Under the pieces are notes generated by a model, which saw only the letters and a list, made by a program, of their open reading frames with translations, did not search any database and had not been told where the DNA came from. Position numbers and translations under genes: made by a program. A stretch of 64,000 bases of DNA from an uncultured Alphaproteobacteria bacterium (lineage in GTDB: Bacteria; Pseudomonadota; Alphaproteobacteria; HIMB59; GCA-002718135). How positions within the stretch are numbered: the stretch's first letter is position 1; each line of letters starts with the position of its first letter. The DNA lies in assembly GCA_902569865.1 (NCBI GenBank), contig CACFVT010000002.1, positions 4,638 to 68,637 on the forward strand. The letters run 5' to 3'. Of this stretch, positions 1 to 64,000 are shown in pieces.

Positions 1-690
1 TCCTTTTTAATCTTACATTATACTGCATTACCATCAGTCGAAGACTCAATAAAGTATTTATGTGATAAAAAAAATAAAGTAAGTTGCCATTATATAATTA
101 GTCAAAATGGAAGCATATATAATTTAGTTAGTGAGAAGAACAGAGCTTGGCATGCTGGCCAATCTACTTGGTTATTAGAAAAAGATTTAAATAGTGTATC
201 AATTGGGATAGAATTGGATTTTAGCACTAATAATAATAATAATAAATTTTCAACATTGCTTATTAAGTCATTAATTTGCCTGCTAAAATATCTTAAAAAA
301 AAATATAAAATTGATAAGAAAAATATTTTAGGTCATTCAGATATAGCGCCATATAGAAAGATAGATCCAGGGAAAACATTCCCTTGGAAAAAACTATGTA
401 ATTTAGATTTGTCATACAATCCTAAAAAAGTTAGTTTAAAGGAATCGAAAAAAATTAGAATGTGGTTTAAAAAAAATAAAATATATTCAAATAAAAATAA
501 AATACTTATAATGCTAAATTTTATTGGATATGATATTTCTAAATCGATTAATAATCAACATTCATATAATAGTTTAATTAATAATTATAAAAGTCATTAT
601 CTTCAAAAAAGTAATACAAAATATTCAAATGCTAAATTACATAATAGTATTGAGAAACATTTCTTTAGTTTATTATTGACCAAGACATAA
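1..690 (+). CDS. N-acetylmuramoyl-L-alanine amidase (amidase_2/AmpD-like), 5'-partial
   Basis: Frame 1 is open from base 1. The translation ...ILHYTALPS...CHYIISQNGSIYNLVSEKNRAWHAGQSTW...SIGIEL...ILGHSDIAPYRKIDPGKTFPW matches the AmpD/amidase_2 pattern. The C-terminal tail weakly resembles a peptidoglycan-binding repeat. Confidence 0.75.
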   Translation, partial: SFLILHYTALPSVEDSIKYLCDKKNKVSCHYIISQNGSIYNLVSEKNRAWHAGQSTWLLEKDLNSVSIGIELDFSTNNNNNKFSTLLIKSLICLLKYLKKKYKIDKKNILGHSDIAPYRKIDPGKTFPWKKLCNLDLSYNPKKVSLKESKKIRMWFKKNKIYSNKNKILIMLNFIGYDISKSINNQHSYNSLINNYKSHYLQKSNTKYSNAKLHNSIEKHFFSLLLTKT

Positions 691-708
691 AAATTAAATA
701 ATTAGCTC

Positions 709-1047
709 TTGATGGTGCGATGATCGCTTGAATTTTCAAGAGGAAAGTCCGGGCTCCACTGGAAAAAAAACCAGGTAACACCTGGCAAGCGCAAGCTTAG
801 GGAAAGTGCAACAGAAAATATACCGCCCTATGGGCAAGGTTGAAATGGTGGGGTAAGAGCTCACCGCTTTTTTGGTAACAAAAAAGGCATGGCAAACCCT
901 TTTTGGAGCAAGGTCAAATAGGAACAGCAATCAGTTTCCAGCTGAGCTATTCGGGTAGACTGCTTGAGATAAATGGCAACATTTATCCTAGATTAATGAT
1001 CATCATTTTACTTTGTAATTAACAGAACCCGGCTTATGCACCATCAT
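709..1047 (+). ncRNA. rnpB: RNase P RNA (bacterial type A)
   Basis: Contains the conserved GAGGAAAGTCCGGGCTCC box near the 5' end and ACAGAACCCGGCTTAT near the 3' end. The P1 helix is TGATGGTGC (710-718) paired with GCACCATCA (1038-1046). It is a GC-rich island in AT-rich DNA. The 64-aa minus-strand ORF inside it is spurious. Confidence 0.9.
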
Positions 1048-1095
1048 TAAAAAATATAGAACAAAACAGAAACAAAAAGATAAATTACAAGTTAT

Positions 1096-1130
1096 CCCAT
1101 TGACGCCCATAATATCCCATGATAACCCAT
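1096..1130. promoter_or_regulatory. Putative MraZ operator: four CCCAT (bottom strand ATGGG) repeats at exact 10-bp phasing
   Basis: CCCAT occurs at 1096-1100, 1106-1110, 1116-1120 and 1126-1130, ending 9 bp before the mraZ ATG. MraZ proteins are known to bind phased TGGG-type direct repeats in their own promoter region. Confidence 0.5.
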
Positions 1131-1138
1131 AAATTATC

Positions 1139-1606
1139 ATGAATTTATTTGTTTCTAAGTTTATAAATAAAATTGATAAAAAAGGTAGGATTTCACTACC
1201 CTCTATTTTTAGAGGCGCTTTACCTAAAGATCATAAAAATGAAATTATTTTATCAAAATCTTTAAGAAACAATTTTATTGATGGTCTCAGTGTAGACAGA
1301 GTTAATGAAATTGCAAAGAGAATAAATGATTTAGATTTTTTTTCAGAGGAGCATGAAGATTTTACAACTTCAATATTTTCTGAAATGTTGCCAACAAATT
1401 TAGATAAAGAAGGAAGATTTCTAATACCAGAAAAATTAAAAACTTTTGCCAATATTAAAGATGAGGTTGCATTCATAGGTCAAGGTTACTATTTTCAAAT
1501 TGTTAATCCTAGCGTCGCATTAGATCTACAAAATAAATCAAGAATGCGCTTAAATCTAAACAAAAAAACTTTAGGAAAAATACTAACTGGAGACATAAAT
1601 GATTAA
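1139..1606 (+). CDS. mraZ: Transcriptional regulator MraZ
   Basis: Has the duplicated MraZ motifs DKKGRISLP and DKEGRFLIP and is the first gene of the dcw cluster. Confidence 0.9.
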   Translation: MNLFVSKFINKIDKKGRISLPSIFRGALPKDHKNEIILSKSLRNNFIDGLSVDRVNEIAKRINDLDFFSEEHEDFTTSIFSEMLPTNLDKEGRFLIPEKLKTFANIKDEVAFIGQGYYFQIVNPSVALDLQNKSRMRLNLNKKTLGKILTGDIND

Positions 1607-2534
1607 TAATCATATACCTGTCATGATTAATGAGGTTAAATCATTTTTACCAATTAATAAAAATATAAATTTAATTGATGCTACTTTTGGAGGAGGCGGT
1701 TATTCCAAAGCTATACTAGATGAATTTAATATTAAAAATTTAATAGCGATAGATAGAGATCCAATTTCAAAAATTTTTTTTAAAAAATTAAGTAATAAAT
1801 ATCAAAATATAGAATTTTTTAATCAAAAATTTAGCAAAATTGATGAATTAATTTGCAATTCAAAATATTCAAATGAAAAGTTTGACGCAATAATATTTGA
1901 TTTAGGTGTAAGCTCAAACCAAATTGATAATTCTGAGAGAGGTTTTTCATTTCAAAATAAAGGTCCCTTAGATATGAAAATGGGATCATCTTCATTAAAT
2001 GCTTATGAAATAGTAAATTCTTTTGATGAGAATAAACTATCAAACATTTTTTTTAAATTAGGAGAGGAGAAACACTCTAGAAGAATTGCAAAAAATATTA
2101 TCAAAAAAAGAACTATAAAACCTATTGATAACACTAAAGAATTATCAGATATTATAAAAAAATCACTCCCTTTTAACAATGCCAAAAAAAAAATACATCC
2201 TGCTACTAAGGTATTTCAAGCACTAAGAATTTATGTAAATGATGAATTAAATGAACTTAAAAAAGCTCTAGAAAAATCAGAATCTTTACTTGCTCAAAAT
2301 GGTTTATTAATAATAGTTTCTTTCCAAAGCCTAGAAGATAGAATTGTGAAAGATTATTTTAACCACAAAAGTGGTAAACGATGGCGTTCCTCCCGCCACC
2401 TCCCGGACTTAGGTGATCTTGGTCCTATAACCTTAAAGATAATCACCAAAAAACCTTTAAGACCAAAGGATTTTGAGATTAATAATAATCCAAGATCTAG
2501 ATCAGCTAAGCTTCGGGTGGCAAAAAAAATTTAA
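1599..2534 (+). CDS. rsmH: 16S rRNA (cytosine1402-N4)-methyltransferase RsmH
   Basis: Contains DATFGGGGYS (SAM-binding motif), DLGVSSNQID and the C-terminal NPRSRSAKLRV. Overlaps the mraZ stop by 8 nt. Confidence 0.9.
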   Translation: MINNHIPVMINEVKSFLPINKNINLIDATFGGGGYSKAILDEFNIKNLIAIDRDPISKIFFKKLSNKYQNIEFFNQKFSKIDELICNSKYSNEKFDAIIFDLGVSSNQIDNSERGFSFQNKGPLDMKMGSSSLNAYEIVNSFDENKLSNIFFKLGEEKHSRRIAKNIIKKRTIKPIDNTKELSDIIKKSLPFNNAKKKIHPATKVFQALRIYVNDELNELKKALEKSESLLAQNGLLIIVSFQSLEDRIVKDYFNHKSGKRWRSSRHLPDLGDLGPITLKIITKKPLRPKDFEINNNPRSRSAKLRVAKKI

Positions 2535-2536
2535 TT

Positions 2537-2857
2537 ATGAAGTATTCTAAACACATTGTGTTTTTTCTTCTTATAAATTTAGTGATAGTTTTTTTAGCAA
2601 TATTTTTAGGTAACTTAACTAGGAAACTTGAAATAAATAATAATTTAGTTGAGAAGAATATCCAAAAAGAAAAAGAACAATTGAAAGTAAATAAAATTGA
2701 ATACTCTTTTTACAATAATCCTAACTATTTAAAAAAATTACATAATATATATTTTGCTTATGAGGAAGAAGATCTAGAAAATAAAATTATAGATCTATCA
2801 AATGTATCTAATCTAAAAAACAATAAAATCATTTTAGTAAATTTAAAACCTAAATAA
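2537..2857 (+). CDS. ftsL: Cell division protein FtsL-like (small single-pass membrane protein)
   Basis: A 106-aa protein with one N-terminal transmembrane helix followed by a charged coiled region, in the canonical position between rsmH and ftsI. The sequence itself is not diagnostic. Confidence 0.55.
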   Translation: MKYSKHIVFFLLINLVIVFLAIFLGNLTRKLEINNNLVEKNIQKEKEQLKVNKIEYSFYNNPNYLKKLHNIYFAYEEEDLENKIIDLSNVSNLKNNKIILVNLKPK

Positions 2858-2858
2858 A

Positions 2859-4524
2859 ATGATTAAAAATAAACCATTTTTATTCGACTCAGATTCTTTA
2901 AAAAATTTTCATAAAAGAATCTTTCTTTCTATTTTAATTTTTCTATTTTTCTTTTTTTCTGTATTTTATAGAATAAGTTTTATTTCAATCTCAAGCTATT
3001 TTGATGTTTCATCTCAAATTAAATTAGAAAAAAAAGAAATAAGAGGTAATATTTATGATAGAAATGGAATAGTTTTAGCTGCAACAATAAATTCAAAATC
3101 ACTATCTGCTAGACCTAATTTAATAAATAATGTTGATGTTTTATCAAAACAATTAGTAGAAATTCTTAATATTGACGAAGAAATAATAAAAAATAAATTA
3201 TCGAGTAATAAAAAATTTATTTGGTTAAAAAGAAATATTACTCCCGTTGAACACCAAAAAATTATTGATCTTGGAGAAATTAATTTAGAATTTCATAATG
3301 AAAAAAAGAGAATTTATCCCTTTATGAATACTTCATCCCATCTTGTTGGTTTTGTAAATATTGATCAAATTGGCCAAAAAGGAATTGAAAGATATTTCAA
3401 TAAATCATTATCAAATTCCAAAGATATCACCTTATCAATTGATATAAATCTTCAACAATCAATTAAAAATAATTTATTAGAAACTATTAATTTTTACAAA
3501 GCAGATTCAGGTTTAGCGATAGTGATGGATATATCAAATGGTGAAGTTTTATCTTCTGTTAGTTATCCTGACTTTAATCCAAATGATAACCAAAGTTTTA
3601 ATGAAATTAATTTAATTAATAGAGTTATCCAATCTAATTATGAGATGGGTTCGACTTTTAAACCATTAACAGTTGTAAATGGATATGATTATGGAATTAT
3701 TAATCCAAATATGGTTTTTGATGTAAAAAAAAGTGTCAAAAATGTCAAAGATCATCATAGGTATAAGGGTAATGGATTATATAATGTAGAAAAAATTGTC
3801 GTTGAGTCATCAAATATAGGAACTGCACAAATAGCACTAAAAATCGGAAAGAAAAATCAAATGGATTTTTTTAATAAATTAGGTTTTTTTGATAAGATAG
3901 ATACTCAGCTTTTTGAAGTTGAAAAACCTCTTGGTAATCCAAATAATTGGGGAGAGCATGAAATTACAAGAATTGGTTTTGGTCACAGTTTTTCTATAAC
4001 ACCACTTCATCTAGTAAAAGCTTATGCTTCTTTAGCTAATAATGGCTATGAGGTAAATCCAACTTTTGTTTTAAATTCAGAAAAAAAATTATCCCAAACT
4101 AAAAATATTTTGTTAAAAAAAAGATTCTTCAAAGTATTTTTTAAGTTTATTAAATTCAGTAATTGCTAAAACACAGTTTACAGGACCAAGAGTTAAAATC
4201 GAGGGATATAAAATTGGAGGCAAGACTGGTACTTCAGAATTACTAGATCCAAAAGGCCAATATTATAAAGACAGAAATATGACTTCTTTTATAGGAATAT
4301 TTCCAATAAACAATCCTAGATATGTTGTATATACTGCAATTAATTATCCAAAAAAACCAACAGAATCAAATCAGAGAATGACTGGAGCAGTTGTAAATGC
4401 CCCTCTTGTAAAAAATATTATTTATGAAATGATTAAAATTTTAAATTTGCCTTCATATAGACATGATAATTTCATAAAAGCAGACATAAAACAATTTTAC
4501 AAACCCGGTTATGCTTTTCTCTGA
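2859..4524 (+). CDS. ftsI: Peptidoglycan D,D-transpeptidase FtsI (PBP3), interrupted by an apparent +1 frameshift in the A8 run at 4115-4122
   Basis: Frame 3 (2859-4169) carries the STFK and SSN motifs. Frame 1 (open from 4117 to 4524) carries GYKIGGKTGTS (KTG box) and the C-terminus. Frame 3 after the A-run gives nonsense (RFFKVFFKFIKFSNC*). Confidence 0.8.
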
Positions 4525-5926
4525 TCTTCAATTTATATTAAATGAAGCAAAAATAGTAGGCAACTTACCTAAAAAAAAAATAAAATACATAAGTGATCAC
4601 TCTAAAAATGTAGATGTAAATACTCTTTTAGTTATAAATCAAAATAAAAATTTTAAATTATCATATTTAAAAGAAGCTATTTCAAAAAATTTGCACACTA
4701 TCATTACAAATGTTTTTCTAAAAAAATGTTCATTGAATCAAATTATTGTCAAAGATCTAGACTCAGCAATTTCTATATTAATAAAAATTAGACAGCCTGC
4801 ATTACCTAAAGTATCAGTTGCTATTACGGGCACAAATGGCAAGACTTCAGTATCATGGTATCTTGCTCAAATATGTAAAATTAATGGGATTCCTAATAAA
4901 TTAACTGGAACACTAGGTTATTTTGTAGATTTAAAAAAACATAAAGACTCGGTATTAACGACACCAAGCAATTTAGATCTTTGTCAATTTTCTAACGAAA
5001 GTAAAAAAAATAAATTTTGCTTTATAACTGAAGCCTCAAGTCATGGACTACATCAGGGTCGTTTCAAAAATTTCAAAATAGATATAGCAGCTATTACTAA
5101 TCTTTCACATGATCATTTAGATTATCATAAAAACTTTAGATCTTACTCACAGAGTAAATTGTTATTATTCACAAAAATTTTAAATAATAAAGGAGTAGCA
5201 ATAATTAATGCACGTTTAAAAAATTATAAAACTTTTAAAAACAAAATAAAAGAAAGAAAAATTAAAATGATCACCTTTGGTGCCGAAGATGTGTATTTCT
5301 ATAAAAATAATTATTTATATTTATATATTTTTGGAAAAAAATATATTTTAAAAAAATTGAAACTAATAAACAATATTCAAAAAGAAAATTTGGAATGTGC
5401 AATCGCTTGTGCTTTGGCTATTAATATTAGTATAAATAAAATAATTAATTGTTTACATAAGTTAAAATCAGCGCCAGGTAGGTTTGAAATTATAAAATTT
5501 AGAAAAAAAAATTCAAAAATTATAATAGACTATGCCCATACTCCTGATGCTCTTGAAAATATTTTAAAGACTTTTTCATACGATAACTTTAAACCTTCTC
5601 TTGTTTTTGGTTGTGGAGGAAATAGAGATAGAAGAAAAAGAATAAAAATGGGAATTGTAGCAAAAAAATATTCAAATAGAGTTTATATAACTGATGATAA
5701 TCCAAGATATGAAAATCCAAAAACTATAAGAGAAAGTATAAAAAAATATTGTTCAAAAGGAGTAATTATTTCTGATAGAAGAAAAGCCATACATAAAGCA
5801 ATATTAAAATTAGATGTAAATGATGTACTTATCATAGCCGGAAAAGGGCATGAAAAATATCAATTAATTAAAAATAAGAAGATCGAATTTAATGATTATA
5901 AAATAGCAAAAAATTTTATTAAATAA
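4511..5926 (+). CDS. murE: UDP-N-acetylmuramoyl-L-alanyl-D-glutamate--2,6-diaminopimelate ligase
   Basis: Contains ITGTNGKTS (P-loop), HGLHQGR and TDDNPRYENP (DNPR motif), in the expected dcw position. Confidence 0.85.
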   Translation: MLFSDLQFILNEAKIVGNLPKKKIKYISDHSKNVDVNTLLVINQNKNFKLSYLKEAISKNLHTIITNVFLKKCSLNQIIVKDLDSAISILIKIRQPALPKVSVAITGTNGKTSVSWYLAQICKINGIPNKLTGTLGYFVDLKKHKDSVLTTPSNLDLCQFSNESKKNKFCFITEASSHGLHQGRFKNFKIDIAAITNLSHDHLDYHKNFRSYSQSKLLLFTKILNNKGVAIINARLKNYKTFKNKIKERKIKMITFGAEDVYFYKNNYLYLYIFGKKYILKKLKLINNIQKENLECAIACALAINISINKIINCLHKLKSAPGRFEIIKFRKKNSKIIIDYAHTPDALENILKTFSYDNFKPSLVFGCGGNRDRRKRIKMGIVAKKYSNRVYITDDNPRYENPKTIRESIKKYCSKGVIISDRRKAIHKAILKLDVNDVLIIAGKGHEKYQLIKNKKIEFNDYKIAKNFIK

Positions 5927-5928
5927 AT

Positions 5929-7303
5929 ATGATATTAAAAGACATAATTAAAAAATATATAATTAATTCATCAAATAAAATAAAAATAAATAGCAAAGAA
6001 ATAAAAAAAAATAATGTTTTTTTGGCTTTAAAAGGTTCAAATTATCATGGAAATAAATATATAAATGATGCTTTTAATGCAGGAGCAAAATATTGCATAA
6101 CAGATAAAAAACCTAAAGGTTTAAAAAATAGTAAAAAAATATTATTAATTAAGAATCTTCAAAAATTTTTAATTGATTTATCTAAGAAAAAAAGATCATC
6201 ATTTTACGGACAAGTTCTTGGTATTACAGGAAGTGCTGGGAAAACTTCTTTAAAAGAAAATTTGAAATTTTTTTTAGGAAAAAAATTTAAAGTTTCTGCA
6301 TCTATTAAAAGTTATAATAACAAATTAGGAGTTATTATTTCAATTTTAAATATGGATTTAAAATCTGATTATGCAATATTTGAAATTGGAACAAATAATT
6401 TTTTTGAAATTAGAAAATTAACAAAATTAGTTCAGCCCAATCAAATATTTATAACCAACATTCTTTCAACTCATCTTGCAAATTTTAAGAATAAACGAAA
6501 TATTGCAATAGAAAAGTCTGATATATTTATAAAAAAATATAATCCTCTAGCCGAAATTCTATATTTTCAAAAGAAATCTAAAGAAGAAGATTTAATTTAT
6601 AAAATTGCCAAAAAAGAAAAATTAAAAAAATTAATTAAAATAGGAAATAAAGAAGACGGATGTTACATTATAAAAGTTCAAAAATTACAATCCCAATATT
6701 ATATAACTTTAAAAATTTTTAATAAAAATTATAAAATTATTTTAAGCGAATATGAAGATAAAAATATTTCAAATTTAATATTTGTTTTGACTTTTTTTAT
6801 TTTAAATAAAATTAATACAAAAATAATAATAAATAATATTAAAAAATTACCTAAAATAGAAGGTAGGGGAAGCATACATAATGTATTCCTTAATAATTTT
6901 AAAGTTAGACTAATTGATCAATCATATAATGCAAACCCTGAAACAATGACTGAAAGTATAAAAAATTTTTCCATGATTAAACATAATCGGAGAGATAAAA
7001 TTTTAATTTTAGGCAATATGAATGAATTAGGTGTGAACTCATACGATCATCATATTAAGGTTATTAAAGAAATTCAAAAATATCAATTTGATGAAGTTAT
7101 TTTATCTGGCGACTTTTTTAAAAAAACTCTAAGTATAAATCACAAACTAAAAAATAATTATGTATACAAAAACAGTAGCCAAAATATAATGAACTATTTA
7201 GAGAAAAAACTTCATAAAAAATGCCATTATAATGGCTAAATGTTCAAATAATACTGAAGTAAATAAGTTTGTAAATTTACTAAAGTTAAAAAAGGAAAGG
7301 TAA
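5929..7303 (+). CDS. murF: UDP-N-acetylmuramoyl-tripeptide--D-alanyl-D-alanine ligase MurF, with an apparent +1 frameshift near the C-terminus (A6 runs at 7204-7209 / 7216-7221)
   Basis: Contains GITGSAGKTS and SYNANP. Frame 1 stops at 7239. Frame 2 (open 7202-7303) encodes NAIIMAKCSNNTEVNKFVNLL, which resembles the conserved MurF C-terminus (vLvKGSR...E.vv) and ends 3 nt before the mraY start. Confidence 0.8.
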
Positions 7304-7306
7304 TTT

Positions 7307-8395
7307 TTGTTTAAATTTATAGCCCAAAATTTTGTTGAACAATATAGTTTTCTGAACTTATTTAATTTTATAACTTTTAGAGTTGGTGCCTCAATATTAA
7401 CATCACTATTTTTTTCATTAATTTTTGGTCAGTATATAATTAATAAAATTTCAAAAATTCAACCAATTGGTCAACCAATAAGAGATGATGGTCCAGAAAA
7501 TCATATAATTCAAAAGGCAGGAACACCTACAATGGGTGGTCTTTTAATAATTCTAAGTGTCATAATGTCTTTATTTTTATGGTCAGATTTACAAAATATT
7601 TTTATTTGGATTGGGTTCCTATCTTTATTTATATTTGGATTGATAGGATTTATTGATGATTACAATAAAATTAAATCAAGTTCTAGCAATGGATTAAAAG
7701 CAAGAACTAGAATAACATTGCAATTATTTTTTGCACTAATAATCTCAATCATAATTATAAATAATATTAACGATCAAATTGATACTACAATAGCATTCCC
7801 TTTTTTTAAAAATTTAATTTTGAATTTTGGATATTTTTATTTTGCAATTTCATTGTTTATAATTGTTGGGTCAGCAAATGCTGTAAATTTAACTGATGGT
7901 TTAGACGGTCTTGCTATAGTCCCAGTAATGATAGTAGCTATGACTTTTGCTTTTATAGCCTATGTTACAGGAAATATGGTTTTTTCTGATTATTTACTTA
8001 TTACTTATATTCCGGGAACAGGTGAATTGTCTGTTTTATGTGGAGCATTAATTGGTGCAGCTTTAGGTTTCCTTTGGTTTAATGCCCCTCCTGCAAAGGT
8101 ATTTATGGGTGATACAGGTTCATTGGCTTTAGGAGCCACAATAGGATCAATTGCAATAATGGTTAAACATGAGATAGTTTTGGCGATTGCAGGTGGCTTA
8201 TTCGTTTTAGAAACCTTTTCAGTAATTATTCAGGTAATTAGTTTTAAATTAACTGGGAAAAGAGTTTTTATGATGGCTCCCTTGCATCATCACTTTGAGA
8301 AAAAGGGTTGGGCAGAGTCAACTATAGTAATTAGATTTTGGATTATAACAATAGTACTTGCTTTATTAAGTTTAGCCACTTTAAAAATACGTTAA
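7307..8395 (+). CDS. mraY: Phospho-N-acetylmuramoyl-pentapeptide transferase
   Basis: TTG start. Contains NAVNLTDGLDGLA, DTGSLALG and APLHHHFE. Confidence 0.9.
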   Translation: MFKFIAQNFVEQYSFLNLFNFITFRVGASILTSLFFSLIFGQYIINKISKIQPIGQPIRDDGPENHIIQKAGTPTMGGLLIILSVIMSLFLWSDLQNIFIWIGFLSLFIFGLIGFIDDYNKIKSSSSNGLKARTRITLQLFFALIISIIIINNINDQIDTTIAFPFFKNLILNFGYFYFAISLFIIVGSANAVNLTDGLDGLAIVPVMIVAMTFAFIAYVTGNMVFSDYLLITYIPGTGELSVLCGALIGAALGFLWFNAPPAKVFMGDTGSLALGATIGSIAIMVKHEIVLAIAGGLFVLETFSVIIQVISFKLTGKRVFMMAPLHHHFEKKGWAESTIVIRFWIITIVLALLSLATLKIR

Positions 8396-9724
8396 ATGAC
8401 TGAATACGTATATGGTTTAAACAAAAGCGGACTATCTGTTATAAAATTATTAAGACTTCAAAAAAAAACTTTTAATTGTTGGGATGATAACAAAAAAATA
8501 AGGAATTTATTAAAAAAAAAATTTTCAAAATTAAATTTTACACCAATTAATAATACTAATTTAGCAAGATATAATAATATTTATTTAACTCCAGGTGTAT
8601 CGATTTTTGATAAAAAATTTTCAGAAGTTTCAAAATTAAAGATTAAAAGAGATTTAAATTTGTATCATCAAAATTTAAAAAATGAAAAAGTTGTTGCGAT
8701 AACTGGAACAAATGGAAAATCAACTACAACAAAATTAATTGGTGATATGCTAAAAAGAAAATTTAAAAATACCTTTGTGGGTGGAAATATTGGAGACGCA
8801 CTTTGTAATTCTATATTGAAAAAATCACGTTTTTTATATCATGTTATTGAATTAAGCTCTTTTCAACTTGAAACTATAAAAAATTTTGAGCCAAAAATTT
8901 CAATAATACTTAATCTTTCAAAGGATCATTTAGATAGATATAAAAATTTTAATAATTATATTAATGCAAAAAAAAATATTCTTAATTCAAAAAATAAAAA
9001 TATTAATTTGATTTCTATAGATGATCAATATTCAAAAAAAATATTTAATGACAATAAAATTAAAAACAAAATTTCATTTTCATTAAATAATAATAGTGCA
9101 GATGTATATTTTAGTAATGGATTTATAGTTGATAGATATTTTTATAAACACAAGATTTTAAAATTAAATAATATTTCATCAGACCTCTCAAACTATTATA
9201 ATATTCAAAATATTTTAGCTGCTTATATTGTTTGTAAATATTTGAAAATCCCTGTTAAATATTTTACAGAAAGTGTTAAAAAATTTAAAGGTTTACCATT
9301 TAGATCATCAATTATTTTTAACTCTAAATCAAAAATTATTATTAATAACAGTAAGGCTACCAATGTTAGTTCAGCTTTATTAACTCTTAATAATAAAAGA
9401 AATATACATTTAATATTAGGAGGAATTGCAAAAAAAGAGGATGAATTTCATCATTTTAATAAATATAAAGATAATATTATTAAAATATATATTTACGGCA
9501 AATCAAGATCTTTAATCAATAGACAAATAGGATTATCTAAGATTTCTAAAGTTCTTACTTCTTTAGATAATGTTGTCAATAATCTTTGCAAAGACTTATC
9601 TTCGTTTGATTGTAAGGCAACAATAATATTTGCTCCTGCATGCGCTTCCTTTGATCAATTTGAAAATTTTGAAAAAAGAGGTAATTATTTTAATAAATTA
9701 ATTCTAAATAAAATTAAAAAATGA
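8396..9724 (+). CDS. murD: UDP-N-acetylmuramoylalanine--D-glutamate ligase
   Basis: Contains ITGTNGKSTT, a Mur-ligase middle and C-terminal pattern, and the expected dcw position. Confidence 0.85.
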   Translation: MTEYVYGLNKSGLSVIKLLRLQKKTFNCWDDNKKIRNLLKKKFSKLNFTPINNTNLARYNNIYLTPGVSIFDKKFSEVSKLKIKRDLNLYHQNLKNEKVVAITGTNGKSTTTKLIGDMLKRKFKNTFVGGNIGDALCNSILKKSRFLYHVIELSSFQLETIKNFEPKISIILNLSKDHLDRYKNFNNYINAKKNILNSKNKNINLISIDDQYSKKIFNDNKIKNKISFSLNNNSADVYFSNGFIVDRYFYKHKILKLNNISSDLSNYYNIQNILAAYIVCKYLKIPVKYFTESVKKFKGLPFRSSIIFNSKSKIIINNSKATNVSSALLTLNNKRNIHLILGGIAKKEDEFHHFNKYKDNIIKIYIYGKSRSLINRQIGLSKISKVLTSLDNVVNNLCKDLSSFDCKATIIFAPACASFDQFENFEKRGNYFNKLILNKIKK

Positions 9725-10770
9725 AAATAAGAAATTTTTGGAGTTCAATTGATCAAATTAATTTCATTCTTATTCTAATATTAGGTTTACTAGGTGTTTT
9801 GCTGTCTTATTCAGTAAATCAAAATTTTTTATTGATAAATAGACATAGTATTTTCTATATTCTTAGTTTGGTAATTATTATTTTATTATCCCAACAATCA
9901 GATAAAAATATTAGAAGATTTGCTTTATTTGGTTTTATTGTATTGTTGATATTTTTAGCATCTCTATTATTTTTTGAATATGAGGTTAAAGGTGCGAAAA
10001 GATGGTTAAAATTATATAGTTTTTCATTTCAACCTTCAGAGGTTATAAAACCTTTTTTTATTATTTTAACATCTTGGGGAATTGCACAATCAATAGAAGG
10101 AAGAAAATATTTTTTAGCTGCAACTTTTAATTTTTTCATATTATTAATCGCCTTGGTTCTTATGCAGCCTGATTTGGGTATGACAATTCTAATAGCCTCA
10201 ACTTTTTTTTGTCAACTTTTTATAGCTGGTTTACCAATTTTCTTGGTTATTTATGGTGTGCTATTAATTTTTTCAGTTTCAATATTAGCTTATTTTTTTC
10301 TTGATCATGTAAAAAATAGGATAGACTCATTTTTAGGCAATGCAGATACCTATCAAATAGATTTAAGTTTATTAGCATTTAAATCTGGGGGAATTTTAGG
10401 CAAAGGCCCAGGACAAGGAGATTTAAAAGAGAAAATACCAGATGCAAATACAGATTTTATATTTGCTGTAGCTGGTGAAGAGTTAGGTTTAATTTTTTGT
10501 TTGATTATATTAATTATTATTCTTTCTATAGTTATTAAAACATTGTTAAAAGTTTTAAAAGTGAGTAATCCGTATAAAATAATTGCTATATCAGGATTAA
10601 TTTGCTCATTTGGTCTTCAAAGTTTAATTAATATTTTAAGTGCATTGGGCATGATACCCACAAAAGGCATGACACTTCCTTTTGTAAGTTATGGTGGCTC
10701 TTCGATGTTGGCTACAAGTATATTATTTGGATTTCTATTATCACTTACAAACTCAAATAATAATGAATAG
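9721..10770 (+). CDS. ftsW: Cell division protein FtsW (SEDS family)
   Basis: Polytopic membrane protein with QPSE, PDLG, DFIF and LPFVSYGGSS SEDS motifs. Confidence 0.85.
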   Translation: MKIRNFWSSIDQINFILILILGLLGVLLSYSVNQNFLLINRHSIFYILSLVIIILLSQQSDKNIRRFALFGFIVLLIFLASLLFFEYEVKGAKRWLKLYSFSFQPSEVIKPFFIILTSWGIAQSIEGRKYFLAATFNFFILLIALVLMQPDLGMTILIASTFFCQLFIAGLPIFLVIYGVLLIFSVSILAYFFLDHVKNRIDSFLGNADTYQIDLSLLAFKSGGILGKGPGQGDLKEKIPDANTDFIFAVAGEELGLIFCLIILIIILSIVIKTLLKVLKVSNPYKIIAISGLICSFGLQSLINILSALGMIPTKGMTLPFVSYGGSSMLATSILFGFLLSLTNSNNNE

Positions 10771-11848
10771 AAATATATTAATAATTACAGGAGGCACGGG
10801 AGGTCACGTGATTCCTGCAGTAAATTTTTATAATTACGTAAAAAATAAGAATAACAAAGTTTATTTATTAACTGATTATAGAGGAAGTAAATACATTAAT
10901 GATATTAATGAAAATAAAATATTTAAAATTTATTCTTCACACCTTTCAGGAAATTTATATTTTAAATTAAAGTCAATAATTAAATTGGTGGTAGGATTCA
11001 TTCAATCACTATTTATTTTTATTAGACTAAAACCAAAAACTATTATTTCATTTGGAAGTTATTCTTCTTCTATGCCATTAGTATGTTTTTTATTATTTAA
11101 ATTTTTTTTTAGGACTTCATTATATATTCATGAACAAAATTCAGTAGTAGGAAAAGTCAATAAAACTTTTATTAAATTTTCTAAACAAATTTTTATGAAT
11201 TTTGAAAAAGATTATATAAATATTAAAAAATATTATAATAAAGTATCAATTGTAGGATTACCTCAGAAAATTAATTTTAATAATTTAAATAAAAAAAATA
11301 ACAGACCTTTTTTTAATTTTTTAGTATTTGCTGGAAGTCAAGGTTCATTAGATATTTTATCTATTTTTAAGGAGATAATAAGAAATTTAGAAAAAAAATC
11401 ATATTTACAAGAAATTTTTTTCACTATTCAGGCGCCTTTAGCACAACATAAAGAAATTGAAAATTTATTAAAAAACAATGGCTACAATTTTAAAATACAA
11501 AATTTTTATAATAATTTTGATGATATTTTAGAAAAAACAGATATTGCTCTTTGCAGATCAGGTGCTGGAACTATAAATGATTTAATTAATCATAAAATTC
11601 CAGCCATAATTTGCCCCTTACCTTCGGCTAAAGATAATCATCAATATGAAAATGCTAAAATACTTAGCAGCATTAACTGTGCTATAATAGTAAATAAAAA
11701 TAAAATAAATAACAATGAAATCATGTTATTTATAAATAAACTGGCAAATGATAAAAATTTTAAAAGTAACTTGAAAGAAAATTTCAATAAAATTGCGATT
11801 AGAAATGCAAATGAATTAATGTGGAATTTTATTAAAAATGAAAAATAA
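10763..11848 (+). CDS. murG: UDP-N-acetylglucosamine--N-acetylmuramyl-(pentapeptide) pyrophosphoryl-undecaprenol GlcNAc transferase
   Basis: Starts MNRNILIITGGTGGHVIPA. Start chosen at the ATG at 10763, which overlaps the ftsW stop. The longer ORF from 10691 lies inside ftsW. Confidence 0.85.
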   Translation: MNRNILIITGGTGGHVIPAVNFYNYVKNKNNKVYLLTDYRGSKYINDINENKIFKIYSSHLSGNLYFKLKSIIKLVVGFIQSLFIFIRLKPKTIISFGSYSSSMPLVCFLLFKFFFRTSLYIHEQNSVVGKVNKTFIKFSKQIFMNFEKDYINIKKYYNKVSIVGLPQKINFNNLNKKNNRPFFNFLVFAGSQGSLDILSIFKEIIRNLEKKSYLQEIFFTIQAPLAQHKEIENLLKNNGYNFKIQNFYNNFDDILEKTDIALCRSGAGTINDLINHKIPAIICPLPSAKDNHQYENAKILSSINCAIIVNKNKINNNEIMLFINKLANDKNFKSNLKENFNKIAIRNANELMWNFIKNEK

Positions 11849-13217
11849 GAATATAAAAATACATTTTATTGGAATTGGTGGTATTGGCATGTCAGGTATT
11901 GCGGAGTTAATGCATAAAATAGGTTATAAAGTTTTAGGTAGTGATATAATTGAAAGTGAAAATACAAAGAGATTAAGAGAAATTGGTATTATTGTAAAAA
12001 TAGGACATTATAAAAAAAATATAACAGATGTTAATGCAGTGGTTTATTCTTCTGCTGTAAATCAAAATAATCCTGAAATAGCAGAAGCTAAAAAAAATAA
12101 AATCCCAATAGTAAGTAGAGCCGATATGCTTGCGGAACTTATGAAAAATAAAAAATGTATTGCTGTTGCCGGATCTCACGGAAAAACTACAACGACAAGT
12201 TTGGTTGGAAATATTTTAGAATCTGGAAATCTTGATCCAACAATTGTTAACGGTGGAATCATAAATTCTATTTCTAAAAATAATAAATTTGGCAAAGGTG
12301 ACTGGATGGTTGTAGAGGCTGATGAAAGTGATGGTTCATTTTTAAAATTACCTCATCAAATATCTATAATTACAAACTTAGATATTGAGCATTTAGATTA
12401 TTATCAATCTCTAGGAAATTTAAATTTAGCCTTTGAACAATTTATTAAGAATCTTCCATTTTATGGAACATCTATTATTAATGAGGATGATAAAAATCTT
12501 AAAAAATTAATTCTTAAAAATGATACTAGAAAGATAATTTCTTACTCAAGTAAAAACAAAAATACTGATGTTTATATAGAAGACGTTATTTTATTTCAGC
12601 ACTACAGTCAATTTAAATTAAAATTTAATAATTCAATTAATAAATTATCAGGCTCACACTCATACAAAATAAAAGCAATAGGTTTGCATAATATTTATAA
12701 TGCAACTGCTGCAATCATAGCTGGTTTATTATCAGGTGTAAAAAATAATTATATTAAATTAGCCTTAATTAACTATATTGGAGTAAAAAGAAGATTTACA
12801 CATTTAGGAAAAGTAAATTTATCTAATATATATGATGATTATGCTCATCACCCAACAGAAATTCTTGCAACTATAAAAGGTGCAAAACAAGTTAATAAAA
12901 AAATTATTATAGTTTTTCAACCCCATAGATATTCCAGAACTAAAATATTGTTTAATGAATTTATAAATGTCCTATCTAAAATTAATAAGTTGTATTTACT
13001 TGAAACATATTCAGCAGGAGAAAAAAAAATTAAGGGTTTTGAAACTAAAGATATTTATAATAAGTTACAAAAACTAAAAAAAAATGTAGTCTACGTTAGA
13101 AAAAATAATTTAAATAACATTGTCTACAAAGAAACATACCAACAAAATATCATTATATTTATGGGTGCTGGCTCAATTAGTAAAATAGCAAGTAACTTTG
13201 TGAAAATTAATGAGTGA
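11838..13217 (+). CDS. murC: UDP-N-acetylmuramate--L-alanine ligase
   Basis: Contains HFIGIGGIGMSGIAE, GSHGKTTTT and DDYAHHPTE. Confidence 0.9.
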   Translation: MKNKNIKIHFIGIGGIGMSGIAELMHKIGYKVLGSDIIESENTKRLREIGIIVKIGHYKKNITDVNAVVYSSAVNQNNPEIAEAKKNKIPIVSRADMLAELMKNKKCIAVAGSHGKTTTTSLVGNILESGNLDPTIVNGGIINSISKNNKFGKGDWMVVEADESDGSFLKLPHQISIITNLDIEHLDYYQSLGNLNLAFEQFIKNLPFYGTSIINEDDKNLKKLILKNDTRKIISYSSKNKNTDVYIEDVILFQHYSQFKLKFNNSINKLSGSHSYKIKAIGLHNIYNATAAIIAGLLSGVKNNYIKLALINYIGVKRRFTHLGKVNLSNIYDDYAHHPTEILATIKGAKQVNKKIIIVFQPHRYSRTKILFNEFINVLSKINKLYLLETYSAGEKKIKGFETKDIYNKLQKLKKNVVYVRKNNLNNIVYKETYQQNIIIFMGAGSISKIASNFVKINE

Positions 13218-14103
13218 CATAATTTACGAAATACAATCAAAAATAAAAAGTAAAATTTTATTTGATTATGATATGGGAAAATCTACTTGGTTTAGAGCAG
13301 GAGGCAAAGCAAAAGGATATGTAACTGTTAATAATTTAAAAGATTTAAAAACAATAGTTCGTTATGAAGATAAAATAAAATATTCAATTATAGGTGTTGG
13401 TTCTAATCTATTAGTTCGAGACTCAGGATATAATGGCTTGATAATTAAATTAGGAAAAAATTTTAATAAGATTAAAATTAAGAAGAATATTTTAAGTGTT
13501 GGCGCAAGTGTTTTAGATATAAACCTAGCAAAATTTGCACTAAAAAACTCAATAAAAGATTTCGAATTCTTTGTTGGTATACCGGGTACAATCGGTGGAG
13601 CAGTTAAGATGAATGCTGGTTGTTATGGATCTCAAACATCAGATAATTTAAAAAGAGTTTTAATTTTAAATGCTAAAGGGAAAATTCAATATATTAATTT
13701 AATAGACTTAAATTTAGAGTATAGATCGTCTAAATTAGATAAGAAGTCTATTATTTTACAAGCAGATTTTAATTTTCATCGTTCATCCTATGATGAAATT
13801 TTTAATAAAAATAATTATATAAAATTAAAGCGAGAGGAATCACAGCCTCTAAAAGAAAAAACTTCCGGAAGTACTTTTAAAAACCCTCCAAATAAATTCT
13901 CTGCTGAACTTATTGAAAAAGCAGGATGTAAGGGTTTGCAAGTTGGAGGTGCCTCAGTAAGTCATGTTCATGCAAACTTTATAATAAATAATGGCACTGC
14001 TACAGCAACTGATATTGAAAAATTAGGAAGAAAAGTAATTAAAAGGGTAAAAGAGATGTTTGGAATTACACTTGAATGGGAAATAAAAATTTTAGGTGAG
14101 TAA
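13210..14103 (+). CDS. murB: UDP-N-acetylenolpyruvoylglucosamine reductase
   Basis: FAD-binding pattern IGVGSNLLV, GSTFKNP and a GASVS..HANFIIN-type C-terminal half. Confidence 0.85.
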   Translation: MSDIIYEIQSKIKSKILFDYDMGKSTWFRAGGKAKGYVTVNNLKDLKTIVRYEDKIKYSIIGVGSNLLVRDSGYNGLIIKLGKNFNKIKIKKNILSVGASVLDINLAKFALKNSIKDFEFFVGIPGTIGGAVKMNAGCYGSQTSDNLKRVLILNAKGKIQYINLIDLNLEYRSSKLDKKSIILQADFNFHRSSYDEIFNKNNYIKLKREESQPLKEKTSGSTFKNPPNKFSAELIEKAGCKGLQVGGASVSHVHANFIINNGTATATDIEKLGRKVIKRVKEMFGITLEWEIKILGE

Positions 14104-15049
14104 ATTGAAGAAAATTTTGATATTACAGGGTGGTCATAATGAAGAGCACAAAGTTTCACTAAACACAGCAAAACAAATAGCAAAAGCCCTAACAAAACTG
14201 AAAATTAAATTTAAAACTCTAACTGTTAATCCTTATACATTTCAAAAAGATATATTAAAATTTTCAAATAAATACATTTGTTTTAATGCTTTACATGGTT
14301 CATTTGGGGAAGATGGAGAATTACAAAAAATTTTAAAAAATAATAAATTTTGTTTTACTCATTCAAATCATATTTCTTCAGCTAACTGTTTTAGTAAATT
14401 AAAATCGAAAAAAATTGTTAACAAATTCAAAATAATTACTCCTTCATTTGAATTGGTAAAATGTGAAAATATTAATTCTGAGTTATTATATTTAATTAAA
14501 AAAAAATTTTCTAAATTTGTTTTAAAACCTGTATCAAGTGGTTCTAGTCACGGTTTAAAAATTATAAAATCAAATAAAGATTTGTCTGTTTTTTTTGAAG
14601 AGCTTAGGAGTTTTAAAAAAAGATTCCATAAGAGTGAACAATTTATAATAGAAAAATATATTTCAGGCAAAGAACTAACAGTATCTGTTTTAGAAAAAAA
14701 TTCTATTCCTCAACCTTTAGAGGTTACAGAAATAGAGTCATTGAATGAAACATATGATTATCAAGCAAAATATTCAAAGGGTTTTTCAAAGCATTTTATA
14801 CCCGCAAGAATTTCTAAACAAAATTATAAGAAATGTTTAAATTTAGCTTTGAAAATTCATAAAATTTTTAAATGCAAAACTTTATCAAGAATTGATTTTA
14901 TTTTTAATAAAAAACAAAATAAAATTTATTTTTTAGAAATAAATTCTCAACCAGGAATGACCGCACTCTCTTTATTGCCAGAACAAGCAAATTATCAAAA
15001 AATAAAGTTTGAAAATATTGTTTTGAAGTTAATTGATAATGCAAGATGA
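14096..15049 (+). CDS. ddl: D-alanine--D-alanine ligase
   Basis: GTG start. Contains FNALHGSFGEDGELQ, an ATP-grasp core and EINSQPGMT. Confidence 0.8.
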   Translation: MSKLKKILILQGGHNEEHKVSLNTAKQIAKALTKLKIKFKTLTVNPYTFQKDILKFSNKYICFNALHGSFGEDGELQKILKNNKFCFTHSNHISSANCFSKLKSKKIVNKFKIITPSFELVKCENINSELLYLIKKKFSKFVLKPVSSGSSHGLKIIKSNKDLSVFFEELRSFKKRFHKSEQFIIEKYISGKELTVSVLEKNSIPQPLEVTEIESLNETYDYQAKYSKGFSKHFIPARISKQNYKKCLNLALKIHKIFKCKTLSRIDFIFNKKQNKIYFLEINSQPGMTALSLLPEQANYQKIKFENIVLKLIDNAR

Positions 15050-15813
15050 GTAATAATTTTAATAAAAAAAAATTTATTTTCTTACCAAGTTTTAAAAGAA
15101 TTAAATATTTAATTATTATTTTAACTGTAATCCTATTTTTATTTTTAATTTATGAAGAATTGTATTTTAAGAAAAGATATAAAGTATTTCTCCAAGAATT
15201 TTCTATAAAATATAATTATCTATTAGAAACTTATGAAACTAATGCTATTAGAAGAGTGGAAAAATTAGAAATATCTAATATAATTAATTCACACTTGGGT
15301 AAATCAATTTTTTTAATTCCTTTAAGTGATATTTCTTATGAGATTGAAAATTTAAGATGGGTTAAGAGTGTTAATTTGTCTACAAACTTAAAAAATAACA
15401 TTAAAGTTGAAGTTCTAGAATATGAGCCAGCTGGACTATATTTTTTTAATAATCAAACTTTTTACTTTTCTCAAGAAGGAAAAATTATAGATAAATATAA
15501 TAATAAGCTTAACGAAAAGTTTATAATTTTCTCAGGAAAAAATGCATTAAATCATGCTTTAGAATTATTAGGAATTATAAATAATTTAAATCACCCTGAT
15601 TTAACAAGTATTGAAGAAGCCTATTATATTAATGAAAGAAGGTGGAATCTTAAATTTACAAATCAAATTATAGTATATTTACCAGAAAAAAATATTGAAA
15701 CATCTCTAATAAATTATATTAAATTAATAAAAGAATTAAAAGAAAGTGAAATTCTTTCTATCAAAACTATTGATTTAAGAAATAACAAAAAAGCATTAAT
15801 AAATTTTGAATAA
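15046..15813 (+). CDS. ftsQ: Cell division protein FtsQ
   Basis: N-terminal transmembrane helix followed by a POTRA-like region, in the canonical position between ddl and ftsA. Confidence 0.7.
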   Translation: MSNNFNKKKFIFLPSFKRIKYLIIILTVILFLFLIYEELYFKKRYKVFLQEFSIKYNYLLETYETNAIRRVEKLEISNIINSHLGKSIFLIPLSDISYEIENLRWVKSVNLSTNLKNNIKVEVLEYEPAGLYFFNNQTFYFSQEGKIIDKYNNKLNEKFIIFSGKNALNHALELLGIINNLNHPDLTSIEEAYYINERRWNLKFTNQIIVYLPEKNIETSLINYIKLIKELKESEILSIKTIDLRNNKKALINFE

Positions 15814-17034
15814 ATGATAAAAGTTGGATTAAATATTGGCAATTCTAAAATATCTTGTGCAGTAATTGAAATAAAAGATAATAATAATATTAAATTATTG
15901 TCATGTGAAAGTTACCCATCAAAAATTTTAAAAAAAAATATTATTACTAATTTTGATGAACTATTAAGTGAAGTTAGATCTTTAATTAATGAATCCGAAA
16001 AAAAATCCCATACTAAAATAAATTCTATTAATTTAAATATACCAACAGTTGAAAGTATCTCAAAATATTATGAGTCAGAAATAAATAATATCAATAGCGA
16101 AATAACTGAACTGGATATTAAAAAAGCAATTAATAATTCTGATTACTTTGCTGTTAAAGAAGATTATTTCGAATTATTAAATAATATTTATGGTTATATT
16201 TTGGACAATAATTTATTGTTTAACTCACCAGTTGGCAATTATGCTAATTACTTAAAAATATTATTTTATAAAATTTTAATCCCCTACAAGACTCTTAATA
16301 GTTATAAAAATATTATTGATAAATTAAATATTAAAATTGATAATTTTGTTCCTTCACCTTTATCCTCATCTTTAGCAGTCTTAAGTGAGGATGAAAAAAT
16401 GATTGGATCTATTTGTATTGATTTAGGTCATTCAAATACTTCAATATCCATTTTTGAAAATAACAATTTTATATATGGTGACAGTGTTCTAGTTGGAAGC
16501 AACAACATAACCAATGATATTGCCAGAGGCGTTTCTACAACTTTAGATAGCGCTGAAAGATTGAAGACTTTGTATAGTTCGTTAATAAGTGCGCCAAGTG
16601 ATGAATATGAAATAATTGAAGTTCCAATTATATCTGGAGAAAATGATAAATTTGTTCAAATAAATAGATTGAAAATTAATTCTATAGTTAAACCACGTGT
16701 TGAGGAAACTCTTGAAATGATTTGGCAAAAGTTGAAGCAAAACAATCTAGATAAAAAACAAATTAAAAATGTTGTTTTAACAGGTGGAGGATCCCAGCTG
16801 GAGGGTATATCACAATATGCTGAGATGATATTTTCAAGCAATGTTAGAATTGGTTTCCCAAAAGAGGACATTATTCCTGAAAAAAGTTTGATAAATTCAA
16901 GTTTTTCAGATGTAATTGGATCTAGTTTATTTAACCCAGACGTTATTTTAGACAAAATATTAGATAAAAAAGGAAAAAAACAAAAAAAACAAGGTTTTAA
17001 GGGTTTTTTTAATTGGCTAGACCAATATATTTAA
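15814..17034 (+). CDS. ftsA: Cell division protein FtsA
   Basis: Actin-like ATPase pattern (DLGHSNTSISIF, VLTGGGSQLEGI), immediately upstream of ftsZ. Confidence 0.8.
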   Translation: MIKVGLNIGNSKISCAVIEIKDNNNIKLLSCESYPSKILKKNIITNFDELLSEVRSLINESEKKSHTKINSINLNIPTVESISKYYESEINNINSEITELDIKKAINNSDYFAVKEDYFELLNNIYGYILDNNLLFNSPVGNYANYLKILFYKILIPYKTLNSYKNIIDKLNIKIDNFVPSPLSSSLAVLSEDEKMIGSICIDLGHSNTSISIFENNNFIYGDSVLVGSNNITNDIARGVSTTLDSAERLKTLYSSLISAPSDEYEIIEVPIISGENDKFVQINRLKINSIVKPRVEETLEMIWQKLKQNNLDKKQIKNVVLTGGGSQLEGISQYAEMIFSSNVRIGFPKEDIIPEKSLINSSFSDVIGSSLFNPDVILDKILDKKGKKQKKQGFKGFFNWLDQYI

Positions 17035-17113
17035 TATACAATATATAGATATTTATAATTGACGATTTCGGCAACGAATCGTTAAAAAACAAATAAACGG
17101 CGGAGATTTACAA

Positions 17114-18784
17114 ATGACTATAAATATTTCATTACAAGATGTAGGTGACAATTTGCATCCAAAAATAACAGTTCTAGGTGTTGGCGGATCAGGTGGAAAC
17201 GCCGTTAATAATATGATGAATTCAAATCTTGAAGGTGTTGATTTTTTAATAGCAAACACTGATGCGCAGGCATTGCAAATATCCTCATGTCAAAATAAAA
17301 TACAACTAGGTTTAAACAGTACTCGAGGTTTAGGTGCTGGAATGAGACCTGACATTGGGAGACAGGCTGCAGAAGAGGCAATACATGAGATTGCTGAAAA
17401 ATTAGACGGAAGTCATATGTTGTTTATTGCTGCTGGTATGGGCGGTGGTACGGGTACTGGGGCCGCACCTGTAATAGCAAAGCTTGCTAGAGAGAGAGGC
17501 ATTCTAACTGTAGGTGTTGTAACAAAACCTTTTCATTTTGAAGGCTCTCAAAGAATGAAATTAGCTGAAAAAGGAATTGAAGAGCTTCAGCAGTTTGTTG
17601 ATACGTTATTAACAATACCAAATCAAAATTTATTTAGAATAGCTAATGAAAAAACCACTTTTTCAGATGCATTTAAAATGGCCGATGATGTATTATATGC
17701 TGGTGTTAGAGGCGTAACAGATTTGATGGTTCAACCTGGAATGATAAATCTTGATTTTTCTGATGTTAAAACTGTTATGTCAGAAATGGGAAAAGCAATG
17801 ATGGGTACCGGTGAAGCTTCAGGTGAGGGTAGAGCAGTAGCAGCTGCAGAAGCTGCAATAGCAAACCCACTTATTGATGACGTGTCCTTGAAAGGTGCAA
17901 AAGGATTAATTATTAATATAACAGGAGGCAAAGATATCACTTTATATGAAGTAGATGAAGCAGCTAACAGAATTAAACAAGAGGTAGACGAAGAGGCTAA
18001 TATTATTTATGGAACTACTTGTGATGATAGATTAGATGGTCTAGTAAGAGTTAGTATTGTTGCTACGGGTATTGACTCAAACGTAAGCATTAACGCAAAG
18101 CCATTAGAAAGTTTTGCAGCTATAAAGATTAATAATGATGTTTATAAATCAGATCAGATCAATGAGGAAAACAACGAAACGTCTATTCTTGAAAATGAAG
18201 GCAATTATCAAGTAACAAATATTGATCAAAATGAAAATGATCAAGAGACTCATTTATCTGAAATAAATAAAGAAAATGATCATGTAGAAAATTTCAATGA
18301 AAATATAGAAAGCACCAAAAAAGAAATTATTTCAGATCATTCTAATATAGAAATATCTGATGCTCAGAAAGAACAAGATAATGAAGAGATTGAAGTTTCT
18401 AACGAAGATATTATCTCCTCTGATAATCAAGAAAATACAATTTCAGAAACTCACTTAAACTCTGATGAAATTAATGCTAATCTTCAAGATGAAAGTAAAG
18501 AATCAGATATAAGTGAAATTTCAGTCAGAAGATTAAGTTTATTTGATAGTATTTCTTCAAATAATTCAACTGAAACATCTGAGCAGAATGATAAAACAGA
18601 ACCAGTTATTTCAGAAAATATTGATGATTCATTATTAGCTGAAGCTGAAATCAAAAATGAATCTAAAGAGAAATTAGAGCCTGAATTTAGTGCAACTGGG
18701 GATGATTTAGATGAAGATTTTAACCAAGAAACTGAGGAAGAATTACTAGATATTCCAACCTTCTTGAGAAGACAGGCAAACTAA
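17114..18784 (+). CDS. ftsZ: Cell division GTPase FtsZ with a long acidic C-terminal linker
   Basis: Contains [13 protein letters not shown] and [13 protein letters not shown] (tubulin signature) and the C-terminal anchor peptide [12 protein letters not shown]. About 215 aa of E/N/D/S-rich linker separates the core from the anchor. Confidence 0.95.
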
Positions 18785-18841
18785 CTGCTTGTAATATTTT
18801 GTAATATTCAGTTAGTTGTCGAATTTCTAAAAAATATATAA

Positions 18842-18867
18842 AAAAGTGCTTTAAATAGCACTTTTTT
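18842..18867 (+). terminator. Putative intrinsic terminator after ftsZ
   Basis: AAAAGTGCT-TTAAAT-AGCACTTTT hairpin (9-bp stem) followed by a T-run, ending 3 nt before the lpxC ATG. Confidence 0.5.
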
Positions 18868-18869
18868 AC

Positions 18870-19745
18870 ATGATAGCGATTAAACCTAAAAATAATAATC
18901 AACAAACTATAGAAGGCTCTCTATTTGTAAAAGGCATTGGTTTGCATTCCGGTAAAGATGTTGAGTTAAAACTAGAACCTGCGGAAGTTGATAATGGCAT
19001 AAAGTTTATTCGTGTAGACTCAAAAAAAAATAATATTATTGAAGCTATTTGGTCTAATGTTTCAGAGACTCTTTTAAGCACAACAATTTCAAATGAATAT
19101 GGTTTAAAAATATCAACAATAGAACATTTGATGAGCGCTCTATCAGGACTACATATTGATAACTTAAATATTTATATCAATACTGCAGAAGTTCCAATTA
19201 TGGATGGAAGTTCAAGACCTTTTGTAGACATGATAGAAAAAATTGGTATCAAAAAACAAAATAAAAAACGAAAATTTTTGAATGTAAAAAAAATAATAGA
19301 AGTTTCTCATAATAACAGTTCAGTAAAAATCATACCAAATAATCAATTTTCGATAGATTTTGAAATTGATTTTCCAAGTCAATTAGTTTCAAGACAGTCT
19401 TGTCAATTACAACTAATTAATGGAAACTACAAAACAGATATAGCGGCAGCAAGAACTTTTGGGTTTGAGAAAGACGTAGAACAATTGAGATCAAATGGAT
19501 TGGCTCTTGGTGGCTCTCTTGATAATGCTGTAGTTGTTGGAGAAAACGAGATTTTAAATAAAGATGGTTTAAGATATACTGATGAATTTGTTAGGCATAA
19601 AATATTAGACTCAATTGGCGATCTTTACTTAGCTGGATCACCAATTATTGGATATTTTTATGGAAATAAATCTGGACACTATCTTAATAATCAACTTTTA
19701 AGAAAATTATTTTCAGATGAGTCTAATTACGAGTATATAGCTTAG
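18870..19745 (+). CDS. lpxC: UDP-3-O-acyl-N-acetylglucosamine deacetylase
   Basis: Contains GIGLHSGKDV, STIEHLMSAL, EVPIMDGSS and RHKILDSIGDL. Confidence 0.9.
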   Translation: MIAIKPKNNNQQTIEGSLFVKGIGLHSGKDVELKLEPAEVDNGIKFIRVDSKKNNIIEAIWSNVSETLLSTTISNEYGLKISTIEHLMSALSGLHIDNLNIYINTAEVPIMDGSSRPFVDMIEKIGIKKQNKKRKFLNVKKIIEVSHNNSSVKIIPNNQFSIDFEIDFPSQLVSRQSCQLQLINGNYKTDIAAARTFGFEKDVEQLRSNGLALGGSLDNAVVVGENEILNKDGLRYTDEFVRHKILDSIGDLYLAGSPIIGYFYGNKSGHYLNNQLLRKLFSDESNYEYIA

Positions 19746-21127
19746 ATCATATTTTTTGGATTAACGATCTTATCAAATTCTTTTTCACTTACTAGATTTA
19801 ATTTTATAGCAGCTTCTTTTAAGGTTAAATTTTCATCAAATGCTTTTTTAGCAATTTTTGCAGCATTATCATATCCAATATACTTATTTAGTGCTGTTAC
19901 AAGCATAAGCGAATTTTTTAAATGTTTATTAATATTATTTTTATTAATTGTAATATTTTTTAGACAATTTTTACTAAAACTATTTATTCCATCAGAAAGT
20001 AAATTTATTGAGTTTATTACATTAAAAACAATTAAAGGTTTAAAAGTATTTAATTCAAAATGACCTTGTGACCCTCCTTGATTAATTGCTAAACAGTTTC
20101 CCATAACTTGACAACAAACCATACTAAGAGCCTCAATTTGCGTTGGATTTACCTTTCCTGGCATTATAGATGAGCCAGGTTCATTAACTGGAATATTTAT
20201 TTCGCCCAAGCCTGATCTTGGACCAGAAGATAAAAATCTAAGGTCATTAAGAATTTTAAACAATGAAATAGATAAGGTGTTTAGAGAATTAGAGAAATTT
20301 ACTAAAGAATCATGATTAGCGATAGCTTCAAATTTATTTTTAGCTGGTTTATATTTATTTATGGTTAATTTATTTAAAAATTTACAAAAAATTCTATCAA
20401 AATTTTTTGGGGCATTAATACCAGATCCAACAGCGGTACCCCCTTGTGCTAAATAATTAAGTTCTTTTTTTGCTATGATTAATCTTTCATAGTTATTTTG
20501 AATTTGCTGCAGGTATCCTGAAAATTCATCTCCCATAGTTAAAGGTGTAGCATCTTGTGTATGTGTACGTCCAATTTTGATAGTTTTTGAATATAGTTTT
20601 GTTTTAACTTTTAATTCTTTTATTAAATTTTTTATTGCTGGAAGTAATTTACTATCAGTTAATTCATTTGTTGCTATATGCATTATAGTTGGAAAGGTAT
20701 CATTAGATGATTGGGATAAATTTACATGATCATTTGGATGAATTGGGAATTTTGATCCAATTTTTCCATTTAAAATCTTAATTGCATAATTACTTATAAC
20801 TTCGTTTGCATTCATATTTGTTTGAGTACCAGAACCTGTTTGCCAGACTGATAATGGAAATTCATCAATAAGATTTAAATTAATAACCTGATCACAGGCC
20901 TTAATTATAGCACTAGATAATTTTTTGCTTAATAAGCCTAGATTATGGTTTGCCAAGACTGCCGCTTTTTTTTGCTGACCTAATGCTACTATAATTTCTT
21001 GGGGCATTTTGTCATTGCCAATTTTAAAATTCTCTAAAGATCGTTGTGTTTGAGCACCCCATAATTTTTGGGAATCTATTTTTTTAATTCCTAAAGTATC
21101 AAATTCTGTTCTTTTTTTATTTGGCAT
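19742..21127 (-). CDS. fumC: Fumarate hydratase, class II
   Basis: Contains the GSSIMPGKVNPTQ signature and WQTGSGTQTNMN. Its stop is convergent with, and overlaps, the lpxC stop. Confidence 0.9.
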   Translation of the reverse strand: MPNKKRTEFDTLGIKKIDSQKLWGAQTQRSLENFKIGNDKMPQEIIVALGQQKKAAVLANHNLGLLSKKLSSAIIKACDQVINLNLIDEFPLSVWQTGSGTQTNMNANEVISNYAIKILNGKIGSKFPIHPNDHVNLSQSSNDTFPTIMHIATNELTDSKLLPAIKNLIKELKVKTKLYSKTIKIGRTHTQDATPLTMGDEFSGYLQQIQNNYERLIIAKKELNYLAQGGTAVGSGINAPKNFDRIFCKFLNKLTINKYKPAKNKFEAIANHDSLVNFSNSLNTLSISLFKILNDLRFLSSGPRSGLGEINIPVNEPGSSIMPGKVNPTQIEALSMVCCQVMGNCLAINQGGSQGHFELNTFKPLIVFNVINSINLLSDGINSFSKNCLKNITINKNNINKHLKNSLMLVTALNKYIGYDNAAKIAKKAFDENLTLKEAAIKLNLVSEKEFDKIVNPKNMI

Positions 21128-21184
21128 TGTTTGTTAATAGAGCATTTATCTATAACATAAACTAACAATTGAAATAAATATATT

Positions 21185-21814
21185 ATGAACAAACTTATTT
21201 TACTGCGCCATGGTCAAAGCCAATGGAATCTTGAAAATAAATTTACTGGATGGCAAAACGTTCCACTGACTAAAAAAGGTGAGTTAGAAGCAAAAAAAGC
21301 TGGTGAATTGATAAAAAAGAACAAAATTCATATAGATTATGTATTTAGTAGTGTTTTAGAGAGGGCAAACAAAACAGCTGAAATTGCATTAAAAGAGGCT
21401 GATCTTAAAAATTTATGGGATAATGATAAATTATTGATGACTCGAGATGAAAATTTAAATGAGAGGGATTATGGAGATCTAGTTGGTTTAAATAAACAAC
21501 AAACTGCTGAAAAATTTGGGAAGGAACAAGTACATATTTGGAGAAGATCATTTGATACGCCCCCTCCAAATGGTGAAAGTTTAAAAAATGTTGTTGATAG
21601 AGTTTCTCCTTATTATAAAGAAAAAATTAAACCTCTTTTAGACAAAAATAAAAATATACTAATTGCAGCTCATGGTAACTCTTTAAGAGCTATGATGATT
21701 GAGCTTGAAATATATAAACCAGAGGAAATTTCTTCTATTGAACTACCCACAGGTTCACCGCTTTGTATTCAATTAAATAAAGGAAAATTAGTTGATTTTT
21801 TTTATCTCGATTAA
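21185..21814 (+). CDS. gpmA: 2,3-bisphosphoglycerate-dependent phosphoglycerate mutase
   Basis: Contains LILLRHGQSQWN (catalytic His) and AAHGNSLRA. Confidence 0.9.
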   Translation: MNKLILLRHGQSQWNLENKFTGWQNVPLTKKGELEAKKAGELIKKNKIHIDYVFSSVLERANKTAEIALKEADLKNLWDNDKLLMTRDENLNERDYGDLVGLNKQQTAEKFGKEQVHIWRRSFDTPPPNGESLKNVVDRVSPYYKEKIKPLLDKNKNILIAAHGNSLRAMMIELEIYKPEEISSIELPTGSPLCIQLNKGKLVDFFYLD

Positions 21815-22272
21815 TTTTTTTTAAAATTAGAAAAATTAATAACATTTGAAACATGATGATTTTTTTGATTATTTTCTAGATCTTTATTTTTCTTTTTTTC
21901 TATTTCTTTTTTTATCTCTTCATCAGATTTATTAAATTGGTAATTAAGTCCAAAATTAGCTGATGGATCAGCAAATGAAGTTATGGAGTCAAAAGATATT
22001 TTTAAATCAGATTTTTTATTATTAAATGAGAGTCCAACACTAAAGTCATTTTTATTAACTGATAGATGATAATATTCATGTTGAATAACAATAGTCATTT
22101 CATACGGATATTTTTGTAAAAGCCAATTTGGAACTATGTTTTTTGGATTATTTGTTTTAAACGATATATAAAGATGATTGTTTCCATCTAATCCATTTTT
22201 TTCGATTTCCTTTAAAATATCTATAAAAACATTTAATAAATTTTTGTTTAAAATTTTTTGATAGTAAGTCAT
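21811..22272 (-). CDS. sspB: ClpXP adaptor SspB-like protein (alphaproteobacterial type)
   Basis: The pattern HLYISFKT...YPYEMTIVIQHEYYHLSV..DFSVGLSF...FADPSANFGL fits my recollection of alpha-type SspB (HhFYItFrT...YPeEMTIVLQHqFwdL). Called from memory only. Confidence 0.65.
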   Translation of the reverse strand: MTYYQKILNKNLLNVFIDILKEIEKNGLDGNNHLYISFKTNNPKNIVPNWLLQKYPYEMTIVIQHEYYHLSVNKNDFSVGLSFNNKKSDLKISFDSITSFADPSANFGLNYQFNKSDEEIKKEIEKKKNKDLENNQKNHHVSNVINFSNFKKN

Positions 22273-22373
22273 ATTAATATTTGTATATAATTAGATTAAA
22301 TCTTACTGAGCAGTAAATATAATTTCAATATATATTTGTTTATAAATTAATATAAATTATATAAAAAAATTTA

Positions 22374-24818
22374 ATGAAAAATAGTATACCTAATTCTTGT
22401 AAAGTTGTAGTAATTGGAGGCGGAGTGGCAGGTTGTTCAACCGCATACCATTTGGCAAAATTTGGCTGGAAAGATACAGTATTGCTAGAAAGAGATGTTC
22501 TTACATCTGGAACTACTTGGCATGCAGCTGGATTAATTGGTCAACTTGGATCAAGCGCTACAATTACAAAGCTCAGAAATTATTCATTAAATTTATACAA
22601 ACAGCTTGAAAAAGAAACCGGGATATCAACTGGGTTAAAGCAAAATGGATCTCTTACAGTTGCCACTACTTCAGATAGACTTGAAGAACTAAAGAGACAG
22701 GTTACTTTTGCTCAACGCTTCGATATTGAAGCAAAAGAAGTTAATAAAGAAGAGATAAAAGAAATTTATCCATTAATAAATGTTGATGATATTGTTGGGG
22801 GTGTTTTTATTGCAAGAGATGGGCAAGCAGACCCAGTAGGAGTTGCAAATATTTTAGCTAAAGCTGCAAGACAAAATGGTGCTCAGATTATTGAGAAATG
22901 TCCTGTTAAAAAGATATTAAAAAAAGATAATAAAATTGTTGGCGTTGAAACTAGTAAAGGAAAAATTGAATGTGAGTATGTTGTTCTTGCAACAGGTATG
23001 TGGTCAAGACAAATAGCACAAAACATTGATGTAAGTATTCCTTTATATCCAGATGAACATTTTTATGTATTGAGTGAACCAATTAAAGAAATAGATAAAT
23101 CCTTGCCAGTTCTTAGAGATTATAACAATTGTTTATATTTAAAGGAAGATGCTGGTAAATTATTAGTTGGTGTGTTTGAACCAAATGCAAAGCCAGCTTT
23201 TACAAACAACTTTAGAGTTCCAGAAGATTTTTCTTTTGGTCAGTTGCCTGAAGATTTTGATCATTTTGAACCTTATTTAATTAATGCTATGAATCGAATC
23301 CCAAGTCTTGAAAAATCAGGAATAAGAAAATTTTTTAATGGCCCAGAGTCATTTACTCCCGACACAAATTATTTACTGGGCGAAACTCCTGAAGTTAAAA
23401 ATTTATACATGTGTGGAGGTTTCAATAGTATTGGAATAGTAAGTGCAGGTGGCGCAGGCAAGATTACTGCAGAATGGATGATTAATGATGAAATATATGA
23501 AGATGTTTTCTCTTTAGATATTTCTAGATTTGAAAAATTTCATTCAGATTTAGAATTTATAACTGAAAGAGTAACAGAAACTCTCGGTAATTTGTATGCA
23601 ATGCATTGGCCATATAAACAACATACTACTTCAAGAAATGTAAAGTTATTGCCTTATCATAATTACTTAAAAGCCAAAGGCGCATGTTTTGGTCAGTCTG
23701 GAGCATATGAAAGACCAATGTGGTATGCTTTAAATGGCAAAGATAGTGATTATAAATACAGCTATGAATACCAGAATTGGTATGACTCAGCAAAAATTGA
23801 AACCATAAATGCAAGAGAAAATGCTGCACTATTTGAGTTATCTCCATTTGCAAAGTTTGAACTAAGTGGAGAAAAAACTCATTCTTCTCTACAATATATT
23901 TGTGCAAATAATATTAAAAATGAAATAGGTTCCATAACATATACTCAAATGCTTAATACAAAAGGTGGAATTGAAGCTGATTTAACTGTAACTTGTGTAG
24001 ACAAAAATAAATTTAGAATTGTTACAGGATCAGTTGTTAGAACACATGATAAAAAACATATATTAAAACACTTAAATAAATCTATTAAATTTCAAGATAT
24101 AACTGAAAAATTTGCATGCCTTGGAATATTTGGTCCTAAAAGTAGAGATTTAGTTTCAAAATTATTTGGCAAATTTTTTTCTAATAATGATTTTAAATTT
24201 GGTACTGGAAAAAATATTATTTTTAATGATATTGAAATGTGGTTTCAAAGAATATCTTATGTTGGGGAATTAGGTTGGGAGATTTACATTCCAATTGAAA
24301 AATCAAAAAAAATTTATGAATTAATAGTAAGTGTGGAAAAAGAATTTGATTTAGTTCATGCTGGAGCTCACTCTATGGATATTATGAGGATGGAAAAGGG
24401 TTATTTGCATTGGGGTCATGATATTTCACCAGCAGAAAACCCTTTTGAAGCTAAACTTGGATTTGCAGTTAGGCTAAATAAAAAAGAAAATTTTATTGGT
24501 AAAGATTATTTAATAAACGAAGAAAACTTAACAAAAAAAATATTAATAATGTGTACAATAAATGATTCTAAACCTGGGAAACCACTAGTATTGCATGATG
24601 AGCCGATTTTTTATGATAATAAAATCGTAGGAGAAAGTACTTCAGGGAATTATTCATTTAAATATGATAAAAACTTGGTATTTGGTTATGTTACAACAAA
24701 AATAGATCTAGAAAACAATACTGGAAAGTTAGAAATTGAGATAGCAAAAAAAAGATATAAGTTAAGTTTATTAAACAAACCTTTACACGACCCATTAAAT
24801 CATTTTACAAAAATTTGA
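22374..24818 (+). CDS. Dimethylglycine/sarcosine dehydrogenase-family protein (FAD oxidoreductase fused to a GcvT-like folate-binding domain)
   Basis: The N-terminus has VVIGGGVAGCSTAYHL and TSGTTWHAAGL (the covalent-FAD His context). The C-terminal about 400 aa is aminomethyltransferase-like (RISYVGELGWEIY). Confidence 0.8.
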   Translation: MKNSIPNSCKVVVIGGGVAGCSTAYHLAKFGWKDTVLLERDVLTSGTTWHAAGLIGQLGSSATITKLRNYSLNLYKQLEKETGISTGLKQNGSLTVATTSDRLEELKRQVTFAQRFDIEAKEVNKEEIKEIYPLINVDDIVGGVFIARDGQADPVGVANILAKAARQNGAQIIEKCPVKKILKKDNKIVGVETSKGKIECEYVVLATGMWSRQIAQNIDVSIPLYPDEHFYVLSEPIKEIDKSLPVLRDYNNCLYLKEDAGKLLVGVFEPNAKPAFTNNFRVPEDFSFGQLPEDFDHFEPYLINAMNRIPSLEKSGIRKFFNGPESFTPDTNYLLGETPEVKNLYMCGGFNSIGIVSAGGAGKITAEWMINDEIYEDVFSLDISRFEKFHSDLEFITERVTETLGNLYAMHWPYKQHTTSRNVKLLPYHNYLKAKGACFGQSGAYERPMWYALNGKDSDYKYSYEYQNWYDSAKIETINARENAALFELSPFAKFELSGEKTHSSLQYICANNIKNEIGSITYTQMLNTKGGIEADLTVTCVDKNKFRIVTGSVVRTHDKKHILKHLNKSIKFQDITEKFACLGIFGPKSRDLVSKLFGKFFSNNDFKFGTGKNIIFNDIEMWFQRISYVGELGWEIYIPIEKSKKIYELIVSVEKEFDLVHAGAHSMDIMRMEKGYLHWGHDISPAENPFEAKLGFAVRLNKKENFIGKDYLINEENLTKKILIMCTINDSKPGKPLVLHDEPIFYDNKIVGESTSGNYSFKYDKNLVFGYVTTKIDLENNTGKLEIEIAKKRYKLSLLNKPLHDPLNHFTKI

Positions 24819-24824
24819 TAAAAA

Positions 24825-25424
24825 ATGTTGGAAAACTTTTATTTATATATTAATTTTATTAATCAAAACTTAGAAAATAATTATTTAATTTTTTTTTTCA
24901 TTTATTTTTTTTCTTTAATTGCTTTTTTTAGCTTTTCTCTGCCTGGAGGTCCAATACTTTTAATTACAACTGGATTTTTTTTTGGTTTTTATATTGGATT
25001 TATAATAAATATTTTTTCAATTGTAATTGGAAGTTATTTTTTTGTATATTGTTCTAAGAATTTTTTCAAAAATTTTTTCAATAAATTGTATTTAAAATTT
25101 TCAAATAAATTAAATAAATTAATTAATAGCTCTAGTTATGAATATCTTATAATTTTTAGATTAATACAAGGAAATCCTCTTTTTATTCAAAATTTATGTT
25201 TATCATTTCTAAATATTTCTAGAACAAAATTTATATTCACTTCTTTTGTTGGTTTTACTCCAGTAATTATTATATTTACTTATTTTGGCAGCAAACTTTT
25301 GGAAATTTATGAAATAAAAAATATCAAATATAATGATATATTTTCAAAAGAATTTATTTTAATTATAATAATATTTATTTTATTTTTAATATTTAGGATA
25401 ATTTACAATTATAAAAGAAAATGA
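24825..25424 (+). CDS. TVP38/TMEM64 (DedA-superfamily) membrane protein
   Basis: A 199-aa polytopic protein with LPGGPILLITTGFFFG and RLIQGNP-type motifs. Confidence 0.5.
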   Translation: MLENFYLYINFINQNLENNYLIFFFIYFFSLIAFFSFSLPGGPILLITTGFFFGFYIGFIINIFSIVIGSYFFVYCSKNFFKNFFNKLYLKFSNKLNKLINSSSYEYLIIFRLIQGNPLFIQNLCLSFLNISRTKFIFTSFVGFTPVIIIFTYFGSKLLEIYEIKNIKYNDIFSKEFILIIIIFILFLIFRIIYNYKRK

Positions 25425-25447
25425 TTAATTAGTGATAAGTTTAATAA

Positions 25448-25924
25448 ATGAAAAATTTTGTTAATTTAAAAGGTAGTTGTGGTTGTAAAAAAGTTAACTA
25501 TGAAATTAAGGACAAACCTTTAATTACACAAGCATGTCATTGTAAAGACTGTAAGAAATCAACAGGATCTTCTTTTGTAATTCACACAATGGTATTTGAA
25601 GATGATTTCAGCATTATCGGAGATATTTCTTCGACTGAACTTCCAACAGGCAGCGGTAAAGGTTACAGAGCATATTTTTGTGTAAATTGTGGAGTTTACA
25701 TATATTGCCAATACAATATTTCAAAAGGAAAAGGAGGAAGGGTTGCCGTTAGAACTGCCACTTTAGATAATCCCATTACACCAGAGGCACATATTTTTGT
25801 TAAAGACAAAGATCCCTGGATAGATATAGTGAACAAAGAAATTTGTTTTGAGAAAATGTATGATAGAGAAAATACTTGGTCAGAAGAAAGCCTTATAAGA
25901 TTAGAAAACAAAACACATTCTTAA
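25448..25924 (+). CDS. GFA-family (glutathione-dependent formaldehyde-activating / CENP-V-like) zinc protein
   Basis: Has the CGC....CHCKDCKKSTGSSF...FCVNCG cysteine pattern. Confidence 0.7.
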   Translation: MKNFVNLKGSCGCKKVNYEIKDKPLITQACHCKDCKKSTGSSFVIHTMVFEDDFSIIGDISSTELPTGSGKGYRAYFCVNCGVYIYCQYNISKGKGGRVAVRTATLDNPITPEAHIFVKDKDPWIDIVNKEICFEKMYDRENTWSEESLIRLENKTHS

Positions 25925-25972
25925 TCTTTAATTATTAAATTATCTGGCTTTTTTTGCTTGGTTCTTCAACAT

Positions 25973-26380
25973 TTATTTTAGACTTTCTATATAGGATAAA
26001 AAATTATTAATTTCTACAAATTCACAAAGGCCAATTGGAAACATTTCTCTAGTTGTAAATCCTCCTCCAGTCATTGCCCAAACATCAACTCTCAAAGAAT
26101 TAAGTTCAATAGAATAAACTCTATCTCTTATGTTATTTTCACTTAAGAATATATTAATGTAAGAAAGTTCTGAATCTACATCATAGTAATATTCATTAAT
26201 TGTTGTTATTTTGTTAAGATCTGTATTAATGACTTTTACCTTATTGGGGGAAATAAATTCAAATCCCCATAGTAACTTGGGACACAATAATTGATTATTG
26301 GAAAAATCTTTTTTTGTAAAAGCTATAGATGATGATGAATAAAAAATTAAAAATATAAAAATAAATAATTTTTTTTTCAT
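25973..26380 (-). CDS. Hypothetical secreted protein (135 aa)
   Basis: Clear signal peptide MKKKLFIFIFLIFYSSSSIA. No recognisable domain. Confidence 0.5.
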   Translation of the reverse strand: MKKKLFIFIFLIFYSSSSIAFTKKDFSNNQLLCPKLLWGFEFISPNKVKVINTDLNKITTINEYYYDVDSELSYINIFLSENNIRDRVYSIELNSLRVDVWAMTGGGFTTREMFPIGLCEFVEINNFLSYIESLK

Positions 26381-26453
26381 AAAAAAAGTTAGTTCTGTTT
26401 ATTTTTGTGCCAAAACTTTAAATTAAAATAAAATTATTTTTAATAAATAAAAA

Positions 26454-26813
26454 TTATTTTATTTTTTCCCATTCAGCCATACCTCCAGTAATATTTTTAA
26501 CATTTTTAATACCCATGTCTTGCATTGTTTTAGTTGCCAACGTACCTTGTCCTCCTACACCACAAAATACAATATACTCTTTGTCTGGGTTTTTTTTGAA
26601 AAAATCATTTTCTAAAGGACTTCCTTCAGCTAAATAAAATTCAAGGAATGCTTTATCCAAATGAATGGCATTTCCAATAGTCTCTTTAGAAAAACTTTCT
26701 TTATCCCTAACATCAATAAATTGTACATTTGGATCATTTAATTTATCTTTTGCTTCTGAAGCATTTATATTTTTTATCTCATTTTTAACACTCATTAAGT
26801 CTTCAAATTTTTT
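26454..26813 (-). CDS. Rhodanese-domain sulfurtransferase (single domain)
   Basis: Contains FIDVRD...YIVFCGVGGQGTLATK (active-site Cys loop)...GGMAEW. Start set at MKKFEDL (26813), which is preceded by an AGGAG. The longer ORF to 26906 runs into the ssrA-like repeat. Confidence 0.75.
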   Translation of the reverse strand, partial: KKFEDLMSVKNEIKNINASEAKDKLNDPNVQFIDVRDKESFSKETIGNAIHLDKAFLEFYLAEGSPLENDFFKKNPDKEYIVFCGVGGQGTLATKTMQDMGIKNVKNITGGMAEWEKIK

Positions 26814-26834
26814 CATAATACTCCTATCTTTATA

Positions 26835-26905
26835 ATGGGGTGTTCTGTTGCCCAGTGCGTGAACCAAACTAACAGAAATCTTGACTTTTTTAAATCTAAA
26901 ATTCA
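26835..26905 (-). repeat. ssrA 3'-end-like repeat, copy 1 (24-nt core plus about 45-nt arm shared with copy 2)
   Basis: The core ATGGGGTGTTCTGTTGCCCAGTGC matches 28738-28761 at 22 of 24 positions. The extension GTGAACCAAACTAACAGAAATCTTGACTTTTTTA is about 85% identical to the one after copy 2. Confidence 0.75.
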
Positions 26906-26974
26906 AAAAAGATGAGGAAATTAAAATTGTGAAATTTTAACATAAAATACTAAATTGGTGGTAATATTATTTAG

Positions 26975-27559
26975 ATGAAAAAACTTTCAGTGATCGTGGT
27001 TCTGGGTTTGATGTGGATTATTCCAGTATCAGCAAATGAAAGATTTATTCCTTTAGAGCTATTCACTGGCGGTGAAATAAGAGAAGATACAGAAATTAAA
27101 TTTACAAAAGCAAACAAAATATTTGGTGAAAAGAAAAGAAAAAAAATTGTTGGACCTGAGGATTGGAAAAACCCTCAAACTGGAGAAATAAAAAAAGTTT
27201 ATAAAAGAACAAGAGAAGGTCAAAGTGGATTAAAAACACAGTTATTTACAGTTACTAATGATGGACAGTGTATTGGAAGAGTTTGGGATAGCAGGCGCGG
27301 AGGAAGAGTAATAGAAAATGGATGTAAATTTCCTTTAGGGGTTTGGAAAGAAGGTGAGACTAGATCATTTAAAGGTTCTTCTGGCGGTAAGCCAAGAAAA
27401 ATTAAATTAACAATTTTAAAATTAGGAAAAAAACCTAAAAGTAGTATTAAATTTAATTGGAAATTATACAATTTAAGTTCAGGTGAATTGATGGATGACA
27501 ATGATTATACTTTTTCTCCTGGTAAGGCTATGACAAAGCTGAATGATAAAAAATTATAA
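26975..27559 (+). CDS. Hypothetical secreted basic protein (194 aa)
   Basis: Signal peptide MKKLSVIVVLGLMWIIPVSA and K/R/G-rich composition. No recognisable domain. Its stop lies 2 nt before repeat copy 2. Confidence 0.5.
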   Translation: MKKLSVIVVLGLMWIIPVSANERFIPLELFTGGEIREDTEIKFTKANKIFGEKKRKKIVGPEDWKNPQTGEIKKVYKRTREGQSGLKTQLFTVTNDGQCIGRVWDSRRGGRVIENGCKFPLGVWKEGETRSFKGSSGGKPRKIKLTILKLGKKPKSSIKFNWKLYNLSSGELMDDNDYTFSPGKAMTKLNDKKL

Positions 27560-27561
27560 AA

Positions 27562-27632
27562 ATGGGGCGTTCTGTTGCTCGGTGCGTGAACCAATCTAGC
27601 AGAAAACTTGGATTTTTTATATCATAAATTTT
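27562..27632 (-). repeat. ssrA 3'-end-like repeat, copy 2
   Basis: The core ATGGGGCGTTCTGTTGCTCGGTGC matches 28738-28761 at 23 of 24 positions and is followed by the arm shared with copy 1. Confidence 0.75.
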
Positions 27633-27649
27633 AATTTTTTTGATCTCTT

Positions 27650-27669
27650 TACGACGAGATTACGACGAG
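27650..27669 (+). repeat. Bipartite direct repeat TACGACGAG-AT-TACGACGAG (left copy)
   Basis: Direct repeat of 28665-28685, located 12 nt beyond the stop of the 309-aa gene. Confidence 0.6.
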
Positions 27670-27680
27670 TTTTATAATAT

Positions 27681-28610
27681 TTACCATGCTTGAAAATCAT
27701 AAGCTATTTCTTTATCTTTAAGAAATTGTGTAAACCTTGCTAAGCACATTTGTTCGTCAAAATTTTTTAAAACTAATAATAATTTTTCAAAATTATAATC
27801 TTTTAAATCTTCTTTTTTTATCGTAACTATACTTTCACAATCATCATTTCCATTTATATTTAAATTATCTCCCATACGCCATTCTCGATAAATAATAACA
27901 TCTTCTTTCTCTTCTAAAGTTTCTTCCCATTGTAATTTTTCGTTAGATCCTTCATTTATGATTTCTTCTTTTAAACTAGAAAAGTTTTTGATTTTCTGAG
28001 AGTTCCGATTCTTCTTCTTAGCCAATTCTTGCAAACGGTTTTCAAGGTGATTTGCTAGACTTTTTTCTGATAGAAATCCCTCCCTCCTTTTCAACGAGTA
28101 TGGGTTTTGCTCGTCTAGAAATTCTTCTTTCCTTTCCTTATTTTTGCGCTTTTTGCGCATGGAAATATATTCTTCTCTATCCATACCTGAATTTTTAGAC
28201 ACTAATCCGGTAGAAGGCATATTATTATTTAAAAATTCTTTTGCTTCTTTTACACCATCTTTTATTCCTATTTCACATTGCTCATATTTTTTACTAATAA
28301 TTATATCAAATATTGGATCAATACTCGTATTGCTCATTTCCAATTCAAAAAATTTAGAAAAGCAGTAATAGTTAATTAATTGTTTTGTATCTGATTCAAA
28401 TTTAAAATTATTTTTTATTTCTTGATGAATTGTCGCTGAAATTACAAAACCCCATACATAACCGTAAAAATAATTATTTCTTAATACTTCCAAATTATTA
28501 TTCTCAAATTGTAATATTAAAATTTTTTGCGTATTTAAAATTTGAAATAGTGATTCTGCAAAATCAACATATTCTTTTTTATTACTACTCATAAAATCGT
28601 CTAAACTCAT
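27681..28610 (-). CDS. Hypothetical protein (309 aa), orphan
   Basis: Long ORF with an aromatic-rich N-terminal region (YFYGYVWGFVISATIHQ), a K/R/E-rich central segment and a small C-terminal domain. I recognise no family. Confidence 0.55.
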   Translation of the reverse strand: MSLDDFMSSNKKEYVDFAESLFQILNTQKILILQFENNNLEVLRNNYFYGYVWGFVISATIHQEIKNNFKFESDTKQLINYYCFSKFFELEMSNTSIDPIFDIIISKKYEQCEIGIKDGVKEAKEFLNNNMPSTGLVSKNSGMDREEYISMRKKRKNKERKEEFLDEQNPYSLKRREGFLSEKSLANHLENRLQELAKKKNRNSQKIKNFSSLKEEIINEGSNEKLQWEETLEEKEDVIIYREWRMGDNLNINGNDDCESIVTIKKEDLKDYNFEKLLLVLKNFDEQMCLARFTQFLKDKEIAYDFQAW

Positions 28611-28664
28611 AATACTCTAAATATACCCTTCGTCTTTCAAAACGTATACAAATATACTTCTTCA

Positions 28665-28685
28665 TACGACGATATTACGACTAAG
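28665..28685 (+). repeat. Bipartite direct repeat TACGACGAT-AT-TACGACTAAG (right copy)
   Basis: Identical to 27650-27669 across the 17-nt block TACGACGAKATTACGAC except at K. Located about 55 nt upstream of the 309-aa gene start. Confidence 0.6.
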
Positions 28686-28737
28686 TTATTTGTTATTTGA
28701 AAAAATATAGAAATTTACTTGAAAATTTTTAATATTA

Positions 28738-28980
28738 ATGGGGCGTTCTGTTGCCCGGTGCCCCAAACCGCGCTAGCCTAGAATCTAGGCAGCGATAGCT
28801 AATCTATTATCGTTAGCGTTTATAATAATTGCCCGATAACGGCGGTACAATGCCGAGCAAAGTCTTTATCTTTTAGTTAACGTCAAACCTATTTCGCCCC
28901 CATAGTTTTATGGTGGAGGCGCCGGGTACCGCCCCCGGGTCCGCACAACCTATTAAATAAAGCATTTATCGCTATAGTTG
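28738..28980 (-). ncRNA. ssrA: Two-piece (circularly permuted) tmRNA gene: acceptor piece, then coding piece
   Basis: Read on the minus strand. The acceptor piece ends ...CCGGGGGCGGTACCCGGCGCCTCCACCA (28911). A 9-nt spacer follows, then the coding piece starts GGGGGCGAAATAGGTTTGACG (28901). GGGGGCG pairs with CGCCUCC and includes the G3:U pair. The tag ORF GCT AAC GAT AAT AGA TTA GCT ATC GCT GCC TAG encodes ANDNRLAIAA* (28785-28817). The 5' boundary is approximate. Confidence 0.85.
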
Positions 28981-28996
28981 ATAAATCAACATCCCT

Positions 28997-29024
28997 TTTA
29001 TAAACCAAAGTTAACAATCAAGAA
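28997..29024 (-). promoter_or_regulatory. Candidate sigma70-type promoter for ssrA
   Basis: On the minus strand, TTCTTG (29019-29024), a 16-nt spacer, then TATAAA (28997-29002), just upstream of the acceptor piece. Pattern match only. Confidence 0.3.
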
Positions 29025-29101
29025 AGTTTTGAATTTTTAAATATAAATTACCTCAAAAATCTGTTGTTAACATTAGGTTTTAGTGAAATAAGATTTGTCA
29101 G

Positions 29102-29590
29102 ATGATTAAAGCAATAATGGCGGTTGATGATAACGGGGGTATTAGTAAAGATAGAAGTATGCCTTGGCCAAAAAATTCTAATGATTTGAAATGGTTTAAA
29201 AAAAATACTCTGAATCAGGTTGTTGTAATGGGAAGTAAAACTTGGGAAGACCCTTTTATGCAAACACCTTTAAAAGATAGAGAAAATGTTCTTATTACAA
29301 AGAAAGATCAATCCTTTTATCCTGGTGCAAATATCTATTTAAAAGATGATATTTTTAATGAAATTCTGAAATTAGAAAGAAAATATTCAAATAAAGATAT
29401 TTATATAATTGGTGGTCCAGATGTTATTAGGCAAACATTCGATTTATTTAAAGAGTTTTATTTAACCAGAATCTACGGTAATTTTAATTGTGATAAATTT
29501 ATTGATATCAAAAAGATTAGCAATACGATGAGTTTAATTCAAAAAATTGATTGTGATGAGACTTGTCACTTTGAAATTTGGAGAAAATGA
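29102..29590 (+). CDS. folA: Dihydrofolate reductase
   Basis: Contains IMAVDDNGGISKDRSMPW..DLKWFKKNTLNQVVVMGSKTWE...IYIIGG, the classic DHFR motifs. Confidence 0.85.
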   Translation: MIKAIMAVDDNGGISKDRSMPWPKNSNDLKWFKKNTLNQVVVMGSKTWEDPFMQTPLKDRENVLITKKDQSFYPGANIYLKDDIFNEILKLERKYSNKDIYIIGGPDVIRQTFDLFKEFYLTRIYGNFNCDKFIDIKKISNTMSLIQKIDCDETCHFEIWRK

Positions 29591-30417
29591 AAAATTATTT
29601 AAGTGCTTTAAAATATTGTTTTGAGAATGGAGATTTTGTTAAAAGTCGAGCTGGTAATGTAAAAAAAGCATTTGGGTATCAAATGCGATTTAATTTAGAG
29701 GATGGATTTCCTGCTGTTACAACAAAGAAGCTTGCATGGAAAGCTGTTGTATCAGAGTTATTATGGTTTTTAGAGGGCTCAAATGACGAGAGAAGACTTG
29801 CTGAAATTCAATATGAGGACATTAAAGCAAATTTAGAAGATAAAAAAACTATTTGGACTCAAAATGCAAATGCCGATTATTGGAAAAATAAATCAAAATT
29901 TAAAGGAGATGTTGGAAGAATATATGGAGTACAATGGAGAAACTTTAATGGAATTGATCAAATAGTTACATTGATAAAAGGTTTAAAGCAAAACCCTAAT
30001 AGCAGACGACATATCCTTACTGCTTGGAATCCTGCTGAGTTAGATGAAATGTCTCTACCTCCATGCCATGCTTTTTCGCAGTTTTATGTTTCTAATAACA
30101 AACTTAGTTGTCAACTATATCAACGTTCTTGTGATATGTTTTTAGGTGTTCCATTTAATATAGCTAGCTATAGTCTTTTAATTCATATTCTTGCTAAAGA
30201 ATGTGGATATCAAGTTGGGGAATTTATTCTTTCTTTAGGAGATTTCCATATTTATGAAGAACATTTTAATCAAGTAAAAATTCAATTAACAAGAGAGCCA
30301 AAGACAAATCCAAGCTTACAATTTAAACAAAAAAAAATTAATGAATACAATACTTCAGATTTTGAATTAATTAATTATGAATATCATCCTAAAATTTTGG
30401 CACCAATGAATGTTTAA
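29587..30417 (+). CDS. thyA: Thymidylate synthase ThyA (T4 td-like sequence features)
   Basis: Contains [22 protein letters not shown] (catalytic Cys), [18 protein letters not shown] and GDFHIY. Start chosen at MKNYL (ATGA overlap with the folA stop). An in-frame ATG also exists at 29578. Confidence 0.9.
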   Translation: [276 protein letters not shown]

Positions 30418-30425
30418 AATATAAA

Positions 30426-31454
30426 TTAAAATATCGATTTAGCTATTTCTAAATATTGTTTTGCAATATCACCATCTGGTTTATCAATACAAGCAGGTTT
30501 ACCTTCATCTGATTGAATTCTTAATTCTTTATCAATAGGAAGCGAACCCAGAAAAGGTATTTGAAAATTTTCTGCTTCTTTTTTTGCTCCGTCATTAGAA
30601 AAAATAAAATGTTTTTCTTCACAGTTGTCGCATATAAAATAACTCATATTTTCTACTAGTCCTAATATTGGTACATTGACTTTTTTAAACATATTTATAC
30701 CTTTACGAGCATCAGTTAGAGCAACATCTTGCGGAGTTGATATTATTATAGACCCTGATAGTTTTGAGTTTTGAGCAAGAGTTATTTGCGCATCACCTGT
30801 ACCTGGTGGAAGATCAATAATAAGGTAGTCTAATTGACCCCACTCAACACCATTAAACATTTGATCTAATGCCTTCATTATCATTGGTCCTCGCCAAATA
30901 GTTGGCGTTTCTTCACTGACAAGAAAACCAATTGACATGCATTTAATTCCATAACTCTCTAAAGGAATTAATTTTTTACCTTGACTTATTCTAGGTTTTC
31001 CTGAAATACCCATCATTCTTGGAACACTTGGTCCATAAATATCAGCATCTAAAATACCAACCTTTTTTCCTAACTCACTCATTGCAACTGCTAAATTAAC
31101 TGCAAAGGTTGATTTGCCCACCCCTCCTTTACCACTTGCAACAGCAATTATATCTTTTGAATCTATATTGAATCTACTCTGACTTTTTTTAGAGCTGCTT
31201 TCTTGATTTTCTGAAGTAAGGGCGATGTTTATAGATAGAATTTGTTCCAACTTCACCAATTCCTCTTTAAATATAGCTGCTAATTTTTGATAATCTTCTA
31301 GATATTGATGAGTAATTGATAAAATTATATTAACATTTCCATCCTTTTCAACTACTTGAATATTGGAATTTTTTTGATCTAGGGGATTATTGTTCATAGG
31401 ATCTTTATAATTTTTTGTAAATTCAAAGATTGATTGTAAAATTTTATCAGACAT
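30426..31454 (-). CDS. apbC: Fe-S cluster carrier ATPase Mrp/ApbC (NBP35 family)
   Basis: Contains IIAVASGKGGVGKSTFAVNLA, a CDNC-containing C-terminal part and an N-terminal DUF59-like region. Confidence 0.85.
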   Translation of the reverse strand: MSDKILQSIFEFTKNYKDPMNNNPLDQKNSNIQVVEKDGNVNIILSITHQYLEDYQKLAAIFKEELVKLEQILSINIALTSENQESSSKKSQSRFNIDSKDIIAVASGKGGVGKSTFAVNLAVAMSELGKKVGILDADIYGPSVPRMMGISGKPRISQGKKLIPLESYGIKCMSIGFLVSEETPTIWRGPMIMKALDQMFNGVEWGQLDYLIIDLPPGTGDAQITLAQNSKLSGSIIISTPQDVALTDARKGINMFKKVNVPILGLVENMSYFICDNCEEKHFIFSNDGAKKEAENFQIPFLGSLPIDKELRIQSDEGKPACIDKPDGDIAKQYLEIAKSIF

Positions 31455-31540
31455 ACTTGATTTTTTAATTTTTACCCAAATATAACTTAGTAATTAGTTT
31501 AAAAAATGATAGTACAATATTTCATTTTGCCTAATATTAT

Positions 31541-32638
31541 ATGAATTGGAATAAAAATAACAATGATAATAATCCATGGGGTTCTGGTGGGAACAGTAAT
31601 AATCCGTGGGGTGGTGGTGGATCCAATAATAACATGGATTTTGAAGAGTCTATTAAAAAAGCTCGAGATAGATTTGGTAAATTTAAAATTGGAGGACCAA
31701 GAAATATTTCACTTTTTATTTTAATTGGTTTTTTTATATGGCTTGCTACAGGATTCTATAGAGTCGAGCCAGATGAACAAGGCGTTGAACTACTATTTGG
31801 AAAATGGAATAATAAAACAACTGAACCTGGTCTTCATTATTTTTTTCCTTCTCCAATAGGACAAACAATTACTCCAAAAGTTGAAGTTATTAGAAAAATT
31901 AATATTGGTTTCAGAAGTGCAAGTGATTTAGGTTTTTCATCTAACACAAATGCTGAAAGAAAAGTAATTGAAGAAAGTTTAATGTTAACAGGTGATCAAA
32001 ACATTGCAGATGTTGCTTTTACCGTTTTATATAGAATAAAGGATGCCGGAAACTTTCTTTTTAAATTAAGAAATCCTGAACTTACTGTTAAGGATATGGC
32101 TGAGAGTGTTGTAAGAGAGGTCGTAGGGCAAAGAGATCTTCAATTCCTATTAACAGAAGGTAGGCAAGAAGTAGAGCAAGTTGTTCGAAATGGGCTTCAA
32201 GATGTTCTTGATAGCTATGAAAGTGGAGTGCTAATTCAATCAGTACAATTACAAAGTGTTGAACCACCTTCTCAAGTTATTGATGCTTTTGATGAAGTTC
32301 AAAGAGCTCGTCAGGACAAAGAAAGATTAGTTAACGAAGCAAACTCATATCTTAACAGGATTGTACCCAATGCTCGTGGTGAAGCTGCCAAATTAATTGA
32401 AAATGCAAGAGCTTACAAAGAGCAGGTTGTTAAACAAGCTGAGGGTGTAGCTCAAAATTTCATCGATGTTTATAATAGTTATAAAGATGCAAAAGAAGTA
32501 ACAAGAAGAAGAATATACCTTGAAACTTTAAGAGAGGTTCTGGAAGGAAAAAATAAAATTATTCTAGATGATGCTGGAGGGCAGGGTGTAGTTCCATATC
32601 TCCCATTAAACGAATTAAAAAAAGGAAACAGCAACTAA
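31541..32638 (+). CDS. hflK: FtsH protease modulator HflK
   Basis: N/G-rich N-terminus with PWG repeats, one transmembrane helix and an SPFH/band-7 domain. Immediately followed by hflC. Confidence 0.85.
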   Translation: MNWNKNNNDNNPWGSGGNSNNPWGGGGSNNNMDFEESIKKARDRFGKFKIGGPRNISLFILIGFFIWLATGFYRVEPDEQGVELLFGKWNNKTTEPGLHYFFPSPIGQTITPKVEVIRKINIGFRSASDLGFSSNTNAERKVIEESLMLTGDQNIADVAFTVLYRIKDAGNFLFKLRNPELTVKDMAESVVREVVGQRDLQFLLTEGRQEVEQVVRNGLQDVLDSYESGVLIQSVQLQSVEPPSQVIDAFDEVQRARQDKERLVNEANSYLNRIVPNARGEAAKLIENARAYKEQVVKQAEGVAQNFIDVYNSYKDAKEVTRRRIYLETLREVLEGKNKIILDDAGGQGVVPYLPLNELKKGNSN

Positions 32639-33513
32639 TGAAATTTACTCCTAGAAATATTATAATAATACTTTTGTTATTTATTGGTTTTCTGACATTT
32701 ACTGGTGCGTTTTTTATTGTTAATGAAACAAAACAGGCAATAGTTTTACAGTTTGGTGATCCTAGAAAAGTAATAACAAAACCAGGACTACAATTTAAGA
32801 TTCCATTTATTCAAGATGCAGTATTTTTAGACTCAAGACTCCTTAATCTTGACCCACAGCCTGAAGAAATGATTTTATCAGATCAAAAAAGAATTATAGT
32901 TGATTCATTCGCTAGATACAGAATTGTTAATCCTCTTAAATTCTTTCAAACAGTAAGAAATGAAGCGACATTTTCAGACAGATTTGGTAGAATTATTAAT
33001 GCATCTGTTAGGGGTGTAATTGCGCAATATTCTTTGACGTCTCTTTTAAGTAATGAAAGAATTAGCATAATGAACGAAATTCAAGACCAAATTTTATCAA
33101 ATGAAGAATCTTTTGGTGTTGAAATTATTGATATAAGAATTGGAAGAACAGACTTAACTGAACAAGTTTCTAATAACGTATATCAGCGAATGAGATCTGA
33201 AAGGGAGAAAGAAGCTAATCTTTTAAGGGCAGAAGGTGAAGAATTATCTAAAGAAATTGTAGCATCTGCAGATAGACAGCAAACTGTTATTATAGCTGAA
33301 GCAGAAAGAACTTCCTCGATTCTAAGAGGTGAAGGTGATGCCAGTAAAAATAAAATTCTTGCTGACGCCTATAGCCTTGATGAAGAATTTTTTGATTTTT
33401 TAAGAACTATGCAAGCTTGTAGGGATACATTTGGTGATACAGACATGTCAATGGTAATTGCTCCAGGACAAGTTTGTGAAAAGTTTTTTGGAGAAATTGA
33501 AATAGAAAACTAA
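32638..33513 (+). CDS. hflC: FtsH protease modulator HflC
   Basis: N-terminal transmembrane helix plus an SPFH domain, with an ATGA-type junction to hflK. Confidence 0.85.
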   Translation: MKFTPRNIIIILLLFIGFLTFTGAFFIVNETKQAIVLQFGDPRKVITKPGLQFKIPFIQDAVFLDSRLLNLDPQPEEMILSDQKRIIVDSFARYRIVNPLKFFQTVRNEATFSDRFGRIINASVRGVIAQYSLTSLLSNERISIMNEIQDQILSNEESFGVEIIDIRIGRTDLTEQVSNNVYQRMRSEREKEANLLRAEGEELSKEIVASADRQQTVIIAEAERTSSILRGEGDASKNKILADAYSLDEEFFDFLRTMQACRDTFGDTDMSMVIAPGQVCEKFFGEIEIEN

Positions 33514-33716
33514 TGCTGAAGTTACTCTTATTGGGTATAGGCTTACTTCTTTTCTTTGAAGGTTTACTATATTTTTTTCTAGCAGGTAATTTAAAATCTT
33601 TATTTGAACATTTATCCAAGGTTGATCCGCAAAAAATAAAGACTATATCTTTATTGATGCTAATACTTGGTGCATGCCTTATTTATTTCACTTTTAGATT
33701 TTATGGGGATCTTTAA
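33513..33716 (+). CDS. yjeT: DUF2065 small membrane protein (YjeT-like)
   Basis: A 67-aa protein with two transmembrane helices, in the same position downstream of hflC as E. coli yjeT. Confidence 0.6.
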   Translation: MLKLLLLGIGLLLFFEGLLYFFLAGNLKSLFEHLSKVDPQKIKTISLLMLILGACLIYFTFRFYGDL

Positions 33717-35110
33717 TGAGTAAAATACTATCTAGTCTTTTTATTTTATTTATCATAACATTTTCAACTTTATCACAGTCTCATCCAAGTAGTTTTGCTG
33801 ATTTGGTAGAAAATCTCTCACCTGCAGTAGTAAGTATTGCTTCTACAACAATTGTTGAAAATAATAATTCACAAAATCAAATGCCTCAATTTCCTGAAGG
33901 ATCACCATTTGATGAGTTTTTTAAAGATTACTTTGATAATGAAAGAAGAAACTCACCATCACAAAGACCTATGACAGGACTTGGCTCTGGTTTTATAATT
34001 AGCAAAGACGGTATTATAGTAACAAATAATCATGTAATTGAGGGAGCGGATGAAATAACAGTTATAATGTCAAATCAAAAAGAATTTACTGCAGAATTAT
34101 TAGGAAGAGATCCCAAAGCAGATTTAGCAGTTTTAAAAATAGATCCTGGCACAACTATACTTACAGCTGTTGAATGGGGTGACTCTGAATCTATGAGAGT
34201 GGGAGATTGGTCAATTGCAATAGGTAACCCTCTCGGATTCGGAGGTACTGTTACAGCAGGTATTATCTCAGCAATTTCAAGAGACTTAAGAGGTAGTAGT
34301 CCCTATGTAAAATTTTTACAAACTGATGCTTCTATAAATAGAGGAAATTCAGGAGGACCTCTTTTTAATATTGAAGGTAAGGTTATTGGTATCAATACGG
34401 CAATAATTTCACAGACTGGAGGTAGTATCGGTTTAGGTTTCGCAATACCTTCAAATAGCGCCAAAAAAATAGTTCAACAACTTAAAGATTTTGGAAGAAC
34501 AAAAAGAGGCTGGTTAGGAGTGCAAATTCAACCGGTTTCAAAAGATTTTGCAGAAAGTTTAGGTCTTGAAAATGAAAAAGGGGCATTTATTTCAAATGTA
34601 AATCCTAAAGGACCATCAAAGAAAGCGGGCATAGAAGCTGGTGATGTAATATTAAAGTTTAACGACATTGAAATTATCAAAATGACAGATTTACCCAGAG
34701 TTGTAGCAGAGGCTGACGTAGGGTCATTAGCTAAGGTTGAAGTTTGGCGTAAAAATAGAAAAATTATTATTCAAGTTGAGTTAGGTGAATTGCCTGAACA
34801 AACTTATGTTAAAAATAATTCACAAAAAAAAGAAAATAAATCAAAAGAAAAAATAATCACATCTTTAGGAATAGCAGTTATTGATAGCAAAGATTCTAAA
34901 GGTGTTTTGGTCAGTAAAGTAGATAATGACGACATCAGATTGCAAGAAGGTGATATTATTTTAGAAGTTAATCGAGAATTAATAGATTCATCAATATCTT
35001 TTATTTCCATTATTGAAAAATATAAAAAAACTGGAAGATCATCTCTTTTATTAAAAATTCAAAGAGAAGATGAAACGAGCTGGATAACAATTAAATTTAT
35101 TTCTAATTGA
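33716..35110 (+). CDS. degP: Periplasmic serine endoprotease DegP/HtrA family (two PDZ domains)
   Basis: Signal peptide, then TNNHV (His), DLAVLK (Asp) and GNSGGPL (Ser), followed by two PDZ-like regions. Confidence 0.85.
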   Translation: MSKILSSLFILFIITFSTLSQSHPSSFADLVENLSPAVVSIASTTIVENNNSQNQMPQFPEGSPFDEFFKDYFDNERRNSPSQRPMTGLGSGFIISKDGIIVTNNHVIEGADEITVIMSNQKEFTAELLGRDPKADLAVLKIDPGTTILTAVEWGDSESMRVGDWSIAIGNPLGFGGTVTAGIISAISRDLRGSSPYVKFLQTDASINRGNSGGPLFNIEGKVIGINTAIISQTGGSIGLGFAIPSNSAKKIVQQLKDFGRTKRGWLGVQIQPVSKDFAESLGLENEKGAFISNVNPKGPSKKAGIEAGDVILKFNDIEIIKMTDLPRVVAEADVGSLAKVEVWRKNRKIIIQVELGELPEQTYVKNNSQKKENKSKEKIITSLGIAVIDSKDSKGVLVSKVDNDDIRLQEGDIILEVNRELIDSSISFISIIEKYKKTGRSSLLLKIQREDETSWITIKFISN

Positions 35111-36024
35111 TAAAAACTATATACTTGATAGCTGGTCCAACCGCTTCTGGTAAATCTCAATTTTCAATTGATTTAGCAAAAAAAATAAATGGTGTTGTAA
35201 TAAATTCTGACAGTATGCAGGTTTATAAAAATTTAGAGATACTTACAGCGCGACCAAATAAAAAAGAAATGAAAAATATAGACCACTATTTGTATGGTTA
35301 TGTTAATGGGGTAGAGAGATACAATGTTGAAAAGTGGTGCAATGATGCTGCTAAAATTATTAACGAAACTTTTGAAAGAAATTCAATTCCAATATTAGTT
35401 GGGGGTACAGGTTTGTATGCTCATACATTAATTAATGGGTTAATTGATATTCCATCAATCCCAGAAAGTATTAAAAATGAATCAGAAAAAATAATTAAGG
35501 AATTTGGTAAAGATTTTTTAATAAATCAAATACAAAAATTTGATCCAAGATCCCTTAAAGAAGTAAATTCTAATGATACTGTAAGATTAAGAAGGATCTG
35601 GGAAGTATATGAGTCAACAGGTAAAAAATTTAGTGAATGGAAATTAAATGAAAATAAAAAATTTATAGAAAATTTAGATTTTAAAATAATTTTATTTTTG
35701 CCAAATAGAGAAAAAAATTATCAAATTGTTAATTCTCGATTTATAAAAATGATTAATGACGGAGCGATTGAAGAAGTTAAAAATTTATTAGATCTTAATC
35801 TAAATGATTCACTACCTGTAATGAGAGCTCATGGTGTTCCAGAAATAATAAAATTTTTAAGAAATGAAATTAGTTTAGAGGAGTGTATTAGCAAGGGACA
35901 ACAGGTCACGAGGAACTATGTAAAAAGGCAACATACCTGGTGGAATTCGACAAATTTAGATATTTTTCACCAATTTGATAAATTTCCTATCGAAATTGAT
36001 ATTAATTCTATTAAATTTGACTGA
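35107..36024 (+). CDS. miaA: tRNA dimethylallyltransferase
   Basis: TTG start. Contains IAGPTASGKS, DSMQVYK and GGTGLY. Confidence 0.85.
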   Translation: MIKTIYLIAGPTASGKSQFSIDLAKKINGVVINSDSMQVYKNLEILTARPNKKEMKNIDHYLYGYVNGVERYNVEKWCNDAAKIINETFERNSIPILVGGTGLYAHTLINGLIDIPSIPESIKNESEKIIKEFGKDFLINQIQKFDPRSLKEVNSNDTVRLRRIWEVYESTGKKFSEWKLNENKKFIENLDFKIILFLPNREKNYQIVNSRFIKMINDGAIEEVKNLLDLNLNDSLPVMRAHGVPEIIKFLRNEISLEECISKGQQVTRNYVKRQHTWWNSTNLDIFHQFDKFPIEIDINSIKFD

Positions 36025-36077
36025 TTTTAAACTAAATTATTGATTTTATTTTATCCACAGCCTATGAGATCTTGGCA

Positions 36078-37843
36078 ATGAAACAAGAAATGACAGGGGC
36101 AGAAATTGTATTGCAATCACTTGTAGATCAAGGGGTTGAGGTAGTATTTGGTTATCCTGGTGGTGCCGTTTTACCAATATATGATACCTTATTTAAACAA
36201 AATTCAATTAAACATGTTTTAGTGCGCCAAGAAGGTGGTGCAATTCATGCGGCTGAAGGATATGCACGCTCAACAGGAAAAGTTGGTGTAGTATTAGTTA
36301 CATCTGGTCCAGGGGCAACAAATGTAGTTACAGGTTTAACAGATGCTATGATGGATAGTATTCCAATTGTTTGTATCACTGGTCAAGTACCTCAGCATTT
36401 AATTGGAAGTGATGCATTTCAAGAATGTGACACTACAGGAATTACTAGACCTTGCACTAAACATAATTATTTAGTTAAAGATCCAAATAAATTATCACCT
36501 GTTTTTCATGAAGCTTTTACAATAGCTAAAGATGGAAGACCAGGCCCTGTTTTAATTGACATTCCAAAAGATGTTCAGTTTGCAAAAGGAAATTATACAC
36601 AAAAAGAAAAAATAATAATTCCATCACATAGATTATTTGAACCAGAAATTTTCAAGAATGATGAAAAAATTAATGAAGTTGTTAATTTAATATCAAAAGC
36701 AAAAAAACCTATTTTTTATATAGGTGGTGGATGTATTAACTCTGGACCAAAAGCTGCAGAGCTAGTTTCACAGTTTGTCGAAACGACAGGAGCACCAGCT
36801 ACCATGACGCTAATGGGCTTAGGTGTTCTTGGATCCTCTCATTCCAACTCGCTAGGAATGCTTGGGATGCACGGTATGTATGAAGCTAATATGGCGATGC
36901 ATGAATGTGATTTATTAATTAACATTGGAGCACGTTTTGATGATAGGGTAACAGGAAGACTTGATGCATTCTCTCCAAATTCTAAAAAAATTCATATTGA
37001 TATTGATGAGAGTAATATTAATAAAACAATAAAAGTTGATGTGCCAGTTGTTGGTGATGTTACAAGTATTTTAAAGAGAGTTATAAAGGTTTGGAAAGAA
37101 AATAATTTAAAAACAAATCAATCTGATCTGAAATTATGGTGGGATAAAATTAATAATTGGAAAAAAATAGATTGCTTGCATTTTACAAATAATGAAAAAG
37201 AAATAAAACCACAGTATGCTATCCAACGATTATATGAATTAACTAAAGATAAGAAAACATTTATCACTACAGAAGTTGGTCAACATCAAATGTGGGCTGC
37301 TCAGTATTATAAATTTGAAAAACCAAATAGATGGCTCACCTCAGGTGGATTGGGAACAATGGGATATGGTTTTCCAGCAGCTATTGGAGCACAAGTAGCT
37401 AATCCAGATGCATTGGTTATTGATGTAGCTGGTGATGCATCAATTCTTATGAATATTCAAGAAATGAGTACAGCTGTACAATATAGATTACCGGTAAAAA
37501 TTTTTATTCTTAACAATGAATATATGGGTATGGTAAGACAATGGCAGGAGCTTTTACATGGAGGTAGATATTCAGAAAGTTATACGGACAGTCTGCCAGA
37601 TTTTGTTAAGTTGGCAGAGAGTTATAAAGCTATTGGTCTTAGAGCAAAAAAACCTAAAGAGCTTGATGGTGTTATAAATGAAATGATTAATACAGATAAA
37701 ACGGTTATTGCTGATATCTGGGTAAGTAAAGAGGAAAATTGCTTCCCAATGATTCAGAGTGGTTCTGCTCATAATGAGATGGTTCTTAGTAAGGATCAAA
37801 AACAGGATAAACTCTCAGCTGAGAAGGGTAAAATTTTAGTATA

Positions 37844-37844
<1 letters not shown>
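36078..37844 (+). CDS. ilvB: Acetolactate synthase large subunit
   Basis: Contains GAEIVLQSLVDQGVEVVFGYPGGAVLPIYD, the ThDP motif GDASILMNIQE...NN and GLGTMGYG. An alternative TTG start lies at 36072. Confidence 0.9.
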
Positions 37845-39405
<1,561 letters not shown>

Positions 39406-39448
39406 ATGAAAGTTTTGTTATAGGTTTTTTAATGTATAATAGAAAAGA

Positions 39449-41005
39449 ATGACTGAGAAAATATATATATTTGATACAACTTTAAGAGATGGTGAGCAAT
39501 CACCAGGAGCATCTATGAATTTAGATGAGAAGCTGCAAATTGCTGAAGTTTTAGATTCCATGAAAGTGGATATTATTGAAGCTGGATTTCCTATTGCATC
39601 AAATGGAGACTTTGAAGCTGTTAGAGAAGTAAGTAAAAAAGTTAAAAATTCAACAATAGCTGGTTTAGCAAGAGCTAGTTTGAAAGATATTGATAGAGCT
39701 TGGGAAGCTGTCCAGCATGCAAAATCACCTCGAATACATACTTTTATAGCAACTAGTCCACTTCATATGAGGTATAAACTTAAAAAAACTGAAGAAGAAG
39801 TATTAGAAGCAATCTATCAGACTGTATCTCATGCAAGAAATTTATGTGAAAACATTGAGTGGAGTTGTGAAGATGGTGGCAGATCAGAATTAGAATTTCT
39901 TTATAAATGCATTGAACTTGCAATTAATTGTGGTGCATCCACAATTAATATTCCAGATACTGTAGGATATACTTTACCAGAAGAGTTTGGTAAAATTTTT
40001 AAAAACGTAAAAAATAATGTGCCAAATATAGACAAGGCAATATTATCAACCCATACTCATAATGATCTTGGATTAGCCACAGCAAATAATGTGGCTGCAA
40101 TTAAAGAAGGGGCCAGACAGGTTGAATGCACAATAAATGGCATGGGAGAAAGAGCAGGTAACTCATCTCTGGAAGAAATAGTAATGACTTTAAGAGTTAA
40201 AAAAGATTTGATGCCCTATCATACAGATATAAAAACTGATCTTATTATGAAAGCGTCAAGATTAGTTTCTTCAATTACCGGATTTCCAGTACAGCCAAAT
40301 AAAGCAATTGTGGGAGCGAATGCTTTTGCCCATGAAGCTGGAATTCATCAAGATGGAATGCTCAAACATGCTGGCACATATGAAATAATGACACCTGAGT
40401 CTATTGGCCTAAATAAATCTTCATTAGTATTAGGAAAACATTCAGGAAAACACGCTTTTTCAGAAAAATTAAAAGAATTAGGATATGAACCTGGAGATAA
40501 TGCATTAATGGAATTGTTTGGTAGATTTAAAGATTTAGCTGATAAGAAAAAAGAAATTTTTGAAGAGGATCTTATTGCCCTAGCGGAGGATCGCTCAGCA
40601 TCTTATGATGAACACATAAAATTTGTATCCTTAGATGTTAATGCGGGTTCTGTAAAAAAACATGAAGCAAACTTAAAAATAGAAATGGATGAAGAAGTAA
40701 AAGTAATTAAAGATTTTGGTAATGGTCCTGTTGACGCTACATTTAATGCAATTAAAAAGCTTACTTCTACTAATTTTAAGTTAAAGCTATATCAAGTTAA
40801 TGCTATCACAGCTGGTACTGATGCCCAAGGCGAGGTAACAGTTCGTTTAGAAGATGACGACTTATCCTCTCAAGCCAAAGGAAGTGACCCTGATATCATC
40901 GTTGCTTCTGCTAAAGCTTATATAAGTGCATTAAATAGATTATTATTTAAAAAAACTAAATCAATTGAAAAAAAATCTGCAGAAATAAAAATAGAAGGAG
41001 TATAG
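39449..41005 (+). CDS. leuA: 2-isopropylmalate synthase
   Basis: Contains IFDTTLRDGEQSPG, HTHNDLGLA and a C-terminal LeuA dimerisation/regulatory domain. Confidence 0.9.
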   Translation: MTEKIYIFDTTLRDGEQSPGASMNLDEKLQIAEVLDSMKVDIIEAGFPIASNGDFEAVREVSKKVKNSTIAGLARASLKDIDRAWEAVQHAKSPRIHTFIATSPLHMRYKLKKTEEEVLEAIYQTVSHARNLCENIEWSCEDGGRSELEFLYKCIELAINCGASTINIPDTVGYTLPEEFGKIFKNVKNNVPNIDKAILSTHTHNDLGLATANNVAAIKEGARQVECTINGMGERAGNSSLEEIVMTLRVKKDLMPYHTDIKTDLIMKASRLVSSITGFPVQPNKAIVGANAFAHEAGIHQDGMLKHAGTYEIMTPESIGLNKSSLVLGKHSGKHAFSEKLKELGYEPGDNALMELFGRFKDLADKKKEIFEEDLIALAEDRSASYDEHIKFVSLDVNAGSVKKHEANLKIEMDEEVKVIKDFGNGPVDATFNAIKKLTSTNFKLKLYQVNAITAGTDAQGEVTVRLEDDDLSSQAKGSDPDIIVASAKAYISALNRLLFKKTKSIEKKSAEIKIEGV

Positions 41006-42052
<1,047 letters not shown>

Positions 42053-42057
42053 GCTCT

Positions 42058-42879
42058 ATGGCACTATCTTTTAAAGTTAAAGCAATATCTCGAAAAAGGT
42101 TTATAAAAAATATATTCCTATCTTTTATTTTTTTATCGTCTTTTCTTTTAATTTTATTTTCCAAATCTGATTATTTTGTTATTAATAAATTTAAATCAAT
42201 ATCAAATACTTATCTTCATCCAATTACTTCTTTTGTTACAACACCTTTAAAAGTTGCCTCTAATTTACAAACTCAATTTTATGAATTTAGAAATTTAAAA
42301 GTGGAAAACAAGATTCTTAAAGAAGAAATTATGCGCTTAAAAAAATGGCAAGCCTTAGCTATTCATAATAGTTCTGAAAATAGAGTGTTAAAAAAACTTC
42401 TTAACGCTACTAATAATAACTTATCTTTAGTAAAAACAGCGTCTATTTTGACTAGAAATGACTTTCTTTATAGTAAAATGGTTAAAATTAATGCTGGACT
42501 AAAAGATGGAGTTATAAAAGAAATGGCTGTTATAAACCACAGAGGCCTTGTTGGAAGAACAGTAGATACCTCAATCAATAATTCAAAGGTATTATTATTA
42601 ACAGACCCTAACTCTTCGATTTCGATTAAAACAATCTCTAATGAAAATCATTCTCTTGTTAGAGGTGCTGATGATGGTGTGCATTTAGTAAGTGCCTTTA
42701 TAAAAGATGAGAAAATGCCAAAAGTTGGTGATTTAGTTGTTACAAGTGGAAGTGCACAAGTTTTTCCTGCTGATATTTTAGTTGGTAAAATTGTAAAGAT
42801 TATAAAAAATAATTTTTATGTTTTACCTTTTGTTAATTTTAAAAACATTGACTATGTGCAAGTTGTTGAAACTAAATAA
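42058..42879 (+). CDS. mreC: Rod shape-determining protein MreC
   Basis: Transmembrane helix, coiled coil (ENKILKEEIMRLK) and beta-rich C-terminal domains, located between mreB and mreD. Confidence 0.7.
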   Translation: MALSFKVKAISRKRFIKNIFLSFIFLSSFLLILFSKSDYFVINKFKSISNTYLHPITSFVTTPLKVASNLQTQFYEFRNLKVENKILKEEIMRLKKWQALAIHNSSENRVLKKLLNATNNNLSLVKTASILTRNDFLYSKMVKINAGLKDGVIKEMAVINHRGLVGRTVDTSINNSKVLLLTDPNSSISIKTISNENHSLVRGADDGVHLVSAFIKDEKMPKVGDLVVTSGSAQVFPADILVGKIVKIIKNNFYVLPFVNFKNIDYVQVVETK

Positions 42880-43367
42880 TGTTATCAAAGCTACTTAGTA
42901 GTCAAATAATCATTTATCATTGTATTCTATTTTTTTCTTTCTCCTTAAGTGTAAATTATTTTGTTGATTTAGAGATTGTAAATTATTTAGCTTATGTTTG
43001 TTTTCATTTGACTTTAATTTATTTATTTTTTTATTTTTTTCATTTTTCTCATATTTTTGTAACTTTTTTATATGCTATTTTTTTTGATATTTTTTTAGTT
43101 GATAGTATTTCACCTCACTTAATTACATTTTTAGCATTTGTTGTATTATTTTATTTTACAAAAAAATATTTATTTAATTTATCTTCAAGTAATGTTTCTT
43201 ATATTATTTTTATTTTAACGCTTATAATGTTTATTTCAGAAGCGTTGATTGCTAATTTACAATTTAATTATCCAATAAATTTTGAAAATTTTTTATGGAT
43301 ATTTATTACATTTATTATTATTTTTTATCCTACTTTATTGGTATTTTCTAAAATAGATAAATTGTAA
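42879..43367 (+). CDS. mreD: Rod shape-determining protein MreD
   Basis: A 162-aa very hydrophobic polytopic protein in the canonical position. Sequence conservation is low. Confidence 0.55.
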   Translation: MLSKLLSSQIIIYHCILFFSFSLSVNYFVDLEIVNYLAYVCFHLTLIYLFFYFFHFSHIFVTFLYAIFFDIFLVDSISPHLITFLAFVVLFYFTKKYLFNLSSSNVSYIIFILTLIMFISEALIANLQFNYPINFENFLWIFITFIIIFYPTLLVFSKIDKL

Positions 43368-45166
43368 TGTTTTATTCAGAGCAAAAAAAACAAATTACTA
43401 CATACAATCGACGTACATTTTTTTTATTTTTATTAAAACTTTCTTTATTTACTGCTGTAGGTTGGCGTATATATAATATACAAATATTAGACTCATCTAA
43501 ATATGAAACTTTATCTAAAAAAAATCAAATAGATCTTGAAATAATTTTTCCTTTAAGAGGTAAAATTTTTGATAGAAATAATATACTAATTGCCGATAAT
43601 GAAAAAGTTTATGATGTTTATTTAATTCCTGAAAACACAAAATCTATAAACAATACATTGAATTCATTATCTAAATTTATTGATATTGATTTTGCAAAAA
43701 GAAGAAAAATTATACAATTGACTTCTAAGGTAAAAAAATTTGAAAAAATTAAAATATTTGAAAATATTTCATGGTCAAATTTAGAAAAAATTGAAACTAA
43801 TAAATATAATCTAGAAGGAATATTTATAGCCGAAGACCATTTAAGGATTTATCCATATAAAGAAGTATTTTCCCATTTATTAGGCTATATTAGTAAACCT
43901 AATCAAAAAGAGCTTTCCTTGCCCTTTATTTCAAAAATGCCTAATCTTGATATAGGAAAAGAAGGATTGGAAAAATCCTTTAATCCATTACTTGTAGGCA
44001 AAGCTGGACAAAGAGAAATTGAAGTAAATTCTTCAGGAAGAGTAATAAGAGAAATTTCAAAAGTTGATAGTATACAAGGAAAAGAACTGCATTTATCTTT
44101 AGATTTACGTATACAGGAATACGCAGTAAATTTACTTCAATCTTACAGAGCTGGGTCTATTAATGTAATTAATATCAAGAATGGTGAAATTTTGTGTATG
44201 GCTTCTACACCAACATATGATCCTAATAAAATAATCAAAAAACCTAATAAGGAATATTGGGATAGTATCTTATCAAACTCTCTATCACCACTAACTAATA
44301 GAAGCCTTCAGGGGCTATACTCTCCAGGATCTACTTTTAAAATGATCGTAGCAATAGCTGCGCTTAAATACGGAGTTATTAGTTCTAAATCAACACACTC
44401 ATGTAGTGGCAAAATTGAATTTGGTGATAGATTATACCATTGCTGGAAAACAAATGGTCATGGTAAAATGGATGTTACAAATGCAATTACGCAATCTTGC
44501 GATGTATTTTTTTATGAAATATCAAAAAAACTAGGAATAGATAAAATTGCAAAAGTTGCTGAAGATTTTGGTTTAGGTCAGATCTTTGATATTTCGATGC
44601 CTAATCAAAAAAAAGGAATAATTCCATCAAAAAAATGGAAAAAAACTACGTTAGGTGAAAGTTGGTATGCTGGAGAAACATTAATTTCAGGTATAGGACA
44701 AGGCTTTGTTTTAACAAGCCCTTTTCAACTTGCTGTAATGACATCCATTATTGCATCTGATGGTAAAATAGTAGAACCAACAATACTTAAAAGTAAGAAT
44801 ATAAATTTTAAAACTAATTCCAAATACTCAGATGAAATCAAAATAATTAAAAAAGCCATGTTCAATGTAGTTAATATAAATAAAGGCACTGCTTTTAAAT
44901 CACGATTACAGGATGTTAAATTTTCTGGGAAAACAGGAACATCGCAAGTACGAAGTATTTCTTTATCAGAGAGAGAAAGTGATGAGTTTAGAAAAAAAGA
45001 ACAAGAATGGAAAAAAAGAGATCACGCTCTATTCGTTGGCTATATACCATATGACGATCCACAATATGCTATTTCTGTAATAATCGAACATGGTGGCTCA
45101 GGTGCTTCTACTGCTGCCCCAATTGCAAAACAGGTTTTTAACTATATTCACAAATTAAATTTATGA
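43367..45166 (+). CDS. mrdA: Peptidoglycan D,D-transpeptidase MrdA (PBP2)
   Basis: Contains SPGSTFK, SCDVFFY and GKTGTSQV, and lies upstream of rodA. Confidence 0.85.
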   Translation: MFYSEQKKQITTYNRRTFFLFLLKLSLFTAVGWRIYNIQILDSSKYETLSKKNQIDLEIIFPLRGKIFDRNNILIADNEKVYDVYLIPENTKSINNTLNSLSKFIDIDFAKRRKIIQLTSKVKKFEKIKIFENISWSNLEKIETNKYNLEGIFIAEDHLRIYPYKEVFSHLLGYISKPNQKELSLPFISKMPNLDIGKEGLEKSFNPLLVGKAGQREIEVNSSGRVIREISKVDSIQGKELHLSLDLRIQEYAVNLLQSYRAGSINVINIKNGEILCMASTPTYDPNKIIKKPNKEYWDSILSNSLSPLTNRSLQGLYSPGSTFKMIVAIAALKYGVISSKSTHSCSGKIEFGDRLYHCWKTNGHGKMDVTNAITQSCDVFFYEISKKLGIDKIAKVAEDFGLGQIFDISMPNQKKGIIPSKKWKKTTLGESWYAGETLISGIGQGFVLTSPFQLAVMTSIIASDGKIVEPTILKSKNINFKTNSKYSDEIKIIKKAMFNVVNINKGTAFKSRLQDVKFSGKTGTSQVRSISLSERESDEFRKKEQEWKKRDHALFVGYIPYDDPQYAISVIIEHGGSGASTAAPIAKQVFNYIHKLNL

Positions 45167-46263
45167 TATTCCAAAAATTAAAAAATTTAAATTACTTACT
45201 TATTTTTTTGCTTATACTTTTATCTTTTATAGGGGCAGCAGGTTTGTATTCTGCTGCTGATGGATCTTATCAGCCATGGGCATCTAGACATTTAATTAGG
45301 TTTTATGTTTTTCTTCTAATTGCTATAGTTATAAGTATTATTGATATAAAATTAATTTATAAATATTGTTATCTTTTATTTATAATCAGTTTATTATTAC
45401 TTATTTCTGTTGAGGTAATTGGAGTACTTGGTAAAGGAGCTACGAGATGGATTCGAATATTTGGTTTAAGCATTCAACCCTCTGAAATTGTTAAGATAAC
45501 AATTATTTTAGCATTGGCAAAATTTTATAACGATATAAAATTTGAAAATGTTAAAAAAATAAGCTACTTATTTTTTCCATTCTTAATATTAATCATCCCA
45601 TTTATTTTTGTTGTAATACAACCTGACTTAGGAACTTCACTTAGTATAATTACGCTTGGTATTTTCATTCTTTTTATTGTTGGAATAAGGTTATGGAAAT
45701 TTATACTTGGTTTTATAGCTACTATTATTTCTATACCTATCCTTTTACAGTTTATTAAACCTTATCAAAGAGAACGTATAATTTCATTTCTAAATCCTGA
45801 ATCAGATCCTCTTGGCCAAGGGTATCAATTAATCCAATCAAAAATTGCTCTTGGTTCAGGAGGCTCAACTGGGAAAGGTTTTTTGCAAGGAACGCAATCA
45901 TATCTTGAATATCTTCCAGAAAAGCAAACAGATTTTATCTTTACTCTTATAGGAGAGGAATTTGGATTTCTAGGAACAATATTTATTATTTTTCTTTTTG
46001 TTTTGTTAATAGCTGTTTGTTACTTTATCAGCTTTAAATGTTTTCATTCCTTTGGAAAGATTCTAGCTTTAGGAGTAGCATCAAATATTTTTATTTATGT
46101 TTTTATGAATATTGCTATGGTATCAGGTCTATTGCCTGTTGTAGGTATTCCTTTACCTCTTATTTCTTATGGCGGATCAGTAATGTTATCAATAATGATA
46201 TCAATGGGGTTAGTGTTAAATGTTGATCTTAATTATAATTTAAAAAAATTAAACAATGCTTAA
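45163..46263 (+). CDS. rodA: Peptidoglycan glycosyltransferase RodA (SEDS family)
   Basis: Contains QPSE, QPDLGT, TDFIF and PLPLISYGGS. Confidence 0.85.
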   Translation: MIFQKLKNLNYLLIFLLILLSFIGAAGLYSAADGSYQPWASRHLIRFYVFLLIAIVISIIDIKLIYKYCYLLFIISLLLLISVEVIGVLGKGATRWIRIFGLSIQPSEIVKITIILALAKFYNDIKFENVKKISYLFFPFLILIIPFIFVVIQPDLGTSLSIITLGIFILFIVGIRLWKFILGFIATIISIPILLQFIKPYQRERIISFLNPESDPLGQGYQLIQSKIALGSGGSTGKGFLQGTQSYLEYLPEKQTDFIFTLIGEEFGFLGTIFIIFLFVLLIAVCYFISFKCFHSFGKILALGVASNIFIYVFMNIAMVSGLLPVVGIPLPLISYGGSVMLSIMISMGLVLNVDLNYNLKKLNNA

Positions 46264-47026
46264 AATAAAAAATTTAAATAAAAGCTTTGGTGGTTTAAAA
46301 GCTGTAAATAATGTTAATCTTGAAGTAAAAAAAAACTCTATTACAGGATTAATTGGACCGAACGGAGCAGGTAAAACTACATTATTTAACACAATTGCTG
46401 GTGTCTATGAGCCTGAAATTGGTGAGATATATCTTGAGGATAAAAATATAGCTAGATTAAAACCTCATGAATTGTTCAATATGGGAGTTTTAAGAACTTT
46501 TCAAATTGCTCATGAGTTTTCATCTTTGACAGTATTAGAAAACTTAATGATGGTTCCTGGCAATCAACGAGGAGAAAAATTAATTTATGCATTATTTGGT
46601 GATAAAGTTGTTAGACAACAAGAAGAAGAAATTCGAGCTAAAGCAATTGAGGTTATAGAATTTCTAAATTTAAAACATCTTACACAAGAAATAGCTGGAA
46701 ATTTATCTGGAGGTCAAAAAAAATTATTGGAACTTGGTAGGACAATGATGGTTGAAGCAAATTTAGTTTTATTAGATGAGGTTGGGGCAGGAGTAAACAG
46801 AACTCTTTTAAATGAAATTTCTGACGCAATAATAAGGTTAAATAAAGAACGAAATTATACTTTTTTTGTAATTGAGCATGATATGGAGTTAATAGAAAAA
46901 ATTTGTGACCCAGTAATAGTAATGGCGGAGGGAGGTGTACTGTTTGAGGGAAACTTTTCTCAAGTAAAGTCAAATGAAGAAGTAATAGAAGCATATTTAG
47001 GTAGAGGTTTAAAAAATAAAAAATAA
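46256..47026 (+). CDS. livG: Branched-chain amino acid ABC transporter ATP-binding protein (LivG-like)
   Basis: Walker A GPNGAGKTT, signature LSGGQKKLLE, Walker B LLDE. Confidence 0.8.
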   Translation: MLKIKNLNKSFGGLKAVNNVNLEVKKNSITGLIGPNGAGKTTLFNTIAGVYEPEIGEIYLEDKNIARLKPHELFNMGVLRTFQIAHEFSSLTVLENLMMVPGNQRGEKLIYALFGDKVVRQQEEEIRAKAIEVIEFLNLKHLTQEIAGNLSGGQKKLLELGRTMMVEANLVLLDEVGAGVNRTLLNEISDAIIRLNKERNYTFFVIEHDMELIEKICDPVIVMAEGGVLFEGNFSQVKSNEEVIEAYLGRGLKNKK

Positions 47027-47730
47027 TGATTAGTTTAGTGGGTAATAATTTAACAGCAGGGTATGGTGGGGTTGATATAATTAAAAATATTACTTTAGAA
47101 GTTAAGCAAGGAGAAATAGCTGTCATTGTTGGACCTAATGGAGCTGGAAAATCAACAGCAATGAAAGCTTTATTAGGAATGCTTAAATTAACGGATGGAT
47201 CAGTGAGTTTTGCAAATGATGATATAACTTTGATGCTTCCTCAAGATCGTGTTAATTTAGGAATAGCTTTCGTCCCTCAGACGAATAATGTTTTTACAGG
47301 AATGACTGTCGAAGAAAATTTAGAGATGGGTGGATTTATAAGATCTGATGATATTCATCATACTATTGAAGATATTTACAATCTTTTTCCCGTACTAAAA
47401 GAAAAAAGAAATCAGAATGCAGGTGAATTATCAGGTGGTCAACGTCAACAAGTTGCATTTGGAAGAGCCTTAATGACAAAACCAAAAATTTTAATGCTAG
47501 ATGAACCAACTGCTGGTGTATCACCCATTGTGATGGATGAGCTTTTTGCACGAATTATTGAAGTAGGGAAAACAGGTGTTGGAATTTTAATGGTTGAGCA
47601 AAATGCAAAACAAGCACTAAACATTGCTGATAGAGGTTATGTATTAGTTAATGGAAAACATAGTAGAGAAGGTAGTGGGCAAGATTTACTCAATAATCCT
47701 GAAGTAAGAAAATCTTTTTTAGGGGGTTAA
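47026..47730 (+). CDS. livF: Branched-chain amino acid ABC transporter ATP-binding protein (LivF-like)
   Basis: Contains GPNGAGKST, LSGGQRQQVA and MLDEPT. Confidence 0.8.
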   Translation: MISLVGNNLTAGYGGVDIIKNITLEVKQGEIAVIVGPNGAGKSTAMKALLGMLKLTDGSVSFANDDITLMLPQDRVNLGIAFVPQTNNVFTGMTVEENLEMGGFIRSDDIHHTIEDIYNLFPVLKEKRNQNAGELSGGQRQQVAFGRALMTKPKILMLDEPTAGVSPIVMDELFARIIEVGKTGVGILMVEQNAKQALNIADRGYVLVNGKHSREGSGQDLLNNPEVRKSFLGG

Positions 47731-47731
47731 T

Positions 47732-48745
47732 ATGGTTGATTTTATTAATTCTATTGTTGTTCTCCTTAATTTTGTTATCATCCCAGGATTGTCCTATGGC
47801 TCTCAATTAGCATTAGGTGCCTTAGGTGTTACATTTGTTTACGCTATATTAAGATTTGCTAACTTTGCACACGGTGAACTAATGTCATTTGGTGCTATGA
47901 TTACAATTCTATTTACATGGTTTTTTCAATCACAAAATATTGGTTTAGGTATTCTTCCTACAGCACTAATTGCATTACCATTTGGAATTTTAGCTACAAT
48001 TGTCCTAGGTTTACTCTCAGATAAATTTGTCTTTAAATATTACCGCACACAAAAGAGTGTCCCAGTTGTATTGGCTATGGTTTCGATTGGTGTTATGTTT
48101 GTAGTGAATGCGATTATTAGGATTATAGTTGGAACTGAAACTATTAAATTTTCTGATGGACAAAAATTCATCATGAAAGCGAAACAATTTAAAGTAATGA
48201 CAGGATTAAATGAGGGACTAGCCTTAAAATCTTCTCAAGTTATTACTATTCTCATTACTATTGCTCTACTAACTTTTACTTTTTGGTTTTTACAAAAAAC
48301 AAAGACTGGAAAATCAATGCGTGCTTTCTCAGATAATGAAGATTTGGCACTACTATCTGGTATCAATCCTGACCGCGTTGTATTTATTACGTGGTTAATT
48401 GTGGGAACATTAGCGTGTGTTGCGGGAACATTATATGGATTGGATAAAAGTTATAAGCCCATCATTTATTTAAATCTGGTGTTACCTATATTTGCTTCTG
48501 CTATCGTAGGAGGCATAGGAAGTCCTTTTGGAGCAGTCGTTGGTGGATATGTGATTGCCTTTTCAGAAATCATGGTCACTTACGCATACAAAAAATTCTT
48601 TAAATATTTATTACCAGAAAATTTAGAGCCATCGAGTCTTGTACAACTGCTCTCTACTGATTATAAATTTGCAGTCTCTTTTACTATTCTTGTAATTGTG
48701 CTTTTAATTAGGCCGTCAGGTATTTTTAGAGGAAAGGTTCTATAA
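47732..48745 (+). CDS. livH: Branched-chain amino acid ABC transporter permease (LivH-like)
   Basis: Polytopic protein with the pattern LNFVIIPGLSYGSQLALGALGVTFVY...ANFAHGE, typical of the LivH/BraD family. Confidence 0.8.
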   Translation: MVDFINSIVVLLNFVIIPGLSYGSQLALGALGVTFVYAILRFANFAHGELMSFGAMITILFTWFFQSQNIGLGILPTALIALPFGILATIVLGLLSDKFVFKYYRTQKSVPVVLAMVSIGVMFVVNAIIRIIVGTETIKFSDGQKFIMKAKQFKVMTGLNEGLALKSSQVITILITIALLTFTFWFLQKTKTGKSMRAFSDNEDLALLSGINPDRVVFITWLIVGTLACVAGTLYGLDKSYKPIIYLNLVLPIFASAIVGGIGSPFGAVVGGYVIAFSEIMVTYAYKKFFKYLLPENLEPSSLVQLLSTDYKFAVSFTILVIVLLIRPSGIFRGKVL

Positions 48746-50115
48746 TGAGATTTGATAAATATGAATGGACAGCAATATCCATCATGGTGTTTTTATTTAT
48801 TATTGTTGGTTTTGTTCAAGGGTGGTCAGTCAGTTTAGTTATTCTTAATATGTGTATTATCTCTGCAATTATGACGATGGGAGTTAATATTTCATGGGGG
48901 TACGCGGGTGTTATTAATTTTGGTGTCATGGGTTTTTTAGCAATGGGCGGTTTAGCAGCTGTGCTTGTATCGTATCCACCAATCAAAGAAGCTTGGCACG
49001 TTGGTGGATCAGGACTTGGAATAAGTTTTGTCTTATTAATTGGTTTAGTTATAGCAGTATATTTTATTAACAAATTAGTAGAAAAAAAATCTCATAAATA
49101 TTGGTTAAACGCCTTAGTTATTTTTTTTGGGGTTATTATCATTAGATATTTCTTCCTAAATGCCACAAATAAAATTGAAGAAGTTGATCCTGCTTTGGCA
49201 GGATTTTTAGGTGGAGCTAATTTACCAATCATCTTTTCTTGGGCTGTTGGAGGTTTCTTTGCAGGTGGTGTAGCATTTCTCATTGGAAAAGTAGCGCTAG
49301 GTTTACGCTCTGATTATTTAGCTATTGTAACGCTTGGTATATCGGAGATTGTTGTTAGTGTTCTTAAACATGAGGAGTGGTTATCACGAGGTGTTAAAAA
49401 TGTTATTGGTCTTAAAAGACCTGTTCCCTATGAGATTAATCTCCAAGCTTCTGATTGGTTTATTAATATGGTGACATGGTTTAATTCATCAAAACTAAAT
49501 CAAATTATGGATCCTGATCAAAAACAAGAAATGTTAAATAATTTAATAATTGATAGCTCAAGTTTATTTGTGAAACTCAATTACGCCATCTTATTTTTCA
49601 TTGTGATGATTGTAATTTACTATTTTGCCAATAAAGCACAAATATCTCCTTGGGGTCGAATGATGCGTGCTATTCGTGATAATGAAGTCTCAGCAAACGC
49701 GATGGGTAAAGACATTGTGAAACAGCATCTAATTATTTTTGTCATTGGTGCAGCAATTGTAGGCATAGCGGGGGCAATGCTTGTAACATTAGATGGTTTG
49801 TTCACACCCTCCGGTTATAGACCACTTCGTTTTACTTTTATTATTTGGATCATGGTAATTGTTGGAGGGAGTGGTAATAATCTTGGTGCTATTTTTGGAG
49901 GATTTGTGATTTGGTTTGCGTGGATTGAAGTAGCGCCACTAACAACATTTTTAATTAATTTATTTACTTCAGGACTTGATCCACAAAATGCTATTCGTTT
50001 ACATTTATTAGATAGTGTTCCATATTTTAGGTATTTATTAATGGGGATGGTATTACTTCTCATACTGCGATATCGTCCGAAAGGTATTATCCCTGAAAAA
50101 GTAAGACATTCATAG
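48745..50115 (+). CDS. livM: Branched-chain amino acid ABC transporter permease (LivM-like, extended)
   Basis: Polytopic protein with GYAGVINFG and MRAIRDNEVSANAMG motifs. At 456 aa it is longer than a typical LivM. Confidence 0.75.
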   Translation: MRFDKYEWTAISIMVFLFIIVGFVQGWSVSLVILNMCIISAIMTMGVNISWGYAGVINFGVMGFLAMGGLAAVLVSYPPIKEAWHVGGSGLGISFVLLIGLVIAVYFINKLVEKKSHKYWLNALVIFFGVIIIRYFFLNATNKIEEVDPALAGFLGGANLPIIFSWAVGGFFAGGVAFLIGKVALGLRSDYLAIVTLGISEIVVSVLKHEEWLSRGVKNVIGLKRPVPYEINLQASDWFINMVTWFNSSKLNQIMDPDQKQEMLNNLIIDSSSLFVKLNYAILFFIVMIVIYYFANKAQISPWGRMMRAIRDNEVSANAMGKDIVKQHLIIFVIGAAIVGIAGAMLVTLDGLFTPSGYRPLRFTFIIWIMVIVGGSGNNLGAIFGGFVIWFAWIEVAPLTTFLINLFTSGLDPQNAIRLHLLDSVPYFRYLLMGMVLLLILRYRPKGIIPEKVRHS

Positions 50116-50150
50116 TAACTATTAAGGAGAAAAATAATTAAATTTTTAAT

Positions 50151-50181
50151 AAAAAAACCCAGCTTAATAAGCTGGGTTTTT
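50151..50181. terminator. Bidirectional intrinsic terminator between convergent livM and livJ-like genes
   Basis: AAAAAAA-CCCAGCTT-AAT-AAGCTGGG-TTTTT: an 8-bp GC-containing stem flanked by an A-run and a T-run. Confidence 0.6.
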
Positions 50182-50207
50182 AGAATTAAATTATTTAGTA
50201 AATAATA

Positions 50208-51389
50208 TTATAACGCACCTATTGTTACAAAAGCACCACCAGAAACTTCAAGTTCCTTAAAGGCACCAGCTGCATCACCAAATACGTTAAATTCAACATC
50301 AGTTGCACCTTGGTAATCAATATCATTACCAGCAGCTAACATTTGTAGTCCGTAAGCTAATTGACCTGGATTGATAACAACACCAGGAGCATTAGATACT
50401 TTACTAATATTACTCAAGATAGATTTTCTATCAGCAGATCCACCAGCTTGAATTGCAAGAGCAATAATCGCAGCAGCGTCATAAGACTCTCCTACGTAAG
50501 GTGCACTTCCATCCATGCCGTTAGCAGCTGCAAGGTCAGCAAATTTAGCAGAACCTTTAGAGATTGCACCTGGCATAGAACCAAATGAACCTTCAAGATC
50601 TGCACCAATGTTATCAACAATTGATTGACCAATCATACCATCAGATAGAACAAACGTATCAAAAGCACCAGAATCAAGAGATGCTTCAATCATACCTTTT
50701 CCACCATCGTCAATATAACCAATAACTAGTAGAGCATCACCACCAGCAGATGCTAAAACACCTACTTCAGATGAATAATCTGCTTTTCCGTCTTCATGTG
50801 AAGCGGAAGCAGTAATAGTTCCACCACCTGAAGCAAAAGCAGCTTCAAATACTTCGGCTAGACCTTTACCATAGTCATTGTTTGTGTAAGTTACAGCAAT
50901 ACTTTCAATACCTCTTTTAAGAGCTAAGTTAGCTAAAACTTTACCACCCATTGCATCAGATGGAGCAGTTCTCCAGAACGTTCCGTTATCAGCAATTTTA
51001 CTTAAACCAGGTGAAGTTGCAGAAGGAGATACCATAAGCACTCCATTCGGTACAGCTACGTTAGCATTGATTGCTCCAGTTACACCAGAACAGTCAGCGC
51101 CCATGATAGCAGATACACCGTCAGCAACTAGTTGTTCTGCAGCAGCCGTCGCAGCAGCAGAGTCAACACAAGTTGAGTCGGCTTCAAGTATTGTGAAAGT
51201 TTCACCACCAAGAAGGTTTCCAGAATTTGAAGCTTCTAGAAACGCCAATTTTGCTCCATCTCTCATAGCAGGAGTTAGAGATTCAATCGGACCTGTGAAA
51301 CCTAAAATAATACCAACTTTAATTTCAGCTAAAGCAGCAGTCGAAATAGACGACAAACTGATAATAGCTGCAACAAGTAATTTTTTCAT
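50208..51389 (-). CDS. Periplasmic branched-chain/hydrophobic amino acid-binding protein (LivJ/BraC family)
   Basis: Signal peptide MKKLLVAAIISLSSISTAALA followed by IKVGIILGFTGPIESL, a type I periplasmic-binding-protein pattern. Preceded by a GGAGG Shine-Dalgarno sequence. Confidence 0.8.
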   Translation of the reverse strand: MKKLLVAAIISLSSISTAALAEIKVGIILGFTGPIESLTPAMRDGAKLAFLEASNSGNLLGGETFTILEADSTCVDSAAATAAAEQLVADGVSAIMGADCSGVTGAINANVAVPNGVLMVSPSATSPGLSKIADNGTFWRTAPSDAMGGKVLANLALKRGIESIAVTYTNNDYGKGLAEVFEAAFASGGGTITASASHEDGKADYSSEVGVLASAGGDALLVIGYIDDGGKGMIEASLDSGAFDTFVLSDGMIGQSIVDNIGADLEGSFGSMPGAISKGSAKFADLAAANGMDGSAPYVGESYDAAAIIALAIQAGGSADRKSILSNISKVSNAPGVVINPGQLAYGLQMLAAGNDIDYQGATDVEFNVFGDAAGAFKELEVSGGAFVTIGAL

Positions 51390-51490
51390 ATTTCCTCCGA
51401 GAAATTATTTTTTTTATATAGATCAAATCAATTCCAAGGTACAGAAATCAATGATATTGAAATGCTAAATTTGGCTAAAAAATAGAAAAA

Positions 51491-52603
51491 ATGGAAAAAT
51501 TTTATACAAATACAGTAGTTATTGGTGCTGGAGTAGTAGGTTTGGCTATTGCAAAACAGATTAGTGTCAAAAATAGAGAAACTATTATTCTTGAAAAAGA
51601 GCCCAAAATTGGTCAAATTACTAGCTCTAGAAACTCTGGCGTTATTCATGCTGGCATTTATTATCAATCTAATAGCTTAAAATCTAAGTTTTGTGTTGAA
51701 GGAAATCAACTTCTTTATGCTTATGCTAAAAAATTCAATGTTCCTTTTATTAATACAAAAAAAATTATTGTAGCCATTGATGAATCACAGATGGAACAAA
51801 TATTTGAAATAAAGAAACAGGCTACAGCAAATGGTGTTGAAGGGTTAGAAATATTAAATGAAAATCAAGTCAGTCAATTAGAGCCTTTGATCAAGTCTTC
51901 AGGAGGTTTATACGTTCCATCTACTGGTATTATTGACCAGCATAGTTTGATGCAATCATATCTTGGAGAGTTTGAGAAAAACGGTGGAATGGTATCCTAT
52001 AATTCTACCGTCAAGAGAATATTAATGCATAATAAAAAATTTGAAATTGAAGTTATTGATAATGAAAAAAATAAAACAAAAATTATTTGTGATTATCTAA
52101 TCAATGCTGCAGGAATATTTGCTTCAGATATTGCTAGTAATATTGATGGTCTTGATAAAGAATATGTGCCTAATACTTATCTGGCAAAAGGAAATTATTT
52201 TTCCTTAAATAAAAAATTACCAATTAACCATTTAGTTTATCCAGTTCCAGAAAAGATAAGTCTCGGAATCCATTTGACTTTAGAGATAGATAAGTCAATT
52301 AAATTTGGTCCAGATGCTGAATGGGTTGATGATCCTTATGATTATTCTGTTAATGAAAATTTAAAATCAAAGTTTTGTCATTCGATAAATAGATATTTGC
52401 CTGATATTAGTGAGGATATGTTATCTCCTTCATATGCAGGAATTCGACCAATAACAAGTAAAGAGGATAGAGTTAAACGTGATTTTATGATTAGTACTGT
52501 TGAAAATCATAAAATAGAAAATTTATTTAACTTGTATGGTATAGAGTCACCTGGATTAACATCTTCTTTAGCAATAGCTAATTATATTATGGAAAGATTA
52601 TAA
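51491..52603 (+). CDS. FAD-dependent oxidoreductase, L-2-hydroxyglutarate oxidase (LhgO)-like
   Basis: Contains VVIGAGVVGLAIA...SSRNSGVIHAGIYY..SLKSKFC, which resembles LhgO/YgaF. Substrate not determinable. Confidence 0.6.
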   Translation: MEKFYTNTVVIGAGVVGLAIAKQISVKNRETIILEKEPKIGQITSSRNSGVIHAGIYYQSNSLKSKFCVEGNQLLYAYAKKFNVPFINTKKIIVAIDESQMEQIFEIKKQATANGVEGLEILNENQVSQLEPLIKSSGGLYVPSTGIIDQHSLMQSYLGEFEKNGGMVSYNSTVKRILMHNKKFEIEVIDNEKNKTKIICDYLINAAGIFASDIASNIDGLDKEYVPNTYLAKGNYFSLNKKLPINHLVYPVPEKISLGIHLTLEIDKSIKFGPDAEWVDDPYDYSVNENLKSKFCHSINRYLPDISEDMLSPSYAGIRPITSKEDRVKRDFMISTVENHKIENLFNLYGIESPGLTSSLAIANYIMERL

Positions 52604-53587
52604 ATGACAATTGGTATTTTAGGTGGCGGTGTTTGGGGCAGTGCTCTGGCTAAACTTTTTAGTGAGCAAGAAGTTTTAATTTATACTAGGGATAAAAAAG
52701 TGATGAACTCTATTAATGATCACCATTTTAATCCTAAATTAAAATATGCAACATTTAATGATAATGTCAAAGCAACGGATGATTTAGAAAGTATTACAAA
52801 AAAAAGTTTAATTTTCATTGCTCTTCCAACACAAAGTATTCGTGAAGTTTTATCAAAGTCATATTTTCAGAATTTAAATGCTGATGTAATTATTGCGTCT
52901 AAAGGAATTGAGATTTCATCATCTTTATTTTTATCTCAATTAGTAGAAAATCTAATTAAGCCTAAATCTTTAAGTATTTTGTCAGGACCTTGCTTTTCAG
53001 ATGAAGTTGCTCAAGATCTACCGACTGCAGCAACATTCGCTTCATCAAACTCATCAATTTTTGATCTCATTTCAGGCATGTTAAAGACTAAGAAATTTCG
53101 AATTTATTATTCGGATGATGTTATAGGCTGTCAAATTGGTGGAGCTTTAAAAAATATCTATGCTATTGCTGCCGGTATTTCGGATGGATTAAATTTAGGA
53201 GAAAACGCAAGAAGCGCACTTATTACTCGTTCTTTTGTTGAGATATCAAGATTTGCGATGTTTTTTAAATCAAAACAAGAAACTATTTTTGGTTTATCAG
53301 GTTTAGGGGATTTAATGTTAACGTGTAACTCTTCTAAATCAAGAAATACTAATTTTGGGATTAAAATTGCAAATATAAAACATAAAAATTTTGAGAAAGA
53401 ACTTGATCAAAATGCTATTACAGAGGGATATTATACTGCAAAAGCAGCTATAAAAATTGCTTCAGAAAATAATATTGAAATGCCAATCTTAGAGTCTGTT
53501 TTTAATATTCTCTATAATGAATTTGATATAGAAGAGGAAATTAAAAAACTAATGTCAAGACCTCTAACGATTGAAAAAATTAATTAA
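52604..53587 (+). CDS. gpsA: NAD(P)H-dependent glycerol-3-phosphate dehydrogenase
   Basis: Contains ILGGGVWGSALA, GALKNIYAIAAGISDGL and LTCNSSKSRN. Confidence 0.85.
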   Translation: MTIGILGGGVWGSALAKLFSEQEVLIYTRDKKVMNSINDHHFNPKLKYATFNDNVKATDDLESITKKSLIFIALPTQSIREVLSKSYFQNLNADVIIASKGIEISSSLFLSQLVENLIKPKSLSILSGPCFSDEVAQDLPTAATFASSNSSIFDLISGMLKTKKFRIYYSDDVIGCQIGGALKNIYAIAAGISDGLNLGENARSALITRSFVEISRFAMFFKSKQETIFGLSGLGDLMLTCNSSKSRNTNFGIKIANIKHKNFEKELDQNAITEGYYTAKAAIKIASENNIEMPILESVFNILYNEFDIEEEIKKLMSRPLTIEKIN

Positions 53588-53590
53588 TAA

Positions 53591-54517
53591 ATGAACTTAG
53601 ACACTGATCTAGTAAGCAATATTCGTATTAATCTTAGTGCAATAGAAAGAAGAACGTCTACTCTCACAAAAAGACGCTCCGTTAAAAAAGATTATCAAGC
53701 GGCATGGCTACTAAAAGCAATTTCTCTTATTGATTTAACAACTTTAAGCGGTGATGATACAGCTGGAAAAATAGAGCGCTTATGTGAAAAAGCAAAACGA
53801 CCAATCTCTCTTGATTTGCATGATAAATTAGGCCTAACACAAGGAGAGATCAAAGTTGGCGCAGTATGTGTTTATCATCATTTAATTAAAGAGGCTAAAA
53901 AAAATCTTCCAAATAATATTCCTGTTGCAGCTGTATCAACTGGTTTTCCTGCTGGATTATCATCTTTCAAAACAAGAAAACAAGAGATTACAGAGTCTAT
54001 TAAAAATGGTGCTGATGAAATAGATATTGTTATTAATAGAGGTTTTGTTTTGCAAAATAATTGGAAAAAATTATATGAAGAAGTTCGAGATTTTAAAAAA
54101 GCAGCAAAGACTAAGCACATAAAAGCAATATTAGGTGTTGGTGATTTAGAGACCTTAAGAAATGTTGCCAAAGCATCGATGGTTTGTATGATGGCAGGTG
54201 CAGATTTTATTAAAACTTCTACTGGGAAAGAATCTATCAATGCTAATCTAAATAATAGTTTAGTTATGCTTCGAATGATCAGACATTTTTATCAAATGAC
54301 AGGTAAAAAAATTGGGTTTAAGCCAGCTGGAGGTATTTCTACAGCAAAAACAGTTATTGAGTTTTTAATTCTTGTGATGGAGGAACTTGGGCATGAATGG
54401 ATAAATCCAAAATATCTTCGAATTGGCGCCTCCAGTCTTCTCATAGATATTGAGAGACAACTCTATCACTTTGCATTAGGAAGATATGCAAATAAAGAAA
54501 AGTTAGCAATTGGATAA
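53591..54517 (+). CDS. deoC: Deoxyribose-phosphate aldolase, long DERA (eukaryote-like) type
   Basis: Contains KKDYQAAWLLKAISLIDLTTLSGDDT, EIDIVINR, FIKTSTGK (Schiff-base Lys) and GFKPAGGI. By memory it aligns closely along its length with human DERA. Confidence 0.85.
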   Translation: MNLDTDLVSNIRINLSAIERRTSTLTKRRSVKKDYQAAWLLKAISLIDLTTLSGDDTAGKIERLCEKAKRPISLDLHDKLGLTQGEIKVGAVCVYHHLIKEAKKNLPNNIPVAAVSTGFPAGLSSFKTRKQEITESIKNGADEIDIVINRGFVLQNNWKKLYEEVRDFKKAAKTKHIKAILGVGDLETLRNVAKASMVCMMAGADFIKTSTGKESINANLNNSLVMLRMIRHFYQMTGKKIGFKPAGGISTAKTVIEFLILVMEELGHEWINPKYLRIGASSLLIDIERQLYHFALGRYANKEKLAIG

Positions 54518-56877
54518 TGAGTAAAATTATACAAAACTTTAAAAATATTTCTTATGGTCCAGCACCAGAGGACAGTAAAGATGTTATGTCCTGGATCAAT
54601 TCGCTGAATAATCCTAATCATTTATTTATAAATGGAGTTTGGGTAAAATCTAAATCATCTAAAAAAATACAAGTTATTAATCCGGCTTCTAATAAAAAAC
54701 TTACAACACTTTCCATATCTAATAACAATGATGTTAATGCGGCCGTAGGAGCAGCAAAAAAAGCATTTAATTCTTGGTCTAAAACTTCCTCTGATATGAG
54801 GGCAAAATATCTTTATGCATTAGCAAGATTAATTCAAAAACATTCTAGGTTTTTATCTGTCTTAGAGACGATTGATAATGGAAAACCGATAAGGGAAACA
54901 AGAGATATAGATATCCCATTAGTAGCAAGGCACTTTTATTATCATGCTGGATGGGCAAAAAAAATTGATACAAAAATAAATAAACCAATTGGTGTTGTTG
55001 GTCAGATAATTCCTTGGAATTTTCCTTTGTTAATGCTGGCATGGAAAATTGCTCCAGCAATTGCCGCAGGAAACACTGTTGTTTTAAAGCCTGCAGAATT
55101 TACATCTTTAACGGCGCTTTATTTTGCTGAATTATGTGAAAAGGCAAGAATTCCAAAAGGTGTAATTAATATTATTACTGGTGATGGTAGCACGGGAGAA
55201 CTTCTTACTGCACATCCGGATATAAAAAAGATTGCTTTTACAGGATCAACAGAAGTTGGAAAAAAAATAATTCAATCTACTGCTAAACATGAAAAAAAAC
55301 TAACAATGGAGTTAGGAGGCAAATCACCTTTTATAGTATTTGAAGATGCTGATCTTGATAGTGCTGTTGAAGGAGTAGTTGATGCCATATGGTTTAACCA
55401 AGGTCAGGTTTGTTGTGCAGGTTCTCGCTTGTTGATTCAAGAAAGTGTAGAAAAATTATTTATTAAAAAATTAAAAGCACGTATGGAAAAACTACGTGTA
55501 GGAAATCCACTCGATAAATCTATTGATATTGGTGCTATTGTTGCACCGGTGCAATTAAAAAAAATACAATCAATAGTAAAAAAAGGAGAAAAAGAAGGCT
55601 CTAAATTATGGCAACCTAGTTGGGCCTGTCCGACTGAGGGCCTATTTTATCCTCCTTCTATTTTTACCAATGTTTCGCCGTCTTCATTTATTGCGCAAGT
55701 AGAGATTTTTGGACCTGTCTTATCAGTGCTTAGTTTTAGAACACCTAGTGAAGCAGCAACTATTGCAAACAATACTCCGTACGGTTTAGCAGCAAGTATC
55801 TGGTCAGAAAATATTAACCTTGCTCTTGATATTGCTCCTAAAATAAAAGCTGGAGTTATATGGGTAAATTCAACTAATTTATTTGATGCTGCTTGCGGAT
55901 TTGGTGGATATAAAGAAAGTGGATTTGGAAGAGAGGGGGGTATTGAGGGAATTAGAGCATATCAAGATAATACACTGCCTGAGGCTAGTAAAATCAATAA
56001 GAGAGTAAATAAAAATAAAATTGAACTTTCTACTATAGATACGACACCTAAATTATATATTGGCGGTAAACAAAAAAGACCTGATAGCGGTTATTCTTTT
56101 AATCAATTATCTTCTCAAAAAGAATTTATTTGTGATATTGCTAGAGCTAATAGGAAAGACGTAAGAGATACTGTAGAAGCTGCTTCAAAATCAAAGATAG
56201 GAACTTCAAGTAATTTTAATCGTTCACAAATTTTATTTTATTTAGCAGAAAATTTATCTCAACGAAAAGAAACATTTGTTCATTTATTAATGAGTATTGT
56301 TGGTGTTAATAGAAACCAAGCAATAAAAGAATTTGAACAATCATGTGAAAGAATATTTTATTATGCTTCTATGGCGGATAAATTTGAAGGAAACATTCAT
56401 AACCCTCCAATGAGAGGTTTAACTTTAGCAGTAAAAGAGCCAATAGGTATTATGGCAAGTATTATGAGTAATGACCAACCCCTTTTAAGCATATCAACTA
56501 TCATATCTTCACTATTTGCTAATGGTAATTCTAGTATCATTGTGCCATCAGAAAAAACATCTCTGATAGCTACGTCTTTGTATCAAGTTTTTGAAACATC
56601 TGACATTCCCGCTGGTTCAGTTAATATATTAACAACAAAAGAAAATGAGCTAAACGAAACACTTACACAACACGAAAATATTCACGGAATATGGGCTTTT
56701 TCTAATAATGCAAAAATTAGATCATCTATTATTCACGGGACGGTATTTAATCTTAAACGCTATTGGTGTCCAAAAAATAAGACAATAGATTGGAGCAATA
56801 ATTCTGAAGAATTTTTAAATGAATTTCTTTATGAGGGATCTCAAGTTAAAAATATCTGGATTCCATATGGTGAGTAA
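54517..56877 (+). CDS. Aldehyde dehydrogenase with an extra C-terminal ALDH-like (apparently non-catalytic) domain
   Basis: The first about 480 aa form a complete ALDH (ELGGKSP with the catalytic Glu, GQVCCAGSR with the catalytic Cys). Residues about 500-786 repeat an ALDH N-terminal/NAD-domain-like pattern with no Cys motif. Confidence 0.8.
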   Translation: MSKIIQNFKNISYGPAPEDSKDVMSWINSLNNPNHLFINGVWVKSKSSKKIQVINPASNKKLTTLSISNNNDVNAAVGAAKKAFNSWSKTSSDMRAKYLYALARLIQKHSRFLSVLETIDNGKPIRETRDIDIPLVARHFYYHAGWAKKIDTKINKPIGVVGQIIPWNFPLLMLAWKIAPAIAAGNTVVLKPAEFTSLTALYFAELCEKARIPKGVINIITGDGSTGELLTAHPDIKKIAFTGSTEVGKKIIQSTAKHEKKLTMELGGKSPFIVFEDADLDSAVEGVVDAIWFNQGQVCCAGSRLLIQESVEKLFIKKLKARMEKLRVGNPLDKSIDIGAIVAPVQLKKIQSIVKKGEKEGSKLWQPSWACPTEGLFYPPSIFTNVSPSSFIAQVEIFGPVLSVLSFRTPSEAATIANNTPYGLAASIWSENINLALDIAPKIKAGVIWVNSTNLFDAACGFGGYKESGFGREGGIEGIRAYQDNTLPEASKINKRVNKNKIELSTIDTTPKLYIGGKQKRPDSGYSFNQLSSQKEFICDIARANRKDVRDTVEAASKSKIGTSSNFNRSQILFYLAENLSQRKETFVHLLMSIVGVNRNQAIKEFEQSCERIFYYASMADKFEGNIHNPPMRGLTLAVKEPIGIMASIMSNDQPLLSISTIISSLFANGNSSIIVPSEKTSLIATSLYQVFETSDIPAGSVNILTTKENELNETLTQHENIHGIWAFSNNAKIRSSIIHGTVFNLKRYWCPKNKTIDWSNNSEEFLNEFLYEGSQVKNIWIPYGE

Positions 56878-56969
56878 AATTTATTAAATAAAAATAAATT
56901 ATATAAATAAATTTTACATAATTACTTTTTTATGATGATATAGATTTTATATAAACGAAAGAGGTAAAT

Positions 56970-57422
56970 ATGTTAATAAATGTTAATCCACTGATAAGTC
57001 CTGAAATTTTATCACTTATAAGATCTATGGGACATGGAGATAAACTTGTTTTAAGTGATGCAAACTTCCCATCTTATTCCCAAGGAAATAAACTGTACCG
57101 TATGGATGGACTAAATGTTCCGCAAGCTGCTGAAGCTTTACTTGAACACTTTCCATTAGATAGTTTTATTCCTCATCCTGTGCAAAGAATGGAAGTCGAT
57201 GGTAAACCAGATGAAATAAATGAAGTACAAGAAGAATTAATAAATACTGTAAAAAAAGTATCTGGAGATAATTGGGTTGTAGGTTCAATTGAGCGACAAA
57301 AATTTTATGTAGAAGCAAAAAAAACTATGGCGGTAATAACAACAAGTGAAACTCGACCATACGGATGTTTTATTTTTACTAAAGGAGTTTTAAAACCAGA
57401 TGGAACTGTCTGGATTATTTAA
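56970..57422 (+). CDS. RbsD/FucU-family sugar mutarotase
   Basis: Contains SMGHGDKLVLSDANFP, typical of FucU/RbsD. Confidence 0.75.
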   Translation: MLINVNPLISPEILSLIRSMGHGDKLVLSDANFPSYSQGNKLYRMDGLNVPQAAEALLEHFPLDSFIPHPVQRMEVDGKPDEINEVQEELINTVKKVSGDNWVVGSIERQKFYVEAKKTMAVITTSETRPYGCFIFTKGVLKPDGTVWII

Positions 57423-57428
57423 TTATAA

Positions 57429-58349
57429 GTGCAAAATAAATTAAAATCTGAAGAAATAGCATTAAGAATTCGAAGAAGAGTATTCGAACATTGTATTAAA
57501 AATAATGGAGCTTATCTAAGTCAAGCTTGCTCTTCTGCAGAACAACTTGCATGGTTATATAATGAAGCATTAAATATTGGTGATTCAACAATGCCATCTA
57601 TCCCAGAAAGTTTTTCTGGAGTGCCAAGTATTAATAATAAAAAGTATAAAACTGGGGCTGGTTATAATGGTCCTATTGCCAATGAATATGATAGATTTAT
57701 TTTTGCACCAGCTCATTATGCTTTAGTAGCCTATGCAACACTCATAGAAGTGGGTCGCTTAGATCCAGCTGGTCTTTCAATGTTTAATAAGGATGGATCT
57801 TCAGTTGAAATTATTGGAGCAGAACATTCTCCTGGTATGGAAATGCACAACGGCACCTTAGGAATTGGATTATCTACAGCTGCTGGAATAGCTTATGGAA
57901 GAAAACTCAATAAAGAAAAAGGTGAAACTTGTGTTTTTATGTCAGATGGTGAGCTACAGGAGGGACAAATTTGGGAGGCTCTTCAAGTAAGCGTTTATTA
58001 TAAATTAGATAATCTCTGGGCTATAGTTGATGTTAATGAGCAACAGGTTGATGGTGCTATGAGCGATGTTTTAGATATTGGTGATGTACAAAAAAAAATA
58101 AATGCATTTGGAGCTAAATGTATTGAAATAGATGGTCATGACATCGACGCCATGAGACAAGCAAAAAAAGAACAACATAAAGATCAACCTTTGATTATCC
58201 TTGCAAGAACTTGTCCATACAAAGGTATGAATTATTTGAAAAAAAGATTCCCAAGATTGCATTATGTAAGATTTAAGTCTGAGGAAGAAAGAAGCATAAT
58301 GAATATAGAAATTTCTAAAGAATTAGGAATTGAGCCAATAGAATATTAG
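57429..58349 (+). CDS. Transketolase, N-terminal (ThDP-binding) subunit
   Basis: GTG start. Contains GTLGIGLSTAAG, the SDGELQEGQIWEA ThDP motif and DVNEQQVDG. Confidence 0.85.
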   Translation: MQNKLKSEEIALRIRRRVFEHCIKNNGAYLSQACSSAEQLAWLYNEALNIGDSTMPSIPESFSGVPSINNKKYKTGAGYNGPIANEYDRFIFAPAHYALVAYATLIEVGRLDPAGLSMFNKDGSSVEIIGAEHSPGMEMHNGTLGIGLSTAAGIAYGRKLNKEKGETCVFMSDGELQEGQIWEALQVSVYYKLDNLWAIVDVNEQQVDGAMSDVLDIGDVQKKINAFGAKCIEIDGHDIDAMRQAKKEQHKDQPLIILARTCPYKGMNYLKKRFPRLHYVRFKSEEERSIMNIEISKELGIEPIEY

Positions 58350-58350
58350 T

Positions 58351-59355
58351 ATGATTGAAATCGTAAATAAACCGTACAGCTATACTTTTAAAAACTACGC
58401 TTCTAAAAATAAAAAAATTTTATGTCTATCTGGTGATCTTACTTCTTCTTGCGAAGTAGATCAATTTAGAGATGAATTTCCTAATCAATTTGTTTCTATG
58501 GGAATGGCAGAGCAAAATATGATGAGTTTTGCTGGGGGATTATCTATGAGTGGATATATACCTTTTATTCATACTTTTGGTGTATTCACTTACCGTAGAC
58601 CTTATGATCAATTATTGGCATCAATTGCCTATCCACGCAGAAAAATTCGAATTATGGGCTTTCTTCCAGGAATAACAACACCCGCTGGTATGACTCATCA
58701 AGCTATAGAAGATATTTCTGTAATGAGAACGATTCCAAATATGACTGTAATAGAAACAGGAGATGCTACAGAAGTTGAAAGTATATGTGAACAAGCAAAT
58801 AATGTTGATGGACCTGTATATTGTAGAATATTAAGAGGCTCTGTTCCAAGACTATTTGATACTCCGCTCAAAATAGGCGATATAAGAGTATTAAATTCAG
58901 GCACAGATATATTATTAATTACTTCAGGTATTTGTACTGAAGAAGCATTAAGAGCAAGATCAGTATTAATTGATGCAGGCATCTCAATTTTACACCTGCA
59001 CGTTCACACATTTAAACCTTTCAATGAAGAGAAAATTTTAGATTTATTAACTAATATAAAAATAGGGGTTATTACAATGGAAAACCATTTAGTTAATGGA
59101 GGTCTTGGTACTCTTATTGCTGAAATAATATCAAAACATGGTTTATCAAAAAAATTAATGAAACTTGGTTTAAATGACACTTTTGCTCATGGAGGATCTA
59201 AGCAATATTTAACCAAATACTACGGTTTTGACGCATACGCATTGATTAAATCTATAGAAAAATTTATAGGACAACCATTAAATATTGAAGAAAAAGATTT
59301 AGAACAAGCAAGAATTGAAAATGTTCATTCTCTCTCTAAAGCTGAAGCACTTTAA
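58351..59355 (+). CDS. Transketolase, C-terminal (pyrimidine-binding) subunit
   Basis: Contains VSMGMAEQNMMSFAGGLS, HQAIEDISVMR and an HVHTFKPF-type C-terminal domain. Confidence 0.85.
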   Translation: MIEIVNKPYSYTFKNYASKNKKILCLSGDLTSSCEVDQFRDEFPNQFVSMGMAEQNMMSFAGGLSMSGYIPFIHTFGVFTYRRPYDQLLASIAYPRRKIRIMGFLPGITTPAGMTHQAIEDISVMRTIPNMTVIETGDATEVESICEQANNVDGPVYCRILRGSVPRLFDTPLKIGDIRVLNSGTDILLITSGICTEEALRARSVLIDAGISILHLHVHTFKPFNEEKILDLLTNIKIGVITMENHLVNGGLGTLIAEIISKHGLSKKLMKLGLNDTFAHGGSKQYLTKYYGFDAYALIKSIEKFIGQPLNIEEKDLEQARIENVHSLSKAEAL

Positions 59356-59358
59356 ATT

Positions 59359-60174
59359 ATGAAAAAAAAATTTTTTAAATTATTTAAAACTACAAAACCA
59401 ATTATAGCTATGGTTCATTTTCCTGCATTACCAGGATCACCATTATATGATGAAAAAAAAGGATTAGACTATATTTTTAATTCTATTCAAGCTGATGTTA
59501 AAAATTTACAGAATGCTGGAGTTGATGCCATTATGTTTGGTAATGAAAATGACAGACCTTATGAATTAAAAGTTAATAGAGCCACTTTATCTACTATGGC
59601 TTATATGATTGGAAAAGTAGCAGAAAAAATTAACATTCCTTTCGGTGTTAATGTTTTATGGGATCCAATCAGCACAATAGCACTTGCCGCTTCTACTAAT
59701 GCTAATTTTGTTAGAGAGATATTTACTGGTACCTATGCTTCAGATATGGGAATTTGGAGCCCAGATGCAGGTAAAGCTATGCGATATAGAAATTCTTTAG
59801 GGCGTAAAGATATACAAATGTACTATAATATTTCTGCAGAATTTGCATATTCCTTAGATAGAAGAACAATTGCTGAAAGAGCAGAAAGTACAGTATTTTC
59901 ATCAATACCAGATGCAATATTAGTATCTGGGCAAATCACAGGACAAGTTGCTAAACTGGACGAAATAAAAGAGGTTAGTAAAATTATTCCTAAGACACCT
60001 GTATTGGCAAATACTGGAGTAAATTATAATAATGTAGAAGATATTCTTATGGCAACTGATGGAGTGATTATTGGCTCCTCACTAAAATATAACGGAGATA
60101 CATGGAAAAATGTTGATCCAAAAAGAGCAAAAAAATTTATGAACAAAGTTAAGTCTATTAGAAAAAATGCCTAA
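59359..60174 (+). CDS. BtpA/SgcQ-family TIM-barrel protein
   Basis: IIAMVHFPALPGSPLYD...GVDAIMFGNENDRPY matches the BtpA-family N-terminal pattern. Confidence 0.65.
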   Translation: MKKKFFKLFKTTKPIIAMVHFPALPGSPLYDEKKGLDYIFNSIQADVKNLQNAGVDAIMFGNENDRPYELKVNRATLSTMAYMIGKVAEKINIPFGVNVLWDPISTIALAASTNANFVREIFTGTYASDMGIWSPDAGKAMRYRNSLGRKDIQMYYNISAEFAYSLDRRTIAERAESTVFSSIPDAILVSGQITGQVAKLDEIKEVSKIIPKTPVLANTGVNYNNVEDILMATDGVIIGSSLKYNGDTWKNVDPKRAKKFMNKVKSIRKNA

Positions 60175-61270
60175 CTTGAAAGAGATTAATTCTATAAATA
60201 ATACATTAGAAGATTTAGTTTTAATTTCTGGTTTATCTGGACACGAGACAAAAGTAAGAGATTATTTAAAAAAACAACTAAAACAAAATGCACTTAATGC
60301 AAAAACTGATATTTTAGGTAATTTAATTTGCACTCTTAAAGGCAATGAAAAATTACCATCTGTTATTTTATTTGCACATATGGATCAGCTTGGATTTATG
60401 GTCAAAAAAATTGAAGATAATGGATATATTAGAGTTGAAAGAGTTGGAGGAGTGCCTGAAAAGGCTTTGCTTTCCCAAGATGTTGTAATTGTAAATAATA
60501 AGCAGGAATTAATTCAAGGAGTCATTGGTAATAAAGCGCATCACGCAACTCAACCGAATGAAAAATACACAGTACATAAGGTAAATGAAATTTACATCGA
60601 TGCTGGATTTAAAAGTAAGAGAGAAGTTTTAAGAAATGGAGTCAATATTGGAAGCCCTATTACATATGCTCCTTATTATAAATCTCTTAAAAATAATAAT
60701 GTCTGTGGATCATCTATTGATGATAGAGCTGGTTGTGCAGTAATTCTTAATGCCGCTAAAGCTTTAACTAAATCTAAAAATAGACCTACAGTGCACATAG
60801 TTTTTTCAGTTCAAGAAGAATTTAACCTTAGAGGTATACTGCCAGTAATTAATACTCTTAAACCAAATATTGCTATTCAAGTTGATTTAACTCTAACCTC
60901 AGATACACCTGATATGGTTAACTCCAGTGATGTTTATTTAGGCAAAGGACCTTGCGTTAGTTTATTTTCTTTTCATGGAAGAGGGACGCTAAATGGTGTT
61001 ATACCTCATCCTTCAATAATAGAAATTTTTGAAAAAGTTGCTAAAAGTAAGAAAATTAATCTTCAAAGAAGTGTTGCATCAGGCATTTTAACCGATGCTT
61101 CATACGTGCAATTTGCTAATGAAGGTGTTGCGAGTATTGATGTAGGTTTTCCTATGCGTTATTCACATTCTTCTAGAGAAGTTTGCAACTTAAATGATCT
61201 TATTGATTTAAAAAATCTATTAGTTGCTGTTATAAATAAAATAGATAAAAAAATTAAACTTATAAGATAA
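60167..61270 (+). CDS. M42-family metallopeptidase homolog (FrvX/SgcX/YpdE-like)
   Basis: Contains SGLSGHETKVRDYL, AHMDQLGFMV, DDRAGCAV and a QEEF.LRG pattern. Confidence 0.75.
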   Translation: MPNLKEINSINNTLEDLVLISGLSGHETKVRDYLKKQLKQNALNAKTDILGNLICTLKGNEKLPSVILFAHMDQLGFMVKKIEDNGYIRVERVGGVPEKALLSQDVVIVNNKQELIQGVIGNKAHHATQPNEKYTVHKVNEIYIDAGFKSKREVLRNGVNIGSPITYAPYYKSLKNNNVCGSSIDDRAGCAVILNAAKALTKSKNRPTVHIVFSVQEEFNLRGILPVINTLKPNIAIQVDLTLTSDTPDMVNSSDVYLGKGPCVSLFSFHGRGTLNGVIPHPSIIEIFEKVAKSKKINLQRSVASGILTDASYVQFANEGVASIDVGFPMRYSHSSREVCNLNDLIDLKNLLVAVINKIDKKIKLIR

Positions 61271-61275
61271 TTAAT

Positions 61276-62778
61276 ATGGCGCAAAAACTTTTTCTTGGTA
61301 TTGATATTGGCACTTACGAAACAAAGGGTGTGTTGGTTGATAATGTCGGTAACATTATTTCTCAAGCAGCAAAAAAACATGAAATGATAGTGCCCCAAAG
61401 TGGTTGGGCAGAGCACAGACCTATGGAAGATTGGTGGGGTGATTTCACTTATGTGTCAAAAAAATTAATAGAACAGTCAAAATGTAATCCTAAAGATATT
61501 TTGGCAGTTTCTGCCAGTACAATTGGACCTTGTATGTTGCCATTAGATAAAAATGGTGAACCTCTAATGAATGCAGTTCTATATGGGGTAGATACAAGAG
61601 CACATAAAGAAATTGATTTATTGAATTCTTCAATTGGTGAAGAAAAAATAATGCAATTTAATGGTAACGTTTTAACTTCTCAACAAGTAGGTCCAAAAAT
61701 TTTATGGTTAAAAAATAATAGACCTGAAATTTATGCTAAAACAAATAAAATAGTTAATGGTACTGGTTTTATTAATTTTAAATTAACTGGCAGATATACT
61801 ACTGATCATTTTTCCGCTGCATTTGTTAGCCCGCTTTACGATATAAACAAACAAGCTTGGAGCAATGAATTAAATGATGGAATAATCGATATAGAAAAAC
61901 TTGCAGATTTGGTTTGGACTAATGAAATTATCGGAAAAATAACTAGCACAGCCTCAAATGAAACAGGCTTAGCAGAAGGTACTATAGTTACGTCTGGCAC
62001 AATTGATGCAGCAGCTGAAGCAATTAGTGTTGGTGTAATTGGAACAGGTGATATGATGATGATGTATGGTTCTACAATGTTCTATATATTAGTTACTGAT
62101 AAAGTCTTGTCGGATAAAAGGTTATGGTATTCACCTTGGTTATTTAAAGGAGAACATTCCTCTATGGGTGGTTTAGCAACAAGTGGAACGTTAACACATT
62201 GGTTTAAAAATAATTTTGCACAAGAACTAACAGGTGATGATACATTTATTAGATTAGCTCAAGAGGCTGAAAAATCTCCACCAGGATCAAAAGGCATAGT
62301 ATTTCTTCCATATTTTTCAGGTGAGCGAACTCCTATACATGATACAAATGCTAAAGGTACTTTTTTTGGTTTAGATTTAACCCATGATAGATCTGATATG
62401 TACAGATCAATATTTGAAGGTATTGCATATGGCACAAATCATGTAATTGATGTGTATAAAGAATTAAATGCTATTCCAAAGAATTTATTTAGTGTGGGAG
62501 GAGGAACTAAAAATAAAGTTTGGTCACACACAACATCAGATGTTATTGGATTAAATCAAACTTTAAGAAAAAAAACAATTGGCGCCTCATATGGTGATGC
62601 TTTTCTGTCAGCTTGTACAGTAGGAGAAGTTCATAAGGACGATATTAATAAATGGAATGAAGTAGAATATCAAATTGAAGCTAATCTTCAAAATCAAGAA
62701 GTTTATAGCAAGGGTTATGAAGTTTATAGAGAACTATATGAGAGTACCAAACACTTAATGAAAAAATTAAATACCTAA
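61276..62778 (+). CDS. FGGY-family carbohydrate kinase (xylulokinase-like)
   Basis: Contains FLGIDIGTYETKGVL, GWAEH, PYFSGERTP and VGGGTKNKVW. Confidence 0.8.
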   Translation: MAQKLFLGIDIGTYETKGVLVDNVGNIISQAAKKHEMIVPQSGWAEHRPMEDWWGDFTYVSKKLIEQSKCNPKDILAVSASTIGPCMLPLDKNGEPLMNAVLYGVDTRAHKEIDLLNSSIGEEKIMQFNGNVLTSQQVGPKILWLKNNRPEIYAKTNKIVNGTGFINFKLTGRYTTDHFSAAFVSPLYDINKQAWSNELNDGIIDIEKLADLVWTNEIIGKITSTASNETGLAEGTIVTSGTIDAAAEAISVGVIGTGDMMMMYGSTMFYILVTDKVLSDKRLWYSPWLFKGEHSSMGGLATSGTLTHWFKNNFAQELTGDDTFIRLAQEAEKSPPGSKGIVFLPYFSGERTPIHDTNAKGTFFGLDLTHDRSDMYRSIFEGIAYGTNHVIDVYKELNAIPKNLFSVGGGTKNKVWSHTTSDVIGLNQTLRKKTIGASYGDAFLSACTVGEVHKDDINKWNEVEYQIEANLQNQEVYSKGYEVYRELYESTKHLMKKLNT

Positions 62779-63650
62779 CCTTTAATAGCTCCTGCCGCCA
62801 TTCCTTTAACAATATATCTCTCTAAAAAAATTGCTACTATGATTAATGGCAAGCATAAAGCAGCAGAAATAGCAGCCATATTCCACCATTTAATACTTTG
62901 AGAGGAAATTTGAGAGGCAACCATCACTGGCATAGTTTTGGCGTCTGTACTGGTTATAAGAGCAGCTAAAAAATATTCATTCCAACATAATATTAAGCAC
63001 AATATAAATGCACTTGCAATTCCAGGTAAAACTATTGGTAAAACAATTTTAAAAAAGCTCATCCATACACTCGCTCCATCAACTAAAGCTGCCTCTTCTA
63101 ATTCAATAGGAACAGCATTAAACTGATCTCTCATTATCCAAATAACTATTGGTAAAACTGTCAAAGTATAAATCAATATCATGCCAATATGAGTATCGAG
63201 TAAATCAAGCTCCCTATAAAGAACCAATACAGGTAAAGCTAAAACTACGGGTGGTAAAATTAATTGTGATAAGAAGAAAAATGAAATGTCAGGATTTCTC
63301 ATAAAACCAAATTTATAATTAAATCGACTTAAGCCATATGCAGCAAATGAACCAAGTATTACAGCTAATGCAGAAGCACTTGCCGAAATAAAAGCTGTAT
63401 TGAAAAAACGTGCTAAAAACTCCTCTCTTGGATTAGACTCAACAAATAAAGTGTCGGGAGAAAATCCGAGATTTCGCCAACCTTTCCAGGATGGCTCAAA
63501 ATCTATCCAAGGAATTAACAAACCTTGAGTAACACTCGCAGCTGTTTTAAAAGATGTAGTCGCTGTCCAATAGATTGGAAATAAACAAATAAAAGTCCAC
63601 AATAAAAGAATTCCGTATATTATTATTTTTTCACTTAAATTATTTTTCAT
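62775..63650 (-). CDS. ABC sugar transporter permease (MalG/UgpE-like)
   Basis: Six-transmembrane pattern with the EAA loop PIELEEAALVDGAS. Start chosen at MKNNLSEK (TAATG overlap with the upstream permease). A longer ORF starts at 63671. Confidence 0.8.
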   Translation of the reverse strand: MKNNLSEKIIIYGILLLWTFICLFPIYWTATTSFKTAASVTQGLLIPWIDFEPSWKGWRNLGFSPDTLFVESNPREEFLARFFNTAFISASASALAVILGSFAAYGLSRFNYKFGFMRNPDISFFFLSQLILPPVVLALPVLVLYRELDLLDTHIGMILIYTLTVLPIVIWIMRDQFNAVPIELEEAALVDGASVWMSFFKIVLPIVLPGIASAFILCLILCWNEYFLAALITSTDAKTMPVMVASQISSQSIKWWNMAAISAALCLPLIIVAIFLERYIVKGMAAGAIKG

Positions 63651-64000
63651 TATGAAGCTCGCTGTAACCATCGATTAACAAATCGAATGAGGACGGTCAT
63701 AAGAATGACTATAAAAATCAAATAAACAAAAGATAGTAATGTGCCGTAACCAACATTTGATCTATCCCTATATTCTCTTACGATAAAACTTGTTACACTA
63801 TCAGTGGCACCACCAGGACCACCAGCAGTTACTATGATTATTATATCTGCAAGTTTTAATTTAAATATAATTCGAATAACTAATGTTGTTAAAGATACTG
63901 GAAGCATTATTGGAAAAATTATATTTTTAAATAGAGCCCACTTATTAGCCCCATCTACTTTAGCAGCTTCCAGAACTTCTTTTGGTAATGCTTGAAGACC
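63650..64000 (-). CDS. ABC sugar transporter permease (MalF/UgpA-like), 5'-partial
   Basis: The frame stays open to the window edge: GLQALPKEVLEAAKVDGANKWALFKNIIFPIMLPV... (EAA loop), followed by the C-terminal transmembrane helices. Confidence 0.8.
   Translation of the reverse strand, partial: GLQALPKEVLEAAKVDGANKWALFKNIIFPIMLPVSLTTLVIRIIFKLKLADIIIIVTAGGPGGATDSVTSFIVREYRDRSNVGYGTLLSFVYLIFIVILMTVLIRFVNRWLQRAS

Follow-up and report, generated by a model that had tools for sequence, protein, structure and literature searches.

The two single-gene cassettes that adjoin the tmRNA gene (ssrA) in the window, as we term the whole 64,000-nucleotide stretch of DNA analysed here, are best explained by serial site-specific integration of small satellite-like elements into the 3' end of ssrA, the cassettes being members of this family that carry no integrase. 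We place the probability of this reading at about 0.85. The cassettes are bounded by copies of the ssrA 3' end, and at exactly this site some related genomes are empty and others differ in the cassettes that they hold. Intact cassettes display the arms of a lambda-type attachment site, in which the motifs on the two sides covary, and this core recurs with such arms in autonomous elements, of which circular or concatemeric forms exist. In the mechanism we propose, a diverse family of small elements would integrate into the last 24 or so nucleotides of the SAR11 tmRNA gene, each integration rebuilding ssrA. A newcomer would enter at the ssrA-proximal core and push older elements outward, old cores would decay, and the arm-site sequence would be specific to each integrase subtype. 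Cassettes 1 and 2 would be integrase-less units, with the integrase encoded by related free circles.

The assignment of the repeats to ssrA is secure. The Rfam alpha_tmRNA model is matched over its full length (E = 6.7e-66) and the match ends at core copy 3, while ARAGORN reports a permuted tmRNA with the tag ANDNRLAIAA. As the Rfam match spans 28737-29029, core copy 3 represents the final 24 nt of the ssrA gene model. The pattern ATGGGGYGTTCTGTTGCYCRGTGC matches the window only at the three cores, all on the plus strand, and was found in none of 100 shuffled sequences, with no match expected by chance; both chance repetition of the 24-mer and a generic repeat dispersed through the window are rejected. 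The earlier note, which from the sequence alone had described three copies of the ssrA 3' end in the same orientation, with copies 1 and 2 differing from copy 3 by 2 and 1 nt, respectively, was thus correct on both points. Core copy 3 is identical to the single core of genomes with an empty site, such as L031 and L101. The cores of autonomous elements read GCTCGG or GCCCGG where core copy 2 has its T at position 18. Over a stretch of 70 nt that includes the core, copies 1 and 2 are 84% identical, in agreement with the additional arm of ~45 nt (~85% identity) previously noticed, and outside the core the similarity of this arm to the real tmRNA is weak (27-bit Rfam match), also as described before. 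The distance from copy 1 to the rhodanese start, given earlier as 21 nt, is corrected to 18 nt (ATG at 26816, core at 26835). Direct repeats of a gene 3' end that flank inserts and leave the target gene intact, the signature of genomic islands and integrative elements, are therefore found in the window. The intervals measure 727 and 1176 bp and, as had been claimed, each contains one long ORF, encoding 194 amino acids in cassette 1 (26859-27561) and 309 in cassette 2 (27586-28737). The reported absence of a recombinase near the repeats extends to the whole window: tblastn with an element integrase yielded no match at E<1e-3, a recombinase motif screen of 61 ORFs found nothing, and neither an integrase adjoining the tRNA-proximal att site nor AlpA nor a primase/helicase is present in the 64 kb.

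Table 1. Features of the ssrA-linked cassette array, in window coordinates
Feature	Position	Strand	Basis or remark
Relic (decayed) core downstream of orf135	25942..25964	+	Aligns with intact cores flanking the orf135 cassette in L012 and L108
orf135	25973..26380	-	Between two relic cores
Relic (decayed) core between rhodanese gene and orf135	26385..26410	+	Weak fourth copy in repeat search; aligns with intact ssrA core after orf135 in L012 and L108
Rhodanese-domain gene (conserved array flank)	26454..26816	-	Pfam PF00581, E 1.6e-20
Core copy 1 (distal junction, attR type, beside conserved flank)	26835..26858	+	Pattern match
Putative P arm of cassette 1 (degraded arm A scaffold, without a recognisable tandem motif)	26859..26974	+	Comparison with L009, L018 and L026
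Cassette 1 cargo, 194-aa protein	26975..27559	+	Long ORF; signal-peptide-like N-terminus
Core copy 2 (cassette 1/cassette 2 junction)	27562..27585	+	T at position 18, the element-type core allele
Putative P arm of cassette 2 (arm A scaffold)	27586..27680	+	Tandem arm-type motif TTTACGACGAG-ATTACGACGAG at 27649-27670
Cassette 2 cargo, 309-aa orphan ORF	27681..28610	-	Long ORF
Putative P' arm of cassette 2	28611..28737	+	Tandem arm-type motif ATACGACGAT-ATTACGACTAAG at 28664-28685, 52 nt from core
ssrA (circularly permuted, two-piece alphaproteobacterial tmRNA gene; integration target)	28737..29029	-	Rfam RF01849 228.7 bits, RF04321 152 bits
Core copy 3 (attL-type junction of cassette 2; still available as attB)	28738..28761	+	ssrA 3' end

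To place the window in context, 119 genome loci and 81 metagenome contigs were compared; as each genome locus is an 8-kb tile, long arrays are cut off. Among the 57 SAR11 ssrA loci whose flank spans 1.5 kb or more, 44 have extra cores, between one and five, and the median cassette length is 801 bp. Stacked ssrA cassettes are thus a widespread feature of SAR11. Most units are 0.3-3 kb long, contain no integrase fragment and retain both att arms. The arrays are built mainly of units that hold one to three genes each and share a recurring boundary, and they grow at one end; their content and order are highly variable, no gene is conserved among the loci compared, and trypsin-like proteases are recurrent cargo. 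The flanks (the rhodanese gene on one side, ssrA-DHFR-ThyA on the other) are conserved and syntenic across many genomes, and almost every syntenic genome has a core, full or decayed, ~18-20 nt upstream of the rhodanese start. At four empty sites (L031, L025, L101 and L110) the rhodanese gene abuts ssrA directly with one core, and the breakpoints fall exactly at this core. In L031, for example, window positions 26421-26858 align with 3556-3996 and 28738-29100 with 3973-4335, the two blocks overlapping exactly in the core. In the close relative L009 the 194-aa cassette adjoins ssrA directly and the 309-aa cassette is missing; the same 194-aa cassette lies further outward in the window, L018 and L026. 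The cassettes are accordingly not strictly conserved among relatives, and the comparison of the rhodanese-ssrA interval recommended in the earlier note returned variable content, boundaries at the core and empty sites. Two relic cores bracket orf135, the order of rhodanese gene and orf135 is swapped in L062, and the rhodanese gene itself is possibly an old cassette.

The anatomy of intact cassettes is that of a lambda-type attP plus cargo, with tandem 9-11-nt motifs in both arms that covary within a cassette and fall into at least 15 classes. Arms P and P' from a single cassette have a mean of 7.0 non-AT 8-mers in common, compared with 1.0 for arms of different loci. Repeated arm-type sites apart from the core, as in lambda-type attP, are present in the window (Table 1), and their layout recurs in dozens of cassettes and autonomous elements. 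In the latter, attP consists of the ssrA core, a P' arm of ~75-100 nt and a P arm of ~150-170 nt, and in 11 of the 14 contigs with an integrase the two sides of the core belong to one motif class, as expected for attP. Truncated junctions, such as those joining ATGGGGCGTTCTGT to AGAACGACCA, put the exchange inside the core, and strand exchange probably occurs in GTTCTGT(T). Both window cassettes have a P arm that we term arm A, a shortened (deleted) version of the autonomous-element P arm. Arm A occurs at about 20 of 62 integrase-less junctions and at none of the 14 integrase-bearing contigs, and its tandem motif lies at +64..+85 as opposed to about +125..+170 in full arms. It may therefore no longer be a substrate.

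Cassette 2 appears from its sequence to be a unit of attP arms and cargo in which both arm-site pairs, of the TTACGACGAG class, are kept. A second direct repeat, TACGACGAnATTACGAC, absent from the earlier note and not expected by chance, brackets the 309-aa gene at 27650 and 28665, and the P' motifs are imperfect (ATACGACGAT / ATTACGACTAAG). The P arm is 95% identical over 115 nt to that of L117 and 89% to that of L077, two cassettes that, despite the like scaffold and motif, carry different cargo. The integrase-bearing contig L333 (integrase P0069), with GCTACGACGAC-ATTACGACGAG in P' and ATTACGACGAA-TTTACGACAAC in P, belongs to the same motif class and has the same 52-nt P' spacing, these two features being the whole of the match between cassette 2 and an autonomous element. 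The 309-aa ORF occupies the position and orientation that the integrase gene has in autonomous elements; its product has no Pfam or PHROG match and no homolog among 5.8 billion protein clusters, and the gene is absent from all 200 related loci. With both arms intact, cassette 2 could plausibly still be excised and integrated by a cognate integrase supplied in trans.

Cassette 1 looks like a degraded copy of a widespread cassette, and both its P' arm and its arm motifs are gone. The 194-aa protein has no Pfam or PHROG match and 588 homologous clusters, Pelagibacter isolates among them, and belongs to a common SAR11 flexible gene family. Gene copies 96-98% identical to it reside in core-flanked cassettes of L009, L018, L026 and L259. 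In the first three of these a P' arm of ~97 nt with GTGCACACAG-type motifs is kept between the ORF stop and the next core; in cassette 1 the stop lies 2 nt from core copy 2, and the P' arm is therefore absent altogether. The P' arm of the intact 194-aa cassettes is 91% identical to that of the autonomous element L325 (integrase P0092). The repeats break assemblies at the ssrA locus, and most contigs with the 194-aa gene are ~1 kb long.

The autonomous relatives are ~6-10 kb circles or concatemers that encode a lambda-type tyrosine integrase of a Pelagibacteraceae family (Pfam PF00589, E 4.5e-31), an AlpA/excisionase-like protein, a DUF5906 primase/helicase and sometimes cargo. They occur in seawater metagenomes, and also integrated in Pelagibacteraceae genomes; the full set of integrase, primase/helicase and AlpA-type genes is present in L258, L304, L325 and L333. 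L258 has an exact 123-nt terminal overlap and is therefore a circle of roughly 5.96 kb; L298, L257 and L304 are circularly permuted, and L325 consists of a 9,700-nt unit repeated at 99.98% identity and assembled 1.5 times. On 13 metagenome contigs, ~96-103 nt separate the integrase start from the core. At the genome locus L028 an integrase-bearing element is integrated directly beside ssrA, and there, as in L321-L324, L328 and L329, the integrase is ~100 nt from the ssrA core. Most genomes contain no recombinase in cis. Pfam analysis of 137 island ORFs returned no integrase family among the 25 families listed, the rarest of which had two members; single-member families could not appear in that list, and L028 does encode an integrase. 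Among the further checks proposed in the earlier note, the search for attP beside tyrosine integrases succeeded on metagenome contigs and at L028 and drew a blank in the viral collections described below, and that for circular junctions and empty sites revealed empty sites at the core together with circular and concatemeric forms, the latter being those of autonomous elements.

The first 45 residues of the integrase form about 15 classes that switch together with the motif class. The tandem arm motifs are predicted to bind the integrase N-terminal domain. In an AlphaFold model of modest quality (mean pLDDT 65.8), residues 2-52 form three strands and a helix (pLDDT 74-83); the best fold matches of the model include full-length lambda Int (1z1b, E 5e-8). 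The N-terminal domain matched no sequence family, and a PDB sequence search with the integrase matched the catalytic domain only. Column entropy across 48 integrases was 0.57 for the N-terminal 45 residues and 0.56 elsewhere, which is not clearly higher, and we therefore make no claim of N-terminal hypervariability. Box II of the family reads HDLRAC, outside the pattern H.[LFMIV]R[HRKY][ST]; a sulfatase in L077 that this pattern put forward as an integrase candidate was a false lead.

A 22-nt core pattern had no match in 2.9 million IMG/VR viral contigs, so that a phage or satellite lifestyle is no more than a possibility for these elements. The TTACGACGAG tandem was likewise without a match in IMG/VR, a 14-mer scan of viral collections gave chance matches only, and blastn of arm plus core against GenBank phages produced nothing relevant and no pelagiphage attP. 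Pelagiphages are reported to integrate into tRNA-Cys, tRNA-Leu and tRNA-Arg, not into tmRNA.

The absence of recombination genes from the window could also mean that two full elements lost int, alpA and the primase gene, leaving immobile DNA that is inherited vertically or moved with its flanks. We regard this as possible, at rather less than even odds. Cassette 1, without the P' arm and arm motifs that L009, L018 and L026 keep, is what such decay would leave, and the suggestion in the earlier note of decayed remnants fits this cassette. Deletion decay does occur, as integrase N-terminal stubs adjoin the cores in L065, L061 and L118; arm A is a deleted P arm never seen with an integrase, and the relic cores around orf135 speak of progressive decay. 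Random deletion, however, is unlikely to have repeatedly spared exactly both arms and nothing of the integrase and primase genes. The arms of the autonomous element L311 are 97% and 100% identical to those of the integrase-less L015, and 90% and 97% to those of L022. Homology between L311 and cassettes of its class is confined to the two arms, ending 25 nt before the integrase ATG, and that of L015 and L022 to the autonomous element stops just past the P-arm tandem site. Dead remnants also fit poorly with the single arm scaffold and motif that accompany unrelated cargo in the window, L117 and L077, and with the covariation of P and P' motifs within integrase-less cassettes. The alternative raised in the earlier note, mini-cassettes mobilised by an integrase in trans, fits the anatomy of cassette 2, the intact arms of which may point to mobility.

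Two further explanations dispense with visiting integrases. Under one, the locus would be a hypervariable spot, as the earlier note also considered, at which RecA-dependent swaps through the repeated core and conserved flanks exchange cassettes without any site-specific recombination today. SAR11 is known for high recombination, and the conserved, syntenic flanks could serve to replace whole arrays. A 24-nt core is marginal for RecA-mediated exchange, however, and homologous recombination alone leaves unexplained the paired, covarying arm motifs, the circular elements with attP and the truncated junctions with exchange inside the core; we consider this explanation improbable. Under the other, which we think very improbable indeed, a dedicated host recombinase would capture single-gene cassettes at a fixed site beside ssrA, as IntI does with attI and attC. 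The small units, repeated boundary, one-end addition and lack of a recombinase in cis in most genomes are all reminiscent of such a platform. Neither IntI nor another recombinase was found in the 64-kb window, and the boundary is the ssrA 3' end with lambda-type arms rather than an attC hairpin: reading of the cassette ends revealed no attC, the core having only a 4-bp dyad (GGGC/GCCC) and direct-repeat arms. A single host enzyme cannot explain the arrays, in which arm motifs of 15 or more classes vary together with integrase subtypes encoded on separate mobile elements. The integron reading, one of those offered in the earlier note, is thus contradicted on its defining features (IntI, attI and attC) and survives as a functional analogy. 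Serial integration of related elements, which that note also put forward, is upheld by the core-exact empty sites, the L009 polymorphism and the matching integrase-bearing elements.

No bacterial clade in the ocean is more abundant than SAR11, which to our knowledge is regarded as nearly free of mobile elements; this raises the question of how it obtains its flexible genes. Serial integration at ssrA provides a concrete mechanism at one locus, where tmRNA-targeted elements would leave minimal cassettes with complete attachment arms. We tentatively suggest, as something that may well prove wrong, that the SAR11 ssrA locus is a gene-capture platform, in which integrase-less, MITE-like mini-cassettes of attP and cargo, derived from elements of the phage-satellite type, are moved in trans by 15 or more orthogonal integrase/arm-site specificities encoded on ~6-10 kb circles. 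If true, this would let a bacterium with almost no mobile-element genes acquire and rearrange single genes much as an integron does. The arm-site classes paired with integrase N-terminal variants would offer a natural series for the evolution of heterobivalent arm specificity, and the specific junction sequences and cognate integrase/arm pairs are testable predictions.

Among known systems, the CIMEs of Streptococcus thermophilus are cis-mobilisable elements that have the att sites of a related autonomous element and no recombination genes of their own; they would move together with, or by means of, a cognate element inserting beside them, derive from conjugative elements and are few. Here too the att sites of an autonomous element flank DNA without recombination genes, with arms 90-100% identical and interiors unrelated. 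In contrast with CIMEs, there is a large population of minimal attP-plus-cargo units with many orthogonal arm specificities at one tmRNA site. As in integrons, a fixed chromosomal site gains small, mostly promoterless-looking gene cassettes at one end; the att sites, however, are double-stranded and lambda-type, and the recombinases reside on separate mobile elements. Excerpts of two reports on streamlined pelagic bacteria describe a Methylophilaceae tRNA-Lys island with cassettes bounded by direct repeats that copy the tRNA gene's final ~20 nt (PMC10872708) and SAR11 tRNA-linked islands, one linked to a tmRNA gene, with almost no integrases (PMC11796062). The delimitation of cassettes by tRNA 3'-end repeats is the same, whereas arm-type sites, specificity classes and matching autonomous elements are not described in those excerpts. 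The VEIMEs (virion-encapsidated integrative mobile elements), marine phage satellites, include Pelagibacter-associated elements with tyrosine integrase, primase/helicase and AlpA, and one such module with periplasmic serine proteases (Eppley et al. 2022, PMC9618062). As the main text of their paper is silent on tmRNA and on attachment sites, it is not the source of the ssrA target, the arm-site classes or the non-autonomous cassettes. Our autonomous elements are like VEIMEs in size, gene set, marine circular or concatemeric forms and Pelagibacteraceae integration, by description and not by sequence, and the recurrent trypsin-like protease cargo recalls their serine proteases. VEIMEs are packaged as concatemers in helper-phage capsids; for the elements here, the concatemeric L325 and the circular L258 would at most hint at such packaging. 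The window holds integrase-less derivatives only. Another parallel in organization is found in the tycheposons and islands of Prochlorococcus (Hackl et al., bioRxiv 10.1101/2020.12.28.424599), which lie at tRNA/tmRNA genes stacked in tandem, with partial tRNA copies separating elements that newcomers push into the island, and with fragmented integrases, scattered partial tRNAs, decayed remnants and cargo modules. Tycheposons and the SAR11 arrays have in common a tRNA/tmRNA target in a streamlined marine bacterium, tandem stacking, remnants and cargo modules; the host differs, and most SAR11 units are small cassettes free of integrase fragments that keep both att arms.

The core, the 24-mer ATGGGGYGTTCTGTTGCYCRGTGC, was found by pattern search at three positions in the window, all on the + strand, and the same pattern found matches in 0 of 100 shuffled sequences. 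Rfam identifies a full-length alphaproteobacterial two-piece tmRNA gene, ssrA, which ARAGORN also called as a permuted tmRNA with the tag ANDNRLAIAA, and the span of the Rfam model (see table) makes core copy 3 the last 24 nt of the gene. These searches confirm what the earlier note had read from the sequence, three direct 24-mers of which the third is the tmRNA 3' terminus. The arm of about 45 nt (about 85% identity) that it described beside copies 1 and 2 was likewise recovered on the ssrA side, the two copies matching over 70 nt at 84% identity with the core included. The intervals between cores measure 727 and 1176 bp and hold the single 194-aa and 309-aa ORFs already reported, neither of which has a Pfam or PHROG match, and, in keeping with the earlier failure to see a recombinase nearby, none is detectable in the 64-kb window. 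Housekeeping genes flank the array, a rhodanese-domain gene on one side and DHFR and ThyA past ssrA. Copy 1 does lie beside the rhodanese start, at a measured spacing of 18 nt rather than the 21 nt first given. A second direct repeat, TACGACGAnATTACGAC, for which the chance expectation is none, occurs just inside cores 2 and 3, around the 309-aa gene.

Positions of ssrA-associated features in the window and in related loci
Feature	Location	Strand	Remark
Decayed core beside orf135	window ~25942-25964		
orf135	window 25973-26380		
Decayed core beside orf135	window 26385-26410		
Core copy 1	window 26835-26858	+	
Cassette 1	window 26859-27561		194-aa cargo
Core copy 2	window 27562-27585	+	
Cassette 2	window 27586-28737		309-aa cargo
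TACGACGAnATTACGAC repeat	window 27650 and 28665		
309-aa ORF	window 27681-28610	-	
Core copy 3	window 28738-28761	+	
ssrA	window 28737-29029	-	Rfam, 228.7 bits
GTTCTGT(T)	window 28745-28752		putative strand-exchange site
Commonest cassette	L116:1027-1828, L022:790-1591, L098:2098-2885		also ~15 other loci
Solitary cores	L073:5793, L079:1313		downstream of rnhA
Solitary core	L076:7564		beside tRNA-Met
Solitary cores	L081:2069, L107:7177		

Scanning species-representative genomes with the core gave 119 loci, mostly from SAR11 single-cell genomes, which were oriented like the window; in this set extra cores are always downstream of ssrA and in direct orientation. When the left half of the core was used as the probe, at least one extra core was counted at 44 of the 57 SAR11 ssrA loci that have at least 1.5 kb of flank, and the cassettes at SAR11 ssrA loci range from 0.12 to 3.4 kb (median 801 bp). 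Empty sites exist: at L031, L025, L101 and L110 a single ssrA core adjoins the rhodanese gene directly, and in the alignment of the window with L031 the two blocks overlap precisely at the core. Inserts start and end at the ssrA 3' end. In L009, whose ThyA is 95% identical to that of the window, the 194-aa cassette lies directly beside ssrA and the 309-aa cassette is absent, while the close relatives L118 and L084 carry arrays that differ from the window's. The comparison across relatives proposed in the earlier note returned cassettes varying in number and content with breakpoints at the core. The newest units are those nearest ssrA, and the cargo is very diverse, including secreted trypsin-like proteases, an MFS transporter, an autotransporter and many orphans. 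Beyond the rhodanese gene, the window gene orf135 is a core-flanked cassette adjoining ssrA in L012 and L108, and the order of the two genes is swapped in L062. As orf135 in the window lies between decayed cores, the array is older and longer than its three intact repeats suggest, and the apparently conserved flank looks like a set of older, fixed cassettes. Other SAR11 genomes contain solitary near-perfect ssrA cores far from tmRNA genes, between housekeeping genes; they may serve as secondary attachment sites or be left over from rearrangements. Many metagenome contigs (L240-L319) end within a few nucleotides of a core, and contigs with the 194-aa gene are mostly ~1 kb in length; short-read assemblies evidently fall apart at the repeats of the ssrA locus.

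The sequences beside displaced cores belong to few arm families, and all intact cassettes follow the order core, P arm, cargo, P' arm, next core, P and P' denoting the two attP arms. Both arms contain a tandem pair of a 9-11-nt motif, with an additional lone copy ~20 nt from the core in many P arms. The motif is shared by the two arms of one cassette and differs from cassette to cassette; examples from integrase-less cassettes are ATTACGCGT, GGACGCGTA, ATTACGCAC, AGTCGCC, ACGGCAC, TGACGCGT, CTTCGTAG, GTGCACACAG, ACTCCGGCGAG and TTACGACGAG. Non-AT 8-mers common to the arms average 7.0 within a cassette versus 1.0 between loci. The layout is that of a predicted lambda-type attP with arm-type sites. 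The commonest cassette, of the CTTCGTAG class, is ~801 bp long and encodes a 175-aa ORF without a Pfam match; its distal core is truncated (ATGGGGCGTTCTGT|AGAACGACCA) and forms the palindrome CGTTCT-GT-AGAACG.

Integrases that go with such arms were found in metagenomes, where searching for displaced cores (recognised by a GTG after the core) returned 81 contigs; 13 of these have a 330-345-aa ORF that begins ~96-103 nt away from the core and runs outward. This ORF is a tyrosine integrase (PF00589, E 4.5e-31), and the genes that follow encode a 63-aa AlpA/HTH-like ORF (weak matches) and then an 895-aa DUF5906 primase/helicase-type protein. A 123-nt exact terminal overlap indicates that L258 is a ~5.96-kb circle; L298, L257 and L304 are circular permutations, and the TARA scaffold L325 repeats a 9,700-nt unit 1.5 times at 99.98% identity, with integrase, DUF5906 and copper-related cargo. 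In this 9.7-kb element (L325, L326, L327) the copper-related genes comprise a CsoR-like repressor, cupredoxin, DUF4396, DsbA and cytochrome c. Of 14 integrase contigs, 11 have one and the same motif class to either side of the core, a pattern that an attP should show and that is seldom seen where unrelated cassettes join. The integrase family comprises 722 clusters at E<=1e-30, with members that NCBI names as Pelagibacteraceae recombinases, and integrated members, some with metabolic cargo, lie directly beside ssrA at window-syntenic loci (L028, L321-L324, L328, L329). One identical protein, P0031 (L321-L324), is recorded in 154 contig-collection blocks and sits, in a locus syntenic with the window, between ssrA and cargo encoding TauD, a Cys/Met-metabolism PLP enzyme, rhodanese and an S-methyltransferase; this suggests an island with its integrase that has become fixed across a widespread lineage of SAR11. 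Searches of IMG/VR and of GenBank phages did not find the core. Five IMG/VR contigs (L143, L147, L149, L173, L194; GC ~0.49) share the tmRNA 3'-end variant GTGGGGCGTTCTGTTGCGTTGTGG, which may be the attP of a phage targeting the ssrA of another alphaproteobacterium.

The paired arms of the cassettes are common to these integrase-bearing circular elements. Only the two arms are homologous when an autonomous element is set against integrase-less cassettes of its class, the interiors being unrelated: L311 and L015 agree at 97% over 171 nt of the P arm and 100% over 90 nt of the P' arm, L311 and L022 at 90% and 97% for the two arms, and arm homology ends 25 nt before the integrase start codon. Integrase N-terminal stubs beside cores in L065, L061 and L118 show that there is deletion decay as well. 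The N-terminal 45 residues of the integrase fall into classes that shift together with the arm motif (~15 pairs). In an AlphaFold model of the integrase P0069 (mean pLDDT 65.8) residues 2-52 form three strands and a helix (pLDDT 74-83), and the best fold matches include full-length lambda integrase; these features are compatible with a predicted arm-binding domain but do not prove it. P0069, with the N-terminus MATIYKRKGPRGTVWQVEIRKRNHKYVAKSF, is encoded by L333, whose arms carry GCTACGACGAC-ATTACGACGAG in P' and ATTACGACGAA-TTTACGACAAC in P, and whose P' motif lies 52 nt from the core, exactly as in window cassette 2. The L333 attP and ssrA have only GCGTTCTGTTGCCCGGTGC in common; strand exchange probably takes place in the shared stretch, ~CGTTCTGT, which lies between the short dyad GGGC/GCCC.

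Cassette 2 has the TTACGACGAG class in both arms, and the same arm and motif accompany different cargos in the window, L117 and L077. Its 309-aa ORF occupies the integrase's usual place in the same orientation and has no homologs at E<=0.001 among 5.8 billion protein clusters or in 200 related loci; it is a true orphan in an otherwise typical cassette. Cassette 1 is a common cassette in degraded form. Its 194-aa gene, also present in HIMB isolates of SAR11, has 96-98% identical counterparts in L009, L018 and L026, and there ~97 nt of P' arm with GTGCACACAG-type motifs comes after the gene; this P' arm and that of the autonomous L325 agree at 91%. In the window the arm has been lost, the stop of the 194-aa ORF lying 2 nt from core 2, and the P-arm motif can no longer be recognised. 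Both window cassettes have as their P arm a shortened form of the autonomous P arm, arm A, which was seen in integrase-less units only; the chances that cassette 2 is still mobilisable, with arm A as a putative substrate, are roughly even.

Serial integration at ssrA of satellite derivatives is the explanation that we favour, with a probability of about 0.85. The earlier note had proposed serial site-specific integration, and the empty sites, core breakpoints, varying arrays and matching elements bear this out. It had also entertained an integron-like array, but IntI and attC, defining features of an integron, are both missing, which rules against that proposal. Under serial integration, the N-terminal domain of a cognate integrase would bind the arm motifs and its catalytic domains the core, and strand exchange within GTTCTGT(T) would rebuild ssrA. 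Two-arm cassettes without an integrase, such as cassette 2, could be moved by the integrase of an incoming element, and arm loss, as in cassette 1, would leave a cassette fixed and then subject to decay.

The SAR11 clade is thought to lack mobile elements. The kind of system described here is already known and the feature is real; of interest is the large population in SAR11 of integrase-less, arm-complete cassettes with orthogonal specificities. We found no published description of an ssrA-anchored array of minimal attP-plus-cargo cassettes, of its numerous arm-site classes, or of how these pair with integrase subtypes. Additive islands marked by tRNA 3'-end repeats are described for Methylophilaceae (PMC10872708), and PMC11796062 notes such repeats at SAR11 tRNA islands, with one tmRNA-linked island and almost no integrases. 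VEIMEs, Pelagibacter-associated marine phage satellites, encode a tyrosine integrase, a primase/helicase, AlpA and, in some cases, periplasmic serine proteases, and the main text of that study does not mention tmRNA or attachment sites (PMC9618062); by description, our autonomous elements fit these satellites. The tycheposon islands of Prochlorococcus form stacks at a tRNA/tmRNA gene, and partial copies of the gene separate their units (bioRxiv 10.1101/2020.12.28.424599).
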